Notes under the pieces: model-generated
Told to the model about the DNA's origin: nothing
The model's input: the letters and a program-made list of their open reading frames with translations, nothing else
Databases searched by the model: none
Shown: piece by piece, positions 1 to 64,000 of the stretch
How positions within the stretch are numbered: the first letter of the stretch is position 1
How the letters are laid out: each line of letters begins with the position of its first letter
DNA from: Deltaproteobacteria bacterium
GTDB taxonomy: Bacteria; Myxococcota; JACRCW01
Assembly (NCBI GenBank): GCA_016218805.1
Contig: JACRCW010000071.1
Coordinates: forward strand, 1-64,000
DNA: 64,000 nucleotides
Direction of reading: 5' to 3'
Made by a program: the position numbers and the translations under genes

Positions 1-51
1 AGCGCGCTCCGCCGGCAGGGCATCATCTTTGCCGGCGGGGTGGAGCAGTGA
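1..51 (+). CDS. 3' end of a gene truncated by the window edge (...SALRRQGIIFAGGVEQ*)
   Basis: Open frame 1 ends at TGA 49-51, overlapping the GTG start of the next gene (GTGA coupling). Confidence 0.6.
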   Translation, partial: SALRRQGIIFAGGVEQ

Positions 52-794
52 GCGGCGGGCACGCGGCCCACGCCGCGGCGCTGGAGACGCTGCAGTCAGG
101 GCTGGCGGGGCTGTACCGCGTGGAGCAGGAGGCGCCCGTGGGGCCGTTCCTGCTGGATGCGGACACGCTGCAGGGGCTGGCCCTGCACGGCGCCATCAGG
201 CCGCGGCCAGGCGCGCGCGAGGAGGTGTTTGTCCTGGATGATGGGCATGAGGTCAACGTGGCGCTGTGGCTGGACGAGCGCGCCCTGGAGGCCGCCAGCG
301 ACGCCATCCACGCGGGGGGCGTGGTGCTGAACGCGGAGCAGTTCACGGACTTCTGCGTGGCGCTGGAGGGCGTGAGCCACTTTGTCCTGGTGCACCACCG
401 CGCCATCACGGGGCAGCCGGTGACCCAGCTGGAACTGGAACTGCAGGCGGAAGTGGACAAGTACGTCATTGCCCGCCTCAGCCCGTGGATGCACGCCCGG
501 CAACTCACCGACGACGGCGTGGACCCGCGGGTCACCGCGCGCGTGGACACACCGGTCACGCCCCCGGCCGCGGAGAACCTGCACGCGGCGCTGTTTGACC
601 ATTTCCTGCTGGCGCCGCACCTGCAGGATGAACAGGCGCAGCGTTACGCCATGGCCAACCGGCTGGCCCGCCGCTACTGCGCGCGCCTGGAGCGGCGCTA
701 CCTGGCCGAGCGCCGCCCCGACGACATGCTGCGCGAGCTGTGCGCGTTCTACCGGAAGTCCCAGGCGGACCGGCTGTGCCACATCGGCCCGTGA
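48..794 (+). CDS. conserved hypothetical protein (EGVSHF / ELELQAEVDKY motifs, possibly metal-binding)
   Basis: 248-aa ORF with high-GC3 codon pattern and protein-like composition; GTGA overlap with the upstream stop. Confidence 0.8.
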   Translation: MSGGHAAHAAALETLQSGLAGLYRVEQEAPVGPFLLDADTLQGLALHGAIRPRPGAREEVFVLDDGHEVNVALWLDERALEAASDAIHAGGVVLNAEQFTDFCVALEGVSHFVLVHHRAITGQPVTQLELELQAEVDKYVIARLSPWMHARQLTDDGVDPRVTARVDTPVTPPAAENLHAALFDHFLLAPHLQDEQAQRYAMANRLARRYCARLERRYLAERRPDDMLRELCAFYRKSQADRLCHIGP

Positions 795-826
795 CGACGC
801 CGGGGGCCTGTGGGAGATTCCCTGCC

Positions 827-1954
827 ATGCGCGCCGGAGCTTTCCTCAGCCGCCACCTCGACGGGGAACGGGCCTGCCTGGACGCGACGTCCTCCGCGAT
901 GCGGCAGGCGGGCAAGGAGGGTCCCCCGGACCTGCTGTGGCTGGTGAGCGTGGCCCATGACGCGGACACCACCGCCCGCGGGCTGGCGGCGGCGGCGCGG
1001 CTCAGCGGGGCGCGCGAGGCGGTGGCGGTCACGGCGGCGGGCGTGCACGCATCGCAGGGCGGGGAGGTGGAGCGCGAGCCCGCCGTGGGCGCGCTGGTGC
1101 TGTACGGGGCCCCGGAGCTGACGGCGTGGAACGGCCGGGAACGCCGGCCGGCCTGGGACGGCGTGCCGCTGGCGGTGCTGATGGACCCGGACGGGAGCCC
1201 GCTGCAGCGGCTGCGGCTGCTCCACGGCGTGTGGGACGCCGCCCGCGTGGCCGGCGGCGCGGCCACGGGCGTGGGGGTGGAAGCCGCGGTGCTCCACCAC
1301 GGGACGGGGCCGGTGGACCTGCTGGCGCTGCAGCCGGGCGCGCCGGTGTGTGAGGTGGGCGTGGCGCAGGGGTGCACCGCGGTGGGGGACACCATGGTGG
1401 TGACGCGCGCCGAGGGAAACCTGGTGATGGAACTGGACGGGCGCCCGGCGCTCGCCCGCGTGCTGGACCAGCTGCAGCCGGACGAGCGGCGGGACGTGGC
1501 CAGGAGCCTGGGGCGGTGCATGGTGGCGCTGCATGCGGACGGGGAGGACGCCGAAGCGTTCCGCAACAGCGCGTTCACCGTGCGCCGGCTGGTGGGCGTG
1601 GCGCCGGACGTGGGCGCGGTGGCCGTGGGGGAGAGCCCGCGCGCCGGCGAGGGTTTCACGCTGGTCCGCCGCGACGCGGGTCAGGCCGACCGGTTCCTCT
1701 CCCAGGCCGTGCGCGGGCTCAAGCAGCGCCTGGAGGGGAGTTCGCCGGTGGCGGCGCTGTACTTCACGTGCGCGGGGCGCGGCACGGCCATGTTCGGGCG
1801 CGAAGGGGCGGAGCTGGCGACGATCCAGCGCGTGTTTCCCGGCGTGCCGCTGCTGGGGATGGCCAGCGCGTTTGAACTGGGGCCGGTGGGACCGGGCGCG
1901 CCCGCGGTGCACCTGTTCACCGGCGTGCTCATGGTGCTGGCACAGGGAAACTGA
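827..1954 (+). CDS. FIST N/C domain sensory protein
   Basis: VAQGC...MVVTRAEGNLVMELDGRPAL and LYFTCAGRG..MFG motifs typical of FIST; start set at ATG 827. Confidence 0.85.
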   Translation: MRAGAFLSRHLDGERACLDATSSAMRQAGKEGPPDLLWLVSVAHDADTTARGLAAAARLSGAREAVAVTAAGVHASQGGEVEREPAVGALVLYGAPELTAWNGRERRPAWDGVPLAVLMDPDGSPLQRLRLLHGVWDAARVAGGAATGVGVEAAVLHHGTGPVDLLALQPGAPVCEVGVAQGCTAVGDTMVVTRAEGNLVMELDGRPALARVLDQLQPDERRDVARSLGRCMVALHADGEDAEAFRNSAFTVRRLVGVAPDVGAVAVGESPRAGEGFTLVRRDAGQADRFLSQAVRGLKQRLEGSSPVAALYFTCAGRGTAMFGREGAELATIQRVFPGVPLLGMASAFELGPVGPGAPAVHLFTGVLMVLAQGN

Positions 1955-1960
1955 GGGCGG

Positions 1961-3643
1961 TCAGCCGGCCGCGTCCCGGATGGGCGCGGGCAGCTGGGCC
2001 GCATCCCCGACGAGATGCGCCGTCTTGAGCTGCGCCTCCGCGCTGCCGTCTGCCACGCGCGCCTGGCGCACTTTGTCGTAAGTACCCGCGGGCAGCAGGC
2101 GCAGCCGCACCGGGCCCAGCTGCGCGCCGCCACGCAGGCGCCCGTAGTCAAACGACACGCGCGCCAGCCCCGCGTCCACCTTCTCCGCCAGCGCCTGGAA
2201 GTCCGCGGGCGGACGGGCCGCGGAGCCGGGTGCCGGTTCAACGTAGAACGCGTAACAGGGCGTGCTGCCGGACCAATCCGGCGCCAGCGTGAAGAACGTG
2301 GCGAGGAGGCCCGCCTCCTTCAGTGCCGCGCCCACGGCGTCGTTGGCGTGCACCTCCTCCAGCTTCTCGCCCGCCACGTTGGAGGCGGCGCCGCCCTTGC
2401 GGACAAAGCGGATCCGCGGCGTGGCGTGGTGGAACCCGCACACCTCCACCAGGTCCCCCAGCATGTAGCGGTACAGCCCCGCCGACGTGGTGAACACGAT
2501 GTAGTAGCGGTGCCGGTCCTGCAGTTCCCACGCCGGGCGCGTGGCGCTGCCGCCGCGCTCAAACTCCGCCTCGTCCATGAACTCAAAGAAGTGTGACGTC
2601 ACCGCCAGCGCGCCGCCGGGCTCGGCGTCCCCCATGGGGATGGAGCACCAGCCCTCGCATGCCGAGTAGATGGCGTCCCGGATGGCCACCCCGGGCCCCA
2701 GGCGCTGGGACAACTCCGGCAGGTAGAGCGCCGCGGTGGCCGTGTTCCAGCAGTACACCAGCCGCAGCGACGGCCACGCCCGCGCCGCTTTGTCCCCCAC
2801 GGGCGCCGCGGCCGCGCGCTCCAGCCGCTCCGCCGCCCCCGGGGCGCGCCGCACGCGCGCTGCAAAGAACGCCCACTGTTCCGGCGTGAGGTCCAGGTTG
2901 CCCGGCAGCGTGCCGCGGCGCAGCGTCTCCGCCAGCGCGCCCGCGTGCTGTTCCAGGTCCCGCAGCATGTACACAATGGGCGCGGGGAAGATGCCGGCAA
3001 TGAGTGAGGGGTCCCCCAGCGTGCCCAGCAGCAGCGAGAGGAAACTGCGCGAGCGCAGGTCCTTCACGTCAAACAGTCCGTAGGGCCACGCATACACCGC
3101 GCGGATGAGCGCGGGCAGCTCCGTGAAGTTGTACCCGCTCATGGTGCCCACGTCGTTACCGTCGTCCGCGCGGGCCACCTTGCGGCTGCCCACCGCGTAC
3201 AGCGCGCGCGAGTGGAACGCCTCCGGGAAGCGCCGGTAAAGATGCCAAAGCGCCACGTGCACGGTCTTCTGGAACTCCGCGCGGTAGGACGTGGTGATGG
3301 GCACGTGCTTGGGCTCCCCCGTGGAGCCGGTGGTGCGCACGTAGTAGACCGGCGGGTCCGCGGTGAGCAGGTTGCGCTCGCCCTTCATCTGGCGCGTCAC
3401 CCAGGGCTGCAGGTCCGTGGGCGTCATCAGTGGCACCCGGCGCGCGTACTCCTCCCCCGCCAGGTCCGCGCGCAGCCCCACCTTGCGGCCGTATTCCGTC
3501 TCCGCGTTGCGGGACAGGATGGTGCGCAGCACCGCCGCCTGCGCGGCGCGCGGGTCACGCGCGGCGGATTCAAACTCCCGTGCCGCGCGCGTGCGCGAGC
3601 GCTGGCCGAGAGCATGCAGCAGGCGGACAGGGAGCGAGCCCAT
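1961..3643 (-). CDS. GH3 family acyl acid-amido synthetase-like protein
   Basis: TTGSTGEPKHVP loop, YSACEG and GLYRYMLGDLV match GH3 adenylating-enzyme motifs. Confidence 0.9.
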   Translation of the reverse strand: MGSLPVRLLHALGQRSRTRAAREFESAARDPRAAQAAVLRTILSRNAETEYGRKVGLRADLAGEEYARRVPLMTPTDLQPWVTRQMKGERNLLTADPPVYYVRTTGSTGEPKHVPITTSYRAEFQKTVHVALWHLYRRFPEAFHSRALYAVGSRKVARADDGNDVGTMSGYNFTELPALIRAVYAWPYGLFDVKDLRSRSFLSLLLGTLGDPSLIAGIFPAPIVYMLRDLEQHAGALAETLRRGTLPGNLDLTPEQWAFFAARVRRAPGAAERLERAAAAPVGDKAARAWPSLRLVYCWNTATAALYLPELSQRLGPGVAIRDAIYSACEGWCSIPMGDAEPGGALAVTSHFFEFMDEAEFERGGSATRPAWELQDRHRYYIVFTTSAGLYRYMLGDLVEVCGFHHATPRIRFVRKGGAASNVAGEKLEEVHANDAVGAALKEAGLLATFFTLAPDWSGSTPCYAFYVEPAPGSAARPPADFQALAEKVDAGLARVSFDYGRLRGGAQLGPVRLRLLPAGTYDKVRQARVADGSAEAQLKTAHLVGDAAQLPAPIRDAAG

Positions 3644-3701
3644 GCGGCCATGGTGGCGCGCGCGGGACGGGGCCCGTCAAGGGCGGCTACCCTCGTGTCC
3701 C

Positions 3702-4850
3702 ATGGTGTTCGCGGCACTCGCGCTGTTCGTCGTTTCGCTCGGGTACGGCGTCGTTGTGCCGCTGCTGCCCACGCTGGCGGGCAGCACCACCTACGCGGCG
3801 GCCACCAGCCTGTCCGTCGTCTACACGCTGTATGCGGCGGCCAAGATTGCTGCGCAGGTGCCGGGCGGCGCATGGGTGGACCGCGTGGGTCCCCGCCGGG
3901 TCATGCGCGTGGCGCTGCCGCTGTACACGGTGTCCACCTTTGGGTTCCTGGGGCCGCCGGACACCGCGTGGTTTGCGCTGTGCCGGATGGTTGAGGGCGC
4001 GGCCACCGGCCTGGTCTACCCCGCGGCGTTTGCGGCGGTGCTCTCCGGCGAGGGCGGCCCGCGCGGGACGCGCGTGGGCACCGTGGTGGCGCTTGGAACC
4101 AGCGGACTGCTGCTGGGGCCCGCGTTGGGCGGTGCGCTGGGCGCGGAGAACCCGCGGATTCCAGTGGCCGTCGCCGCCAGCGTGGCCGCGCTGGTCACCG
4201 CGGCCGCCTGGTTTGTCCCGCTGCCCACGACCGGCGTGGGGACGCCGCGGACCCTGCGCGGGGAACTGGACCTGCTGCGCCGCCTCTGCGTCGACGTGGG
4301 ATTCCTTGCCGCGCTGTTGCCCATTGCGTTCAACAAGCTCTCCTACACGGCGCTGCAGGGCCTGTTGCCGCTGTACGGCGCTGAGATGCTGGGCCTGGGA
4401 CCACGCCGCATCACGGCGATCTTTGCTCTCACGGGCATCGGCTTCGGCGTGGCCCAGGTGGCGGGCGGTTGGCTGGCGGACCGGTTGCGCGCGCGCGCCG
4501 TGGTGCTCGTGTGCCTTGTCCCGCTGCTGGGCGGACTGGCGCTGATGGGACGCCCCGGCGACGTCGTCGCGTTTGCCGCGGGCTACGGCGTGTACGTGCT
4601 GGCGTCATCCGTTGTCTTCACCGCAACGCTGAAACACGCGGCGGAGACCCATGGGTCCGCGGATACCTACGGGGGCATGTACGGGCTGCTGGGAACCGCC
4701 ACGGACCTCATGACCGTCGTGGGACCGGCCGTGTTTCTCAATGCCTACCGCGCGCGGGCCTCGTCCGCCGTGTTCACGGACATGGCGGCCACCGGCCTGG
4801 TGTTCGCGGTTGTGTTTGCGGTGGCTGCACGTCGGAGGCGCACGCCTTGA
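3702..4850 (+). CDS. MFS transporter
   Basis: About 12 hydrophobic segments; motif A-like GAWVDRVGPRR and GWLADRLRAR; start ATG 3702. Confidence 0.9.
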   Translation: MVFAALALFVVSLGYGVVVPLLPTLAGSTTYAAATSLSVVYTLYAAAKIAAQVPGGAWVDRVGPRRVMRVALPLYTVSTFGFLGPPDTAWFALCRMVEGAATGLVYPAAFAAVLSGEGGPRGTRVGTVVALGTSGLLLGPALGGALGAENPRIPVAVAASVAALVTAAAWFVPLPTTGVGTPRTLRGELDLLRRLCVDVGFLAALLPIAFNKLSYTALQGLLPLYGAEMLGLGPRRITAIFALTGIGFGVAQVAGGWLADRLRARAVVLVCLVPLLGGLALMGRPGDVVAFAAGYGVYVLASSVVFTATLKHAAETHGSADTYGGMYGLLGTATDLMTVVGPAVFLNAYRARASSAVFTDMAATGLVFAVVFAVAARRRRTP

Positions 4851-4857
4851 GGTGCCT

Positions 4858-5496
4858 TCAGCGGTGACCCTTGCGTCCCGCGCGCTTGGCTTTGCGGGGC
4901 GCGGCCTTCCTCTTGGCGGCCTTCTTCTTGGTCACCTTCTTGGCCGGGGCCTTCTTCTTGGGGGCCACCTTCTTCTTCGCGGGCGCCTTCTTCTTGGGCG
5001 CGGCTTTCTTCTTCGCGGGCGCCTTCTTGGGCGCGGCGGCCTTCTCCCTGGCAGCGACCGGCTTCTTCGCGGGGGCCTTCGCCTTCGCGGGGGCACGGCG
5101 GATCTCACCAAAGAACGCCTGGAGCGGCTCAAAGTAGTAACGCTTCCAACCGTCGCGGTAGCTGAGGCCCTGTCCCTCGGGAATCTCGGTGTGGACCAGC
5201 AGCAGCCGCGTCCCGCCGTCCACGTCCTGCAGGATCACCTCCAGCCGGGAGTCCGGATCACCCGTGCCGAAGTCCGTGGTGCGCCACGACTGCACGATGC
5301 GCCGCCCGTTGTCGAGCTCGAGGTTGCGCCCGCTGATGTAGCCGTCCCACGCGGTGTACATCGTGCCCACGTCGGGGGAGCCCGTGGCGGCCGCGCCGGT
5401 GAACTGGGAATGAAGCTCCCCGTCGAGCCACGCCTTGTAGAGGTCCTCCGCCGTCGCCGCGACCAACACGTCCATCTCGAGAGCTTCCGTTGCCAT
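4858..5496 (-). CDS. SRPBCC/AHSA1 domain protein with Lys/Ala/Pro-rich histone H1-like tail
   Basis: LYKAWLD..HSQFTG...RIVQSWRT...GWKRYYFEPL, then repeated APAKKKAAPKKK; GGAGGG RBS before ATG 5496. Confidence 0.9.
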   Translation of the reverse strand: MATEALEMDVLVAATAEDLYKAWLDGELHSQFTGAAATGSPDVGTMYTAWDGYISGRNLELDNGRRIVQSWRTTDFGTGDPDSRLEVILQDVDGGTRLLLVHTEIPEGQGLSYRDGWKRYYFEPLQAFFGEIRRAPAKAKAPAKKPVAAREKAAAPKKAPAKKKAAPKKKAPAKKKVAPKKKAPAKKVTKKKAAKRKAAPRKAKRAGRKGHR

Positions 5497-5676
5497 CTGG
5501 CCACCCTCCGAATGCGTCCCTGCGTTGTGGCCGCAGGTTTCCCACGCCCAGGCAGCGCGCGGCAACCGCGGTGTCGACGGCCCGTTGCGGCGCCATGGAC
5601 GTGCGCCGCGGCGACGGTTACCTACCCCGCGTGGCCTGCGAGGGTGTGCCTCCATCCCACACCGGGGAAGTCGGTC

Positions 5677-6531
5677 GTGATTGTCGAGTTCACACGCCGT
5701 GAGTTGATACGCGCCATGTTTGCCAGCGCGCCCATGGCAAAGCTGCGCGAGGTGGTGCAGTCCACCGCCGACACCACCGCCCCCGAGCTCCGCCGCGTTG
5801 CGCTGCCGGTGCCGGGCCTGGACCGCCGGTTGGATGGCCTGCGCATTGGGCAGGTGTCAGACGTGCACGTGGGCGCGTTGCTGGGGCCGGACCACCTGCA
5901 GCGCGCGCTGGCGCTGTTTGGCCGCGCACCCCCGGAGGTCATGACCGCCACGGGTGACCTGCTGGATGACCCGCGCAAGGCGCGGGCGTGCTTTGACCTG
6001 CTGGCCGCGCAGCGTGCGCCGTACGGAGTGTTCTACAGCCTGGGCAATCACGAGAACTTCCAGGACCGCGACCACATCATTGCCACCGCGCGCGCCCATG
6101 ACACCGTGCGCATCCTGGTGAACGAGGAGACGACGGTGACGGTGCAGGGGGCCACGGTCCACGTGGGCGGCGTGGACTTCCCGGTGGGGCAGGGCGCCAC
6201 CGCCCCACGTGACGACGTCAACCGCGCCGGCGTGGCCGCGGCCACGCAACGCAGCGTGGATGCGGACCTGCGCATTGCGCTGGCGCACCACCCGGATGAC
6301 TTTGATGAACTGGCCAGCCGCGGCGTGGAGTTGACGCTGTCCGGGCACACGCACGGCGGGCAGATAGCCGCGTTTGGACAGGGGCTGACGTCAAGGTGGT
6401 TCAAGTACTTCTACGGCCACTACCAGCAGGGGCGGTCCCACCTGTGGGTGAGCGGCGGGACGGGCCACTCCTTCCCGCTGCGCGTGGGCGTGCCCATGGA
6501 GGTCACGGAGATCACGCTGCGCCGCGTGTGA
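5677..6531 (+). CDS. calcineurin-like metallophosphoesterase (YkuE/YaeI-like)
   Basis: SDVH, TGDLLD, LGNHE, HHPD and SGHTHGGQ motifs; N-terminal TRREL may be Tat-like; start uncertain (GTG 5677). Confidence 0.9.
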   Translation: MIVEFTRRELIRAMFASAPMAKLREVVQSTADTTAPELRRVALPVPGLDRRLDGLRIGQVSDVHVGALLGPDHLQRALALFGRAPPEVMTATGDLLDDPRKARACFDLLAAQRAPYGVFYSLGNHENFQDRDHIIATARAHDTVRILVNEETTVTVQGATVHVGGVDFPVGQGATAPRDDVNRAGVAAATQRSVDADLRIALAHHPDDFDELASRGVELTLSGHTHGGQIAAFGQGLTSRWFKYFYGHYQQGRSHLWVSGGTGHSFPLRVGVPMEVTEITLRRV

Positions 6532-6577
6532 ACCACCGCGTTGACTCGGGACCACCGCGCGCCTACCCACGGGCGCC

Positions 6578-7642
6578 ATGCCCGCCGCGGTGCTTGGCCC
6601 CGTCGAGAATGTGGGTGTCCTGGGAACGGGCACGGCGTTTCCCTCGCGGCAGTTGGACAACCTGGCGGTGCTGCGCGGCCTCCCGCCGGCGGCCTGGGGC
6701 CGGCGCGTACCGGACCCTGACGGCGAGGAACTGCGCTTTCTTGCCGAGGGCGTGGAGCAGCTGCAGGGCATGCGGGAGCGCGCGTGGGCGCATGTGCCCG
6801 GCACGCCACTGGACCACGCGCACGAACAGACCACCCCGGACCTGATGGCGGACGCCGCGCGCGCGGCGCTGGCGGACGCAGGCCTGGCGCCGGCGGACGT
6901 GGTCCTGCTGCTGTGCTCAACCTCCACGCCGCACCGCATGACCTCCACGGTGTCCGCCGCCGTGGGCGCGGCGCTGGGCACGGCGGCGGCGTGCATGGAC
7001 GTGCGCACCGGGTGTGCGGGCGGGTTGTTCGCGTTGGCAACGGGGGCGCTGTACGTGCGCGCCACGGGCGGCCGCGTCCTGCTGTGCGGTGGCGAGACGT
7101 TTTCCAAGATCATCCCGGCCCACAAGGTGGCCGCCACGTCACTGGGGGACGGCGCCGCCGCGCTGGTACTGGGCCCCGTGGACGGCGGAGCGCTGCTGTC
7201 CGCGTGGATGCAGACGGACGGGACGCTGGGGCGCATCATCACCACGGACGGCGCGTTGCCGCCTACGGCGCCGGAGATGGAGCGCGGTGGTTACCTGCTG
7301 GGCGGCGCTCCGGACGAGCTGGCCGCGCTGGTGCCGGGCAAGTACGTGGACGCCATCCGCGGCGCCCTGTCCCATGCGGGCCTGGAGACGGACGACGTCA
7401 CGCTGCATGTGCCGCACCAGGGCGGGCGCCCAGCGCTGCTGGAAGTGGCCCGGCGCACCGGCATCCCGCTGGAGCGCACGCACATCACCATGGAACGGCA
7501 CGCCAACATTGGCACGGCGGGCTGGATGGCGGCGCTGGCAGATGCGCGGGCCCGCAGGCGCGTGCGCCGCGGTGACCGCGTGCTGTTCTCCGCCGTGGGC
7601 GGCGGAATGTCCTGGGCGGCGGCCGTGCTGCGCTGGGGCTGA
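6578..7642 (+). CDS. 3-oxoacyl-ACP synthase III (FabH-like) family protein, copy 1
   Basis: Cys-His-Asn triad: TGCAGG, VPHQG, HANIG; C-terminal GGGMSW. Confidence 0.9.
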   Translation: MPAAVLGPVENVGVLGTGTAFPSRQLDNLAVLRGLPPAAWGRRVPDPDGEELRFLAEGVEQLQGMRERAWAHVPGTPLDHAHEQTTPDLMADAARAALADAGLAPADVVLLLCSTSTPHRMTSTVSAAVGAALGTAAACMDVRTGCAGGLFALATGALYVRATGGRVLLCGGETFSKIIPAHKVAATSLGDGAAALVLGPVDGGALLSAWMQTDGTLGRIITTDGALPPTAPEMERGGYLLGGAPDELAALVPGKYVDAIRGALSHAGLETDDVTLHVPHQGGRPALLEVARRTGIPLERTHITMERHANIGTAGWMAALADARARRRVRRGDRVLFSAVGGGMSWAAAVLRWG

Positions 7643-7649
7643 GGTGGCC

Positions 7650-8696
7650 ATGCGGGTGTTCCGGCCGGGTGACCTGGGACGGGGGGTGCGCATCCGCGCG
7701 ACGGGGCGCGCGTTGCCCGCGCGCGTGGTGACCAACGCGGACCTGGTGGCCATGGGTGCGCCGCTGTCCGACGACGAGATGGTCCGGCTCAGCGGTATCC
7801 GCACGCGCCACTGGCTGGGCGCCGGCGAATCCACCGGCGATCTTGCGCTCACCGCGGCGCGCGAGGCGCTGGCGCGCAGCGGCCTGCGCTCCGACGAAGT
7901 GGACCGGCTCATCCTGGCCACCGTTTCACCGGACCATCCCAGCCCCGCCACCGCGTGCCGGGTGCAGCACGCACTGGGGCTGTCCCCCGTGCCCGCGTAC
8001 GACGTGGCGGCCACGTGCACCGGGTTTGTGTTTGCGCTGGAGCAGGCCGCGCGCGCGGTGTGCACCGGGGACCGCGCGGTGCTGGCCGTGGCCGCGGATG
8101 CGCGCTCCCGCTGGTTGGACGTCACGGACCGGGCCACGTGCGCGCTGTTTGGTGATGGCGCGGGTGCGGCGCTGGTGACCCCCGGGCCGCCCGGGGCCGG
8201 GCTCATCGCCGTCGGCGTGGCGTCAGAAGGAAGCGGGTTCTTCTCTGTCCACGTGCCCGCCGGCGGGGCGCGGGAGCCCATCACCGCCGAAGGGCTGGCA
8301 GCACGCCGGCACACGATCCGCATGGCGGACGGACCGCAGGTGTACATGCAGGCGGTGGAGGGGCTGCTGGCCACGGCGGAGGAGTTGCTGGCCGCCACGG
8401 GATTGGCGCTCACCGACGTGGACCTGGTGGTTCCGCACCAGGCCAACCGGCGGCTGGTGGAGCGCTTCATGCGCCTGGCGCGGCTGCCGGCGGAGCGCGT
8501 GCTGCTCAACGTGGACCGCCTGGGCAACATCTCCGGCGCGTCCACCGCCGTGGCGCTGGACGAAGCGCTGACCACGGGCCGTGTGCGCGCGGGGGCGCGC
8601 GTGCTGATCCTCGCGGCGGGTGCCGGGTACACCGCGGGTGCCGCGCTCCTGGTTGTGGATGAGGCGCTGCTGCGCGCCAGCGGGGCGCCGGCGTGA
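7650..8696 (+). CDS. 3-oxoacyl-ACP synthase III (FabH-like) family protein, copy 2
   Basis: ATCTGF, DRATCALFGDGAGA, VPHQAN and GNISGAS motifs; GAGG RBS before ATG 7650. Confidence 0.92.
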   Translation: MRVFRPGDLGRGVRIRATGRALPARVVTNADLVAMGAPLSDDEMVRLSGIRTRHWLGAGESTGDLALTAAREALARSGLRSDEVDRLILATVSPDHPSPATACRVQHALGLSPVPAYDVAATCTGFVFALEQAARAVCTGDRAVLAVAADARSRWLDVTDRATCALFGDGAGAALVTPGPPGAGLIAVGVASEGSGFFSVHVPAGGAREPITAEGLAARRHTIRMADGPQVYMQAVEGLLATAEELLAATGLALTDVDLVVPHQANRRLVERFMRLARLPAERVLLNVDRLGNISGASTAVALDEALTTGRVRAGARVLILAAGAGYTAGAALLVVDEALLRASGAPA

Positions 8697-9895
8697 GTGT
8701 CCTGGACCACGTGGCCATGGCGCTGGAAGCCATCCGTGCGCACCCGCTGCGCAGCTTCCTGAACATGCTGGGTGTGATCATTGGCGTGCTGAGCGTGGTG
8801 CTGCTGGTGAGCGTGGCGGACGGGCTGCGGGGCCACCTGGCGGACACCTTCCAGATCCTGGGGAGCAACCTCATTGAGGTCCGCCCCGGCCGCAGCGAGC
8901 GCACCAACGCGCCTCCGCCGCTGAACTCCCCGCGCAAGCTCACCTACGAGGACGCGCAGGCGCTGGTGCGGCGCGCGCACCAGCTGGAGGCGCTGTCACC
9001 CATCATCTACGGCGGCGCGTCCATCCGCTTCCGTGATCGCCGGCGGGACGTGCAGGTGACGGGCGCCGGCCCGCAGCACCTGGACCTGCGGAACATCCGC
9101 CTGGGCGTGGGGCGGTTCTTCTCCCGCGAGGACATGGACGCGGCGCACAAGGTCGCCGTCATCGGCGTGCGCGTGGTGCAGGAGCTGTTTGGTGACGAAG
9201 ACCCGTTGGGTCTCACCCTGTACGTGGCGGATGTGCCATTCCGCGTCGTCGGTGTCATTGAGCCCAAGGGGCAGACCTTTGGGTTTGACTGGGACGACGT
9301 GGTGTACCTGCCCGTCACCGCGGCCCAGGAACTGTTCAACCTGGACGCCATCACACAGATCATCTGCCGCAGCCGGGACCGCACCAACCCGCAGCCCGCC
9401 ATTGACGAGATCCGGGCCATCCTCACGGAGCGCCACGCCTACCAGGAGGACTTCACCGCCCGGTCCCAGGACGACCTGCTGGCCACCTTCAACGGCATTG
9501 CCGACACCCTGACGCTGGTGCTGCTGGCCATCGCGTCCATCAGCCTCGTCGTGGGCGGGATAGGCATCATGAACATCATGCTGGTGAGTGTGAAGGAGCG
9601 CACGCGGGAGATCGGCATTCGCCGCGCCATGGGCGCCCGCCGCACAGACATCCTGCTGCAATTCCTCGTCGAGTCCGTGGTGATCAGCACGCTTGGGGGC
9701 GCGCTGGGTCTGGGCGGGGGTGCGGGCATCATCGGCGCGGTGACGCGGTGGGTCCCGGACCTGCCGCTGCACCTGTCCTGGTGGGTCGTGGCCGTTGCGC
9801 TGGGTTTCTCGGCGCTGGTGGGCATCCTCTCCGGGGTGGTGCCCGCCCGCAGCGCGGCCGCCGTGGATGTGGTGGACGCCCTCCGCTACGAGTAG
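8693..9895 (+). CDS. ABC transporter permease, MacB/FtsX family
   Basis: RSFLNMLGVIIGV; IASISLVVGGIGIMNIMLVSVKERTREIGIRRAMGA; ends ALRYE. Confidence 0.95.
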   Translation: MSVLDHVAMALEAIRAHPLRSFLNMLGVIIGVLSVVLLVSVADGLRGHLADTFQILGSNLIEVRPGRSERTNAPPPLNSPRKLTYEDAQALVRRAHQLEALSPIIYGGASIRFRDRRRDVQVTGAGPQHLDLRNIRLGVGRFFSREDMDAAHKVAVIGVRVVQELFGDEDPLGLTLYVADVPFRVVGVIEPKGQTFGFDWDDVVYLPVTAAQELFNLDAITQIICRSRDRTNPQPAIDEIRAILTERHAYQEDFTARSQDDLLATFNGIADTLTLVLLAIASISLVVGGIGIMNIMLVSVKERTREIGIRRAMGARRTDILLQFLVESVVISTLGGALGLGGGAGIIGAVTRWVPDLPLHLSWWVVAVALGFSALVGILSGVVPARSAAAVDVVDALRYE

Positions 9896-9907
9896 CCGCG
9901 CCCGCGG

Positions 9908-11437
9908 CTACGGCGTGTCATCCACCCGCCGCCCGTCGACGTACACCACGCGCTGCAGACGCCCGCGGTCATCCCGCTCCATCCATATCCCCTGCTGCAG
10001 GCCGCGGTCGTACGGGCCAAACCGCTCCAGCGCGCCGGTGGGGTCGTGGAACTTCCAGGTTCCTTCGCGCACACCCCGCACGTAGAAGCCTTCCGTCTCC
10101 ACCGCTCCGCCGGGCAGGTACGTCACCCAGCGTCCGTCCTCCTTGTCGTCCAGGTAGGCGCCTTCGCGCTCCAGGGCGCCGCCGAACTTCCACTCGCGCC
10201 AGACGCCGTTGCGCCGGCCGGCGGTGTACGCCCCCTCGGAACGCCACGAGCCATCCGGGTGCCAGCTGCGCCACGTGCCGCTGCGCGTGCCGTGCTCCAA
10301 CACGCCCGCCTCGGCGACCTGGCCCGACAGGTAGCGGCTCTCGAACGGCCCGTGCGAGACGCCGTCGGGCCGCACGCACGAGACCAGCTCGCGATCATCA
10401 CGGGTGAGGACCGCGCGCTCCGTGCCCTCCGGGCAGCTGCCGCGCCGCGCGCGCTCGTCGCTGCGCATCAGGGCCCAGGTCACTCCGCCCACCAGTGTGA
10501 CGGCAGCGCCGGCCACGGCGAGCCGGCGGACCAGGCTGCGCGCGCCGGCGCGCAACTCGGTCCACGGGATGTCCAGCCCCGCGGCGAACCGCACGTCCCA
10601 CGCGCGGCGCAGCGCCAGGGCCCACGCGGCTCCACCGACGGCAGCCGCCGCCGCGACCAGGCCCTTCCATCCGCCGATGTCCCGCAGGGCGTTCCACCCG
10701 TCGGACACGGCGACGAGGAACGCCAGGGCGAGCAGCAGTTTGGTCCACTGGCGCCGCAGCGCAGGCGCCACCGCCGCACCCACGATGAGCAGCAGTGCCG
10801 GGTTGACGGCGCCGGTGAAGGTGGCAGCGGCCCAGCGCATCAGCGCGTGCGCCTCGCCCGGGGGCAGCGCCTTCCCCAGCAGACCGGCCAGCACTTCGCT
10901 GATGCCCGTGGCGACGATGCGCACGACGAACACCGCCGCCAGCGCTGCCGGCAGCGCACCCAGGTGACGGCGGAGGTCACCCAGTTCCTCCGCCGGAGGC
11001 GTGGCCGCGGCGGCCGGTTCCGGCTCCGGGGGCGCCGGTGGCTCGTCAACCTCCACCTCGGTGACCGTCCCGGCGGTGAGCCGTCCCAGCGCACCGCGGG
11101 GCATGTACAGGCCGCCGCAGCCCGTGCACACGTCCAGCGGCTCGCCTCGCAACTGCACGCGTGACGTCGTCTTGCCGCAGCCCGGGCAGGTCAACGGCCG
11201 CCCGGAGAAGTGGTGCATCAGCTCGCGGATGAGTTCGGGCGTGACGCCCAGGTGGCGGGCGTAGAGCTCCGGGGCCACCTCGGCGGGGAAGAACCGGCCG
11301 CGGCAGCGTCCGCACACGTCCTCGCCCAGCGCGCCCGCGGAAGCGGCCATGCCGCCACTGCACGCGGGGCAGCGCACGTACCGCGGCGCGGTAGCGGCGG
11401 CGGGCTCTGGCGGTGGGAGGGTCCCGGCGTCTGCCAT
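9908..11437 (-). CDS. membrane protein with two N-terminal zf-TFIIB-like zinc ribbons and C-terminal MORN-variant/YwqK-like repeats
   Basis: CPAC..CGRC and CPGC..CTGC; about 5 TM segments; repeated G.Y..G.R.G.W..W...G units. Confidence 0.8.
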   Translation of the reverse strand: MADAGTLPPPEPAAATAPRYVRCPACSGGMAASAGALGEDVCGRCRGRFFPAEVAPELYARHLGVTPELIRELMHHFSGRPLTCPGCGKTTSRVQLRGEPLDVCTGCGGLYMPRGALGRLTAGTVTEVEVDEPPAPPEPEPAAAATPPAEELGDLRRHLGALPAALAAVFVVRIVATGISEVLAGLLGKALPPGEAHALMRWAAATFTGAVNPALLLIVGAAVAPALRRQWTKLLLALAFLVAVSDGWNALRDIGGWKGLVAAAAAVGGAAWALALRRAWDVRFAAGLDIPWTELRAGARSLVRRLAVAGAAVTLVGGVTWALMRSDERARRGSCPEGTERAVLTRDDRELVSCVRPDGVSHGPFESRYLSGQVAEAGVLEHGTRSGTWRSWHPDGSWRSEGAYTAGRRNGVWREWKFGGALEREGAYLDDKEDGRWVTYLPGGAVETEGFYVRGVREGTWKFHDPTGALERFGPYDRGLQQGIWMERDDRGRLQRVVYVDGRRVDDTP

Positions 11438-11476
11438 GGCGACGAGCCTACGCACCGTTGCGCGTGCCGGCAACGC

Positions 11477-13156
11477 TCACGGGCGCGTGGCGCGGACTTC
11501 CCAGGACTCAATGTTCCAGGACACCGTGGTGTGGGTGCCAGTGGGCGCCCAGCCCAGCAGGTCCTTGCGCCGCGCCGAGACGACCGGCCGCGTGTAGACG
11601 GGCAACATGGGCAGTTCCCGACGGAAGATCTCCGCCGCGTGGCGCAGCAGGTCACGCCGGCGCGCCGCATCCAGCGTGCGCGGCACCGCGTCCATGAGCG
11701 CGTCCACCTCGGCGTTGCGCCACGCCGCCTGGTTCTGGCCGGTCCAGCGGTTGGCTTCGGAGGGAATGTGGCGCGAGGACAGGAACGTTTCACCGTAGGC
11801 CATGGGGTCCATGGTGAACGCGTAGAACGCCAGGTGCGGGCTCTTGCGCTGCTTGAGCACGTCACCAAAGAACACGCGCGCCGGACTGCCCACCAGGCGC
11901 ACCTCCACGCCCACGGCGCGCCACTGCGCCTGGAAAGCCGTCAACGCGTCCTCCGCGGCCTTCACGCCCGTGGCGTAGGCCAGTTCCAGGGAGAGGACGC
12001 GCCCCTTGGCGTCATGGCGCAACCCGCCCGCACCAACGGGGTAGCCCAGCGCATCCAGCTCCGCGCGCGCGGCCTGGGGGTCGTACCGGATGGGCTCGGG
12101 TTGCGCGGGGTTTCCTTCGTGGCGTGGTGGAAACAGCGTGTCCACCGTGGCGTACCGGCCGTGGAACACGCGGTCCACCACGCTGCGCCGGTCAATGGCG
12201 CTGGCCAGCGCCCGCCGCAGGCGCGCATCACGCAGCCACTCGTCCTCGCAGTTGAAATCAATGTGCGCCCACACCATGCCCGGCGCCAGGTCCACCACAA
12301 AGTCCCCACCGCGGCGCGCGCGCAGCTCCTCCGCCAGGTCCACGCCAATGCTCCCGTCGGGCGCGATCGCGTCGGCTTCGCCCGCCTCCAGCAGGGACAG
12401 CGCCGCGCGGTCACTCCCCGCGAACCGCCACACGACCTCATCCACCCGGGGCGGGGCGAACGCCACCGGGTTGCGCACCAGGCGGATCCATTCGCCGGGG
12501 CGCCACTCACCCAACGCAAACGGCCCGTAATACAGCGGCCGGCGCAACCACGGGCTCTTCTTGAGCGCGCCGCGGGCGCCACCGTCCCCCACCCAGAACG
12601 CTTCCACCACGTGCGCGGGCAGCGGCACGTGGTTGCGGAACGCGGTGAAGAACGCAAACGGCTCCTTCCACGTCACGCGCAGCGTCGCATCGTCCGTAGC
12701 GCGGATGTCCTCAATCTTCTCCGCCAGGGACCGGTCACGCACTTCCTGGGACGGGTCCATCACCACCTGGTGGCCCAGCACAAAGTCCCGCGCCACCAGG
12801 CGCTGCCCGTCAGCCCACCGTACGTCCCGGCGCAGGTGCCAGTTGACCACCATCTTTGCCGCGCGGTCCGGGTCCGTCGTCACGGCGCCGGCCGCGTCCA
12901 GCAGGATCACGCCGCCGCCCTCGCCCAGCGACGGGATGGACTCCGCCACCCCGGGCACCATGCGCCAGTCACGGTCGTATTGCGTGAGGTACCGCGTGCC
13001 GGCCTCCACCACCTGGTTGGCGGCAATGCTCTCCGAAAACTGCGGCAACAACGCGTCCGGTTCCTGCGTGGTGACGACGGTGATGCGGCGCGGCGGGGGC
13101 GTCCCCGGCGTGCGCTGGCAGCCGGCAATCAGCAGGATGAGCAGCAGCTTCCGCAT
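11477..13156 (-). CDS. peptide ABC transporter substrate-binding lipoprotein (family 5)
   Basis: Lipoprotein signal MRKLLLILLIAGC; RWADG, GPFAL, DARLRRALASAIDR, ELPMLPVY. Confidence 0.92.
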   Translation of the reverse strand: MRKLLLILLIAGCQRTPGTPPPRRITVVTTQEPDALLPQFSESIAANQVVEAGTRYLTQYDRDWRMVPGVAESIPSLGEGGGVILLDAAGAVTTDPDRAAKMVVNWHLRRDVRWADGQRLVARDFVLGHQVVMDPSQEVRDRSLAEKIEDIRATDDATLRVTWKEPFAFFTAFRNHVPLPAHVVEAFWVGDGGARGALKKSPWLRRPLYYGPFALGEWRPGEWIRLVRNPVAFAPPRVDEVVWRFAGSDRAALSLLEAGEADAIAPDGSIGVDLAEELRARRGGDFVVDLAPGMVWAHIDFNCEDEWLRDARLRRALASAIDRRSVVDRVFHGRYATVDTLFPPRHEGNPAQPEPIRYDPQAARAELDALGYPVGAGGLRHDAKGRVLSLELAYATGVKAAEDALTAFQAQWRAVGVEVRLVGSPARVFFGDVLKQRKSPHLAFYAFTMDPMAYGETFLSSRHIPSEANRWTGQNQAAWRNAEVDALMDAVPRTLDAARRRDLLRHAAEIFRRELPMLPVYTRPVVSARRKDLLGWAPTGTHTTVSWNIESWEVRATRP

Positions 13157-13224
13157 GTCTGTGTGCGTAGAACATCCCCGGCCCGCGCGGAAGCACGTTG
13201 AAAGCCCCCGCCGCGTGACGCACC

Positions 13225-13953
13225 ATGGCCCGGATGGAACACGGGCGCGCGCCTCCCACCACCGCCGCGGCAATTCCCTCCGTCCTGCCGGGCGTGACGT
13301 CGGCGCTGGGGCCGGGGGCGGCGCTGATCGTCCCGCGTGACGGGATGGGGTACGCGTCGCTGCACGCGGAGGTCTGCCCGTCCTGCCACGCGCGCGTGCC
13401 GCAAGCGCTGGAGCGGTTCACGCTGCGGCCGGAGACCGCCCGGGCAGCGGCGCTGGAGGCTCTGCTCAGCCCGCCCGCCGTGTTGCTGGCGTCCATGGCG
13501 CTGCGCCTGCTGGGAGACACGTTGTGGTGGCCGCTGGTGTTCCTGTTCGGGCCGTCGCTGGCGCTGTCCACCGCGGCGGGTTTGCGCATCCGGCTCAAGC
13601 GGTTCCGCCTCAAGGCGGCGCTGTGCCCCGCCTGTGCGGCCAGCATCCGCGCCGCGCGGCGGCGGGTGCGCGTGCACCGGACGCTCAAGAACCTGTCCGC
13701 GTGGGGCATGGTGATGCTGGCGCCGGTGGCGTTCACGCCGCTGGGCGAGCACTACCGCGTCCTGGTGGCGCCGCTGGCCGCGGTGCTGGCGGGCGGCTGC
13801 AGCGTGCTGTTCATCCTGGAGCGCGCGTCACGCCGGCGCGCGGCCGCGTTGCTGCCGGCGCTCACCCACGTCGACGAACAGGGCGCACTGCTGCAGTTGC
13901 CCGCGTCCTGGTCCGGCGGCGTGCAGGTGCGCACTCAGCCCAGTGCCGATTGA
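13225..13953 (+). CDS. hypothetical membrane protein with two CxxC motifs
   Basis: CPSC and CPAC flank a TM hairpin, followed by a second TM pair; start uncertain. Confidence 0.6.
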   Translation: MARMEHGRAPPTTAAAIPSVLPGVTSALGPGAALIVPRDGMGYASLHAEVCPSCHARVPQALERFTLRPETARAAALEALLSPPAVLLASMALRLLGDTLWWPLVFLFGPSLALSTAAGLRIRLKRFRLKAALCPACAASIRAARRRVRVHRTLKNLSAWGMVMLAPVAFTPLGEHYRVLVAPLAAVLAGGCSVLFILERASRRRAAALLPALTHVDEQGALLQLPASWSGGVQVRTQPSAD

Positions 13954-13985
13954 CCGGGCGGAGCCCGCGGTGCGACGGAAGGCCC

Positions 13986-14792
13986 ATGAGCCGCCGCAAG
14001 CGTCGTGACCATCCCGACCGTTCCCCGCCAACGGACGCGCCGCCCGCCGCGGCGGAGCCGGCCGCCGGCCCGGGTCTGGCCGAGCTGGCGCTGGACCGGT
14101 TGGCCGCACGCGTGCACCCCGAGCTGTTCCTGGCGCTGCAGGCGCAGCTCCCCGAAGGCGACGCGCGGTGGCTCACGCTGTTTGCGCACGGTTTTGACGA
14201 CGAGGGGAACATGAGCCCGCTGCTGGGGTTGCAGCCGGTGGCGCTCCATCCGGTGGCCTTTGAGCTGGGCGGCGGCCGGCTGGACGGGCCGGCCACGGTG
14301 CTGCGGCTGGTGGACGTGTTCACGGCGCAGCCGCGGCGGCTGGCGGGTTGGCAGGCGCGCGTCACGTTTGCCGTGGTCACCGCGCTGGGACCCCACCGGT
14401 GTGATGCGCTGGGCCGTGACGGGATGGGTGAGGTGATTGGCGCCGTGGAGCAGCAGTTGGCGGCGCCGGGGTTCCTGCTGCCCATGGGGACAGACACCGC
14501 GCCGCTTCCGTTGGACGCCGCGGCGGTGGCCCGCGAGGTGGAGGCCGCGTTCCCGGGTGCCCTGGCCCGCGCGCGCCTGGGTGAGGCATTGCAGCTGGCC
14601 TTCCCGGACGAAGACGACGAGACGCTGGACGAACTGGTGGCGGAATCCCTGCGCGCGCTGCAGGTGCGCGTGGCGCCGGCGCCGCCCTACGCCGTGGAGG
14701 TGGCAGCGGCGGGCCGCGAGTGGCTGCCGCTGCAGGCGGTGCTGGACGCGCTGAAGCGGCGGTTGACCGGTGGCCTGCGGGTCCTGCGCTGA
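13986..14792 (+). CDS. hypothetical protein
   Basis: Coding-like codon pattern from ATG 13986; fills the gap up to the LysR gene. Confidence 0.65.
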   Translation: MSRRKRRDHPDRSPPTDAPPAAAEPAAGPGLAELALDRLAARVHPELFLALQAQLPEGDARWLTLFAHGFDDEGNMSPLLGLQPVALHPVAFELGGGRLDGPATVLRLVDVFTAQPRRLAGWQARVTFAVVTALGPHRCDALGRDGMGEVIGAVEQQLAAPGFLLPMGTDTAPLPLDAAAVAREVEAAFPGALARARLGEALQLAFPDEDDETLDELVAESLRALQVRVAPAPPYAVEVAAAGREWLPLQAVLDALKRRLTGGLRVLR

Positions 14793-14810
14793 CGACGAGG
14801 GGGTGCCGCG

Positions 14811-15713
14811 ATGGAATGGCTCAACTACCACCACCTGCTCTACTTCTGGACCGTGGCCCGGGAGGGCAGCATTGCCCGCGCCAGCGTGAAGCTGCGGCTG
14901 GCGCAGCCCACCATCAGCGCGCAGATCCACGCGCTGGAGGATGCGCTGGGGCACAAGCTGTTCCAGCGCCAGGGCCGCAACCTGGTGCTCACGGAGATGG
15001 GCCGCACCGTGGAGAAGTACGCCGACGAGATCTTCTCGTTGGGCCGCGAGATGCTGGACGTGGTGAAGGAGCGCGGCGCTCCGCGGCGTCCCACGCTGGC
15101 GGTGGGGATTGTGGACGCGGTGCCCAAGCTGGTGGCGCACGTGCTCCTGCAGCCGGCGCTGGCGCTCCCGCAGCCCCCGCAGCTGCAGTGCCACGAGGAC
15201 GACCTGGACGAACTGGTGGCGCGCCTGTCCGTCCACCAGCTGGACCTGGTGCTGTCTGATCACCCTCTGCCCGCTGACGCGCACGTGCGCGCCTTCAGCC
15301 ACCGCCTGGGCGAGTGCGGCATGGCCTTCTTTGCCGCCCCCGCGCTGCACGAGCGCCTGCGCCGCCACGCGTTCCCGGGCAACCTGGACGGCGCACCGGT
15401 GCTGTTGCCCGGCCGCGGCGCGGCGTTGCGGCGCGTGCTGGACGCGTGGTTCGAGCAGCACGAGGTGCGGCCCGCGATCATCGGCGAGTTTGACGACGGC
15501 GCGTTGCTGAAGGTGTTTGGCCAGGCCGGCGCCGGCGTGTTCTGCGCGCCGTCCGCCATCCGTGACGAGGTGGAACGCCAGTACCGTGTACGCGCGCTGG
15601 GCGAGGCACCCGAGGTGCGCGAGGCCTACTACGCCATCAGCGTGGAACGCCGCGTGAAGCATCCCGCGGTGCTCGCCATCACGCGCGCGGCGCGCGCGGA
15701 GGTGTTCGGTTGA
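14811..15713 (+). CDS. nhaR: LysR-family transcriptional activator, NhaR type
   Basis: MEWLNYHHLLYFWTVAREGSIARA..L.LAQPTISAQI; GEFDDGALLKVFGQAG; YYAISVERRVKHPAV. Confidence 0.9.
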   Translation: MEWLNYHHLLYFWTVAREGSIARASVKLRLAQPTISAQIHALEDALGHKLFQRQGRNLVLTEMGRTVEKYADEIFSLGREMLDVVKERGAPRRPTLAVGIVDAVPKLVAHVLLQPALALPQPPQLQCHEDDLDELVARLSVHQLDLVLSDHPLPADAHVRAFSHRLGECGMAFFAAPALHERLRRHAFPGNLDGAPVLLPGRGAALRRVLDAWFEQHEVRPAIIGEFDDGALLKVFGQAGAGVFCAPSAIRDEVERQYRVRALGEAPEVREAYYAISVERRVKHPAVLAITRAARAEVFG

Positions 15714-15714
15714 C

Positions 15715-16260
15715 TCAGGCCACCGCGCCGTCGCTGGGCATGTTGACCACCTCGCCCTCGCCCGTCTCGTCCGCGTCGTCGGAGCGGCGCTTGCGCAGCT
15801 GCGTCAGTTCCCACACCGGCCCCGCCACAAGACTCAGCGGGTCATCCGCAAACGCCGGAGCGTTTCCTTCATGCAGCACGTGCCCGGCGATGTTCAGCGC
15901 CCACCCGCTGACGAAGGCAGTGGCGGAGAGCGCCCACAGCGGCCGGTAGGCGGGGAACACCAGCAGGCCCGCGGTGCCGGCCAGGATCACCGGGATGCCC
16001 ACTGTGTGGAACTTGCGGTTGGTGGGGTCCCGGTGCGTGGCGTCGTAATGCTCCACCGCCAGCTCCCAGCGCTCCACCAGGCCGCCCTGGAATTCCGGGT
16101 GTGCCTCCCGCCAGCACTCCTCCAGCCCTTTCACGCCCTTCCCAAACAACCCCAGCCCCACCACCTTCTGCCCGGTGAGCACGGCGCCCATGCCGGTGAC
16201 GGCAAACGCCAGATTGCGGGAGCGCTTGTCGGGGATCAGGTCCAGCAGCTTGTCGAGCAT
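15715..16260 (-). CDS. DUF962/Mpo1-like membrane protein with N-terminal extension
   Basis: YDATHRDPTNRKFHTVGIP...GWALNIAGHVLHEGNAPAF; strong GAGGAGG RBS before ATG 16260. Confidence 0.85.
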   Translation of the reverse strand: MLDKLLDLIPDKRSRNLAFAVTGMGAVLTGQKVVGLGLFGKGVKGLEECWREAHPEFQGGLVERWELAVEHYDATHRDPTNRKFHTVGIPVILAGTAGLLVFPAYRPLWALSATAFVSGWALNIAGHVLHEGNAPAFADDPLSLVAGPVWELTQLRKRRSDDADETGEGEVVNMPSDGAVA

Positions 16261-16321
16261 CGGCAGCCTCCTCCTCCTCGTGGGAGACACGCAGATACCC
16301 CGCGGGATCGCGCCGTGCCAG

Positions 16322-18943
16322 TCAGGCGCGGCCCACCCGTGCCGCCGTCTGGGCGGGCCCGGTCACCCGCGTGAACTTCATCGCGCCGTCACCGCGGTCC
16401 GCCACAATGGTGTCCCCGTCCTTGAACGTGCCCTTGAGGACCTCGCGCGCCAGCGCGTCCGCCAGGTGCCGTTGCAGCGCGCGCTTGAGCGGCCGCGCGC
16501 CGTAGCTGGGTTCGTAGCCCTCCTGCAGGAGGAACTCGCGCGCCGCCGGGGTGACGTCCAGCCGAAGTCCCCGGTCCGCCAACCGCTGCGCAAACGCATT
16601 CACCTGCAGCTCCACAATGCTCATCAGCTCGTTGTGGCCCAGGCGGTGGAACAACAGGATGTCATCCAGCCGGTTGAGGAACTCCGGGCGGAAGTGCGCC
16701 TTCACCGCTTCCATCACCGGCACGCGCACCTTCTCCACGTCGTCCGCGTCGGACAGGTACTGGCTGCCCAGGTTGGAGGTCATCAGCACCACGGTGTTCT
16801 TGAAGTCCACCGTGCGCCCCTGGCCGTCGGTCAGCCGCCCGTCGTCCAGGATCTGCAGCAGCACGTTGAACACGTCCGGGTGCGCCTTCTCGATTTCGTC
16901 CAGCAGGAGCACCGCGTACGGACGCCGCCGCACCTTCTCCGTGAGGTAGCCGCCCTCGTCGTAGCCCACGTAACCCGGCGGCGCGCCAATGAGCCGCGCC
17001 ACGCTGTGCTTCTCCATGAACTCGCTCATGTCCAGGCGCACCATGGCGGTCTCGTCGTCAAACAGGAACTCCGCCAGCGCGCGCGCCAGTTCCGTCTTCC
17101 CCACGCCGGTGGGCCCCAGGAACATGAAGCTGCCCATGGGCCGCCGCGGGTCGGACAGGCCCGCGCGCGCACGGCGGATGGCGTCAGACACCGCTTCCAC
17201 GGCGGGCCGCTGTCCAATGACGCGGGTCCCCAGGCGCTCCTCCATCTGCAGCAACCGGTCGCGCTCGCCCTCCAACATCCGGGACACGGGAATGCCCGTC
17301 CACCGTGAAACGACCTGTGCAATCTCCGCGTCCGTCACCTCCTCTGAGAGGAACCCGCCGCCCTGCTTGCGCAGCTCCGCCAGCTTCTCATTGGCCTGGG
17401 CAATGCTCTTCTCCAGCCCGGGAATGACGCCGAACCGCAGCTCCGCCGCCTTGTCAAAGTCCCCGCGCCGCTGCACTTCCTCCACGTCACGCCGGGACGC
17501 TTCCAGCTTCTCCTTGAGGGTGCGCATCTCCGCAATGAGCGCTTTCTCCTGCTGCCAGCGCGCGCGCATGGTGGAGACCGTCTCCTTGGCCTCCGCCAGC
17601 TGCTTTTCCACGTCGTTGAGCTTTTGCGCGCTTTGCGGGTCCGTTTCGCGCTTGAGCGCCTGGCGCGCAATCTCCAGGTTCACAATCCGCCGCTCCACCT
17701 CGTCAATCTCCACGGGGACGCTGTCAATCTCCATCTTCAGCCGGCTGGCCGCTTCGTCCACCAGGTCAATGGCCTTGTCCGGCAGGTGCCGGTCCGCAAT
17801 GTACCGGTGGGACAGTTGCGCCGCGGACACAATGGCCGAATCCGTGATGCGGATGCCGTGGTGGACCTCGTAGCGCTCCTTGAGTCCGCGCAGGATGGCC
17901 ACCGTGTCTTCCACGGTGGGTTCGCCCACCAGCACCGGCTGGAACCGCCGCTCCAGTGCCGGGTCCTTCTCCACGCGCTGCCGGTACTCCTTCAGCGTCG
18001 TTGCGCCCACGCAGCGCAGGTCGCCGCGCGCCAGGGCGGGTTTGAGCAGGTTGGCCGCGTCCATGGCGCCTTCCGCCGCGCCCGCGCCCACCAGGGTGTG
18101 CAGCTCGTCAATGAACAGGATGATGCGGCCCTCCGCATCCTTGATGGCCTTGAGCACCGCCTTCAACCGGTCCTCAAACTCGCCGCGGTACTTGGTCCCG
18201 GCGATGAGGGACCCCAGGTCCAGCGCCACCAGCCGCTTGTCCTTGAGGCTCTCCGCCACGTCTCCCTTGGCGATGCGCAGCGCAATGCCTTCCACAATGG
18301 CCGTCTTGCCAACGCCGGGTTCGCCGATGAGCACGGGGTTGTTCTTGGTGCGGCGCGACAGCACCTGCATGGTGCGGCGGATCTCCTCGTCGCGGCCGAT
18401 GACCGGGTCCAGCTTTCCCTTGAGCGCATCCTGCGTGAGGTCCCGGCAGTACTTGTCCAGCACGTTGTACTTGCCCTCGGGGTTCTCGTCCGTGATGCGC
18501 TGCGTGCCGCGCACGTCCTTGAGCGCCTGCCGGACTTCCTCCGTCCCCACACGGTGCTTCTTGAGCGCCGCCTGCGCGCCGCCCTTCACCAGCGTCATGG
18601 CCAGCAGCACGTGCTCCGCGGACAGGTACTCGTCGCCCATCGTGCGGGCCTCGGCCTGTGACCGCTCAACGATCTCCTTGAGGGGCCGGGACATGTAGAC
18701 CTCGGCACCCTGCACGCGCGGCTGGGTGTTGAGCGCCTCATCCGCCGCGTTGGCCACCGCACCCGGGTCCGCCTTCAGCTTCTGCAGCAGCGCCGGGACC
18801 ACGCCGTCTTCCTGCTCCAGCAGCGCAATGAGCAGGTGCTCCGGCAGCAGTTCATTGTGCTGGCGGGACACCGCCAGGTTGCGGGCGGCCTCAAACGCCT
18901 CCCGCAGTTTCACCGTCATCTTCTCAAAGTTGACCGGACCCAT
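16322..18943 (-). CDS. clpB: ATP-dependent chaperone ClpB
   Basis: Clp N domain, two AAA modules ([17 protein letters not shown]), coiled-coil middle domain, GYVGY and [15 protein letters not shown] before ATG 18943. Confidence 0.98.
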
Positions 18944-18996
18944 CGTGTGCTCCTGCGTGTCGGACGGCGTCGCTCTCGCCGTCACGCGCCCCGCAA

Positions 18997-19014
18997 GCTA
19001 GGCACGTGCCTTGC
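18997..19014. promoter_or_regulatory. near-perfect palindrome containing a sigma54-like -24/-12 element on both strands
   Basis: GCTAGGCACGTGCCTTGC: plus strand AGGCACG-N4-TTGC, minus strand AGGCACG-N4-TAGC; both have GG-N10-GC. Confidence 0.4.
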
Positions 19015-19026
19015 GTGTGCAAGGGC

Positions 19027-19175
19027 AGCCCGCGACACGCCGCACCCGGTGCCCACGACCGCGAATCGGCAGCTCGCGACATTTCCCCCCATGGCCGCGA
19101 CTGTCGCGGGCTCGGGGTGGGTGTCGTGGGCTGGGGGGGGGAGTGGCGTGGACTCCGGGTTCGCTGTCGTGAGCT
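19027..19175. repeat. mirror-symmetric array of 11-bp motif (about AGCYCRCGACA), 4 direct + 4 inverted copies, about 21-bp period
   Basis: Forward copies at 19027, 19050, 19071, 19092; inverted copies at 19102, 19122, 19144, 19165; central palindrome CCGCGAC-T-GTCGCGG at 19095-19109. Confidence 0.8.
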
Positions 19176-19232
19176 GGGGGGCCGTGCACCAGGCCAGTGG
19201 GGGAGGTGTCCCGGGGTGGTGGTGGGCGCCCA

Positions 19233-19817
19233 TCACGCGCCGTGCGCTCCAAGTGCACGGTCAAGCCACCCTGGGCTGGCGCCGCAGCGCGTGATCCGCC
19301 CGTCGCGTGCGGTGGCAACCAAGCGTGGTTCGGTCCACGGCGCCGTGGAGTCGAAGACCGTCGCGTGCTCGAAGACGTCGAGCGCCCTCCGAAGGTTGGC
19401 GATGCTCGCGGTATGGATCGCGCGGATGTCCCGCTCGGACGCCGCGTGTCCGCCGCTCTGCGCCCGTTGAAGAACCCGCGCGATGTTCTCCGCCACGGAG
19501 TCCGTGGCGATGAAACGAAGCTGCGTCAAGAAACCACGCCGACGCGCGACCTCCGCCTGGTCGATTGAGGCCGTCGTTCTCAGCGTGGTCTCAACGGCGA
19601 AGGACCGGCCCCGTTCGATGTGGCCGACCACAAACTGCTCGCACTCCTTGGCGACGGCGCGCCTGACATCCGGGGAAATCGCCCGGTAGCTGCCCAGAAC
19701 CTGCGCGCAACGGTCGTCGATGTTGAACGCATCCACGCGGAATGACGTGACGGGGAAGCAGGTTGTCTTGCCGCTTCCGGGTGGTCCCGCCACGACGAGC
19801 ATCAGCGGACGCGTCAC
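19233..19817 (-). CDS. zeta-toxin-like P-loop kinase/ATPase
   Basis: VVAGPPGSGKTT, SFAVETTL, ENIARVLQRAQSGGH, VFDST. Confidence 0.88.
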   Translation of the reverse strand: MTRPLMLVVAGPPGSGKTTCFPVTSFRVDAFNIDDRCAQVLGSYRAISPDVRRAVAKECEQFVVGHIERGRSFAVETTLRTTASIDQAEVARRRGFLTQLRFIATDSVAENIARVLQRAQSGGHAASERDIRAIHTASIANLRRALDVFEHATVFDSTAPWTEPRLVATARDGRITRCGASPGWLDRALGAHGA

Positions 19818-19823
19818 GCGGAG

Positions 19824-20072
19824 TCAGCCGGTCTCGAGGGTTGTGTCGGACTCGGACGCCATGTCGGCAGGCAGCGTCCTGGAGACGAGGTTGCCATGGG
19901 CGTCAACAATGCCCAGCTTCTCGAGCCGTTGGCGCGCCGCCTGGATGCGCACGCCGGCGAGCGCCATGACGCGACGCTCCCACTCCTCCCGGTCCTCGTC
20001 GCGGTCGAGGTCGAGGTCGTCCACGGGTGCCGTGGGGATGGGCGACACGCCGGTCTTGAGGTGCGCAACCAT
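19824..20072 (-). CDS. small acidic protein, putative antitoxin/partner of the zeta-like ATPase
   Basis: 82 aa, D/E-rich, stops 6 bp before the ATPase start; start uncertain. Confidence 0.65.
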   Translation of the reverse strand: MVAHLKTGVSPIPTAPVDDLDLDRDEDREEWERRVMALAGVRIQAARQRLEKLGIVDAHGNLVSRTLPADMASESDTTLETG

Positions 20073-20119
20073 GGGCCCAGCATGCCTCCCACGCGGGGCT
20101 TTCGCCAGTGGGTGCCCTC

Positions 20120-21007
20120 CTACGTCCGGCCGCTCAGCTTGTCCCCGTGGCGGTAGATGAGGACGTTGGCCGCAACAAGGCACAGCATTCCCGGCAACCC
20201 GGGCAGGCCGATGACGAGGTCATCACCGCCGCGAACCAGCAGCAGCGACAACCCGGCGCCGCCGTTGATCACGCCGTGCGCCAGCGCGGGGGCCCAGGTG
20301 GTGCCGGATTCGCGGCGCAGCCACGCCAGCGGCGGGGACAGCAGCACGGTGAACACCACCATGAGGCCCACGCCGAGCTCCGGGTGGTCCGGGTAGTTGT
20401 GGCCCTGCAGGACCAGCGGCGCGTGCCACAGGCCCCACACCACGCCGACAAACAGCGACTGCTTCCAGAAGCCCAGCGGCGCCAGCTCCTTGCCGAGCCA
20501 TCCGCGCCAGCCGGCTTCTTCGCCCATGGAGACGATGGCGTTGACGGTGGCGCCGGCGGTGACCGCCTGCAGCAGGCCGAACAGGTACATGACGGGCGGC
20601 GAGGTCTTCTGGAAGTTGTCACGGAGTTTCTGCAACTGCTCCGGTGTGAGGGTGGCGGCGGCCTTGTCCAGGACGCCGGACGCGTCGGGTGCGTACTGCA
20701 CGCCGGGCATGAGCAGGGTGAGTGCGCTGGCGCCAACGCACAGGGCGGCGCCAAAGATGATGGCGAGTGGGACGGCGGCGTTGAACTCGGGGCGGAGTCC
20801 CAGCGCGGTGGCAATGGACTCACGGCGGGCGGCGGCAAACGCAGCGGCAACCAGGCCGGGGATGAGCATGTAGACGGTGCCCAGTGCGACGCTGCGGGGG
20901 GTGCCCCAGCGGATGCCCGCGGCATACGCGGCGTACGCCAGGACCCAATCCGCAGCGAACGTGACGACGAGATAGAGGGCCACGCGGCCCCAGGCGGGAC
21001 GGTCCAT
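20120..21007 (-). CDS. CPBP (CAAX/Abi) intramembrane metalloprotease
   Basis: GEEAGWRGWL, WGLWHAP and ALAHGVIN motifs; multiple TM segments. Confidence 0.93.
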   Translation of the reverse strand: MDRPAWGRVALYLVVTFAADWVLAYAAYAAGIRWGTPRSVALGTVYMLIPGLVAAAFAAARRESIATALGLRPEFNAAVPLAIIFGAALCVGASALTLLMPGVQYAPDASGVLDKAAATLTPEQLQKLRDNFQKTSPPVMYLFGLLQAVTAGATVNAIVSMGEEAGWRGWLGKELAPLGFWKQSLFVGVVWGLWHAPLVLQGHNYPDHPELGVGLMVVFTVLLSPPLAWLRRESGTTWAPALAHGVINGGAGLSLLLVRGGDDLVIGLPGLPGMLCLVAANVLIYRHGDKLSGRT

Positions 21008-21021
21008 GCCGCGCGTGTAAC

Positions 21022-21075
21022 ACCTCTCCCCGCTTGCGGGGAGAGGTCGCCGGCCTGTGGCCGGGGGTGAGGGGC
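21022..21075. repeat. REP/CIR-like intergenic palindromic element
   Basis: Perfect hairpin ACCTCTCCCCGC-TT-GCGGGGAGAGGT followed by GGGGGTGAGGGG, the CCTCTCCC/GGGAGAGG/GGGTGAGGG layout of proteobacterial intergenic repeats. Confidence 0.7.
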
Positions 21076-21095
21076 ATGGCCGTTGACGGGGACGG

Positions 21096-21671
21096 CTACG
21101 GGTCCCCACCGCCGTCCGGGAGCAGCACGGTGGGCAGGGTACGGTGCATCACCAGTCTGAAGGTGCCGTGGGGCATGGCGGTCCAGACCTGCGTGGCCAC
21201 GCGGCGGAACGTGCGGACGCCGCCGTCGGTGCGGAAGGAGACGCGTTCCACAAACGCCACCTCCGCCCGCGGTCCCAGCACGCGCGCGCGGATGTCCCGC
21301 GGCTCCAGCTTCTCCCAGGTGCCGGTGGCCACTTCGCGGCGGTACTCGCCGAGGATGGCGTCACGGCCGCGCGCCTCGGGCCACCCGGCGTGCTGGGCCA
21401 GGGTGTCGGGGTTGGATGACCAGGCCTCGCCGACGGCGTCGACGTTCCGGGCATTGATCGCGTCGTAGTAGCCGCGCACCAGCCGCTCCACGGTTTCGGC
21501 CGCGGCGTCGGGTGCGTCGTCCGCGGGCAGCGGCTTGGCGCCGGGAGGCGGGGATTTCCACGGGTCCGGCACGGCGGCGGGCGGGGTCAGCTCCGCGGCG
21601 AGCAGGTAGATGACCGGCGGAGCCGCCAGCAGCGTGGCGATGGCGAGGCCGCGGGACGCTGCCGGGGTCAT
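21096..21671 (-). CDS. NTF2/SnoaL-like (DUF4440-type) protein with N-terminal membrane anchor
   Basis: YYDAINARNVDAV...RGRDAI...ATQVW.....FRLVMH. Confidence 0.75.
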   Translation of the reverse strand: MTPAASRGLAIATLLAAPPVIYLLAAELTPPAAVPDPWKSPPPGAKPLPADDAPDAAAETVERLVRGYYDAINARNVDAVGEAWSSNPDTLAQHAGWPEARGRDAILGEYRREVATGTWEKLEPRDIRARVLGPRAEVAFVERVSFRTDGGVRTFRRVATQVWTAMPHGTFRLVMHRTLPTVLLPDGGGDP

Positions 21672-22513
21672 TCCCGGTGCCCCACGTGCACGTCCAGGTC
21701 CACGCCCAGTTCTGCCAGGCGGGGCAGCACGTGCTTTTCCAGCGCGTCATAGAACACGGACAGCATGACCACCGGCGGCGGCAAACCCAGCGCGGCCATG
21801 TCGCGTTCACGCTGGGACAGCTCGCGCGGGGGGCCTTCCAGTGGTCCGCCAATGCGGCGTTCAAAGCGCGCCAGCTCGTCGGTGAGCCGCACGCGCAGGC
21901 GGTCCTTCTGCACGGGTTTGAAGTCCGGCACAAACAGGCGCGCGGCCTCAAACCCGAACGCGCCATGGAACGACTCATCCCGGTGGATCTCGGACAGCGC
22001 CCACTGGGCAATGGGCAGCTTCACCAGGTTGAGTGCGTGGCGGAACTCGTGTGCGCTGACCAGCTCGCCAATGACAAAGAACGCCACCATGCCGGCGATG
22101 GCCTGCTCATCCGCCTCCGCGTCGTCGCGCCAGGCCAGCACGGGTGGCGTGGCGTCACGCGGGAGCGTGGGGGTTGCGCCCAGCGCCTGCAGCACGTCCG
22201 CGGCCACGTCCACGTGGCGCACCTCGTCCTCCACCACGCGGCCAAACGCCCCCAGCACGTCCAGCGGCGCCCCCAACCGCGCCAGCGCACCGGTCATCCA
22301 GCCGGAGATGACCACGCTCTCGTATTCGCTCTCCATGAGGCGCTGCCAGCCCGCCACCACGTCAGGGAGCAGCGCGGCAGGGATGTCCTTGAGGTCCAAA
22401 GCGGGCGGGTCGTCCGCGGCGCCGTCGCGGCGGACGCGCTGGCGGTGGAGGCTGGCCATGCGCGTGGCGGCGCGGTTGACCGCAAAGCGGGGCAGGGTGG
22501 AGCGGCAGCTCAT
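21668..22513 (-). CDS. ferritin-like (diiron) domain protein
   Basis: ESEYES, EDEVRH, GELVS and RDESFH give the E/ExxH/E/ExxH ligand pattern; start 22513 or 22459. Confidence 0.85.
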   Translation of the reverse strand: MSCRSTLPRFAVNRAATRMASLHRQRVRRDGAADDPPALDLKDIPAALLPDVVAGWQRLMESEYESVVISGWMTGALARLGAPLDVLGAFGRVVEDEVRHVDVAADVLQALGATPTLPRDATPPVLAWRDDAEADEQAIAGMVAFFVIGELVSAHEFRHALNLVKLPIAQWALSEIHRDESFHGAFGFEAARLFVPDFKPVQKDRLRVRLTDELARFERRIGGPLEGPPRELSQRERDMAALGLPPPVVMLSVFYDALEKHVLPRLAELGVDLDVHVGHRE

Positions 22514-22599
22514 TGAATGGCCTTTCGCAACGGCCCGCGGGCCCGTCAAGGGGGGGCCTTGCGTGGCCGGGGCGGCGTCTTCCAAGGTTGGGCCCGGCC

Positions 22600-23682
22600 A
22601 TGGCGACGGTGGGACCCAAGACGGGCGGTTTCTGGTTGTGGCGCAAGCAGGCCACCGCGTCCGTGTTGACGGCGTTGTTGCCGCGCGCGCTGGCTGCACC
22701 GCTGCCGTTGGAGCGTCCCCTGCGCGTGGGTTACCTGCGGTTTGACCGGCGCGTGGGCGAAGTCCTGCTGCAGACGCCGCTGTACGCGGCGCACAAGGCC
22801 GCGCGCCCGTTGGACACCGTGGTGGCGGTGGTCCACCCGCGCATGGCGCGCGTGCTGCGCGGCCAGGACGGCATTGACGAACTGGTGCCCTTCTCCTGGC
22901 GCGGCTTCCCGCTCACCGCGGAGTCACGCGCCTGGCTGGCCGCGCTGCGCTCCCTGCGGCTGGACGTGGCGGTGGACTGCAGCGACCCGACGATCTTCTC
23001 CGTGGGTCACGTGGTGGCCACGCGGCTCACCGGTGCGCCGCACCGCGTGGGTTTCCACCGCGGTCCGGCGGAGGCGCACTACACGCGCACCGTGCCGGTC
23101 CCTGACCCGGTGCATGAAGCCTCCGCGCGCGCGGCGCTGTTGGAACCCTTTGGTGTCCGCGCATCACCGGAGCTGCGTTTCACCCCGCACCCCGCCACGC
23201 CGGTGCGGGTGGACGGTGCGGACGTGGTGGCGCGGATGGCGGCGGAGCCGGGGAGGCACGCCGTGGTGTGCCCGGGCGGGCGGCTGGCGTGGCGGCGCGG
23301 TGGCGCGGAGCACTTTGGTGCGCTGGCGGCGGCGGTGCTGGCCGCGGGACGTACGGCGTGGCTGGCCCCCGGCCCCGGCGAAGAGCCGCTATGCCGCGAC
23401 GTGGCGGCGCTGGCCCCGGGCGCGCGGCTGCTTCCCGTCACGGACCTGGACCAGCTGGGTGCGGTGATGCGCGCGGCCGGCGTTGTCGCCTGCAACAACA
23501 GCGGCACCATGCACCTGGCGTGCGCGGTGGGGGCGCGCACGTTTGCGTTGTTTGTGCACATGGACCCGGTGCGGTGGGGACACCCGCAGCCCCAGCACCG
23601 CATGTACGTGCTGGATCCCGCCGCGCCCGACGCCACGGTGCGCCTGGTGGACGCGTTCCGGGCATTCCTGGAGGCGGCATGA
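22600..23682 (+). CDS. glycosyltransferase family 9 (ADP-heptose:LPS heptosyltransferase-like)
   Basis: RVGEVLLQTP, VVCPGG, ACNNSGTMHLACAVG, RWGHP. Confidence 0.9.
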   Translation: MATVGPKTGGFWLWRKQATASVLTALLPRALAAPLPLERPLRVGYLRFDRRVGEVLLQTPLYAAHKAARPLDTVVAVVHPRMARVLRGQDGIDELVPFSWRGFPLTAESRAWLAALRSLRLDVAVDCSDPTIFSVGHVVATRLTGAPHRVGFHRGPAEAHYTRTVPVPDPVHEASARAALLEPFGVRASPELRFTPHPATPVRVDGADVVARMAAEPGRHAVVCPGGRLAWRRGGAEHFGALAAAVLAAGRTAWLAPGPGEEPLCRDVAALAPGARLLPVTDLDQLGAVMRAAGVVACNNSGTMHLACAVGARTFALFVHMDPVRWGHPQPQHRMYVLDPAAPDATVRLVDAFRAFLEAA

Positions 23683-25094
23683 TCCTGCCCGGGCTGCTCC
23701 TGCTGGTGGCGGCGCAGGACGGCGGCCCCGCGCCGCTGCCCGGCCCCAGCCCGGACGAGGTGGACGCGGTGCTGCGCGCGCTGGAGCCGCAGTCCGCCGC
23801 GGTGGCCGCCGCCCCCGCGCCCGAGTTGGAAGTGCCGCACGCGGACCTGCCGCCGCGCTGGTGGGAGATGGTGGAGCCGGTGCTGGCCCTGCGGTTGCGC
23901 CCGGTGGTGCGGCTGGGCCACCCCACAAGCCAACGCCGCCCGGAGGGCGCCCTGGACCTGCGCGGCTGGGTGGGCGCCACGCTGCACCCGGTGCCGGGGC
24001 TGTCAGCGCGGCTGGTGCTGGCGGTGCATCCGTCCTTCCCGGCGTTGGAGGCGCCCGGGCCGGATGCGCTGTTGGATGGCTGGGTGGAGTGGGCGTACCC
24101 GGCGCTGGGTGGCACGGTGGCGCTGCGGGCGGGGCGGCAGGAGATAGCGCTCACGGAGCTGACGTGGGCGCGGCAGGACTGGCTGCAGCGGCCGCCGCGT
24201 TTTGACGGCGCCACCGCGCGGCTCACAGTGGGGCGCGCGTTCCTGGTGGCGGTGCTGGCCGCGGAGGCGCTGTGGACGCTGCCGGTGGCGGGCGAGCCGC
24301 CGGACGTGAACGTGGTGGCGGCGCTGCAGAGCGGCTTTTCCGACGGGCCGGGGCGGCTGCTGGAGCTGCACGCGGTCCTGCGCGCCCCGCGCGTGGCGGC
24401 GCACGGGGACCGCACGGAGGGCCTGGCCACCCCGGCGCGCCTGTTTGCGGGCGGCAACGCGGAGTGGACCTGGATGGGCCTGCACGGCCGCGCGGCGTTG
24501 GACGTGGAGCAGGAGCAGTTTGAACGGCCCAGCGTGTTCGCCCCGCCGGTGGTGTTCCACGCGGAGGGGGGATACGCGCCGCACTTCCCATGGGCGTTTG
24601 GTGCGTACGCGTCCGCCGGGGCGCGCGGCGGGCTGGGCCAGCCCATGAGCTGGCTGCCGGGCGCGGCGGGAGGCTGGAGCGGGTTTGACGGCGTGGCGGC
24701 GCAGGACGCGGTGCCGCTGTACGGCACGGTGCACGGCGCCTACGGCGAGATGGACCTGGCGCGCTCCACCAACGCGTATGCCCTGTTTGCCCGCGCCGGC
24801 CTGGTGCGGGACCGCCTGCAGGATCTCAGCTTCACGCTGTGGCGCCTGGCGCAGTGGGACGCGCGCGGGGCCTGGTACCCCGCGGCCGGGGACTCCCCGT
24901 TGTTGGCGCCCGGGGAGGGCCGGCCCACGCCGCTGATTGGCTGGGAGGCGGACCTGTCCGCCCGCGCGCAGCTCACAGATCACCTGGTGCTGTCCGGCGC
25001 GGTGGGCCTGTTGTACGCAGGGTCCCGCGCGCGGGATGCGCAATTCACGTCATTTGCGCAGACGGCGTGGGGATCGCTGGAATTCCGGTTGTAG
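23679..25094 (+). CDS. outer-membrane beta-barrel protein, alginate-export family-like
   Basis: Signal peptide; LRAGRQEI, RFDG, YGTVHGAYGEMD, IGWEADL; C-terminal LEFRL; ATGA overlap. Confidence 0.65.
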   Translation: MILPGLLLLVAAQDGGPAPLPGPSPDEVDAVLRALEPQSAAVAAAPAPELEVPHADLPPRWWEMVEPVLALRLRPVVRLGHPTSQRRPEGALDLRGWVGATLHPVPGLSARLVLAVHPSFPALEAPGPDALLDGWVEWAYPALGGTVALRAGRQEIALTELTWARQDWLQRPPRFDGATARLTVGRAFLVAVLAAEALWTLPVAGEPPDVNVVAALQSGFSDGPGRLLELHAVLRAPRVAAHGDRTEGLATPARLFAGGNAEWTWMGLHGRAALDVEQEQFERPSVFAPPVVFHAEGGYAPHFPWAFGAYASAGARGGLGQPMSWLPGAAGGWSGFDGVAAQDAVPLYGTVHGAYGEMDLARSTNAYALFARAGLVRDRLQDLSFTLWRLAQWDARGAWYPAAGDSPLLAPGEGRPTPLIGWEADLSARAQLTDHLVLSGAVGLLYAGSRARDAQFTSFAQTAWGSLEFRL

Positions 25095-25100
25095 CGGCGC

Positions 25101-25982
25101 TCAGGCACCACCCGCGTCGGCGGGCTCGTCGTCCAGCACCACTTCGGTGTCGCTTTCGGAGATCTCCTGCTCCTCCAGCACCACCTCCAGGTAGCCGTCC
25201 GCCACCATGCGGGCCAGCAGGCGGCATGAATCAAACTCCCCCAGGTGCCCCAGGTCCACCACGCGCTGCACCGTGGTCCCCTTGCCCACCAGGGAGAACA
25301 ACAGCTTCTCCTCCTCGCTGGGACCGGTGGGCGGCGGCGGCTCACCGTCATCACCCAGGTCAAACAGGCTCTCACCGGTGTCCACCGGCGCCGGCCGGCT
25401 GGGCGCCTGGGAAATGTCCCGCTTCACGCGCAGCGTGTGCCCGTTGGACGGGATCACCCGCCGGATATCCGGCCATTCGCCCGTGCGCCGCACGCCCTCC
25501 ATCAGCGCAATCTCCCACTTCATGCCCGGGCGCAGCTCCGCCGCCATGGTCGTGGTGGCGCCCACCACGAACTCATAGGTGCCGCTGGCCAGCGAAAACG
25601 CGTTGAACAGCGTCTCCCGCGTCTGCAGCCGGATGAAATCCGCCAGCACCGGCTGCGGCACGAACCGCCCCTCCAGCAACACCGCGCCAATCTTCTTGCC
25701 CGTCCGCTGCTGCATGTTCAGCGCGTCCAGCAGCGCGGCACGCGTGATGAGCCCCGCGCGCACCAGCATCTCGCCCAGGCGGTGCTTCACGTCCCGCTGC
25801 TTGTCCTCCACGCGGATGAGCAGCCCGTTGTGCATCCAGATGTCCACCGCCCGCGGGGGCGCACGCAGCCGCAGCAGACCGGACTTGTTCTGCCGCCCCA
25901 AGAGCTGGATGACGTCCGCGCAGCCGTCCTTCTCCAGGATCCCCTTGAGCGCCACGCGACTGCCGCCCTCCTCCGCGTCCAC
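25101..25982 (-). CDS. DUF4388 (PatA-N-like) protein with MshEN-like c-di-GMP-binding motif
   Basis: ALKGILE....DVIQLL....KSGLL; RLGEMLVRAGLITRAALLDALNMQ; LMEGVRRTGEW. Confidence 0.88.
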   Translation of the reverse strand: MDAEEGGSRVALKGILEKDGCADVIQLLGRQNKSGLLRLRAPPRAVDIWMHNGLLIRVEDKQRDVKHRLGEMLVRAGLITRAALLDALNMQQRTGKKIGAVLLEGRFVPQPVLADFIRLQTRETLFNAFSLASGTYEFVVGATTTMAAELRPGMKWEIALMEGVRRTGEWPDIRRVIPSNGHTLRVKRDISQAPSRPAPVDTGESLFDLGDDGEPPPPTGPSEEEKLLFSLVGKGTTVQRVVDLGHLGEFDSCRLLARMVADGYLEVVLEEQEISESDTEVVLDDEPADAGGA

Positions 25983-26120
25983 GGTGGGACTCGGCGTGCG
26001 GATGCTACCCGCATGTCCCGACCCGCGTCAGCCCGCCGTGTGTCCCGCATCACCTCCGTTGACGGATTGTCGGCCATTATCCTACATGGCCGGCAGGCGG
26101 CGGTGAGCCGGGGAGCGGTG

Positions 26121-27056
26121 ATGGCCAAGTCCACGCAGTTGCGAGCGATGGTCGGGTTGGAGCCGCAGATCCTCACGGTGCAGACGGGGAGCCGGTCCTT
26201 TGCGGGGCGGGTGTTGGCGCCGCCGGCGCAGGTCCGCAGCGGGGACGAGGTCCACCTGCGCGTGAAGATTGGCGCCGGAGAGGACTGGGCGGACGTGCTG
26301 ACGCGGGTCCGCCGGGTGGGTGGGGTGGCGCCCAGCGTGCCGTGGGGCGCGGGCCTGGCGCTGGACCTGGAGATTGTCCGGACCGCGCGGGGCTGCGAGG
26401 CGCTGTTTGAGACCGGGCAGGCGCTGGTGGGGAACGATTCCGTAGCCGTGGAGGAGAGTGATCCCGGGGAGATGGTGGGGTCACTCAAGCACATGCCGCT
26501 GGCGGATCTGCTGCAGACCATGGAGCTGATGCAGAAGACGGCGCGCGTGGAGGTCACGGACCTGGAGGGTGCTTCCGGCGTGGTGCACGTGGAGCGCGGC
26601 GCCGTGGTGGATGCGCAGATGCATGAGCTGGGTGCCATGGAAGCTTTCACGGCCATGGTCGGCCTGGCGCGCGGGCGGTTCCAGGTGCGGTTTGGGTGCC
26701 CGGCGCCGCGGCGGAGCCTGGAGCAGCCCACCAGCTTCCTGCTGCTGGAGGCCATGCGGAAGCTGGACGAGGACGCGCGCGAACCCACCCCCACCGTCCC
26801 CGGCCGCCGCGCACCGGCCCCCGTGGAGATGGCGGATTCCGTGCCGGCGCCGTGGCCGGACCCCGCGGCGCCCGCCCCCGTTCCGGTCTCCCCCTCTGCG
26901 CCCTTTGGCCGGTTCTTTGCCGAGGCGGGCCGCATCATCACCCTGCGCAGCGTGCGCGCCGCGGCGCAGCTCCCGCCCGACGACGACGCCATCCGGTCCG
27001 TCCCGCCGCGCAACCCGTTCCACGGCCACAGCAACAACTCCACCCCGCCGGCGTGA
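26121..27056 (+). CDS. DUF4388 domain protein
   Basis: GSLKHMPLADLLQTMELMQKTA...GAVVDA...GRF...LLLEAMRKLDE; Pro-rich tail. Confidence 0.85.
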   Translation: MAKSTQLRAMVGLEPQILTVQTGSRSFAGRVLAPPAQVRSGDEVHLRVKIGAGEDWADVLTRVRRVGGVAPSVPWGAGLALDLEIVRTARGCEALFETGQALVGNDSVAVEESDPGEMVGSLKHMPLADLLQTMELMQKTARVEVTDLEGASGVVHVERGAVVDAQMHELGAMEAFTAMVGLARGRFQVRFGCPAPRRSLEQPTSFLLLEAMRKLDEDAREPTPTVPGRRAPAPVEMADSVPAPWPDPAAPAPVPVSPSAPFGRFFAEAGRIITLRSVRAAAQLPPDDDAIRSVPPRNPFHGHSNNSTPPA

Positions 27057-27137
27057 CGCCACCGGGGGAGCCTGGGCGCTCGCGCGCGGGGCCCCTTGTG
27101 TGGGAGAAACCGCCTCCCGGCGACGGAGGTTAAGACC

Positions 27138-28823
27138 ATGAAGCGCGTGGCGTGGGCATGGGTGGCGGTCTGCCTGGTGGTCTTCCCCGGGATGGCCCGG
27201 GCCGCCGGCTACTGGGTCAGCGAGATTGGCCCCAAGGCCATTGGCCGCGGCGGGGCGTTTGTGGCCTCCCCGGATGACCCCACGGCGATGTGGCTCAACC
27301 CCGCGGGCCTCTCCCTGGTGCCCGGCGCGCAGATCTACGTGGACACCTCGCTGGTGCGGCTCAACCAGCAGTTCACGCGTTCCTGCACGCCCAGCTGCGC
27401 GCCCAATCCCTACACCGTGGATTATGACGGCAACACGCTCACCGTGCCCAAGCACCCGCTGATTGTGGACGGAGAGTCGGTCATTGACCCGTACGGGCCC
27501 AATGGTGGCTTCGCAGACGGTGACCGCAGCGGTCTGCTCCTGGGCAACAAGGGCGAAGGAAGCGTGGGCACCGCGGTCAACGGGCGGGCCGGCCCCATGC
27601 AGGGCCGCTTTGGGCGGTGGGTCCCCTTCCTCTCCATGAGCTTCAACGGTGAACTGCTGGGCGTTCCGGGGCTGGGGCTGGGCGCCGCGGTGTACGGCCC
27701 CAACACGGGCGGCGTGCAGTACGCGGATGACGGCGTGCAGCGGTACAGCGTCATCACCAGCGAGCCGTTTGAGATGTTCACCGAGCTGGCCGTGGCCTAC
27801 CGGTTCAACCGCTACATCGGCCTGGGCGTGGGGCTGGCACTGGACCGCCTGGGCACGCACCAACGCGTGGCGCTGTCCACGGACAAGCGCGGCACGGAGG
27901 CCAGGGAGAAGGACGTCATCGTGGACTTTGCCGCGTATGAGAACTTCATCCCGACGATGATGGTGGGCTTCACGTCCAACCCGGTGGCGGGGCTCCACGT
28001 GGGCGGGAGTTTCCTCACCCCACGCAAGGCGCGCGCCACCGGGCCGCTGAAGGTGACGCCCAACAGCAATCTCAACGACCCCAACGACCCCGACAGCCTG
28101 GGGCTTACGTTTGACGACAGCCACGCGCGCGCCGTGGGGTACTTCGGTTCACCGGCCGCCGCGCGCCTGGGTGCGCGCTACGATTTTGCGCCGTGGTTTG
28201 ATTTTGAGGTGGCGGTGGTCCGCGAGTTCTGGTCCCAGATGCGGTACGTGCGCCTGGACATTGAGGGACTGGACGCCCGCACCACGCTGCAGCCCGACAA
28301 GCCGCTGGCCCTGCCCCCAACGCTGCAGCCCAAGGAGTGGCGTGACACGTGGAGCCTGCGCGCCGGCGGTGACTTCAACGTGTGGCCGGGCGTGGCCACG
28401 GTGCGCGCGGGGACGTTTGTGGAGGAGAGCGCCATCCCGGACCGGACTTACGACGTCACGGTGGCGGACGGGCGCAAGCTGGGTGTGTCCACGGGGTTCA
28501 CGGTCGGGTACTTCGGGTTGCGGTTGGTGGGCGCCTGGCAGCACGTCTTCATTGAGGCCCGCGAGATCACCGACTCGCGGGTGGTCTCACAGAATCCGGT
28601 GGGGGTGGTCCAGAACATGGGCGGCAACACCGTGGTGGCGCTGGGCCGCTACTACCAGTCCCATGACGTGGGCTCCGTGGGCGTGGTGCTGGACGTGGGC
28701 GAGATGGCCCTGCGCCTGAAGGGCGTGGTGTCCGGAGACCGCGGCTGGTGGCGCCCGGAGGGTCCGCGCTCGCGCACCGTGCTGGATGCGGGCAGCTACC
28801 TGCAGCGCTCCTCCAACTTCTGA
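27138..28823 (+). CDS. FadL/TodX-like outer-membrane long-chain fatty acid transporter
   Basis: Signal peptide, then AGYW..EIGPKAIGRGGAFVASPDDPTAMWLNPAGL; WRDTWSLRAG; GGAGG RBS. Confidence 0.9.
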   Translation: MKRVAWAWVAVCLVVFPGMARAAGYWVSEIGPKAIGRGGAFVASPDDPTAMWLNPAGLSLVPGAQIYVDTSLVRLNQQFTRSCTPSCAPNPYTVDYDGNTLTVPKHPLIVDGESVIDPYGPNGGFADGDRSGLLLGNKGEGSVGTAVNGRAGPMQGRFGRWVPFLSMSFNGELLGVPGLGLGAAVYGPNTGGVQYADDGVQRYSVITSEPFEMFTELAVAYRFNRYIGLGVGLALDRLGTHQRVALSTDKRGTEAREKDVIVDFAAYENFIPTMMVGFTSNPVAGLHVGGSFLTPRKARATGPLKVTPNSNLNDPNDPDSLGLTFDDSHARAVGYFGSPAAARLGARYDFAPWFDFEVAVVREFWSQMRYVRLDIEGLDARTTLQPDKPLALPPTLQPKEWRDTWSLRAGGDFNVWPGVATVRAGTFVEESAIPDRTYDVTVADGRKLGVSTGFTVGYFGLRLVGAWQHVFIEAREITDSRVVSQNPVGVVQNMGGNTVVALGRYYQSHDVGSVGVVLDVGEMALRLKGVVSGDRGWWRPEGPRSRTVLDAGSYLQRSSNF

Positions 28824-31192
28824 GCGGACGCGCACCGCCGACGGCGCAGGGCCAGCAGCCCGGCCAGTCCCAGCAGCATCCACCCCGGCCGCGACGTCCC
28901 CGCCATGCACCCGCACCCCCGCGGCGGTGCATCACCCGTATTCCCGCCGGACACCGCGGACACCGCAGCGGACGTGCCGGCCGCGGCGGATGACGCCGTG
29001 CTGGACGACGCCAGGAGCGCGGAGGAGGGCGCGGGCAGGCTGGTGTTGGCCGCCGTGGAGGTGGCCGGCGCGGCGCTGGAGGACGCGCCCGCCGAGGATG
29101 ATGACGTGGGCGCGGCGCCAGCGTCCGGGAGGGGCGGCAGCGCGTCCACCGCCAGGTCCAGGCGCAGGTCAAACGACATGTCCGACGAGGTGCCGTTGGC
29201 CTGCTTCACCATGACCGCGATGACGTTGTCACCCTCCACGAACAGCGCGGGCGGAATGGCCACGTTCCACGTGGCGTTGTCCGCGCTGGTGGTGCCGCCG
29301 TAGGCCGCGTGTCCGGTGCCGTTGGTCATTCCCACCGAGTCCACCAACGTGCCGTTCACCCACAGCCCCATGGCGTCGTCATACGTGGCGGTGGCGTTGG
29401 CCGCGGTGACGCGGCGGCCCACGTGGAGCGTGCGGCGGAAGTAGACGCTGGGCTGGGCCGGGGTGGTGGCGGAGAAGCGCGTGGCCTCGTCCCCGTCACC
29501 GTAGCCCAGCTGCGCCGGGCCTTCCGCCCAGCTCCCGTCGTCATGGGCCGGGTCCTTCCAGGTGCTGCCGGGATCCGTGCCGTCCACGTGGTAGCGCCAC
29601 GGTGACCCGTGGGGGATGGCGGCCAGCGTGACGGCGCCGTCAGCGAGCGTGAAGCGCCCGTGGCTGACGTCCCGCACCGCGCTGTCCGTGGCGCTGCGCA
29701 CGCGCACGCGCCCCTGGCTGGTGGGCGTTCGCGGCAACGCCCAGTGCCAGCGGCCGGTGTTGAGGAGGTCCGTGACCAGCGGCCTCCAGGAGGCGCCGTC
29801 GTCATCAGACCAGTCCAGCGCAACCCGCGCGATGGTGCCCGCGGTGGACCAGCGGATGTCCGTCTCACCGCCGGCCAGCAGCGTCTCTCCGCCCACCGGG
29901 TGGGCCAGCACCAGCCCGTCACCCTTCACCAGCGCCACGCGGTCCGTGATGGCGCCGTCTTCGCGGATGTTGAACAGGACAACGTGGTTGCCGTCCACGT
30001 CCAGCACCGCGCTGCCCCAGCGCATCTCCGTGAACGCCATCAACGGGTGCACGGCCGACTGTCCCAGCCCCGCGCCGCCGTGGCCGGCCACGACGTGGAC
30101 GGTCCCGCTGCGCGCGGTAACGCCCGCCGGCTTCACGTACGGGCCCACGCCGTCCGGGCGGCCGTGCCGCGCATCCTTCAGGTGGCCGGCGGCCGTGGTG
30201 GGCGTGTCATACGCGCCGTCCACCAGCAGGGAGCGTTCATAGATGTGGCTGTGGCCGGTGAGGACCAGGTCCACGCCCGCGGCCTCCAGGATGGGGAGCG
30301 CGTTCTCCCGCATCTGGATGAGCTCCGTCTCCGTGTCCGAGTTGTGCGACCCCTTGGTGTAGGCCGGGTGGTGCCACATGGCGATGATCCACGGCTGCGT
30401 GGTGGCGGCGAGGTCCGACTGCAGCCACGTCAGCATGGCGCCCCCCGTGGTGCGCGGGCTTTCATAGGAATCCAGCACCACAAAGTGCACGTTGGCGTGG
30501 TCAAACGCGTAGTAGGCCTCCGTTCCCGACGGGAGCCCGCCGGCCTCGCCGGCGCGGGGGAGGACGTAGGCCTCGTAGTAGGGACCGGATTCGGTGGCGC
30601 TGTCCGACGTGTGGCCCTCATGGTTGCCCAGGGCGGTCCACAGCAGCGTGCGGCGCAGGATGCCCGCGTACGGGGCAAAGAAGCGCCCGGTGAACTGCGC
30701 CGTGGTGCCGTCGTTGTAGGCCATGTCACCCACGTGGAGGAACAGCTGTGGCAGGTCAGGCCCCAGGGCGGTGAGCATGGCGTCCCGCACGCGGTCCTGG
30801 TTGGCGTTGCCGGTGCCGGAGTCACCCAGGACCCAGGCGCGGAACGGGAGTGCCGTGCCGGTCACCGGCGGCGTGGTGAACACGTGCGTGTCGTCGGGTC
30901 CCTCCCACGCCTGCGCCGTGCTGCCCACGGAATAGAAGTAGCGCGTGTTGGGCGTCAGGCCGCCCAGGCGCACCGCGTGGCGCGCGGTCACCGCGCTGTC
31001 CGTGGCGGAGAGCGGCTGCGCCCCCACGGAGGTTCCCGCGGTGACGCGCCCGTCGGCGGCGGCCGCGGACTCCCAGACCACCACCACGGAGTCGGGCGTG
31101 GCGGACTGCAGGTAGGGCGGGCGCACCAGCTGCATGGGCACCAGGCTGCTCCACGTCATCACGGCGGCCACCGCAAGGGTCACACCCATCAT
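28796..31192 (-). CDS. secreted purple-acid-phosphatase-type metallophosphoesterase with FN3/accessory domains and MYXO-CTERM-like anchor
   Basis: GDSG, GDMAY, GNHE, WHH and GHSH ligands; Ser/Ala linker; GCGC...WMLLGLAGLLALRRRR. Confidence 0.92.
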   Translation of the reverse strand: MMGVTLAVAAVMTWSSLVPMQLVRPPYLQSATPDSVVVVWESAAAADGRVTAGTSVGAQPLSATDSAVTARHAVRLGGLTPNTRYFYSVGSTAQAWEGPDDTHVFTTPPVTGTALPFRAWVLGDSGTGNANQDRVRDAMLTALGPDLPQLFLHVGDMAYNDGTTAQFTGRFFAPYAGILRRTLLWTALGNHEGHTSDSATESGPYYEAYVLPRAGEAGGLPSGTEAYYAFDHANVHFVVLDSYESPRTTGGAMLTWLQSDLAATTQPWIIAMWHHPAYTKGSHNSDTETELIQMRENALPILEAAGVDLVLTGHSHIYERSLLVDGAYDTPTTAAGHLKDARHGRPDGVGPYVKPAGVTARSGTVHVVAGHGGAGLGQSAVHPLMAFTEMRWGSAVLDVDGNHVVLFNIREDGAITDRVALVKGDGLVLAHPVGGETLLAGGETDIRWSTAGTIARVALDWSDDDGASWRPLVTDLLNTGRWHWALPRTPTSQGRVRVRSATDSAVRDVSHGRFTLADGAVTLAAIPHGSPWRYHVDGTDPGSTWKDPAHDDGSWAEGPAQLGYGDGDEATRFSATTPAQPSVYFRRTLHVGRRVTAANATATYDDAMGLWVNGTLVDSVGMTNGTGHAAYGGTTSADNATWNVAIPPALFVEGDNVIAVMVKQANGTSSDMSFDLRLDLAVDALPPLPDAGAAPTSSSSAGASSSAAPATSTAANTSLPAPSSALLASSSTASSAAAGTSAAVSAVSGGNTGDAPPRGCGCMAGTSRPGWMLLGLAGLLALRRRRCASAQKLEERCR

Positions 31193-32091
31193 TCACCTCC
31201 CAGGTCCCGGGCCAGCTCCGCCACGCCGGGCAGCCGCGGTGCCGCCGTGCGTGCGCGTTCCAGCGCGGCGCGGGCTTCCGTGACGCGGCCGGCAGCGTGC
31301 AGCGCCCGTGCGTGCTGCAGTTGGTTCAACGCGGTGGGGCGCGCCGCGGCGGCACGGGACGCGTCGTCCACCGCCAGGGCCCGCTCCGCCTGGGCCTGGC
31401 GCGTTGCACCGCGCGCCGCCAGCACGTCCGCGCGGAGCAGGCGCCACTCCACCGGGTTGCGAGCGCGCTCCATGGGAAGGTCCAGGTGCGCCAGCGCTTC
31501 GTCAAAGCGGCCGGCGGCCACGTCAAGCCGCACGCACCGGGTCACCAGCACGGGGGCCGCGCCCGCCCGGCGCAGTGCGTTGTGGCAGGTGGCGGACGCG
31601 TCCTGGGGCCGCCCTGCCGCCTGCTGGAGACGGGACAGTTCCACGGCCGCGTCGACATCCGGTCCCCGCTCCAGGATCCGCGCCAGGTCCGCTTCCGCAC
31701 CCGCGTGGGCCTGCCGCGCCGCCAGGATTTGCGCCCGCGCGCGCAGCGCCTCGGTGGAAAGCGTCACGGCACGCGCCCACGCGGCCAGCGCGGCCCCGTG
31801 GTTTCCGGTGGCGGCTTCCAGCAGTCCCAGCTCATCCAGCGCGGCGGCTGCCGCAGGGTCATGCCCCAGCGCCAGCGCCAGGTCCGCGCGCGCCGGGTCC
31901 CACTGCGCGCTCAGACGCCGCGCCCGCGCGCGTTCCATCAGCAGCGGGACGTCCGCCGCCGTCCCCGTGAGCCGGTGGGACAGCGCGGTCACGCGCTCAG
32001 ACGTGGAAGGGTGCGCCGGGGCCGGCGCTGGCCGGTGCACCAGCAGGACCGCCAGGCAGGCACCCGCGGCCGCGCCGGGCCCTCGGGTCAC
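31189..32091 (-). CDS. secreted TPR-repeat protein
   Basis: Signal-like N-terminus and Ala/Leu-rich helical TPR pattern; 4-bp overlaps with both neighbours. Confidence 0.75.
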   Translation of the reverse strand: MTRGPGAAAGACLAVLLVHRPAPAPAHPSTSERVTALSHRLTGTAADVPLLMERARARRLSAQWDPARADLALALGHDPAAAAALDELGLLEAATGNHGAALAAWARAVTLSTEALRARAQILAARQAHAGAEADLARILERGPDVDAAVELSRLQQAAGRPQDASATCHNALRRAGAAPVLVTRCVRLDVAAGRFDEALAHLDLPMERARNPVEWRLLRADVLAARGATRQAQAERALAVDDASRAAAARPTALNQLQHARALHAAGRVTEARAALERARTAAPRLPGVAELARDLGGE

Positions 32092-34334
32092 CGCGCCACG
32101 CAGGACTTCCCGTCGTCAGAAACGCGGTAGCCCGGGTTGCAGATGCAGTTCTGGCCGTCCACCGTGGAGTTGTCCGGGCACGTGGTCCCGTTGCCCAGGA
32201 ATGAGGGCCGGATGAGGAAGTCCACGCCGCCCAGCTTCTCATCCTTTTGCAGCGTCACAAACGCGGGGGTGGCCAGGTCCGGGTACAGCCCCACGCCCTC
32301 ACCGTCATCCCAGCTGCCGTTGTTGTTGTCATCCGTGATGCCCACAATGAGGTAATCACCGGCTTTCAGCGGTTGGACCTTGTATTTGAAGTCGCTGTCC
32401 CGCTCGGCCAGCGCCACCGCGGACTCGCCGTTCTCATCCTTGGCAACCTCCAGGTCCTCACCGTTCTGCACCAGCGCGCCCACCACCGCTTCATTGATCT
32501 GCGGCTTCTTGCGGGACAGCGCCTCGTTGAACACCAGGTGCACGGAGCGGGCCTGCGTACCGTCGGTGAACACCAGCGTTCCTTCACCAAACGGAGTGGC
32601 GTTGCGGTCCGCCGCCACCGCCACGTTCACCGTGACGCTCTGGCGCGGCGCAAGATCCCCGTCCGCCGGGGCCGCCGTGAACAGCGACCCGCCATCCGTG
32701 AACGACGCGGTCCAGTGCAGCGCGGCGCCGCCGCTGTTGCGCACGGTGATGGCCACGGTGTTTTCGTCCTTGGGGAGGAACACGGAGGCGGGGGAGACGG
32801 ACAGGAAGGGCTGGTTGGCGTTGGTGCCCAGCTGCGCCACCACCGCGGCGGCGTCCACCAGGCCGGCGCCGCAGCCTTCCGTGCACGCATACTCGCCGCG
32901 CGCAGTGTCACGCAGCAGCTGCTCCGCGTCCGCGGCGCTGATGGACCGGTTGAGGCTCTTCATCAGCACCGCCAGGCCGGCAATGTGCGGCGCCGCCATG
33001 GAGGTGCCCTGCAGGAAGTCAAACGACGTGCGCACGGTGGACAGCACGCCGTCCGCGTAGCCGTCGCCGTCGCTGTCTTCGGCCATTTCACCGCCGGGGG
33101 CCATGATGTCCACCGCGCTGCCCCAGTTGCTGTAGCTGGCGCGCCCGCCGCCCAGGTTGGTGGCCCCCACCGTGATGGCCTGGGGCACGTTGGCCGGGAC
33201 AAACGTGTTGGCGTCCACGTTGTCATTCCCCGCCGCCACCACCACCAGGGCGCCCGCGGCCACCACCTCCGAGATGATGTCCTGGTAGGCGGTAGACGTC
33301 CCGGGACCGCCCAGCGACATGGACAGCACGTCCGCGGGGAACGCGTTGGGACTCACGCCTTCCACGGAGGTGCCCATGGCCCATTGCATGCCCGCAATGA
33401 TGTCAAAGGACGTCCCGCCGCCAATCCCCAGCGCGCGGATGGGCAGCACCCGGCCCGACCAGCTGACGCCCGCCACGCCCACGCCGTTGTCCGTGACCGC
33501 GCCCACCGTTCCCGCCACGTGCGTGCCGTGGAAGGACCCGCCGCCGGCGGCCTCGTCGCCCGGGTCGTCGGGATTGTCGTCGCGCCCGTCACCGTCGTTG
33601 GCAATGGCGGCGTCACTGATGAGGTCCGCCCCCTGGCCCAGCCGCCCGGTGATGTCCGCGTTGGACATGGACACGCCGGAGTCAATCACCGCCACCACCA
33701 CGCCGGGGTCACCGGTGGTCACGTCCCACGCGGCCGGCAGGTTCATCAGGTTGTAGTGCCACTGCAGGCTTGCGTATTCGTCATTGGGCACCGCCAGCGC
33801 GTGCAGCACGTGGTTCACCACCGCCCAGCGGACGTGCCGCGCGCCCTGCATGCGCTCCGCCGCCACGCGCGTCTGCGGGCCGTCCAAGAGCTTCCCGTCC
33901 GGGCCGTACACGCGCCACAGGCAGATCGTCTCGTCGTTGCACAGGCGCAGGCGCACCTCGCTGCCGGGGGAGAGCACCTCGCGCAGGGCGGCGTGCAGCT
34001 CACCTTCATGCGCGCGCTGTGACAGCGGACTGCGCACCATGACCTCGCCGGCGCGCCATTCCTCCGCCAGCGGGGCGTGCCGCTGCGGCGCCGGAGCGCG
34101 CTTGGGCAGGCGGGCGGTGCGGGCCGCCTCCAGCAGGTGGTTGAAGCCTTCGCGCATGCGGGGCGGAAGCATCACGCGCACCACCTGCCGTGCCAGCGCC
34201 GGGTCCGCCTGCCGCTGCGCCGACTGTCCGTTGCCACCGGCAAGCATCACCGTGCCGTAAAAGCCGGGGCCGTCCACCTTGCAGCCGGCAGCCCACACCA
34301 CCAGCACACCCGCACACCACGCGTGACTCCGCAT
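32088..34334 (-). CDS. S8 subtilisin-family serine peptidase (probable lipoprotein) with Ig/BACON-like domain and C-terminal EGF-like Cys motif
   Basis: VIDSG, HGTHVAG, AAGND and GTSMAAPH; lipobox WAAGC; tail CPDNS...CICNPGY....GKSC. Confidence 0.95.
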   Translation of the reverse strand: MRSHAWCAGVLVVWAAGCKVDGPGFYGTVMLAGGNGQSAQRQADPALARQVVRVMLPPRMREGFNHLLEAARTARLPKRAPAPQRHAPLAEEWRAGEVMVRSPLSQRAHEGELHAALREVLSPGSEVRLRLCNDETICLWRVYGPDGKLLDGPQTRVAAERMQGARHVRWAVVNHVLHALAVPNDEYASLQWHYNLMNLPAAWDVTTGDPGVVVAVIDSGVSMSNADITGRLGQGADLISDAAIANDGDGRDDNPDDPGDEAAGGGSFHGTHVAGTVGAVTDNGVGVAGVSWSGRVLPIRALGIGGGTSFDIIAGMQWAMGTSVEGVSPNAFPADVLSMSLGGPGTSTAYQDIISEVVAAGALVVVAAGNDNVDANTFVPANVPQAITVGATNLGGGRASYSNWGSAVDIMAPGGEMAEDSDGDGYADGVLSTVRTSFDFLQGTSMAAPHIAGLAVLMKSLNRSISAADAEQLLRDTARGEYACTEGCGAGLVDAAAVVAQLGTNANQPFLSVSPASVFLPKDENTVAITVRNSGGAALHWTASFTDGGSLFTAAPADGDLAPRQSVTVNVAVAADRNATPFGEGTLVFTDGTQARSVHLVFNEALSRKKPQINEAVVGALVQNGEDLEVAKDENGESAVALAERDSDFKYKVQPLKAGDYLIVGITDDNNNGSWDDGEGVGLYPDLATPAFVTLQKDEKLGGVDFLIRPSFLGNGTTCPDNSTVDGQNCICNPGYRVSDDGKSCVAR

Positions 34335-34471
34335 GCCATCCTCACCGGCACCGGGCCGCCTGGCCCGGCCGCACTGAACGAGACGCGCGGACGCTACACG
34401 GGGCCATCCGGCGTGGCGAGCGCGCTTGGGAGCCACCGCCCCGGCGTGGGATGGTGCGCGGGGGAGGCGGG

Positions 34472-35701
34472 ATGCGGGCCGTTCTGACGACGTGGTGCGC
34501 GGTGTGGACCCTGGCGGCGTGCGCCGCAACACGCCCGGCGGCGACGCGGGAGGCGCCCGCAGATGTGACGGTGGCGGACGGCCGCTGGCGGCTGCACGGG
34601 CGCGAGGCGGCGTCCCTGCGCCGCGAGCGGCTGGGTTCCCGGGTGCACCACGTGCGCCTGACGCCGCTGGCGGACGCGCCGGAGGTGGACCTGCCCGCGC
34701 TGGTGCCGCCCACCGTGGTGGCCGGGCCGCGCGGCACCACCGCGTACGTCAAGGTCCTGCTGGATGACGACGTGGTGGCGGAATGCGCGGTGCGCCCGGA
34801 CCGGCTGGACGCGGGGCACGCGCTGCAGCAGGCGTTTGCCGAAGTCACCGGCCGCGCCACCGTGGTGGACACGCACGCCACGCGCCTGGAGGTGCGCGTG
34901 GTGGCGGGCTGGCCGGTGGTGCTGGGCGCGGCGGAGTTCCTGGAGCGCGGCGGGCACTACGGTGCCGTGCGGCTGGCGGCGGCCAACGCGGCGGAGCGGG
35001 GCGTGTTCTGCTCCACGGAGGCGCGGGGCCACGCGCGCACGTTTGCCGCGCTGGTGGACGCGCTGGTCCGCGGCCTGGGCGGCGCGGGACCGGACGCGGC
35101 GCGCGTGTTCCACCGCCTGGAGGCGGCCGGGGGCTGGGCGGGGTTTGCGGACACGGAGCGGCGCACTCGGGAGGACGGTGCGCACGTGGAGGTCACGTTT
35201 GTGGCGCTGGTGCAGAGCGGGCTGCCGGTGATGCACGCGGTGGACGAGGCGTGGGTGGAGGTGGCCGGCCCCGACGGGGAGCTGCAGTTGGCCCGGTCAC
35301 TGCGCCGCGAGGCGGGCGCGGTGGTGCGGCACCAGAGCGTGGCCCACGTGCGCGGGCGGCTGCAGTGGCACGACGAGGAAAGCGGGGCCGCGCGGGACCT
35401 GGGCGCGCAGGCCCCGGCCAGCGCGCGTGCACTGCGCGCGGCGTACGCGCGCCTGGCGGCGGGTGAAGCCTCCCCCGGCGTGTTCCTGCGCTGGATGCCG
35501 GGGATGGATGCCACAGGGCTGGTGGAGGAGAGCCTGGCGCGCCGCGGGCGGGCCGGCCCCGGCGCCACCCTGCGGGCCACCCTGCAGGGCGCATCCGCGC
35601 GCGCCCACTGCGAGTTCGCCGTGGACCAGCACGGGGAGGTCACGCAGTCCCGCGTGGCGTGGGATGACGGCTGGCTCACGCTGGTGCGGCTGGGCCGGTG
35701 A
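34472..35701 (+). CDS. hypothetical lipoprotein
   Basis: LAAC lipobox; GGAGG RBS; coding-like codon usage. Confidence 0.7.
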   Translation: MRAVLTTWCAVWTLAACAATRPAATREAPADVTVADGRWRLHGREAASLRRERLGSRVHHVRLTPLADAPEVDLPALVPPTVVAGPRGTTAYVKVLLDDDVVAECAVRPDRLDAGHALQQAFAEVTGRATVVDTHATRLEVRVVAGWPVVLGAAEFLERGGHYGAVRLAAANAAERGVFCSTEARGHARTFAALVDALVRGLGGAGPDAARVFHRLEAAGGWAGFADTERRTREDGAHVEVTFVALVQSGLPVMHAVDEAWVEVAGPDGELQLARSLRREAGAVVRHQSVAHVRGRLQWHDEESGAARDLGAQAPASARALRAAYARLAAGEASPGVFLRWMPGMDATGLVEESLARRGRAGPGATLRATLQGASARAHCEFAVDQHGEVTQSRVAWDDGWLTLVRLGR

Positions 35702-35733
35702 CGCGGGGGGAGCGCGGCTGGTAGTCGCGCGCC

Positions 35734-36555
35734 ATGGCCGTCCTCATCTGCATCCCGTCGCGGCTGGGCTCCACCCGCCTTCCCCGCAAACCCCTGCTTC
35801 CCATCCATGGCCGCGCCCTGGTGCTGCACGTGCTGGACCGCGCGCGTGAATGCCGGCACCCCGCGCGCATGTGCGTGGCCACGGATTCGGACGAGATTGC
35901 CCGCGTGGTCCACGCCGGCGGCGGCGAAGCGGTGCTGACGGACAGCGCGCTGCCGTCCGGGACGGACCGGGTGGCGGCGGTGGCGCGCGCGGATGCGTCC
36001 CTGGCGGATGACGACGTGGTGCTCAACTTCCAGGGGGACCAGCCGCTGCTGCCCGGCCACGCGCTGACGCGGCTGCTGGAGGTCTTTGCGGACCGTGCGG
36101 TGGACATCGCCACGCTCATCTGCCCGCTGCCGCGCGAAGACCTGCACAACCCCAACACGGTGAAAGTGGTGACCGGCCGTGACGGGAATGCACTGTATTT
36201 CTCCCGCGCCACCATTCCGCACGCGCGTGACAACGAGCGGGCCGCCCAGGCGCGGTACGCGGCGCACATTGGCGTGTACGCGTACCGCAAGCGCGCGCTG
36301 GCCACGCTGGCGGCCACCCCGCCGTGCGCGCTGGAGGAGACGGAAGCGCTGGAACAGCTGCGCGCGCTGTGGCTGGGATTCCGCATCCGGTGCGTGGCGC
36401 TGCCCACGCCCGCGCCCTTTGAGATCAACACGCCGGAAGACCACGCGCGCGCGGAGGCGTTGTTTGCCCGGGCGGGCGGTGACGGCGCCCGCGCGTATGA
36501 GTTGTTGTGCACGGACGCGGGCGCCCGCCCGGTGCTGCCGTTTACGGGGAGCTGA
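35734..36555 (+). CDS. kdsB: 3-deoxy-manno-octulosonate cytidylyltransferase
   Basis: IPSRLGSTRLPRKPL, SGTDRV, NFQGDQP, ALYFSRATIP, HIGVYAY, EALEQLRAL. Confidence 0.96.
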   Translation: MAVLICIPSRLGSTRLPRKPLLPIHGRALVLHVLDRARECRHPARMCVATDSDEIARVVHAGGGEAVLTDSALPSGTDRVAAVARADASLADDDVVLNFQGDQPLLPGHALTRLLEVFADRAVDIATLICPLPREDLHNPNTVKVVTGRDGNALYFSRATIPHARDNERAAQARYAAHIGVYAYRKRALATLAATPPCALEETEALEQLRALWLGFRIRCVALPTPAPFEINTPEDHARAEALFARAGGDGARAYELLCTDAGARPVLPFTGS

Positions 36556-36656
36556 CGCGGACCCGCGGTCCCACCAAGCCACTTCCCTCGGGCAATGGGC
36601 AGCCCCTACCATGCGGATTGATCCCTATCAGGGCAGCGGCCGGGAGGAGCGGGGGA

Positions 36657-38108
36657 ATGGCGCAAGTGGTGCTCGCCCTGTGGGGCGCGGGGCTGGGCCT
36701 GCACGCGGTGCTGGCGGTGTGGGCCAACGGTCACGTCCTGCTCACCCGCCGCGAACCCACCGCCGCCATCCTCTGGCTCATTGTCATCACACTGGTGCCC
36801 GTGGCGGGGCCGGTGCTGTACGGGCTGGGCGGGCTGATGCGCGTGCGGCGGCGCCACCACCTCAAGGGCTCCCGCCGGGCGGTGCTCAAGGAGCGCTACG
36901 CATCCCTGGCGCTGGCGGAGGAGCGTCGGCGCCGCCACCTGGGCCAGGCGCCCGCCAACGTCCAGTTGCTCTCGGACGCGGTGGGCCGCATCAGCGGGCG
37001 GCCGTTGCTGACGGGCAACCGGCTGGACCTGCTGGTCAACGGCGAACAGGCCTACCCGCGCATGCTGGAGGCGATTGAGTCCGCGACCGCCACCGTGCAC
37101 CTGTTCTCGTACATCTACGACGAGGACGAGGTGGGCCGGCAGTTCACCGCGGCGCTGGCGGCGGCCGCGCGCCGCGGCGTGGAGGTGCGCCTGCTGGTGG
37201 ACGCCGTGGGCGCGCATGACACGGATGACGACCTGTTCCAGGACGCCCGGACGGCGGGCGCGAAGGTCGCGCGGTTCCGCCCGCTGCGCCTAACGCGCTG
37301 GCGGCGCGGGCTGCACTTCCGCAACCACCGCAAGATCCTCGTGGTGGACGGCCTGCTGGGGTTCACGGGCGGGATGAACATCTCTGAGCGCTACCTGGCG
37401 GACCGGCACGCCAACCCCGCGCGCTGCCGGGACTTCCAGGTGCGCGTGGAGGGACCGGTGGTGGGCCAGCTCCAGGAGGTGTTCATGGAGGACTGGTTTG
37501 ACGCCACCGGCGAAGAACTCCTGGCGGACCGGTACTATCCGCCCGCCTCCGCGGCGGGTGACGCGCTGTGCCGCGTGGTGACCAGCAGTCCCGTGGGTGA
37601 ATCCGAGCGCATCCAGGCCATCTTCTTCCAGGCGCTGTGCTGCGCGCGCGAGCGGCTGGAGATCATGACGCCGTACTTCATCCCGGACTCCGGCACGCTG
37701 GCCGGACTGCGCGGCGCCGTGCAGCGCGGTGTGCACGTGGACGTGCTGCTGCCAGGGATGGGGGACAGCCCGTTTGTGCAGCGCGCCGCGCTGGGCACGC
37801 TGCCGGAGGTGATGTCCTGGGGCGTCAACGTGTTCCTGCGGCAACCGCCGTTCATCCACGCCAAGGCGCTGGTGCTGGACCGCGCCTGGGCCATGGTGGG
37901 CAGCGCCAACTGGGACGCGCGCAGTTTCCGCTTCAATGATGAGTGCAACCTGGAGGTCATTGACCCGGCGTTCGCCGCGGCGCTGGAGTCCGCCATGGCG
38001 GCGGAACGGGGGGCGTCACGCCGCTACAGCGTGGACGAGTGGCACGCGCGCCCGCTGGGGGCCCGCTTGAGTGAGCGCATGGCGGCGCTGTTTGGTCCCA
38101 CGTTGTGA
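36657..38108 (+). CDS. cls: cardiolipin synthase (phospholipase D family)
   Basis: N-terminal TM pair; two HKD motifs RNHRKILVVDG and IHAKALVLD; TPYFIP. Confidence 0.93.
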   Translation: MAQVVLALWGAGLGLHAVLAVWANGHVLLTRREPTAAILWLIVITLVPVAGPVLYGLGGLMRVRRRHHLKGSRRAVLKERYASLALAEERRRRHLGQAPANVQLLSDAVGRISGRPLLTGNRLDLLVNGEQAYPRMLEAIESATATVHLFSYIYDEDEVGRQFTAALAAAARRGVEVRLLVDAVGAHDTDDDLFQDARTAGAKVARFRPLRLTRWRRGLHFRNHRKILVVDGLLGFTGGMNISERYLADRHANPARCRDFQVRVEGPVVGQLQEVFMEDWFDATGEELLADRYYPPASAAGDALCRVVTSSPVGESERIQAIFFQALCCARERLEIMTPYFIPDSGTLAGLRGAVQRGVHVDVLLPGMGDSPFVQRAALGTLPEVMSWGVNVFLRQPPFIHAKALVLDRAWAMVGSANWDARSFRFNDECNLEVIDPAFAAALESAMAAERGASRRYSVDEWHARPLGARLSERMAALFGPTL

Positions 38109-38114
38109 GGAGAG

Positions 38115-38738
38115 GTGATGATCCGCGAGACGTTTCCCGTTGGGCTGCTGGGCTGCAACTGCACCATCCTGGGTGACCCGGTCACGCACCGCGCCATTGT
38201 GGTGGATCCCGGTGGCGACGAGAACGTGATCCGCGCGGCGCTGGACCGCCATGGGCTCACCGTGACGGCGGTGCTGCACACGCACGCGCACATTGACCAT
38301 GTGGGCGCCACCGGCCCGCTGTGCCAGGCCACCGGTGCCCCGGCGTTCCTCCACCGCGACGACGCCGCGCTGTACGACCACGTGGACGCGCAGGCCATGA
38401 TGCTGGGTATGCCGGGTGTGGTTCGCCACGACATGCGGGACCTGGTGGAAGACGCCGCGCACGCGGCGGGCGCGGTGGAGATAGGCGTCCTGCACACGCC
38501 GGGTCACACCATGGGGTCATGCTGCTTTGTTGTGGGCGGGGAGAGAATCCTGCTCAGCGGGGACACGCTGTTTCGCCGGGGCGTGGGACGCACGGACCTG
38601 GGCGGGGATTGGGACGCGCTGGTGCGGTCCATCCGGGAGCGCGTGCTCACGCTGCCGGATGACACGTTGGTGATCCCCGGCCACGGCCCGGCCACCACCG
38701 TCGGCGAGGAGCGGCGGCACAACCCGTTCCTGCGGTGA
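38115..38738 (+). CDS. MBL-fold metallo-hydrolase (YcbL/glyoxalase II-like)
   Basis: THAHIDH, HTPGHT, SGDTLF, GRTDL, PGHGP, NPFL. Confidence 0.95.
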   Translation: MMIRETFPVGLLGCNCTILGDPVTHRAIVVDPGGDENVIRAALDRHGLTVTAVLHTHAHIDHVGATGPLCQATGAPAFLHRDDAALYDHVDAQAMMLGMPGVVRHDMRDLVEDAAHAAGAVEIGVLHTPGHTMGSCCFVVGGERILLSGDTLFRRGVGRTDLGGDWDALVRSIRERVLTLPDDTLVIPGHGPATTVGEERRHNPFLR

Positions 38739-38837
38739 GCACCTTGTCGGCGTTTCCCCCGTAGGCTTGGCGTCGCGGCTTCCGGAGGGAAGCCGTGACC
38801 GTCGTCAAATCCCGGTTGGACACCGTTACGCTGTACC
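38736..38837 (+). repeat. 102-bp direct repeat, copy 1 (intergenic region, RBS and first 14 codons of the DUF4139 gene; degenerate)
   Basis: Ungapped alignment to 40331-40432 with 13 mismatches by manual count (about 87%); encodes VTVVKSRLDTVTLY. Confidence 0.95.
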
Positions 38838-39115
38838 CGCATCACTTTCCGGTCAGCGTGACGGCGCCACCCCAGCCAGGCTCGGCCCGTGGTGAGGGAA
38901 TTCTCGGCACTGCTCGGGTCAGCAGCGCGCTTGGCTTGTCGGTGGCGTCCGTGGCCACGCGCGCGTCAAAACGTGCGAGCGCTTCTTCGTCGTCGTCATG
39001 AGCGTCTCGTGCGGGGGAGTCGGGCTGGATCGAAGAACCGGGGGTGGTCCGAGTTCCCACGTCCACTTCATCCCAGATTGCCCCTGTCCCGCGTTCCCCT
39101 CTACAGCCCCCCTCC

Positions 39116-40243
39116 ATGCCGAGATCCCGCAAGACACCGCAGGTCCCCGCCATCAGGTCCGGCGCCGCTTCCGCGGCCGCCGGCTACGACCGCGTCCTCG
39201 CGGACATGGTGAGATTGCTGGAGGCCGCCCGCCGGGCCGCGGCGCGCTCCGTCAACGCCATCATGACGGTCACCTACTGGCAGGTGGGGCGGCGCATCGT
39301 GGAGGAGGAGCAGGGCGGCAAGCGCCGCGCCGGCTACGGCGAGGAACTCATGGAACGTCTGTCCCAAGACCTGTCGAAACGTTTTGGGCGCGGGTTCGGC
39401 CGGCGCAACCTGGAACAGATGCGCAGCTGTTTTTTGGCGTGGCCAATTCCGCAACCGGCGATTGCGGAATCTTCTGACCCGGGGGAACTGGCCAAGCGTT
39501 TCCCGCTCCCGTGGACGGCCTACGTCCGCCTGCTGGCCGTCCGCGACCCCAAGGCCCGCCGGTTCTATGAGGAGGAGGCCCTTCGCGGCGGCTGGACCGT
39601 GCGCCAACTTGAGCGGCAGATCGGGAGCCAGTTCTACACACGCACCCTCGCCTCCCGTAACAAGGCGGCCATGCTCACCAAGGGCGCCAGGGCCAAGCCC
39701 GAAGACCAGGTGACCGCCGAGGAGGAGATCAAGAGCCCCTACGTCCTGGAGTTCCTGGGGCTCAAGGACGAGTACTCGGAGAGCGAGCTGGAGGAGGCCC
39801 TCATCCGGCACATGGAGACCTTCCTGCTGGAGCTGGGCGGGGACTTCACGTTCGTCGGGCGCCAGAAGCGCCTCCGGCTTGATGACCAGTGGTTCCGCAT
39901 TGACCTGGTGTTCTTCCACCGGCGGTTGCGGTGCCTGGTGCTCATTGACCTCAAGCTCAACGACCTGACCAGCGGCGACGTCGGGCAGATGCACCTGTAC
40001 TGCAACTACGCCCGCCGGCACTGGACCCACGAGGACGAGAATCCCCCCGTGGGGCTCATCCTGTGCGGCGGCAAGGGGCGCGCCCTGGCCGAGTACGCGC
40101 TGGAAGGCCTCCCCAACAAGGTGCTCGCCGCCGAGTACCGCACCGCCCTGCCCGACGAGAAGGTGCTGGTGCAGGAGATGGAGAAGACGCGCACGCTTCT
40201 GGAACACCGCCAGCGCGGTCCCCGCAACCCCACCACCACCTGA
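39116..40243 (+). CDS. yhcG: YhcG/DUF1016 PD-(D/E)xK nuclease family protein
   Basis: YWQVGRRIVEEEQ.G..RAGYG, LPWTAY, KSPYVLEFLGL, FLLELG.DF.FVGRQ, IDLK, GQMHLY, ENPPVGLILC. Confidence 0.95.
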   Translation: MPRSRKTPQVPAIRSGAASAAAGYDRVLADMVRLLEAARRAAARSVNAIMTVTYWQVGRRIVEEEQGGKRRAGYGEELMERLSQDLSKRFGRGFGRRNLEQMRSCFLAWPIPQPAIAESSDPGELAKRFPLPWTAYVRLLAVRDPKARRFYEEEALRGGWTVRQLERQIGSQFYTRTLASRNKAAMLTKGARAKPEDQVTAEEEIKSPYVLEFLGLKDEYSESELEEALIRHMETFLLELGGDFTFVGRQKRLRLDDQWFRIDLVFFHRRLRCLVLIDLKLNDLTSGDVGQMHLYCNYARRHWTHEDENPPVGLILCGGKGRALAEYALEGLPNKVLAAEYRTALPDEKVLVQEMEKTRTLLEHRQRGPRNPTTT

Positions 40244-40330
40244 CCATCCACCCTCCTGAAAACACCGGCTCCGCTCTTCCGCGGCCGGGCCGCCGCGCGC
40301 CGGGAGGCCAGGAAGGGCGGCTCCGGGGGT

Positions 40331-40432
40331 TGAGCGCCTTGTCGGCGTTTCCCGCAGGGGCCTAGCGTCGCGGCTTCCGGAGGGAAGCCATGACCGTCAT
40401 TGAATCCCGCTTGGACACCGTCACGCTGTACC
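40331..40432 (+). repeat. 102-bp direct repeat, copy 2 (contains the functional start of the DUF4139 gene)
   Basis: Matches 38736-38837; encodes MTVIESRLDTVTLY. Confidence 0.95.
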
Positions 40433-42597
40433 ACCAGGGTGCGCGCGTGGTGCGCACGCTGGCCGTCACCGCGGTGGACGGGAAGCTCCCCGCCAGCATT
40501 GAGGTCCCGCGGCTGCCGCTGGCGCTGTTTGACCCCACCGTGCGCGTGCGCGTGGCGCGCGTGGACGGAGACGCCGCGGACGTGACCGCCGCGCAGCTCC
40601 GGGTGGGGTTGTGGATCCCGCCGCGGGATGCGCCGCTGGACACGCCGGAGGAGGCGCGCATCCGCGCCGTGCGGCGGGACATCCAGCGTGCGGAGGGGCA
40701 GCTGCAGCAGTTGGCATGGGAGGCCGGCCAATTGGCGGGGATCCCCATCCCGGACCGGCCCACCGGGGAGGACGGGCGTGCGCCGCCGCCTTCGCCCACG
40801 GGCGCGCGCGTGCTGCTGGAGGAGTTTGTGCAGGAGGGTGTGCGGGCGCGCCTGGCCGAGGAGCGCGCCCACCGCGAGAAGCTGCGCCTGCTGCGCGAGG
40901 ACCTTGCCGTGCTGGAGGAGAAGTTGGCGCGGGCCTCCAGCGCGCGCGAGGTGCGCGCGTCCGACCTGTTCAAGAGCGTGACGGTGGAGTTGGTGCAGCG
41001 GGGTGGCGCGGTGCGCAGCGCGGAGCTGGAGCTGGAGTACCTGGTGCCAGGCGCGCGTTGGGCGCCGGCCTACCAGTGCCGCATGGCGCGTGATTGCCGC
41101 TCGGCGGAGCTCATCATGCGCGCCTCCATCTGCCAGCAAACGGGTGAAGACTGGAAGGGCGTGAAAGTGATCCTGTCCACGGCGGCGCCGCTGTCCTGGA
41201 CGGAGATCCCGGAGTTGTCCGCGGTGCGCATTGGGCGCGCGCAGCCGCCAGCGCCGGGCAAGGCCGGATTCCGGCCGCCGCCGCAGGGCGGGCAGAGCCT
41301 GTTTGCCGACTACGACCGCGACCGTGGCCGGCTGGCGCACGCGCTGTCGGCGCCGGCGTCCTACAGCGCGCCCCTGCTGGCGGTGCCCGGCGGACCGACC
41401 TTGCGGGCCGGCGGGGTGGACAAGAGCGCGGACCGCAAGCGCGCCGTGCGTGCCGCGCGCATGGAGCGGGAGATGACGCCCGTTGGCGAGTTGGATGGCG
41501 CCCTGGCGGAGGACGACTTTGCCGAGATGGCCGCGGATGACGCGCCCGCCATGATGATGGAGGAGCCGCCGCCACCACCACCACCGCCGTCACCACCGCC
41601 CGCGCGGATGATGGCCAAGGCCGCCGCCGCGCCCATGGCGGCCAAGCCGGCGTCTGCGGGGGCACCGCGTGGACGGCCGGGCGCCGGCGGCGCCGTCCCG
41701 CGCGAGGGATTGGAGATTGCGGTGTTTGCGCACCTGCGTCTGCCTGAGCCCAGCGACGGCGGTGCGCGTGGCCGCCTGTCCCCGGTGGACACGCGGCGGC
41801 AGTACCAGGAGAGCCTGACGCGGATGGACATCACGGTGTCATTTGACGTGATGAGCGTGGTGGCGGAGGCGGAGCGCCGCGCGGGTGCGGCGGCGCGCGT
41901 CCCGTTGCCGGCGGGTTGCGTGGACGTGCGGCAGGCGGGCGGGCACTTTGACTTCTCCTACGAGGCGGACAACCGCGTGGACGTGCCCTCGGACGGTGCG
42001 TTCCACTCCGTGCCGGTGGGGACGCGCACCGCGGACGCCACGGTGGTGTACGTGGTGGTTCCGCGGGAGGACACGCAGGTGTTCCGGCAGGCCATGGTGC
42101 AGAACCCGCGGGTGTCACCCATCATCACCGGGCCCGCGGAGGTGTACGTGGCTGGGGAATACGTGTTGTCCACCACGCTGCCCACCGTGCCCCCGCGCGG
42201 CGAGTTCAAGCTGGGCCTGGGCGTGGAACAGGCCATCCGGTGCGCGCGCAACGCCAAGTTCCGCGAAGCGCGCAGCGGCACCAAGGTGGTGGCCACCACG
42301 GAGCTCTGGCACGACCTGGCGGTGGACCTGGTGAACAACCTGGACCGCGAGGTCACCTGCGAGGTGCGCGAGCGCATCCCGCAGCCGGCGGAGAACGCCG
42401 AGGTGGTGGTGGAGGAGGGCGAGGTGAGCCCGGCATGGGAGGCGTATGACCAGTCGGAGCGGTCGCGCTCGCTCGTGGGCGGGCGGCGCTGGCGCGTGGA
42501 CATCCCCGCGCACGGGAGCCTGGCGCTGAAGGCGCAGTACGTGGTGAAGCTGTACGCGCAGAATGAGCTTGAGGGCGGGAACCGGAGGGAAGCATGA
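40390..42597 (+). CDS. DUF4140/DUF4139 domain protein (long form)
   Basis: VTLY..GARV.R, LEYLVPGARWAPAY, QQTGEDW..V...LSTA, VPSDG..H, LGLGVE. Confidence 0.9.
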   Translation: MTVIESRLDTVTLYHQGARVVRTLAVTAVDGKLPASIEVPRLPLALFDPTVRVRVARVDGDAADVTAAQLRVGLWIPPRDAPLDTPEEARIRAVRRDIQRAEGQLQQLAWEAGQLAGIPIPDRPTGEDGRAPPPSPTGARVLLEEFVQEGVRARLAEERAHREKLRLLREDLAVLEEKLARASSAREVRASDLFKSVTVELVQRGGAVRSAELELEYLVPGARWAPAYQCRMARDCRSAELIMRASICQQTGEDWKGVKVILSTAAPLSWTEIPELSAVRIGRAQPPAPGKAGFRPPPQGGQSLFADYDRDRGRLAHALSAPASYSAPLLAVPGGPTLRAGGVDKSADRKRAVRAARMEREMTPVGELDGALAEDDFAEMAADDAPAMMMEEPPPPPPPPSPPPARMMAKAAAAPMAAKPASAGAPRGRPGAGGAVPREGLEIAVFAHLRLPEPSDGGARGRLSPVDTRRQYQESLTRMDITVSFDVMSVVAEAERRAGAAARVPLPAGCVDVRQAGGHFDFSYEADNRVDVPSDGAFHSVPVGTRTADATVVYVVVPREDTQVFRQAMVQNPRVSPIITGPAEVYVAGEYVLSTTLPTVPPRGEFKLGLGVEQAIRCARNAKFREARSGTKVVATTELWHDLAVDLVNNLDREVTCEVRERIPQPAENAEVVVEEGEVSPAWEAYDQSERSRSLVGGRRWRVDIPAHGSLALKAQYVVKLYAQNELEGGNRREA

Positions 42598-44204
42598 CCA
42601 CCGTGACGCAGGAGCCGCTGGCTGAGCGGCATGATCCCCCCGTCCCGGCGGACGCGCAGCGCGCGGTGGCGCCGGTGGTGTCCGTCACGCTGCTGGAGGA
42701 CCGCGCGCAGGTGAGCCGGCGCGGGCGGGTCAACCTGCACAAGGGGCAGAACCGCCTGGTGGTGGCGGACGTGGCGCCGGTGCTGCAGGACGTGTCGGTG
42801 CGGGGTTCCATCACCGGGCCCACGGCGCGCGTGGTGGACGTGGGGGTGCGGCGGGCCATGCGCATCCGGACGGTGGACAAGCCCGCGGCCGCGCGTGAGC
42901 TGGAGGAGCGCATCCGCGCGCTGGCCGAGCAGCACCGCCAGCTCACGGAAGACCATGACCGGGCGCAGCAGGAGCTGTCCCGGGTGGCGGAGATCATCCA
43001 GCGCGGCCTGGGCGAGATTCCCGAGGACGCCGGCTGGGGCCTGGGGGGCGCGGCGCAGTGGAAGGACACGTTCCGCACGTTGTTTGACCGCGCGCGGGCG
43101 CTGCGCGCGGAGGTGCAGGAGGCGGGTTTCCGCGCGGAGGAACTGGCGCGCGAAGTGGACGCGCTTGCCGGTCAGCGGCGGGCGCTGGACCGCGTGGACA
43201 GCCGCCTGGTGGCCTGGCTGGAGGCGGACGTGCTGGCGGACGCCGACGGCGAAGTGGAACTGCAGCTGGACTACGTGGTGCCGTGCGCGCTGTGGCGGCC
43301 GCTGCACACCGCGCGGCTGTCGGACGACGGGCGGCTCCGGTTCTCGTCGTCCGCCGCGGTGTGGCAGAACACCGGTGAGGACTGGAAGGACGCGGCGCTG
43401 TCCTTTTCCACGGCGCGTTCGTCCCTGGGGACGGAGCCGCCGCTGCTGGCGGATGACCTGCTGGCCGCGCGCAAGAAGGCTGACCAGGTGGTGGTGGCCG
43501 CCCGGGAGGTGGCGGTGCAGCGGGCGGGCCTGGGCAGCGGGCCCTCCGGTGGTACGGCGCCGCCCTCCGGCGTGGAACTCCCGGGCGTGGATGACGGCGG
43601 TGAGATCCGCAACCTGCGCGCTCTGGCGCCGTGCACCGTGCCGTCCGACGGGCGGCCGTGTGTCATCCCGTTGTTCTCGTTTGACGACGCCGCGGAGGTG
43701 GCCCGCGTCTGCTATCCGGAGTTGGACCCCAAGGTGTTCCTGAAGGTGACCGCGCGCAACACGGGCGCCCACCCGGTCCTGGCCGGCCCGGTGGAGCTCA
43801 TGATGCACAACGGGTTTGTTGGCTACACGCGCACGCTGTTTGTGGCGGCCCAAGAGAAGTTTGAGCTGGGGTTTGGCCCGGATGACGCGGTGCGCGTGGT
43901 CCGGCGCGACAGCGAGGAGACCGAGCAGGACCCCGTCTCCAAGTGGAACGTGCACACGCGCTCCGTGGTCCTCTACCTGTCCAACCTCTCCGGCGACGCG
44001 CGGAAGGTGGACGTGGTGGAGCGCCTGCCCGTCAGCGAACTGGAACACGTCAAGGTCACGCTGGTGGCGGACAAGACCACCGGGGCGCCCAAACTGGACG
44101 ACAACGGGTTCTGCCGCTGGCAGACGGACCTGGCGGGCAACGCGCACCTGCGGTTGCTGATGCGCTACCGGCTGTCCACGGCGCCGGGTGTCCAGGGCCT
44201 GTGA
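42594..44204 (+). CDS. DUF4140/DUF4139 (MuiA-like) family protein
   Basis: VTLLEDRAQVSR, YVVPCALWRP, WQNTGEDW, VPSDGRP, LGFGPD, ERLPVSE; ATGA overlap. Confidence 0.9.
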   Translation: MTTVTQEPLAERHDPPVPADAQRAVAPVVSVTLLEDRAQVSRRGRVNLHKGQNRLVVADVAPVLQDVSVRGSITGPTARVVDVGVRRAMRIRTVDKPAAARELEERIRALAEQHRQLTEDHDRAQQELSRVAEIIQRGLGEIPEDAGWGLGGAAQWKDTFRTLFDRARALRAEVQEAGFRAEELAREVDALAGQRRALDRVDSRLVAWLEADVLADADGEVELQLDYVVPCALWRPLHTARLSDDGRLRFSSSAAVWQNTGEDWKDAALSFSTARSSLGTEPPLLADDLLAARKKADQVVVAAREVAVQRAGLGSGPSGGTAPPSGVELPGVDDGGEIRNLRALAPCTVPSDGRPCVIPLFSFDDAAEVARVCYPELDPKVFLKVTARNTGAHPVLAGPVELMMHNGFVGYTRTLFVAAQEKFELGFGPDDAVRVVRRDSEETEQDPVSKWNVHTRSVVLYLSNLSGDARKVDVVERLPVSELEHVKVTLVADKTTGAPKLDDNGFCRWQTDLAGNAHLRLLMRYRLSTAPGVQGL

Positions 44205-44403
44205 TCGGGATCGCGTGGCCGTTCGGCACACGCACGCCGTCACCGCTGACAGGCCTGTCGCGCGGAGTCCCGGGATCCACAATTTGCCGCATGGGAACGG
44301 CCCGCAGCGCGCCCCGCACCGGGCCGCGGCCCGCGCAAAGCCCCCGTTCATGCAGGAAAAACCGCGCGCGTGGGCGGGGGTGATCGCGGCGCGCACACGC
44401 CGC

Positions 44404-44418
44404 GGGCACGGCGGTTGC
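44404..44418 (+). promoter_or_regulatory. putative sigma54 -24/-12 promoter upstream of the diguanylate cyclase
   Basis: GGGCACGGCGGTTGC = GGCACG-N4-TTGC in an intergenic region, oriented toward 44592. Confidence 0.5.
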
Positions 44419-44591
44419 GTTACCCCACCCGGGCAGCCGGAACGCGGCCCGGGAAGGTGAAGCATGAGGACGGCACTGGTGGTGAACTTGGAAGGCGGCG
44501 CACGGACGCGGGGCGAACTGCCCCAACCCGCGTGGGTGTCGCTGGGCCGGTCAGGCCGCCCGCCGCGCCGCCACGGAGCGGGAGCCACGCC

Positions 44592-45518
44592 ATGAAGACC
44601 GTCCTGCACGGTGAAGCGGCGCGCGCCTGCGCGCCCTGGGTCGGGTCGCTTGGGTTGGTGCCGGTGGAACAGGGCGCGCCCGCGGGCCTGGTGTTGTGTG
44701 ACGTCACCGCGGAAGACGCGGGCCCGCTGCTCTCCCGGCGGCGCGCCACGTCAACCGGGCAGCCCTGGGTGATTGCGCTGCTGCCGCCTTCGCGCTTGGA
44801 CGAGGTGGGCCGCTGGCTGGCGGCGGGCGCGGATGACTGCCTCATCACGCCGGTGGAACCGGACACGCTGCGCACCCGGTTGGCCGTGGCGCGTTGCCAC
44901 GCCGAGGCGCGTTGGCGCGTGGAGTCAGACCTGCGGCGCCTGCGCGCGGAGCGGGACGCCTACCGGGCCCGCGCGCGGACGGATGCGCTCACGGGGCTGG
45001 GCAACCGGTCGGCCCTGGAGGAGGCGCTGGCCGAGGCGGCCTCCGAGTACGCGCGCCACGGCGTGCCGTTCGCGCTGTCGATCGTCGACGTGGATCATTT
45101 CAAGGCGTTCAACGACGCGCACGGTCACCTGGAGGGCGACCGCGCGCTGGTGGAGGTGGCGCGCGCGCTGCGTGATGCCACGCGCCGCGGGGATGGCTGC
45201 TTCCGGTTTGGTGGCGAGGAGTTTGTGGTGCTCCACCGCCACGCGACCACCGCCGATGCGCAGCAGGCGGCGGAGCGCATCCTGGAGCACATCCGTGGGC
45301 TGGCGGTGGCGCACCCCAGTTCGCCCCACCGGGTGCTGACGGTCAGCGCCGGCGTGGCGGTCCTCCACGCCACGGATGACGGCGTGGCCCGCTGGCTGGC
45401 CCGCGCGGACGCCGCGCTCTACGAGGCCAAGGCGCGGGGCCGCAACACGCTGGTCACCGCGGCGGCGCCGGCGGGGCTGGACGCGCTGACGCGGCCCGAA
45501 GCGCTTGCCTGCGCCTGA
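44592..45518 (+). CDS. diguanylate cyclase with degenerate N-terminal REC domain
   Basis: TDALTGLGNR, DVDHFKAFND..GH..GD, RRGD I-site, RFGGEEF, ADAALYEAKARGRN. Confidence 0.93.
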   Translation: MKTVLHGEAARACAPWVGSLGLVPVEQGAPAGLVLCDVTAEDAGPLLSRRRATSTGQPWVIALLPPSRLDEVGRWLAAGADDCLITPVEPDTLRTRLAVARCHAEARWRVESDLRRLRAERDAYRARARTDALTGLGNRSALEEALAEAASEYARHGVPFALSIVDVDHFKAFNDAHGHLEGDRALVEVARALRDATRRGDGCFRFGGEEFVVLHRHATTADAQQAAERILEHIRGLAVAHPSSPHRVLTVSAGVAVLHATDDGVARWLARADAALYEAKARGRNTLVTAAAPAGLDALTRPEALACA

Positions 45519-45557
45519 ACGTTGATGCGGGAGAACAACCCTCCGTAGTGTCACCCC

Positions 45558-48500
45558 GTGACGACACGGTTGCCCGGTCCGGGGGGGCGCGCCCGCCGCC
45601 TTGCCCTTGCGGCGGCGGTGGTGGGCGCCACGTGCCTGGCGGCCGCGGGGCTGGTGCTCCTGGTGACCACGGATGCGGTGGTGCGGCGGCTGGCCCAGGC
45701 GGGGCTCCAGCGCACGCTGGGCGTCTCCGTCACGGTGGGGCACGCGGAACTCCACTGGGACGGCGCCCCGGCGTTGACGCTGCTGGACGTGGCTGCCGAC
45801 CCGGGCACGGGGTGGGCGGAGCGCATCACCGTTGGGCGGGTGGAGGTGCGGACCGGCGGGCTGGGCCGGGAAGCGGGACGTTGGGCGCTGCACCTGCAGC
45901 GCGTGCGGGCGGCGGATGTGTGGGTGCAGTTGCAGGAGGAGGAGCCCCCGGAAGCGGACGCACCGCGGGAGGAGCACCTGTTGCGCTTGTTGGCGGACCC
46001 GCGGACGCGCGCGGGCCCCCTGGACGTGGTCCCTGACGAGGTGGCGCTGGTGGGGGCCACGGTGGTGGTGCGCACCGAGCAGGTCCACCGCCCCGTGCTG
46101 GAGGATGCGGAGCTGGGGACCTCCCCCGGGAATGGCGAACACGCGCGCACGTGGAACGTGACTTTCCGCGCGGGCACGCGTGGCGGCGGCGCCAACGTGC
46201 GCCTGCGCGCCACGGTGCACGCGGGGGCCGCGGACGCGCTGCCCGGCGTGGACGCGGAGGTGGAGGCGCGCGGCGTGGAGTTGGCGCGCCTGGCCGCGCT
46301 GGCCCCGCCGGGGTTTCCGGTCCCGGCGGCGGGCACGGCGGACATTGACGCGGACGTGCACTGGACGGCGGAAGGGCAATCCGCGCGGACCCAGGGCACG
46401 GCGCGCATTGCCGGGCTGGCGCTGGCGGACGGCGGCGCACCGGGGCGCCCGCTCAATGCGGTGGCAACGTGGAAGGCGGACCTGGTGGACGGCCGGCCGG
46501 TCATCCATGAGCTGGTCCTGGCGGGTGACGACGTGCGGCTGCACGTCCACGCGGGGCCGGCGCCCGGTGCGTTTGACGTGCGGGTGGAAGCGGACGCCGC
46601 GGGCGTGGCGCAGGCGCTGCCGCCCGGATGGCTGCCACCGGGCATGTCGCTGGGGGGCCGGCTGGTGGTGGAAGGCCGCGGGTCCGCGCCGGGCGGGTCA
46701 GCGGACGTGGTGGCGGATGCGCTGGCGGTGGAGCACCGCGGGGTGTTCCGGAAGGCGGCGGGCGTCCCGGCGGGCGTGCACGTGGAGTGGGAGCGCCGGC
46801 CCGAGGTGGTGCGGCTCCCGGTGATCCGGATGCGCGTGGGCGCGCTCACCCTGGAGGGAGACGCGGAGCTGGACGCGGATGACCTGGCGCCGCGGGCGCT
46901 GCAACTGGACTCCGGGGCGTTGGCGGTGGCGGACCTGCGCGGCCTGCTGCCGGGCCTGGATGCGCTGGCAGGGCGTCGTCGGGCGGGCGGCTCGGTGCGG
47001 GTGCTGGCCAGCGGTGACCGGCACGGGGCGCGCGCGGTGGTGCAGGCGGTGTCCCTGGCGGCGCGGCTGGACGCGGTGGACGTGGCGGGCGCGCTGTGGG
47101 CGGAGCTGACCGCGCGGCGCGAAGAGGACGGGACCGTGGTGGCGGCCGCCGTGCGGCTGGATGATCTGGCGGTCACCGGGCGCGGCGCCCACCGCTGGGC
47201 CAAGCCGCGGGGCGTGCCGCTGGGGGTGAACGTGGAGGCCACGGTGCACCCGGACCACATCCGCGTGACGCACGCGCGCGTGGAGGCCGGTGCCAGCACT
47301 GCCACCGTGAGCGGGACTGCCCACCGGCGGCGGAAGGGCTGGGACATTGACGGGGACACGCTGCACGGGACGGTGGTGGCGGAGAGCCTGGCGCCGGTGT
47401 TTGCGGCCGCGCAGCAGCTGCCGGCGGCCGCGCGCGCGGACTTCTCCGGCTCCTTCCGTCTGCCGGCGGGCAACCCGGCGGGCGCGGAACTGCGCCTGGC
47501 CACGCTGTCCGTGCGCAGCGGGGCGAACGAGGGCACGGGCACGCTGCGGATCACCGGGCTGGAGCGGCCGGCGGGCGAGCTGGTCCTGCGGCACTTCCAC
47601 GTGGACCAGGCGCTCATCCAACGGTGGGCGCCGGACCTGCCGGTGGCGCGGTGCAGTGGGGCGCTCACGCTCCGCGGCCGCGTGGGGGAGCCCGCCTCCG
47701 TGGTGGTGCTGTGGGAGGGCGGTGAGGCGCGGTTGGCGGGCGGCACCCTGGTGCGGGGCCGCGTAGCGGTGTCCGGGCTGGAGCGCCCGCGCGTTCAGGT
47801 GGACGTGCTGCTGGACCGGGTGGACCCGGCGCACTGGGGGCAGACGCGCGCGGCGCTGCCGGCGGGGCTGCAGGTGGGGGGCCGCGTGCGCGTGGCCCGG
47901 GTTGACGTGGACCCGCCGGTGGAAGCGGTGGACGCCTCGTTCCTCTACCGGGACAGGAAGCTGGCGTTGCAGGCGCTGTCACTGCGGCTGTTGGACGGGC
48001 GGCTGGTCGCGGACTCGTCCACGGTGGACCTGGCGGGTGAGGTGCCCGCCTACCAGGTGCGCGCATCCGTGGAGTCCGTGGATCCCGCGCCGCTGTTCAA
48101 CCGTCCCGGCCGCCGGGCACTGGAGGGCCGCATCTCCGCGGACCTGGACCTGCGTGCGCGCGGCGCCACGCTGCCCGCGCTGCTGCAGTCCGCCGCCGGG
48201 CCCGTGGCGTTCCGCTTTCATGAGTTGGTGTTGCACCGCGTGGACCTGTTGTCCGGTTTCCAGCTGCCGGAAGGTGCGGGGCGCGTGCTGGCCGAGCGCC
48301 GCGGTGACCCCGAGCCCACCGTCCTGCACGACGGCGCCGGGACCGGGACGCTGGCGGGGGGCAAGCTGCGCATCGTGCAGCCGGTGGACACGCGCACCAA
48401 CTTCGGGTCGCTGCAGCTGGCGGGGACCATTGACGTGCACGGTGAGCTGGACCTGGCGGGGACCGCGGAGCTTTCCCCCGACGCCATGGAGCGGATGACC

Positions 48501-48839
48501 CGCGGTACCTTCCGCCCGCGCACCGCGGGGCGCACGCCGGTGCGCCTGTCCGGGCGCCCCGGGGAGATTGGCATTCACGACGTGGACGCGCGCATGTTCC
48601 TCAAGGACGAGGAGGTCCCCACGCTGCTGGAGGCTGCGGGCCGGCTGGCGGCGGAGGGGCGGGAGCGGGCCCGCGCCCGGGCGGCGGCGGACGTGGCGCG
48701 CATCCGGGAGCGCATGGCGCAGGGGCGCCAGGACCTGGACGAAGAAGCCCGCCGCACGGCTGACGATTTCCGCGTGTTTCTGGGCGCGCCGTGGCCGACC
48801 ACCGACGGCGGTTGGCCCGCCCCGCCACCCCTGCCGTGA
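45558..48839 (+). CDS. AsmA-like family protein
   Basis: N-terminal TM anchor, long repeated beta-strand pattern, C-terminal GTI...G.LDL.G AsmA-like region. Confidence 0.65.
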   Translation: MTTRLPGPGGRARRLALAAAVVGATCLAAAGLVLLVTTDAVVRRLAQAGLQRTLGVSVTVGHAELHWDGAPALTLLDVAADPGTGWAERITVGRVEVRTGGLGREAGRWALHLQRVRAADVWVQLQEEEPPEADAPREEHLLRLLADPRTRAGPLDVVPDEVALVGATVVVRTEQVHRPVLEDAELGTSPGNGEHARTWNVTFRAGTRGGGANVRLRATVHAGAADALPGVDAEVEARGVELARLAALAPPGFPVPAAGTADIDADVHWTAEGQSARTQGTARIAGLALADGGAPGRPLNAVATWKADLVDGRPVIHELVLAGDDVRLHVHAGPAPGAFDVRVEADAAGVAQALPPGWLPPGMSLGGRLVVEGRGSAPGGSADVVADALAVEHRGVFRKAAGVPAGVHVEWERRPEVVRLPVIRMRVGALTLEGDAELDADDLAPRALQLDSGALAVADLRGLLPGLDALAGRRRAGGSVRVLASGDRHGARAVVQAVSLAARLDAVDVAGALWAELTARREEDGTVVAAAVRLDDLAVTGRGAHRWAKPRGVPLGVNVEATVHPDHIRVTHARVEAGASTATVSGTAHRRRKGWDIDGDTLHGTVVAESLAPVFAAAQQLPAAARADFSGSFRLPAGNPAGAELRLATLSVRSGANEGTGTLRITGLERPAGELVLRHFHVDQALIQRWAPDLPVARCSGALTLRGRVGEPASVVVLWEGGEARLAGGTLVRGRVAVSGLERPRVQVDVLLDRVDPAHWGQTRAALPAGLQVGGRVRVARVDVDPPVEAVDASFLYRDRKLALQALSLRLLDGRLVADSSTVDLAGEVPAYQVRASVESVDPAPLFNRPGRRALEGRISADLDLRARGATLPALLQSAAGPVAFRFHELVLHRVDLLSGFQLPEGAGRVLAERRGDPEPTVLHDGAGTGTLAGGKLRIVQPVDTRTNFGSLQLAGTIDVHGELDLAGTAELSPDAMERMTRGTFRPRTAGRTPVRLSGRPGEIGIHDVDARMFLKDEEVPTLLEAAGRLAAEGRERARARAAADVARIRERMAQGRQDLDEEARRTADDFRVFLGAPWPTTDGGWPAPPPLP

Positions 48840-48846
48840 GGCAGCC

Positions 48847-51800
48847 TCAGCCGCCCACGGCCGCGGGACCCAGCCGCTGCAGCGAGCCCTCCAACAGCGA
48901 CCCGTAACGGCGGTAGCCGGTGCGCTCCGCGCGGGCCACGCCCTCTTCCAGGGCGGCCATGGCGCCGGCCTCGTCACCGGCGTGCAGGCGGGCCAGGCCC
49001 AGGTACCACAGGCCCGCCAACGTGATGCGGTTGGCTTCGTACGCGCGCGCGCGCGCCAGGCCCGCTTCAATGTCCGCCAGGCCCTCCTGCACGCGCCCCA
49101 GCCGCACGGAGGCAAGCCCGCGGCACAGGCGCGCCTCGGCCTCCGTCGCCGCCAGCGCCAGCTGCTCGGACGCGCGGCACGCCTTGCGGGCGGCCTCCAG
49201 CGCGGCCTCGTTGCGCTCCGCGGCCAGGTGCGCGGTGGCAATGACGGTGTCCGCAAACGCCACCGCATCCACCGCACCGGAGCCGTCAAACGCCTTGCGG
49301 GCCTCCTCGGCGCCCTTGAGCGCCTCGTCCAGGCGCCCCTCGTCACGCGCCAGGATGGCCAGGTTCAACGTGGTGGTGGCCACCATGCGCCGGTGCCCCA
49401 CGGCCAGCGCCAGCTCGCGCGCCTTGCGGTAGGCGGTGTCCGCCTCGGAGAAATCGCCGATTTCGTGGCTGGCCTGGCCCAGCAGGTTCATGCACTGGCA
49501 GGCGCGCAGCCGCTCGCCGCGCATCTGCGCGTGTGCCAGCACCTGCGTGAAGTCCCGCCGCGCCGCCTCCAGGTTGCCCGTCTCCAGCCGCCGCGCGGCA
49601 ATGGCCATGCGCGCCGCCTGCTCCTCCTGCTCCTCGCCAATGGCACGCGCCAGCTCCAACGCCTCCATGTTGTACCGCAGCCCGCGGTCCGGTTGGCCGC
49701 GCCGGTCATAGATGGTGCCGCACAGGCGCTTGGCCTTGCAGCGCAGGCGGTGGGCGCCGCCGCGTTCGGTCACGGACAGCACGGAGGTGATGATCTGCAG
49801 CGCCTGGTCCGTGTTGCCCAGCAGCGTGAGCGCATTGGCCTCATGGAAGCGCGCCTCCGCGTACAGCCGCGGCTCCGCCTTGTCCGCCAGCGCGGGCAGG
49901 CGCTCGTGGCACACCTTCTCCACCTCCTTCATGTTGCCCAGCGTGGACAGCGTCTCCAGGCGCAGCAGCAGGATCTCCAGGCTGCGGCGGGACATGGCCG
50001 GGTCATGGCTGCGCTGGGCACCCTGCACGTCCAGGACCTGTTCCGCCTCCTGCACGTAACGCATGGCTGCGCGCGTGGCGTTGACGTCCAGCGCGCGGCG
50101 CGTGGACTGCGCCAGGTAGTCAAACGCGCGCAGCGGCTCACCGCCCAGCTTGTAGTGGCGCGCCAGCGTCTCCGGCTCCGCGCCGCGCGCGCTGCGCCGG
50201 CCAAAGTCCTCCAGGCTGTGCGCCATCAGCAGGTGGAAGCGCGCTCGCCGCTCCGGGTCCAGCGTCTCGGAGACCGCCACGCGCATCTCCTCGGAGGCAA
50301 ACGCGTACCCGTCGTCCTGGCCCTCCACCAGGATCTTGCGCTTGATGAGCTCGTCAATCGCGTCCAGCACCTCCTCTTCGGGGCGCAGCACCACGCGCAT
50401 GAGGACCTCGCCGTGCAGGCGTCCTTCCAGCACGCTGGCGCGCTCCGCCACGTCCCGCGCGGCCGCGGACACGGAGGCCAGGCGGTCCTCAATGGGTTCG
50501 CCCTCACCGGTCATGGACACCGGCACGTCATTGGACGTGGCGTGGTCCAGGTCCACAAACCCGCGGCCCTTGCCCGCGCGCAGTGCCCACTTCTTGCCCG
50601 CGCGCACCAGGTCCCCGCGGTCCGCCCAGGCGCGGATGCGCTCCTCCACCAGGAACGGGATGCCGCGCGTTTCCTTGTACAGCGCCTCGCCCAGCGCGGT
50701 GGCCACGTCCTCGCCGCCCACCATGGCGCGGAGCATCTGCGCGGCCTCGCCGGGGGACAGCGCCTTGAGCGTGATGACCTTGGCGCGCTGCAGGGCGCCC
50801 AGCTCGGAAATCATCCGCGCCGCCGGCGAATCCGGCTCCACCATCGCCGGGTCCACCGTCACCACCAGGCCCAGCTTCTCGCCGCGGCCGCGCTCGCCCA
50901 TCACGAGCCGCGTGGCCACCTGCTGGATGACGTCCATGGACGCCTCGTCCGCGGCGTGCACGTCCTCCAGCACCAGCACGCGCGGCCGCACCCGCGCCAT
51001 GCGCCCCAGCACGTCCAGCAGCGCCGCGCGGAAGCGCACCAGCTCATCATCCGGTCCCAGCGCCGGCAGCGGCTTGGGACGCAGGGAGGCGGGCAGGCGG
51101 TGCAGCGCGGGCAGGTGCCGCACCAGCGCCGGGCCGTCCGCGCCCAGGATGCTCTCCACCTCCTGCGGGCTGCGGGAGCCCCACTCGCGCACCAGGGATT
51201 CAAACAGCTGCCCAAACACGGCAAACGGTTGTGACGCGTTCTTCCCCGCCGCGCCCCACACCAGCTCCAGCCCCTGCTCCTTGAGCGTGGCGGCCACTTC
51301 CTTGATGAGGCGGCTCTTGCCGCTGCCGGTCACGCCGGACAGCGCCACCACGTGGCCCTGGCCCTGCGCGGTCTTCTCCAGCGCGGTGCGCAGCGCCTGG
51401 AACTCGCTCTGCCGCCCCACCATGCCCGGCGCAAACAGCGGGTCCTTGGACATCTGGAAGGGCGGCGGTGCCAGCCCCGCGCTGGTCTGCTGCAGCTTCT
51501 TGATGTGTTCGTCAATCCCCTTCACCGCGTCCTTGAGCGCGCTGATGACGTCGTCAGACGTGGGGAAGCGCTTCTCCGTCTCCTTGTGCAGCAGCTTCTC
51601 CGCCACCGCGCGCAGGCCCGGGTTCACCTCCGGGTTGAAGCGCGTGATGGGCGGCGGGATGGTGCGCGCGTGGTGGTACGCGTAGCCCACAGACGTTTCC
51701 GAGAAGAACGGGTGCCGCCCGGCCAGCAGCTCATAGAGGATGACGCCCAGGCAGTAGAGGTCCGCGCGGCCGTCCAGGTCTATGCCCAGCGCCTGCTCCG

Positions 51801-52419
51801 GTGACAGGTACTTGAAGGTCCCCACCACCATGCCGCCGGAGGAGGTGTCCCCGGTGTTGGGCCCGCCGAACTGCTTGGCGATGCCGAAATCCATCAGCTT
51901 CACGACGCCGGAGTTGGTGACCAGGATGTTGTCCGGCTTGAGGTCGCGGTGGACAATGCGGTGCGCGTGGATGGCCCCCAGCGCAAACCCCACCTGCACA
52001 ATGGCCTCGGCCAGCCGCCGCACGCGCCCGGGCTCGTTGAGACGCTTGCGCAGCGCGTCCGGCAGCGTGTCCGCCGGCGGCGGGTCCTTGCCCAGCTTCA
52101 CAATGGGTTCGTCCCCGTCCAGCCAGCGGCGCAGCTCCTTGCCCTCCACCAGCTCCATGGTGAAGTAGGGCGCGCCGCGGTAGGTGCCCGCCTCAAACAC
52201 GCGCACCACGTTGGGATGCACCACGCGCTGGATGGCGCGGAACTCGCGCTTGAACCGCAGCGCGCTGTCACCCTTGTCCGCCGTCTCCGGCGGCAGCATC
52301 TTGAGCGCCACCTGCGCGCCCGTGCGCTCGTCACGCGCGCGGAACACCACGCCCATGCCGCCCCGGCCTATTTCGCCCAGGAGCGTGTAGTCCCCAATCC
52401 GGTCCGGTGCTGACAGCAT
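48847..52419 (-). CDS. Ser/Thr protein kinase with P-loop NTPase (AAA_16/STAND-like) and TPR domains
   Basis: GRGGMG, VALK, HRDLKPDN, DFG, YLSPEQ; GVTGSGKS, LVLEDVH; helical repeats at the C-terminus. Confidence 0.96.
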   Translation of the reverse strand: MLSAPDRIGDYTLLGEIGRGGMGVVFRARDERTGAQVALKMLPPETADKGDSALRFKREFRAIQRVVHPNVVRVFEAGTYRGAPYFTMELVEGKELRRWLDGDEPIVKLGKDPPPADTLPDALRKRLNEPGRVRRLAEAIVQVGFALGAIHAHRIVHRDLKPDNILVTNSGVVKLMDFGIAKQFGGPNTGDTSSGGMVVGTFKYLSPEQALGIDLDGRADLYCLGVILYELLAGRHPFFSETSVGYAYHHARTIPPPITRFNPEVNPGLRAVAEKLLHKETEKRFPTSDDVISALKDAVKGIDEHIKKLQQTSAGLAPPPFQMSKDPLFAPGMVGRQSEFQALRTALEKTAQGQGHVVALSGVTGSGKSRLIKEVAATLKEQGLELVWGAAGKNASQPFAVFGQLFESLVREWGSRSPQEVESILGADGPALVRHLPALHRLPASLRPKPLPALGPDDELVRFRAALLDVLGRMARVRPRVLVLEDVHAADEASMDVIQQVATRLVMGERGRGEKLGLVVTVDPAMVEPDSPAARMISELGALQRAKVITLKALSPGEAAQMLRAMVGGEDVATALGEALYKETRGIPFLVEERIRAWADRGDLVRAGKKWALRAGKGRGFVDLDHATSNDVPVSMTGEGEPIEDRLASVSAAARDVAERASVLEGRLHGEVLMRVVLRPEEEVLDAIDELIKRKILVEGQDDGYAFASEEMRVAVSETLDPERRARFHLLMAHSLEDFGRRSARGAEPETLARHYKLGGEPLRAFDYLAQSTRRALDVNATRAAMRYVQEAEQVLDVQGAQRSHDPAMSRRSLEILLLRLETLSTLGNMKEVEKVCHERLPALADKAEPRLYAEARFHEANALTLLGNTDQALQIITSVLSVTERGGAHRLRCKAKRLCGTIYDRRGQPDRGLRYNMEALELARAIGEEQEEQAARMAIAARRLETGNLEAARRDFTQVLAHAQMRGERLRACQCMNLLGQASHEIGDFSEADTAYRKARELALAVGHRRMVATTTLNLAILARDEGRLDEALKGAEEARKAFDGSGAVDAVAFADTVIATAHLAAERNEAALEAARKACRASEQLALAATEAEARLCRGLASVRLGRVQEGLADIEAGLARARAYEANRITLAGLWYLGLARLHAGDEAGAMAALEEGVARAERTGYRRYGSLLEGSLQRLGPAAVGG

Positions 52420-52550
52420 CCGTCTCCGCGGCGTGCCTGAAGAGTGCTCCCCCGTCGCCGTGGCGGACCCTACCAGAGCGCCGCATCGCCAACAAACTTG
52501 CGTACTTGCGCGGGTGCGAACCGTTCCCGAGGCACCCGGCTCCCACCGCC

Positions 52551-52697
52551 ATGGACCTTGGCCCCCTCATCTTCCTGGCGCTGTACGTGGTGCTGCAGGC
52601 GTTTGTGTTGCCGCGGCTGGGCGTGCGGACTTGAATGGCCCCCAACCCGCGCCGTGACGCGCGGGACCAGGACCGGCCGGGAGACGGCTGTGGCTGA
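52551..52697 (+). CDS. candidate small membrane selenoprotein, 48 aa, Sec at TGA 52632-52634 (27 aa if UGA is a stop)
   Basis: MDLGPLIFLALYVVLQAFVLPRLGVRT-U-MAPNPRRDARDQDRPGDGCG; one TM helix; SECIS-like hairpin after the UGA; RBS weak. Confidence 0.7.
52636..52669 (+). promoter_or_regulatory. putative bacterial SECIS element
   Basis: 7-bp stem CCCGCGC(52646-52)/GCGCGGG(52659-65) starts 11 nt after the UGA; loop CGUGAC has GU at positions 2-3; lower stem UGG/CCA. Confidence 0.65.
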
Positions 52698-52713
52698 CGC
52701 CGCGTCTGGACGG

Positions 52714-52905
52714 ATGACGGCGCTGCGGCGGACGCTGTTCCCCTACGCGGCGGGCGCCGTGGGCGGCGCGCTGGGGTTCATCGCCGTGGCGCTGGTGGTG
52801 TCCGGGCTGGGGTCCACCTGTTCGTTCCTGTGCCGGCCGCACGTGGCGGGTGTGCTGGGCGCGGTGGCGGGACTGTACGGCGTGTTCCTGGCGCGCCACC
52901 CCTGA
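52714..52905 (+). CDS. small two-TM protein with Cys-containing loop (DUF6132-like)
   Basis: GAVGGALGF...GSTCSFLCRP...GAVAGLYG; 63 aa. Confidence 0.7.
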   Translation: MTALRRTLFPYAAGAVGGALGFIAVALVVSGLGSTCSFLCRPHVAGVLGAVAGLYGVFLARHP

Positions 52906-52917
52906 GCTGAGTGAGCC

Positions 52918-54750
52918 TCACGCCTGCAGCTCAAAGACCTCCACGGCGTCCGCCTTGCCCTTGAGGCTCTTGGCCCCACGCGCGGCCACCTTGAGGCGCC
53001 CCATCACCGCCTGCGCGGTCAACGGCCCCAGCAGGATGCCGCCCGGCGGCGCAATGCCCTCCAGCCGCTGCGCCACGTTCACCGTGTCACCCAGGCAGGT
53101 GTACTCCAGCCGCAGCGGGCTCCCCACGGTCCCCGCCAGCAACGGGCCCGAGTTGAGGCCAATCCGCAACGCGAGCCGTTCGCCCTCGGGCCGTCCGGCC
53201 ATGAGCGCGGCAAACGCCTCCTGCATGGCCAGCGCGCACCGCGCGGCGCGCAGCGCGTCGTCAGCGGCGGGGAACGGCGCGCCGAACACGGCCATCACGG
53301 CGTCACCGATGTACTTGTCCACGGTGCCGCGGAACTCGTAGACCACGCGCGTCATCTCGCCGAGGTAGCCGTTGAGCAGCTCCGCCACCTCCGTCGTCGT
53401 GTGCCGGTCGCAGTAGCTGGTGAAGCCGGAGAGGTCCGTGAACATGACGGTGGCGTTGATAGGCTCCAGGAACAGCCCGCCCTGGCCCTCCTGCGCCTGC
53501 TTCTGCATGAGCTTCTCCACCACCTCGCGCGTGTGGAAACGCTCCAGCGTGTGACGCAGCGCCTCTTCTTCAGCCACGCGCTCCTTGAGCTGCGCGCGTT
53601 CAATGCCCAGCGCAGTGAGGTGCCCCAGCGCCGCCACCAGGTCCTCCTCCCACTCCTGGAACGGGACCTTGCGCGTCACGTAGATGACGCCCACGGGCGC
53701 GGTGTCGCGCAGCATGGGCACGGCCAGCACGGCCTTGAGGTCCAGGTCCACCACGGAGATGTTCTTGGCAAACCGGGCGTCCGCGCTGGCGTCCTCCGTC
53801 GTCACGGCCACGCGGCGGCGCAGCGCCTGGTCCACCACGCTGCGGCTGAAGCGCTGCGGCACCGCCGCGCCGGAGGTGCGCACCACGCGCGGGACAATGG
53901 TGGTCGCGTCCACCGGGCCGGGCGGGCACATCAGCAGCGCCACCGTCTGCGCGCGGATGGCCAGCATGATGGTCTCCGCCATGGCGTTGAGGAAGTCCTC
54001 CTCGCCCTTGGCGCCCTGCAGTTCGCCGGCCACGCGGTAGACCAGCCGCAGCGCCAGTTCCTGGGGGTCCCGCTGCTGCCGCGCCAGCGTGGCCAGTTCC
54101 GCCACCTCCTGCGCAATGGTGATGCCCTGCAACGGCGTGGCGTGCAGCGTGAGCTTCTTGAGCAGCGCGCTCTCGCCCACCGCGCGTTCACGCGTGGTCT
54201 CCCCCTCCGTCCCCGGTGAACTTTTCCAGTGCACCTGCAGCGCCGGCATGATGAGGCTGATGGCCGCCGCCGGTGTGTGCTGCGGGGTCAGCGGCGCGCG
54301 CGCTTCGGGACCGGCCTGGCGGGAGGCAACCAGCGCGTCCACCCGCAGCGCGGCCGCCACGCTCGCCGTCGTCTGGTCGTCAAATGCGTTGGCCACCTGC
54401 GCGGGCGGTTCGCTCACCGCCGCCACCGTGCTGTCCGTCACCGCCGCGGGGCGCAGCCGCACCGCCCACTCACCCACCGCCACGTCCTCACCGCCGTGCA
54501 GCAGCGCGCGTTGGATGCGGTTGCCCGCCACAAGCGTGCCGTTGAAGCTCCCCAGGTCCTCCAACGTCACGTGTGTGCCGGTGCCCACGCGCAGCAGGGC
54601 GTGGCGGCGGCTGACCTGCTTGCCCTGCAGGATCACATGGCAGGTGGGCTCACGGCCCAGGATGTACTCGCCCGGCGGGAGGCGCACGCTGATGGGGTCC
54701 TGGCCGGCCGTGGTGCACTCCAGCACCCAGCGCGCCGCGGTCTTGATCAT
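52918..54750 (-). CDS. FHA-GAF-class III adenylate/guanylate cyclase
   Basis: FHA GR...VSRRHA...DLGSFNGT; GAF DARF..S.....LAVPM; cyclase FTDLSGFT, DKYIGDAVMA, GDTVNVAQRLE. Confidence 0.95.
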   Translation of the reverse strand: MIKTAARWVLECTTAGQDPISVRLPPGEYILGREPTCHVILQGKQVSRRHALLRVGTGTHVTLEDLGSFNGTLVAGNRIQRALLHGGEDVAVGEWAVRLRPAAVTDSTVAAVSEPPAQVANAFDDQTTASVAAALRVDALVASRQAGPEARAPLTPQHTPAAAISLIMPALQVHWKSSPGTEGETTRERAVGESALLKKLTLHATPLQGITIAQEVAELATLARQQRDPQELALRLVYRVAGELQGAKGEEDFLNAMAETIMLAIRAQTVALLMCPPGPVDATTIVPRVVRTSGAAVPQRFSRSVVDQALRRRVAVTTEDASADARFAKNISVVDLDLKAVLAVPMLRDTAPVGVIYVTRKVPFQEWEEDLVAALGHLTALGIERAQLKERVAEEEALRHTLERFHTREVVEKLMQKQAQEGQGGLFLEPINATVMFTDLSGFTSYCDRHTTTEVAELLNGYLGEMTRVVYEFRGTVDKYIGDAVMAVFGAPFPAADDALRAARCALAMQEAFAALMAGRPEGERLALRIGLNSGPLLAGTVGSPLRLEYTCLGDTVNVAQRLEGIAPPGGILLGPLTAQAVMGRLKVAARGAKSLKGKADAVEVFELQA

Positions 54751-55910
54751 GTGTGCTCCGTGCCGTGCACCAGGGTTCCTTCGCCGTAGATGGCCACCGG
54801 GACGGAGTGGGCATCCAGCACCGGCCCGCTCCACACCACCACGTTGGCATCCTTGCCCCGCTTGAGCGATCCCACGCGCCCGTCCAGCCCCAGGATGGCG
54901 GCCGCATCCAGCGTCACCGCCCGCAGCGCCGCCTCCGCGGGCAGGCCGGAGCGCGCGGCGACGATGGGAATGAGGTGGAACTGCCCCGCCGAGATGATGG
55001 GGTGATCACTCATCAGCGCCATGCGCACGCCCGCCGCGTGCAGCCGCGCGGGCGTGTCCGTGCGCTTGTCAGCCAGCTCCAGCTTGGTGCGCGCGGACAT
55101 GTCCGGGCCCACAATGACGTCCACGCCGCGGCGCGCAAGCACGTCCGCAATCAGGTACGCCTCCGTGCCGTGGTCCAGGATGGCGCGGACGTGCATCTCA
55201 TCCGCCACACGCAGCGCCGTCTCCAGGTCAAACGCGCGGTGCGCGTGCACCCGCAGCGGGAGGGTGCGCCGGATGACCGGCAGCAGCGCTTCCATGGCCA
55301 GGTCCCGCGGCGCGTCCAGCCGGTGGCGCACGGCGGCATAGGCGCGCGCGCGCTCCAGCGTCTGGCGCAGGATGGCGGCCACGGCCATGCGGGTGGCCGG
55401 GGCTTTGCGCTGTTCCCGGTAGATGCGGCACGGGTTCTCCCCAAACGCGACCTTCATGCCCGGCCGCTCCGCGTACGCCATCTGGGCGATGCGCTCCGGC
55501 CACGTGCGCAGGCTCACCGCCAGGCCGCCCACGACGTTGGCGCTCCCCGGCAGCACGCACACGGTGGTCACGCCGGAGAGCAACGCGTCGCGAAAACCGC
55601 TGTCCCGCGGGTTGATGCCGTCCTCCGCGCGCAGCTGCGGTGTCACCGGGTCCGTGGTCTCGTTGTAGTGCTCCGCCTCCGCGCCGCTGACGCCGCCCTG
55701 GTGCAGCCCCGCGTGCATGTGCGCGTCCACAAATCCCGGCAGCGCGTGGCAGCCCCGGTAGCGGCGTACCTGTGCGCCGCGCGGTACCGGGACGCGGCGC
55801 GCCGGACCCACGGCGGCAATCCGCCCGTCGCGCAGCACCAGCCGGCCGCCCGTGAAGGAGGGCCCCTCCACGGGATGCACCGTGAGTTCATCCAGAACGA
55901 CGACCGCCAT
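54747..55910 (-). CDS. amidohydrolase family protein
   Basis: PGFVDAHMH, PGSAN, KVAFGENP, HAHR, DHP, GSLKRGKDAN. Confidence 0.93.
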   Translation of the reverse strand: MAVVVLDELTVHPVEGPSFTGGRLVLRDGRIAAVGPARRVPVPRGAQVRRYRGCHALPGFVDAHMHAGLHQGGVSGAEAEHYNETTDPVTPQLRAEDGINPRDSGFRDALLSGVTTVCVLPGSANVVGGLAVSLRTWPERIAQMAYAERPGMKVAFGENPCRIYREQRKAPATRMAVAAILRQTLERARAYAAVRHRLDAPRDLAMEALLPVIRRTLPLRVHAHRAFDLETALRVADEMHVRAILDHGTEAYLIADVLARRGVDVIVGPDMSARTKLELADKRTDTPARLHAAGVRMALMSDHPIISAGQFHLIPIVAARSGLPAEAALRAVTLDAAAILGLDGRVGSLKRGKDANVVVWSGPVLDAHSVPVAIYGEGTLVHGTEHT

Positions 55911-55960
55911 GGCGGCGGCACGCTATCGGAACCGGGCGGGGCCTTCCACCGTCCCGCGCC

Positions 55961-57154
55961 TCACCGCCCCGCGGATTGGAACAGGAACGGGTAGTTCACC
56001 GCCACTTCCCCGCCGCTGCGCGGGCGCGGGAAGATCATGGAACGCAGCACGCCCAGCACGCAGTCCTCCGTCGGCGGGTGGTTCAGCGTGGTGGAGCCAA
56101 CTTCCGCGTGAGCCACGCGCCCGTCCGCGCCGATGGAGAAACGCGCCTCCACGCGCCCGCCCAGGTCCGGGTGCCCGTTGAGTTCGCGCTCGTAGCAGTA
56201 GCTGATGCGCGCGTGATGGCGCCGCACCACCCGGGCCACCTCGTCACGGCCCAGCCCGTCCTGCGGCGCGCAGTCACGGCAGCCGCCGACCACCTTGGCG
56301 CGGTGCGGGCCACCGCCGTCCGGCCAACCCGTGCCGCCGGGGCCACGCCCCGTCCCGTCCCCCAGCCCGCCAATGCCAACCACGCCGGTGCCGCCACCGC
56401 CCGGACCGCCGCCACGCGACGAGAATCCGCTGCCGTCCCCGGCGACGACGGCACCCGGCCCCAGGCCCTGCAGCGCCTGGTTGACGTCACCGCCCAGCGC
56501 CCCGCCCAACACCGCCCCGAGCGCGCCGCCCCGCCCGCGCAACATGCCCAGCACGCCGGCGCCCATGGCCGCGGCGCGGTCGCGTTCGCGGCGCGCCGGG
56601 TCCACGGGGCGCCGGACCCGCGTGCCGGACGGGCGGTGCACGCGCGGCGCGGTCACCGTGGAGGCCACGCGCGGTGGGCGCGGGGGCTTGGTGGGTGGGC
56701 GGACGGTGGGTCCCACGCGGCTGATGACGGCGGCCAGCCGCGCCAACGGCGGCGGTGGCTCTTCAGCCGGCGCTTCCGACGCGACCAGCGCCAGCAGCGA
56801 CGACACGCCCAGGACCGCCGCGCAGCTGGCCGCGAAGGGAAGGTCCGCGCGCAGCGGTGCCGCCCCGGCCGCGGGCTCGCGCGCCACCCAGCGCACCATC
56901 ACGCGTTGCCCGTGCCAACTGGCCAGCGCGGCATCCCCGGGGCGCAGTGCCGTCGCAGGATCCGCGTCGTCGGACCGTGCCACGCGCGCGCCTGCCGGCA
57001 CGGCCACGCGCACGTGGCCCGCGCGCACGGCGAGCCAGGCGGTCCGCCCATCGCCTTCCATCCAGTCCACGGCGCGCACGCCATCCACGTGCCGCACCGC
57101 CAGCAGCGTGCGCCCCCACCACCAGGTCACTTCCAGAACGTTCATCGCGCCCAT
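55961..57154 (-). CDS. AgmX/PglI C-terminal (TonB-C-like) domain protein, GltG-like
   Basis: LEVTWWWG, TM segment, Gly-rich linker, ISYCYEREL..HPDLGGRV...CVL.....MIFPRP..G.V.VNYPFLF. Confidence 0.85.
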   Translation of the reverse strand: MGAMNVLEVTWWWGRTLLAVRHVDGVRAVDWMEGDGRTAWLAVRAGHVRVAVPAGARVARSDDADPATALRPGDAALASWHGQRVMVRWVAREPAAGAAPLRADLPFAASCAAVLGVSSLLALVASEAPAEEPPPPLARLAAVISRVGPTVRPPTKPPRPPRVASTVTAPRVHRPSGTRVRRPVDPARRERDRAAAMGAGVLGMLRGRGGALGAVLGGALGGDVNQALQGLGPGAVVAGDGSGFSSRGGGPGGGGTGVVGIGGLGDGTGRGPGGTGWPDGGGPHRAKVVGGCRDCAPQDGLGRDEVARVVRRHHARISYCYERELNGHPDLGGRVEARFSIGADGRVAHAEVGSTTLNHPPTEDCVLGVLRSMIFPRPRSGGEVAVNYPFLFQSAGR

Positions 57155-57238
57155 GCGTCGGCCTCCGCGTTCTGGACAGCATCCGGGGTGACCGGGTTCC
57201 CGTGGCACGCGCGCGGCGGAGGGTTAGATTCACGCGCC

Positions 57239-58024
57239 GTGACCACTTCCCGCCCGTCGCCCCGTCGCCGTCGCCGCGCCCGCGCTGGCACGGAGTTGCT
57301 CAGCTTGGGTCTGTTGGACGTGCCGGGCCTGGGCCCGCGTGAAGTGCGCCTGTGCCTCCCGCCCGGAAGCGGGCGGCGCGCGGCGGCCCCGCTGCTGCTG
57401 CTGTGGGACGGGCAGAACGTGTTTGATGATGAGCCCTCCTACGCGGGTGGCTGGCAGGTGCACCGGCTGGTGGCGCGGCGCGCCGCCCGCGGGCGCGTGG
57501 TCCCCATCGTCGTTGGTATTCACCACGGCGGTGCGGACCGCCTGCGTGAGCTGGCGCCCTGGGCCCCGCGCGGTCGGTCGCTCTCCGAGCCATTGCTGCA
57601 GTGGGTGGCCGACGCGCTGGTCCCCACGTTGCGCGCGCAGTTCCACGTCGGTGAGGGGCCCCGCGCGGTGACCGTCGGCGGCAGTTCACTGGGCGGGCTC
57701 ATGTCGCTGTGGGGACACTTCCGGCGCCCGGACGTATTTGGCAACGCGTTGGTGATGTCCCCGTCGCTGTTCCTGGGGCGGGGCGCGGTGTTCCGTTACC
57801 TGGCATCCCAGCCGCGCCCGTGGGCCACGCGCATCTACCTGGACGCCGGCGGGCGCGAAATGGGCGGCCGCCTGGTGCGGCTGGCGGCACGGCTGGAAAC
57901 CGACCTGCTTGCGCGCGGCTGGGACGGTGGGGACCTCATGTTCCGCGCGCCACGCACCGGTGAGCACAGCGAACTCCACTGGCGACGGCGGATGCCGCGC
58001 GCCATGGAGTTTCTGTACGGCTGA
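57239..58024 (+). CDS. alpha/beta hydrolase (putative esterase)
   Basis: DGQNVF, GGSSLGG nucleophile elbow, IYLDAG, GEHSE..W. Confidence 0.9.
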   Translation: MTTSRPSPRRRRRARAGTELLSLGLLDVPGLGPREVRLCLPPGSGRRAAAPLLLLWDGQNVFDDEPSYAGGWQVHRLVARRAARGRVVPIVVGIHHGGADRLRELAPWAPRGRSLSEPLLQWVADALVPTLRAQFHVGEGPRAVTVGGSSLGGLMSLWGHFRRPDVFGNALVMSPSLFLGRGAVFRYLASQPRPWATRIYLDAGGREMGGRLVRLAARLETDLLARGWDGGDLMFRAPRTGEHSELHWRRRMPRAMEFLYG

Positions 58025-58084
58025 CACGGGTGGCCCCGACGGGCGGGCGCCGCTCACGGTGCCATTCGGCAGGCCCGGCGTCCG

Positions 58085-59290
58085 TCACTGGGTGGAACGC
58101 ACCAAGGCACAAACCGGATGGGGCGCGCCGGGTGTGGACGGCGTGGTGTTGGTGGTGCCGCGCACCGTGCGCGCGCGTTCCATGACGGCCGGATAGCAGC
58201 CACCGCAGGTCCGCCTCCCCTGCTCGGTCAACATGCTCCAGTTGGTTGAGCACGCGGCCGTCCACCCGGCCACCGTCGCCGCGCGCACGCTGGGCTCCGG
58301 GTCCTCCAGCCCGCGCAGCTGTGCAGGAATCACCAGGTCCTCATCCAGTTCGACGCCCTCGGCGTAGAGCGAGCGGACCCACTCCTCCTGCCAGATGCGG
58401 AGCATGAAGTGGCCGAGCGCCACGTATCCGCTGGCACGGATTCCGACGTCGGCATCCTCGGTCAACCGCAGCACATGGTCGAGGTGGCGGAACTTCCAGA
58501 ACCACTCCATGGCCTTGGCCGCCGCGCGTCGCACCTCGACCGATGCGTCCGTGAGAGCCCCCGCCAGGAGCGCGTCGTCGCTGCCGTGACCGGGGGTTCC
58601 GCATTGGCAGGTGTCAAAGACCGTTGCGAGCCGCCGTGCGATGGCCAGGCGAAGGCCGTCGTCGCCCGTGGCCTGCGCGTCGAGCAACGCTGCGGCCAGC
58701 ACCTCATGCTCGCCGAACCACTGGTTGCCCAGCGCGCCGACTGCGGCCGTCCTCGTCACGGGATCGGGGTGCTGCAGGGCGTCCAGCACCGCTGTTTGCA
58801 CCCAGCGGTCCTGCCCAAACCCGCTCATCGCGGCGAGGGACTCCACGCGGACGACCTGTTCGGGGTCGTGGCTTGCTTCCGCCAGCAGCGCCGTCTGTCC
58901 AGGCGCCCGGAGGTGCGCGAGCGCCGTCGCGCCACGGCGCCGTTCAGCGGGGTCACGGGCGGCAAGGCGCTGAGCGGAGATGGCAAGACGCATCCACCGC
59001 ACCGGGTGCGCAACCAGGAGACCTGCCGGGTACGCTGCCACCCTGAGCAAGGACGCGGGAGGAAACGGATACTCTCGTTGAGGAAACCAGGTCACCGTGT
59101 CAACGACGAGGCGGGGCGCGCACGCGCACAACCACGGCGGCCCGACGCAGGTGGCGCCCGCTACCTCGCCGGCGCGCCGCGCGCAGACCACGGGAGGATC
59201 ATCCGTCCTGGCAAGGTCATCCAGCTCCTCCAACGGCGTGGCGCCGGCCAGCAGGAGCGATGCAATCAGGATTCCGCTCGTCCCGTCCAC
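58085..59290 (-). CDS. secreted HEAT-repeat protein
   Basis: Signal-like N-terminus; repeated L.D.D..VR..A...L units; several Cys pairs. Confidence 0.7.
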   Translation of the reverse strand: MDGTSGILIASLLLAGATPLEELDDLARTDDPPVVCARRAGEVAGATCVGPPWLCACAPRLVVDTVTWFPQREYPFPPASLLRVAAYPAGLLVAHPVRWMRLAISAQRLAARDPAERRRGATALAHLRAPGQTALLAEASHDPEQVVRVESLAAMSGFGQDRWVQTAVLDALQHPDPVTRTAAVGALGNQWFGEHEVLAAALLDAQATGDDGLRLAIARRLATVFDTCQCGTPGHGSDDALLAGALTDASVEVRRAAAKAMEWFWKFRHLDHVLRLTEDADVGIRASGYVALGHFMLRIWQEEWVRSLYAEGVELDEDLVIPAQLRGLEDPEPSVRAATVAGWTAACSTNWSMLTEQGRRTCGGCYPAVMERARTVRGTTNTTPSTPGAPHPVCALVRSTQ

Positions 59291-59414
59291 GGGGCACCTC
59301 CGCGTGGATCCGATGCATCATGCCAGCCAATCAGGGAATCCGAGGCCCGCCGTGCGTTGTCACACCGGCCGGTCAAGCCATCCACACGGCGCCCACACCC
59401 GACGGCGGTGCGCT

Positions 59415-60791
59415 TCACCGGTGGAGGCCCACGCCTTGGCAACGGTCACCCGGCGGATGCTTCGCTGGAACGAGCGCCCCGGGTGCGTCCCCTGGGGAGC
59501 ACGGAACCGGGTCACCCGGGATGCGGTTGGCCAGCGCGCGGCGGTACCCCCAGTTGAGCAGCAGTGACTGCAGTGGCCGCACCCCTGAGCGGCGCACCCG
59601 CTCCAGGATGCACGCGCGCGAAAAGAGGCGGCGCCGGAACCAGGTGTAGCCCTCCCACAGCGCCTGCGGCGTCATGCGTGCCGGGCGGAACGCCACCGCC
59701 GTCTTGCCGTTGTAGTAGCTCCAATCGCGCGTCAGCAGCCGGCCGTCCCGGGCCAGGTTGTGAAACAGCGGAGTCCCGGGGAACGGCGTCAGGATGCTCA
59801 CCGTTGCGCCGTCCACCCCCGCGCGCGTGGCGCCGCGCAGGGTCTGCTCAAACACGCTGCTGTCGTCGCCGTCAAAGCCAAACACCAGGCCCGCCTGGAC
59901 GGCAATCCCGTGACGGTGGATCCGTTCAATTCCCTCGCGGTACGCCTCCACGACGTTGAAGGACTTGCCCACCAGCCGCAGGCTTTCCGGCGCGAACGAC
60001 TCGAGTCCCAGGAACAGGCACGTGCAGCCCGCGGCGGCAGCGGCGGCCAGGAGCGTGTCATCACGCGTGCTGGCCAGTGTGACCATGGCGGCCCAGCGCT
60101 TGCCAACCGGCTGCAACGCCCGCAACAGCCGCAACGCGTAGTGCGGGTCCATGAACAACTGGTCATCCCAGAAGGTGAAGACGGGCGTGCGGAAGGTCCG
60201 CACTTCGGCCACCACCTCCTCCACGGGACGGAAGCGCGGGCGCGGGTCATAGACCTGGCGCAGGTTGCAGAATGAGCAGCGGTGCGGACAGCCACGCGTG
60301 GCCACCACGGTGTTGGCCAGCAGGCCGCGCCCGCGCAGCAGGTCCCGGCGCGCCCACGCCAACCCGGCCAGTGAGTCCGGCGCACCACCGCGGTACACCG
60401 GCTGCAACCGCCCGGCCGCCGCGTCTGCCAACACCACGGGCCAGGTGTTCTCGGCCTCGCCCACGACGACGGCGTCCGCGTGCTGGGCTGCTTCCTCCGG
60501 CAGCAGCGTGGGGTGCGGGCCGCCCAGCACCACAGGCCGCCCGCGCGCCCGGAACGCGTCCGCCATGGCGTACACGTGCCCCGCATTGGGCGTGTTGCAC
60601 GTGATGCCCACCAGGTCGGCCCGTTCCGCGGGGTCCACCTGCTGGTGGTACTCGTCGCGCAGGACCACGTCGTGGGGCGGCCGTACCCACGCCGCCAGGT
60701 ACGGCATGGTGAGCTGCGCAAAGTTGTTGAGCTGCCCGCGCCGGAACGCACGGATGAACGGGTTCTCCGGCGTCACCAGCAGGATGCGCAC
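59415..60791 (-). CDS. B12-binding domain radical SAM protein
   Basis: VVLGGPHPT, VGEAE, TRGCPHRCSFC, GLES, LTPFPGTPL; start GTG 60791. Confidence 0.93.
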   Translation of the reverse strand: MRILLVTPENPFIRAFRRGQLNNFAQLTMPYLAAWVRPPHDVVLRDEYHQQVDPAERADLVGITCNTPNAGHVYAMADAFRARGRPVVLGGPHPTLLPEEAAQHADAVVVGEAENTWPVVLADAAAGRLQPVYRGGAPDSLAGLAWARRDLLRGRGLLANTVVATRGCPHRCSFCNLRQVYDPRPRFRPVEEVVAEVRTFRTPVFTFWDDQLFMDPHYALRLLRALQPVGKRWAAMVTLASTRDDTLLAAAAAAGCTCLFLGLESFAPESLRLVGKSFNVVEAYREGIERIHRHGIAVQAGLVFGFDGDDSSVFEQTLRGATRAGVDGATVSILTPFPGTPLFHNLARDGRLLTRDWSYYNGKTAVAFRPARMTPQALWEGYTWFRRRLFSRACILERVRRSGVRPLQSLLLNWGYRRALANRIPGDPVPCSPGDAPGALVPAKHPPGDRCQGVGLHR

Positions 60792-60970
60792 ACAGGCCTC
60801 GTCAAGGACCCCGGTGGAGAGGCGCCTGGGCCGTCCGCCGCCGCATGCTGCCGCGGCGCCGTGGGTGCGGCAACGCGCCTCCCGTGCGGCGGGACGCGCA
60901 GATTCGGCACCGCGGCCCCGCGGTCTGCGGCAGGTGTTGATCCGCACCGCTCCGTCTCCTAAGCAGGCGG

Positions 60971-61006
60971 GATGCCCGTTATGTCAGGAATGTCCGTTTT
61001 GCCGGC
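60971..61006 (+). repeat. four 9-bp imperfect direct repeats, putative operator
   Basis: GATGCCCGT TATGTCAGG AATGTCCGT TTTGCCGGC, locally AT-richer, overlapping the start of the HTH-REC gene. Confidence 0.55.
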
Positions 61007-61607
61007 TTCCGCCGAGCTGCTCACGACGGGCGAGGCCGCGCGGGTGTGCGCCGTGGACCCGCGCACCATTGCCCGGTGGGTGGACCAGGGGCTGGTGCCG
61101 AGCCACCGCACGGCCGGCGGACGCCGGCGGGTGCTGCGGGCGGACTTTGTCGCCTTCCTCAGGGAGCGCGGCATTCCCGTGCTGGGCGGTGAGCCGCCGG
61201 TGCCGCGCATTGCCGTGGTGGATGATGATCCGGTGGTTGTCCGGACGCTGCTGCGCCTCCTCAAGCGCCTCCGTCCCAACGCGGCGTACGAGACCGCCGA
61301 CAACGGGTTCCAGGCCGGCGCCATACTGGCGTCCTTCCGCCCGCACCTGGTGTTCCTGGACCTGGTCATGCCCGGGCTGTCCGGCGTTGCCGTGTGCAAG
61401 CACATCCGTGCCACGCCCGGGCTGGCGCGCACCGCGGTGGTGATCATCAGCGGCCACCTCACCGCGGACATGCGCGCGCAGCTGGGCGGTGCGGACCGGA
61501 TCATCAGCAAGCCGTTCACCACGGAGGACATTGCGGCCGCCGTTGACGAGTTTGTGGGGGACGCGCGCGCGCGGGAGCCGGCAGGCGCCACCGCCCACGG
61601 GCGCTGA
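60990..61607 (+). CDS. response regulator with N-terminal excisionase/BldC-like HTH
   Basis: LLTTGEAA....VDPRTIARW...G.....RTAGGRRR; REC VVDDD, FLDLVMP, SG, KPF; alternative starts 60972 and 60981. Confidence 0.92.
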   Translation: MSVLPASAELLTTGEAARVCAVDPRTIARWVDQGLVPSHRTAGGRRRVLRADFVAFLRERGIPVLGGEPPVPRIAVVDDDPVVVRTLLRLLKRLRPNAAYETADNGFQAGAILASFRPHLVFLDLVMPGLSGVAVCKHIRATPGLARTAVVIISGHLTADMRAQLGGADRIISKPFTTEDIAAAVDEFVGDARAREPAGATAHGR

Positions 61608-61622
61608 GGGCGGGGGGGGGAC

Positions 61623-64000
61623 ATGGACGACCGACAGACCACCGTGGACTTCCGCGCGCTGTTTGAGTCAGCGCCCGGCCTGTTCCTGGCGCTGGCGCCG
61701 GACCTGTCCATTGTGGCGGCCAGTGACGAATACCTGAAGGCGACGATGACCCGGCGCGAGGCGATCCTGGGCCGCGGGATATTTGACGTATTTCCCGACA
61801 ATCCCGACGACGCCACGGCCGACGGGACCAGCAACCTGCGCGCGTCATTGGAGCGGGTCCGCACGCGCCGGGCCGCGGACACCATGGCGGTCCAGAAGTA
61901 CGACGTCCGCGGACCGGACGGGACATTCCAGGTCAAGTACTGGAGTCCCAAGAATGTCCCCGTGCTCTCCGCGGCGGGTGGGTTGCGCTTCATCCTCCAC
62001 CGCGTGGAGGACGTGACGGAGCTGGTGCGGGCCAGTGCGCTGGGTGAGGAGCTGCGCGGCCGCACGCGGGAGATGGAACAGGAGGTGCTCGCACGCAGCC
62101 GTGAGCTGGCGGACGCCAAACGCGAGCTGCGGGCAGCCAACGAGAAACTCGCGCAATGGGATGCGGCCAGGACAGCCTTTTTCAGCAACGTCAGTCATGA
62201 GTTCCGCACGCCGTTGACGCTCATTCTCGGCCCGACCCAGGACGCGCTGGCATCCCCGGGCGGTGCGCTGGCCGGCGACGCGCTGCAGGTGGTCCACCGC
62301 AACACCCACCGCCTGATGCGGCTGGTGAATTCGCTGCTGGACTTCTCGCGCATGGAAGCGGGGCGCATGCAGGCGTCCTACCAACCCTGTGACCTGGCCG
62401 CCGTCACCGCGGAGCTGGCCAGCACCTTCCGCTCCGCCATGGAACGCGCCGGCCTGGTGCTGGACGTCCAGACCCAGGCCCTGCCGGAACCCATCTTTGT
62501 GGACCCCGACCTCTGGGAGAAGATCATCCTGAACCTGCTGTCCAACGCCCTGAAGTTCACGTTTGCGGGCACGGTCAGTGTGGCGGTGGCCTGGCGCGGT
62601 GACCACGCCGAGGTGCGCGTGGCGGACACCGGCACCGGCGTCCCGGCCCATGAGCTGCCCCGCATCTTTGAGCGCTTCCACCGCGTGGCGGGGGCACGCT
62701 CGCGCTCGCATGAGGGTTCCGGCATTGGGCTGGCCCTGGTGCATGACCTGGTGGCCCTGCACGGCGGCACCGTCACGGTCAGCAGCACTCCCGGCGTGGG
62801 CACCACCTTCACGCTGGCCATCCCGCGGGACTGCGCCCACCTGGCAGCGGAGCGCGTGCTCTCCGCGCGGAGCACGCCGCGGGCCCCGCCGGACGTGCTC
62901 CCCTACGTGGCGGGTGTGCTGCCCACCCCGCCGCCGCCCGCGGCGGACACCGCACCGCCTGACCGGCCACGCCCGGGCGAGCGCGTGCTGGTGGTGGACG
63001 ACAACGCGGACCTGCGCGGCTACCTCACGGCCCTGTTGGGACCGCACTACGCGGTGGACACCGCCGTGGATGGGGTGGAGGCGCTGGAGGCCGCGCGGCA
63101 GCACCGGCCCGCGCTGGTCATCAGTGACGTGATGATGCCGCGAATGGACGATTTTCAATTGTTACGCGCCCTGCGCGCCGACCCGGTGCTGGGTGACACG
63201 CCCGCCATCCTGCTGTCCGCACGGGCGGGCGAGGGCGCCGCGGTGGAGGGCCTGGCGGCGGGTGCGGATGATTACCTGATCAAGCCCTTTGCCGCGCGCG
63301 AGCTGCTGGCGCGCGTGCGCAGCCAGGTGGAGCGGGCGCAGATGCGCCGGCAGCGGTTGCTGTTGGAGTCCGCACCGGACGCCATGGTCATGGTGGATGC
63401 GGGCGGCCGCATCATGCTGGTCAACGCGCCGACGGAGCGGATGTTTGGCTACCCGCGGGAGGACCTGGTGGGGCAGCCGGTGGAAATCCTCATTCCGGAA
63501 CGCCTGCGCGTGGCGCATCACGGGCACCGGGTGGACTTTGCACGGCGCCCGCACGCCCAGGACATGGGGGACCGTGCGGAACTGGTGGGCCGGCGCGCGG
63601 ACGGGACCGAGTTCCCGGCCCGCATCAGCCTCACCCCGGTGCCGGAGGCCGGGGCCCGCGTGGTCTCCGCCGCCATCCGGGACGTGACCGCGCAACGCCG
63701 CGCGGAGGATGAGGCCCGCCGCGCCAACGCCGTGCTGGAGCAACGCGTGGCCGAGCGGACCGCGGAGCTGGAGCACGCCAACAGGGAGTTGGAGTCGTTC
63801 AGCTATTCGGTGGCCCATGACCTGCGCGCGCCCCTGCGCAGCATTGACGGGTTCAGCCAGGCGCTCCTGGAGGACTACCGGGACCGGCTGGATGCCACCG
63901 GACAGAAATACCTGGGATTTGTCCGCGGCTCCGCGCGGGACATGGCGCGCCTCATTGATGACCTGTTGGCGCTGTCACGCGTGGTGCGCAGCGAGTTGCG
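61623..64000 (+). CDS. hybrid sensor histidine kinase PAS-HisKA-HATPase-REC-PAS-HisKA (runs off the window)
   Basis: [42 protein letters not shown]; second H-box AHDLRAPL in the same frame; absent from the ORF track because there is no stop in the window. Confidence 0.95.

Follow-up and report, generated by a model that had tools for sequence, protein, structure and literature searches.

We found that an intergenic stretch in a Myxococcota genome (Deltaproteobacteria bacterium, assembly GCA_016218805.1) in all probability holds a single selenoprotein gene, 52551-52697, whose 48 residues include a selenocysteine (Sec) encoded by an in-frame UGA and served by a hairpin just downstream. Positions refer to the window, i.e., the 64,000-nt stretch of contig JACRCW010000071.1 that was analysed, and we put the probability of this reading at roughly 90%. 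By sequence comparison, the gene belongs to a conserved family with a UGA, Cys counterparts, and a covarying hairpin, which supports the proposal of an earlier note, made from the letters of the window alone, that the UGA encodes Sec. When a ribosome arrives at the UGA at 52632, the hairpin 11 nt downstream would act as a bacterial SECIS element and recruit SelB with Sec-tRNA(Sec); selenocysteine would be inserted in place of termination, and translation would continue to the TGA at 52695. The predicted product has one N-terminal helix (residues 4-22), Sec28 directly past the helix, and Cys47 near the end of the tail. For this 48-residue protein the dependence on SelB, the topology, and the function are inferred. 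The features are collected in Table 1.

Table 1. Features of the probable selenoprotein gene and of its surroundings, in window coordinates.
Feature	Position	Strand	Basis
Probable selenoprotein CDS, 48 residues: 27 codons, Sec-UGA, 20 codons, stop	52551..52697	+	Sequence, coding score, homologs spanning the UGA
Single hydrophobic helix, residues 4-22, presumed membrane anchor	52560..52616	+	AlphaFold2; hydrophobic in all aligned members
In-frame UGA, probably read as Sec, residue 28, right after LPRLGVxT	52632..52634	+	Homologs, Cys counterparts, strain contig
Putative SECIS hairpin, 7-bp stem, loop CGUGAC, 11 nt past the UGA	52646..52665	+	Fold, homologs, strain contig
Codon of Cys47, a candidate partner for Sec28 close to the C-terminus	52689..52691	+	Tail Cys in 47/50 members; kept in strain variant
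True stop TGA	52695..52697	+	TGA is the ordinary stop of the genome
63-aa gene, two hydrophobic segments, CSFLC motif	52714..52905	+	Coding score 49 bits
Ser/Thr kinase with AAA and TPR domains, left flank	48847-52419	minus	Pfam/NCBIfam scans
FHA-GAF-adenylate cyclase, right flank	52918-54834	minus	Pfam/NCBIfam scans

The layout described in the earlier note, namely a 27-codon ORF ending in TGA, a frame running on to 52697, and a 7-bp stem with loop CGUGAC after an 11-nt spacer, was present in every detail. The ORF starts with ATG at 52551 (MDLGPL...LPRLGVRT up to the TGA at 52632-52634), and the 20 codons past the UGA (ATG GCC ... GDGCG; MAPNPRRDARDQDRPGDGCG) close at the TGA of 52695-52697. 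The perfect stem (CCCGCGC/GCGCGGG) pairs 52646-52652 with 52659-52665, and a few lower pairs were added beneath it in a 63-nt fold. It is followed by ACCAGGACCGG; a T run is absent on both strands, so that the U-tract that would make the hairpin an intrinsic terminator is missing. The ribosome-binding site is weak, as the note had cautioned, with GAGG alone 18 nt upstream. TGA closes 1369 of the 1522 confident long ORFs in this genome and is therefore the ordinary stop here.

The stretch 52420-52917 sits between two minus-strand genes, encoding the kinase and the cyclase. At loci L082 and L102 (genomes G056 and G081, of another taxonomic family), the gene next upstream encodes a fusion of a protein kinase with an adenylate/guanylate cyclase domain; in the window (48847-54834) kinase and cyclase are separate and flank the gene, and the recurrence may be chance. 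The 63-aa gene at 52714-52905 has a conserved GSTCSFLCRPHVAG core. Its protein has one homolog at 88% identity (P0002), and a distant homolog is encoded on a different contig in G001; Pfam and NCBIfam scans gave no match, and scans of metagenomes and genomes gave nothing, or false positives sharing CSFLCRPH inside a glycosyltransferase-like protein. It may be an operon or co-transcription partner of the selenoprotein gene in this genome only, not elsewhere.

A codon log-likelihood score trained on the 1522 long ORFs of the genome (G+C 72%) gave the first 27 codons 25.8 bits, or 0.96 per codon. They rank 38 of 6718 intergenic small ORFs, in a list whose top includes ribosomal proteins and a KdpF-like peptide, and are clearly coding-like. 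The 20 codons past the UGA scored 3.6 bits (0.18 per codon), an ambiguous signal: 8% of open post-stop stretches reach this value, 7-16% of true coding windows are equally low, and 77% of the 20-codon stretches past true TGA stops are open. The caution in the earlier note that hairpins are common at such G+C content was borne out, the fold of 52620-52700 being no better than that of shuffled sequences (z = 0.27) and 12/1369 to 42/1369 true TGA stops carrying one. The lower count refers to perfect hairpins of at least 7 bp, 8-14 nt past confident TGA stops and with an early loop G; depending on the criterion, SECIS-like hairpins follow 0.9-3% of the ordinary UGA stops of this genome. Genome-wide, 143 coding-frame TGAs have a SECIS-like hairpin, among which the TGA at 52632 ranks 7th by downstream coding score. 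Elsewhere in the window, the TGA at 1951 (+) has an 8-bp hairpin 14 nt downstream (loop CGGAU) and an open frame; this is probably an ordinary gene end, the coding score past it being low (0.24 per codon).

Other searches of the window and its surroundings added little. Rfam covariance models had no match at E <= 10 in 51500-54000. A repeat element was rejected as the source of the hairpin, which has one exact copy in the genome, as was a frameshift joining the two small ORFs, the intervening frame scoring negative and the main contigs and the strain variant described below being free of indels. No paralog was found by tblastn of the peptides against the genome itself and the first loci. A word-index protein search with the 48-aa peptide returned no candidate, the peptide being too short and diverged for it and the collection containing no Sec forms. 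A DNA search in 40 relatives aligned just the flanking kinase and cyclase, and the kinase ortholog of G001 has a different gene upstream. From the window alone, before homologs were at hand, we judged the Sec reading to have between one chance in twenty and one in ten. The significance of the feature comes from the homologs, the window by itself offering no more than chance would.

The read-through peptide was searched against four genomes of the class, and a match with one in-frame TGA was obtained in G001, of the same family (E = 3.9e-8), and in G002, of another family (E = 0.086). Both read ..LQxxxLP(R/K)(L/M)GVxT-TGA-ATG and have good Shine-Dalgarno sites, and in both a hairpin with the loop kept (CGUGAU, CGUGC) lies 11-12 nt past the TGA; the stem of G002 differs in sequence, yet is complementary (CUGCCG/CGGCAG). 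A profile of three peptides, from G001, G002, and the source genome (G000), was searched in 401 genomes of the phylum and had matches at E <= 0.05 in 108 of them. Further work used the 90 matches at E <= 2e-4; 29 rows (E 3e-4 to 0.05, mostly without TGA) were set aside as unreliable. An in-frame TGA was present in 88 of the 90, spread over 84 genomes, four of which have two copies; the two others were G067, a Cys form, and G110, a partial match. Carriers made up 54/67 genomes of taxonomic family f15, 17/18 of f4, and 3/4 of f21, counts that are not independent, the genomes compared being kin, and the large-genome family f11 gave weak TGA-less matches only.

Fifty loci were read, comprising 30 returned by the profile search (among them the near-identical L088 and L089) and 20 picked down the hit list for genus spread. 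LP(R/K)xGVxT precedes the TGA at all 50, and the frame stays open for 18-37 codons further. A TAA or TAG at the Sec position, which the earlier note had said would speak against its reading, was seen at 0/50 loci, all having TGA. The codon right after the TGA in the first 30 loci is ATG in 18, GCN in eight, GGN in three, and GTG in one. The tail contains a Cys at 47/50 loci (none in L104, L114, and L121), either five residues past Sec (U-M-S-x-x-C; mostly in G002 and f4) or close to or at the C-terminal end (..GC, the form seen in the window). Since a Cys codon also occurs in about half of ordinary open post-stop tails (553/1079), the fixed positions of the Cys weigh more than the count. Homologs of the read-through peptide were expected by the earlier note to have TGA or Cys at position 28 and to be conserved beyond it, and this is what was observed, with TGA in 88/90 matches, Cys in G067, the tail open at 50/50 loci, and a tail Cys at 47/50. 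The C-terminal Cys that it had suggested as a redox partner recurs among family members without being universal, 3/50 tails having no Cys.

To count hairpins we used a strict criterion: a start 8-14 nt past the TGA, at least 6 bp with at most two GU pairs, and a loop of 3-7 nt with G within its first two positions. Such a hairpin was found at 47/50 loci, with GC stems of 6-9 bp that differ in sequence, compared with 42/1369 true TGA stops of the genome and 39/1833 other TGA triplets in the first 30 loci. Of the three loci without it, two have imperfect or bulged stems by eye, and L093 has a 6-bp stem just below the score cut-off. Hairpin conservation, proposed earlier as a check, thus holds, with covarying stems in place at 47/50 loci against a background of 2-3%. 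The first 30 loci show 24 different 5' arms. Because the MAFFT alignments (A4, which was given to RNAalifold, and A5) set the hairpins out of register, pairs were counted by script. Among 174 cells (29 sequences by six loop-proximal pairs), 61 show a double-sided change relative to the commonest pair, and each of the six stem positions shows both C-G and G-C. All 174 cells pair, as they must by construction, each stem having been chosen for maximal pairing; in controls that shift the 3' arm by 1-3 nt, 57-79 of 174 do. Loops include GGUC (5), GGC (5), GUC (4), GGA (3), CGGGC, and CGUGAC-like forms, and hairpins built in the same way occur in the SelD genes of the lineage. These patterns indicate that the hairpin is conserved through compensatory changes.

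In G067, TGC stands at the Sec codon, the tail continues without interruption (..LGIPT-C-MSGACAVPRN..), and no SECIS-like hairpin is present; this is the one locus at which Cys forms were examined for a hairpin. The protein is named hypothetical protein at NCBI. Public records include another Cys form, P0004 (TCMSGAC), and P0005, which is 86% identical to the G067 protein over about half its length and ends ..LGVST, one residue before the Sec position. Of 1.84 billion protein cluster representatives, the profile matched 1786 at E <= 1e-3, of which 48 reached E <= 1e-10. We read 40 of these representatives. Full-length proteins with TCMSGAC (45-90 aa) are numerous, several others are stumps of 29 residues with the ending ..LGV(P/S)T, and in a few the Sec position is occupied by W, G, R, or S. 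Looking up the clusters of 10 homologs gave no names. The stumps agree with the earlier expectation that standard callers would truncate or miss the gene. Since callers drop the gene or record a 29-residue stump, the selenoproteomes of carriers are undercounted. The public records with W, G, R, or S in the place of Sec are P0016, P0017, P0020, P0023, P0026, P0040, and P0050; W and G would be explained if the genes were called with genetic codes that assign TGA to Trp or Gly. In two long records, P0119 and P0136, a family member is continuous with either an ArsC/low-molecular-weight-phosphatase-like part or a thioredoxin; whether the fusions are genuine or reflect read-through into adjacent genes, arsenic- and thiol-related neighbours are thereby added. 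One Cys form was found in a Planctomycetales MAG, where a divergent ArsR-type regulator lies on one side and genes for a DsrE-like protein, a rhodanese with a YgaP-type membrane domain, and TauE/SafE lie on the other.

A strain variant was available from environmental contigs. Contigs of three runs of one groundwater study hold the stretch, with no RNA-type run among the runs listed. One contig of 168 bases is 86% identical over 52580-52742, a comparison that does not list differences within ~30 nt of the contig ends. Ahead of the UGA it has two listed changes (52616 and 52625), both synonymous, and it retains the TGA, the complete hairpin, Cys47, and the terminal stop without change. Past the hairpin, 13 changes fall within 41 nt, compared with 0 in the hairpin, and eight codons of the tail are changed, five non-synonymously and three synonymously. 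The tail sequence itself appears barely constrained. In run X1, contig depth over 52638-52689, the hairpin region only, was raised by ~30, and a second contig has C>G at 52668; this suggests short contigs of other strains or organisms that match the GC-rich stretch.

The genome was searched for the Sec machinery, the presence of which the earlier note had named as a check, and the outcome was mixed: tRNA-Sec and a Sec-containing SelD were found, selA and selB were not, and relatives have selA. The tRNA-Sec (72.7 bits; ARAGORN anticodon tca) lies at G000:C19:92476-92569 (-), and selD, at G000:C28:1894-2829 (-), has an in-frame TGA at the Cys17-equivalent catalytic position, in the motif GG-U-AAK. 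Since SelD carries this TGA at its active site, the organism must decode Sec. Four family searches of the 170-contig assembly, which is 92.4% complete, found neither selA nor selB, the best GTPase matches being IF2, LepA, and TypA, and neither gene is next to tRNA-Sec. Among the nearest relatives, 5/8 of those searched have selA and a TGA-containing selD. In the phylum, 296/401 genomes have selA (a tally that includes the unpublished genome G195, a non-carrier), i.e., 80/84 carriers of the TGA form compared with 216/317 non-carriers (Fisher odds ratio 9.4, p = 4.5e-8, which overstates the association because the genomes are related). The carriers without a selA match (G000, G224, G362, and G388) are all fragmented, in 170-620 contigs. 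Three molybdopterin-domain matches in the genome were inspected for a Sec-type formate dehydrogenase, and none has an in-frame TGA. Further selenoprotein candidates with coding signal on both sides of a TGA (sets of 69 and 5) were rejected, as all looked like adjacent genes. The family gene may help explain why Sec decoding persists in this genome.

The missing selA and selB, together with the weak ribosome-binding site, raise the question of whether a true selenoprotein family is represented here by a relic that terminates at the UGA after loss of both genes. We consider this quite improbable, since tRNA-Sec is intact and SelD itself needs Sec decoding, the assembly is fragmented and incomplete, selA is present in the closest relatives, three further carrier genomes, likewise fragmented, give no selA match, and the gene, hairpin, and Cys are intact and kept by the strain variant. 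Very improbable, in our judgment, is a UGA that acts as an ordinary stop, in which case nothing but a 27-residue membrane peptide would be made and the hairpin, between this ORF and the 63-aa gene, would serve termination, stabilisation, or regulation. The fall in coding score at the UGA from 0.96 to 0.18 bits per codon would fit such a stop, as would hairpins after 3-5% of true stops, the fold z of 0.27, and the fast divergence of the tail in the strain variant. However, Cys-form homologs read through this position, with C-M-S-G-A-C spanning it, and the one such locus examined (G067) lacks the hairpin. In addition, the position holds TGA and never TAA or TAG in 50/50 loci, with the tail open at 50/50 and a positioned Cys at 47/50, and a terminator would be expected to have a U-tract after the stem, which is absent.

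Two coupled tiny ORFs, of which one ends at the UGA and the other starts at the adjacent AUG (UGAAUG) and encodes a hydrophilic 20-mer, are hardly credible. An ATG does follow the TGA directly here and at 18 of the first 30 loci, but at 11 of those 30 the TGA is followed by GCN or GGN. Neither can serve as an initiation codon, which excludes a separately initiated second ORF; moreover, both parts form one reading frame in the Cys forms. The reading we favour remains a single gene whose UGA is very probably decoded as Sec.

For the product of such a gene, AlphaFold2 with a 32-row family alignment gave one helix at residues 4-22 (pLDDT 87-89) and a tail at pLDDT 50-68. This model would correspond to a single N-terminal membrane helix and a short disordered tail, with Sec28 at the membrane surface. 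A cytoplasmic tail is the likelier orientation by the positive-inside rule, since the N-terminus is acidic and Arg/Lys directly follow the helix. Neighbouring genes were named by Pfam and NCBIfam scans. A DUF302 gene adjoins the family gene at 11/50 loci from four taxonomic families (f15, f22, f26, and f30). An SQR-like pyridine-nucleotide-disulfide oxidoreductase is adjacent at three loci, with scores below cut-off on the NCBIfam 'Nterm_to_SelD' and type III SQR models; rhodanese is adjacent at two loci, in addition to the Planctomycetales cluster, and thioredoxin at one, with two further loci having it nearby. An arsenite-methyltransferase-like (ArsM) gene lies directly downstream at two loci, an ECF sigma factor is a neighbour at five, and a YeiH-type transporter at two. 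At many loci, that of the window among them, all of these neighbours are absent.

DUF302 genes occur inside sox clusters of sulfur oxidisers, according to the accessible part of one report (PMC5037610), a setting that supports a sulfur-linked redox role without establishing one. As the likeliest function we tentatively suggest that the protein could be a membrane-tethered selenol/thiol pair that forms a selenenylsulfide and passes electrons, or a sulfur or selenium atom, to partners in the handling of sulfide, persulfide, or metalloids. Equally speculative is the wider proposal of a widespread, undescribed family of bacterial micro-selenoproteins with one membrane helix, similar in build to eukaryotic SELENOK/SELENOS, that might serve, through Sec at the membrane surface and a tail Cys, as a tethered relay for sulfide, persulfide, selenium, or arsenic together with the DUF302, SQR-like, rhodanese, and thioredoxin proteins encoded alongside. 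If true, the gene could also report selenium supply, since failed Sec insertion leaves a bare 27-residue membrane peptide. With DUF302, SQR-like, rhodanese, thioredoxin, and ArsM genes recurring as neighbours, it becomes directly testable whether selenium use is tied to sulfur or metalloid chemistry at the membrane.

The family was compared with existing inventories. No family in Pfam-A 2025 or NCBIfam r20 (June 2026) matches the G000 peptide, and eight further members, Cys form included, gave chance-level hits alone in these collections (E 0.09-0.2). Atlas neighbours of the family proteins are entries named 'hypothetical protein' with no Pfam family. The 119 families in Table 1 of a 2026 review (PMC13188914) include no membrane micro-protein or T-U-M/A motif, the accessible part of the BSepDB paper (111 families) has no mention of 'membrane', and that of Zhang 2006, with 11 selenoproteins for Anaeromyxobacter, has none alike. 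Candidate selenoproteins from groundwater MAGs are attributed to Deng et al. (2026) in the accessible part of the review (PMC13188914). Text searches turned up no description either. This widespread family appears undescribed in the inventories checked (the 2026 review, BSepDB, Pfam, and NCBIfam), and Deng et al. (2026), Haft and Tolstoy (2025), or supplements might already contain it. Sec recoding itself is textbook knowledge, and what appears to be new is the family, which is common (84/401 sampled genomes of one phylum), has Cys relatives in at least one other phylum (the Planctomycetales MAG), and would rank among the smallest bacterial selenoproteins. To our knowledge, no other bacterial selenoprotein is a bare membrane anchor with a Sec/Cys tail.

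In selenoprotein genes of the E. coli fdhF type, an in-frame UGA is followed immediately by a SECIS hairpin that starts about 11 nt on. The present family resembles these genes in its in-frame UGA, its ~11-nt spacer, its Cys homologs, and the Sec machinery of its carrier genomes, as well as in a loop with G then U at positions 2-3 (GGUC in many members, CGUGAC here). In contrast, its members are single-helix membrane proteins of 48-60 residues with no recognisable fold or thioredoxin-like domain, and their motif is U-x4-C or U followed by a C-terminal Cys, rather than UxxC or CxxU. Closer at hand, the SelD genes of the lineage have the same succession of a UGA, 9-12 nt, and a GC-rich stem of 7-8 bp with a short loop and an early G (CGGGC in G000; GGA or GCG in relatives), although the protein is unrelated and the SelD hairpin overlaps the conserved GPGD coding segment.

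According to the 2026 review (PMC13188914) and a preprint, KCU-star/DUF466 and SaoC are likewise tiny, contain a Cys/Sec pair, and are as a rule cut short by gene callers, but they have CU at the extreme C-terminus and no membrane helix, and their NCBIfam models matched none of nine family members. Pfam scans with the family returned no selenoprotein K/S family, so that any likeness to SELENOK and SELENOS is one of build. These two eukaryotic proteins have one membrane helix near the N-terminus and a disordered cytosolic tail that contains Sec, which SELENOS pairs with a Cys. Their Sec lies close to the C-terminal end and their SECIS in the 3' UTR, whereas the bacterial family would have its Sec at the end of the helix and its SECIS inside the CDS.
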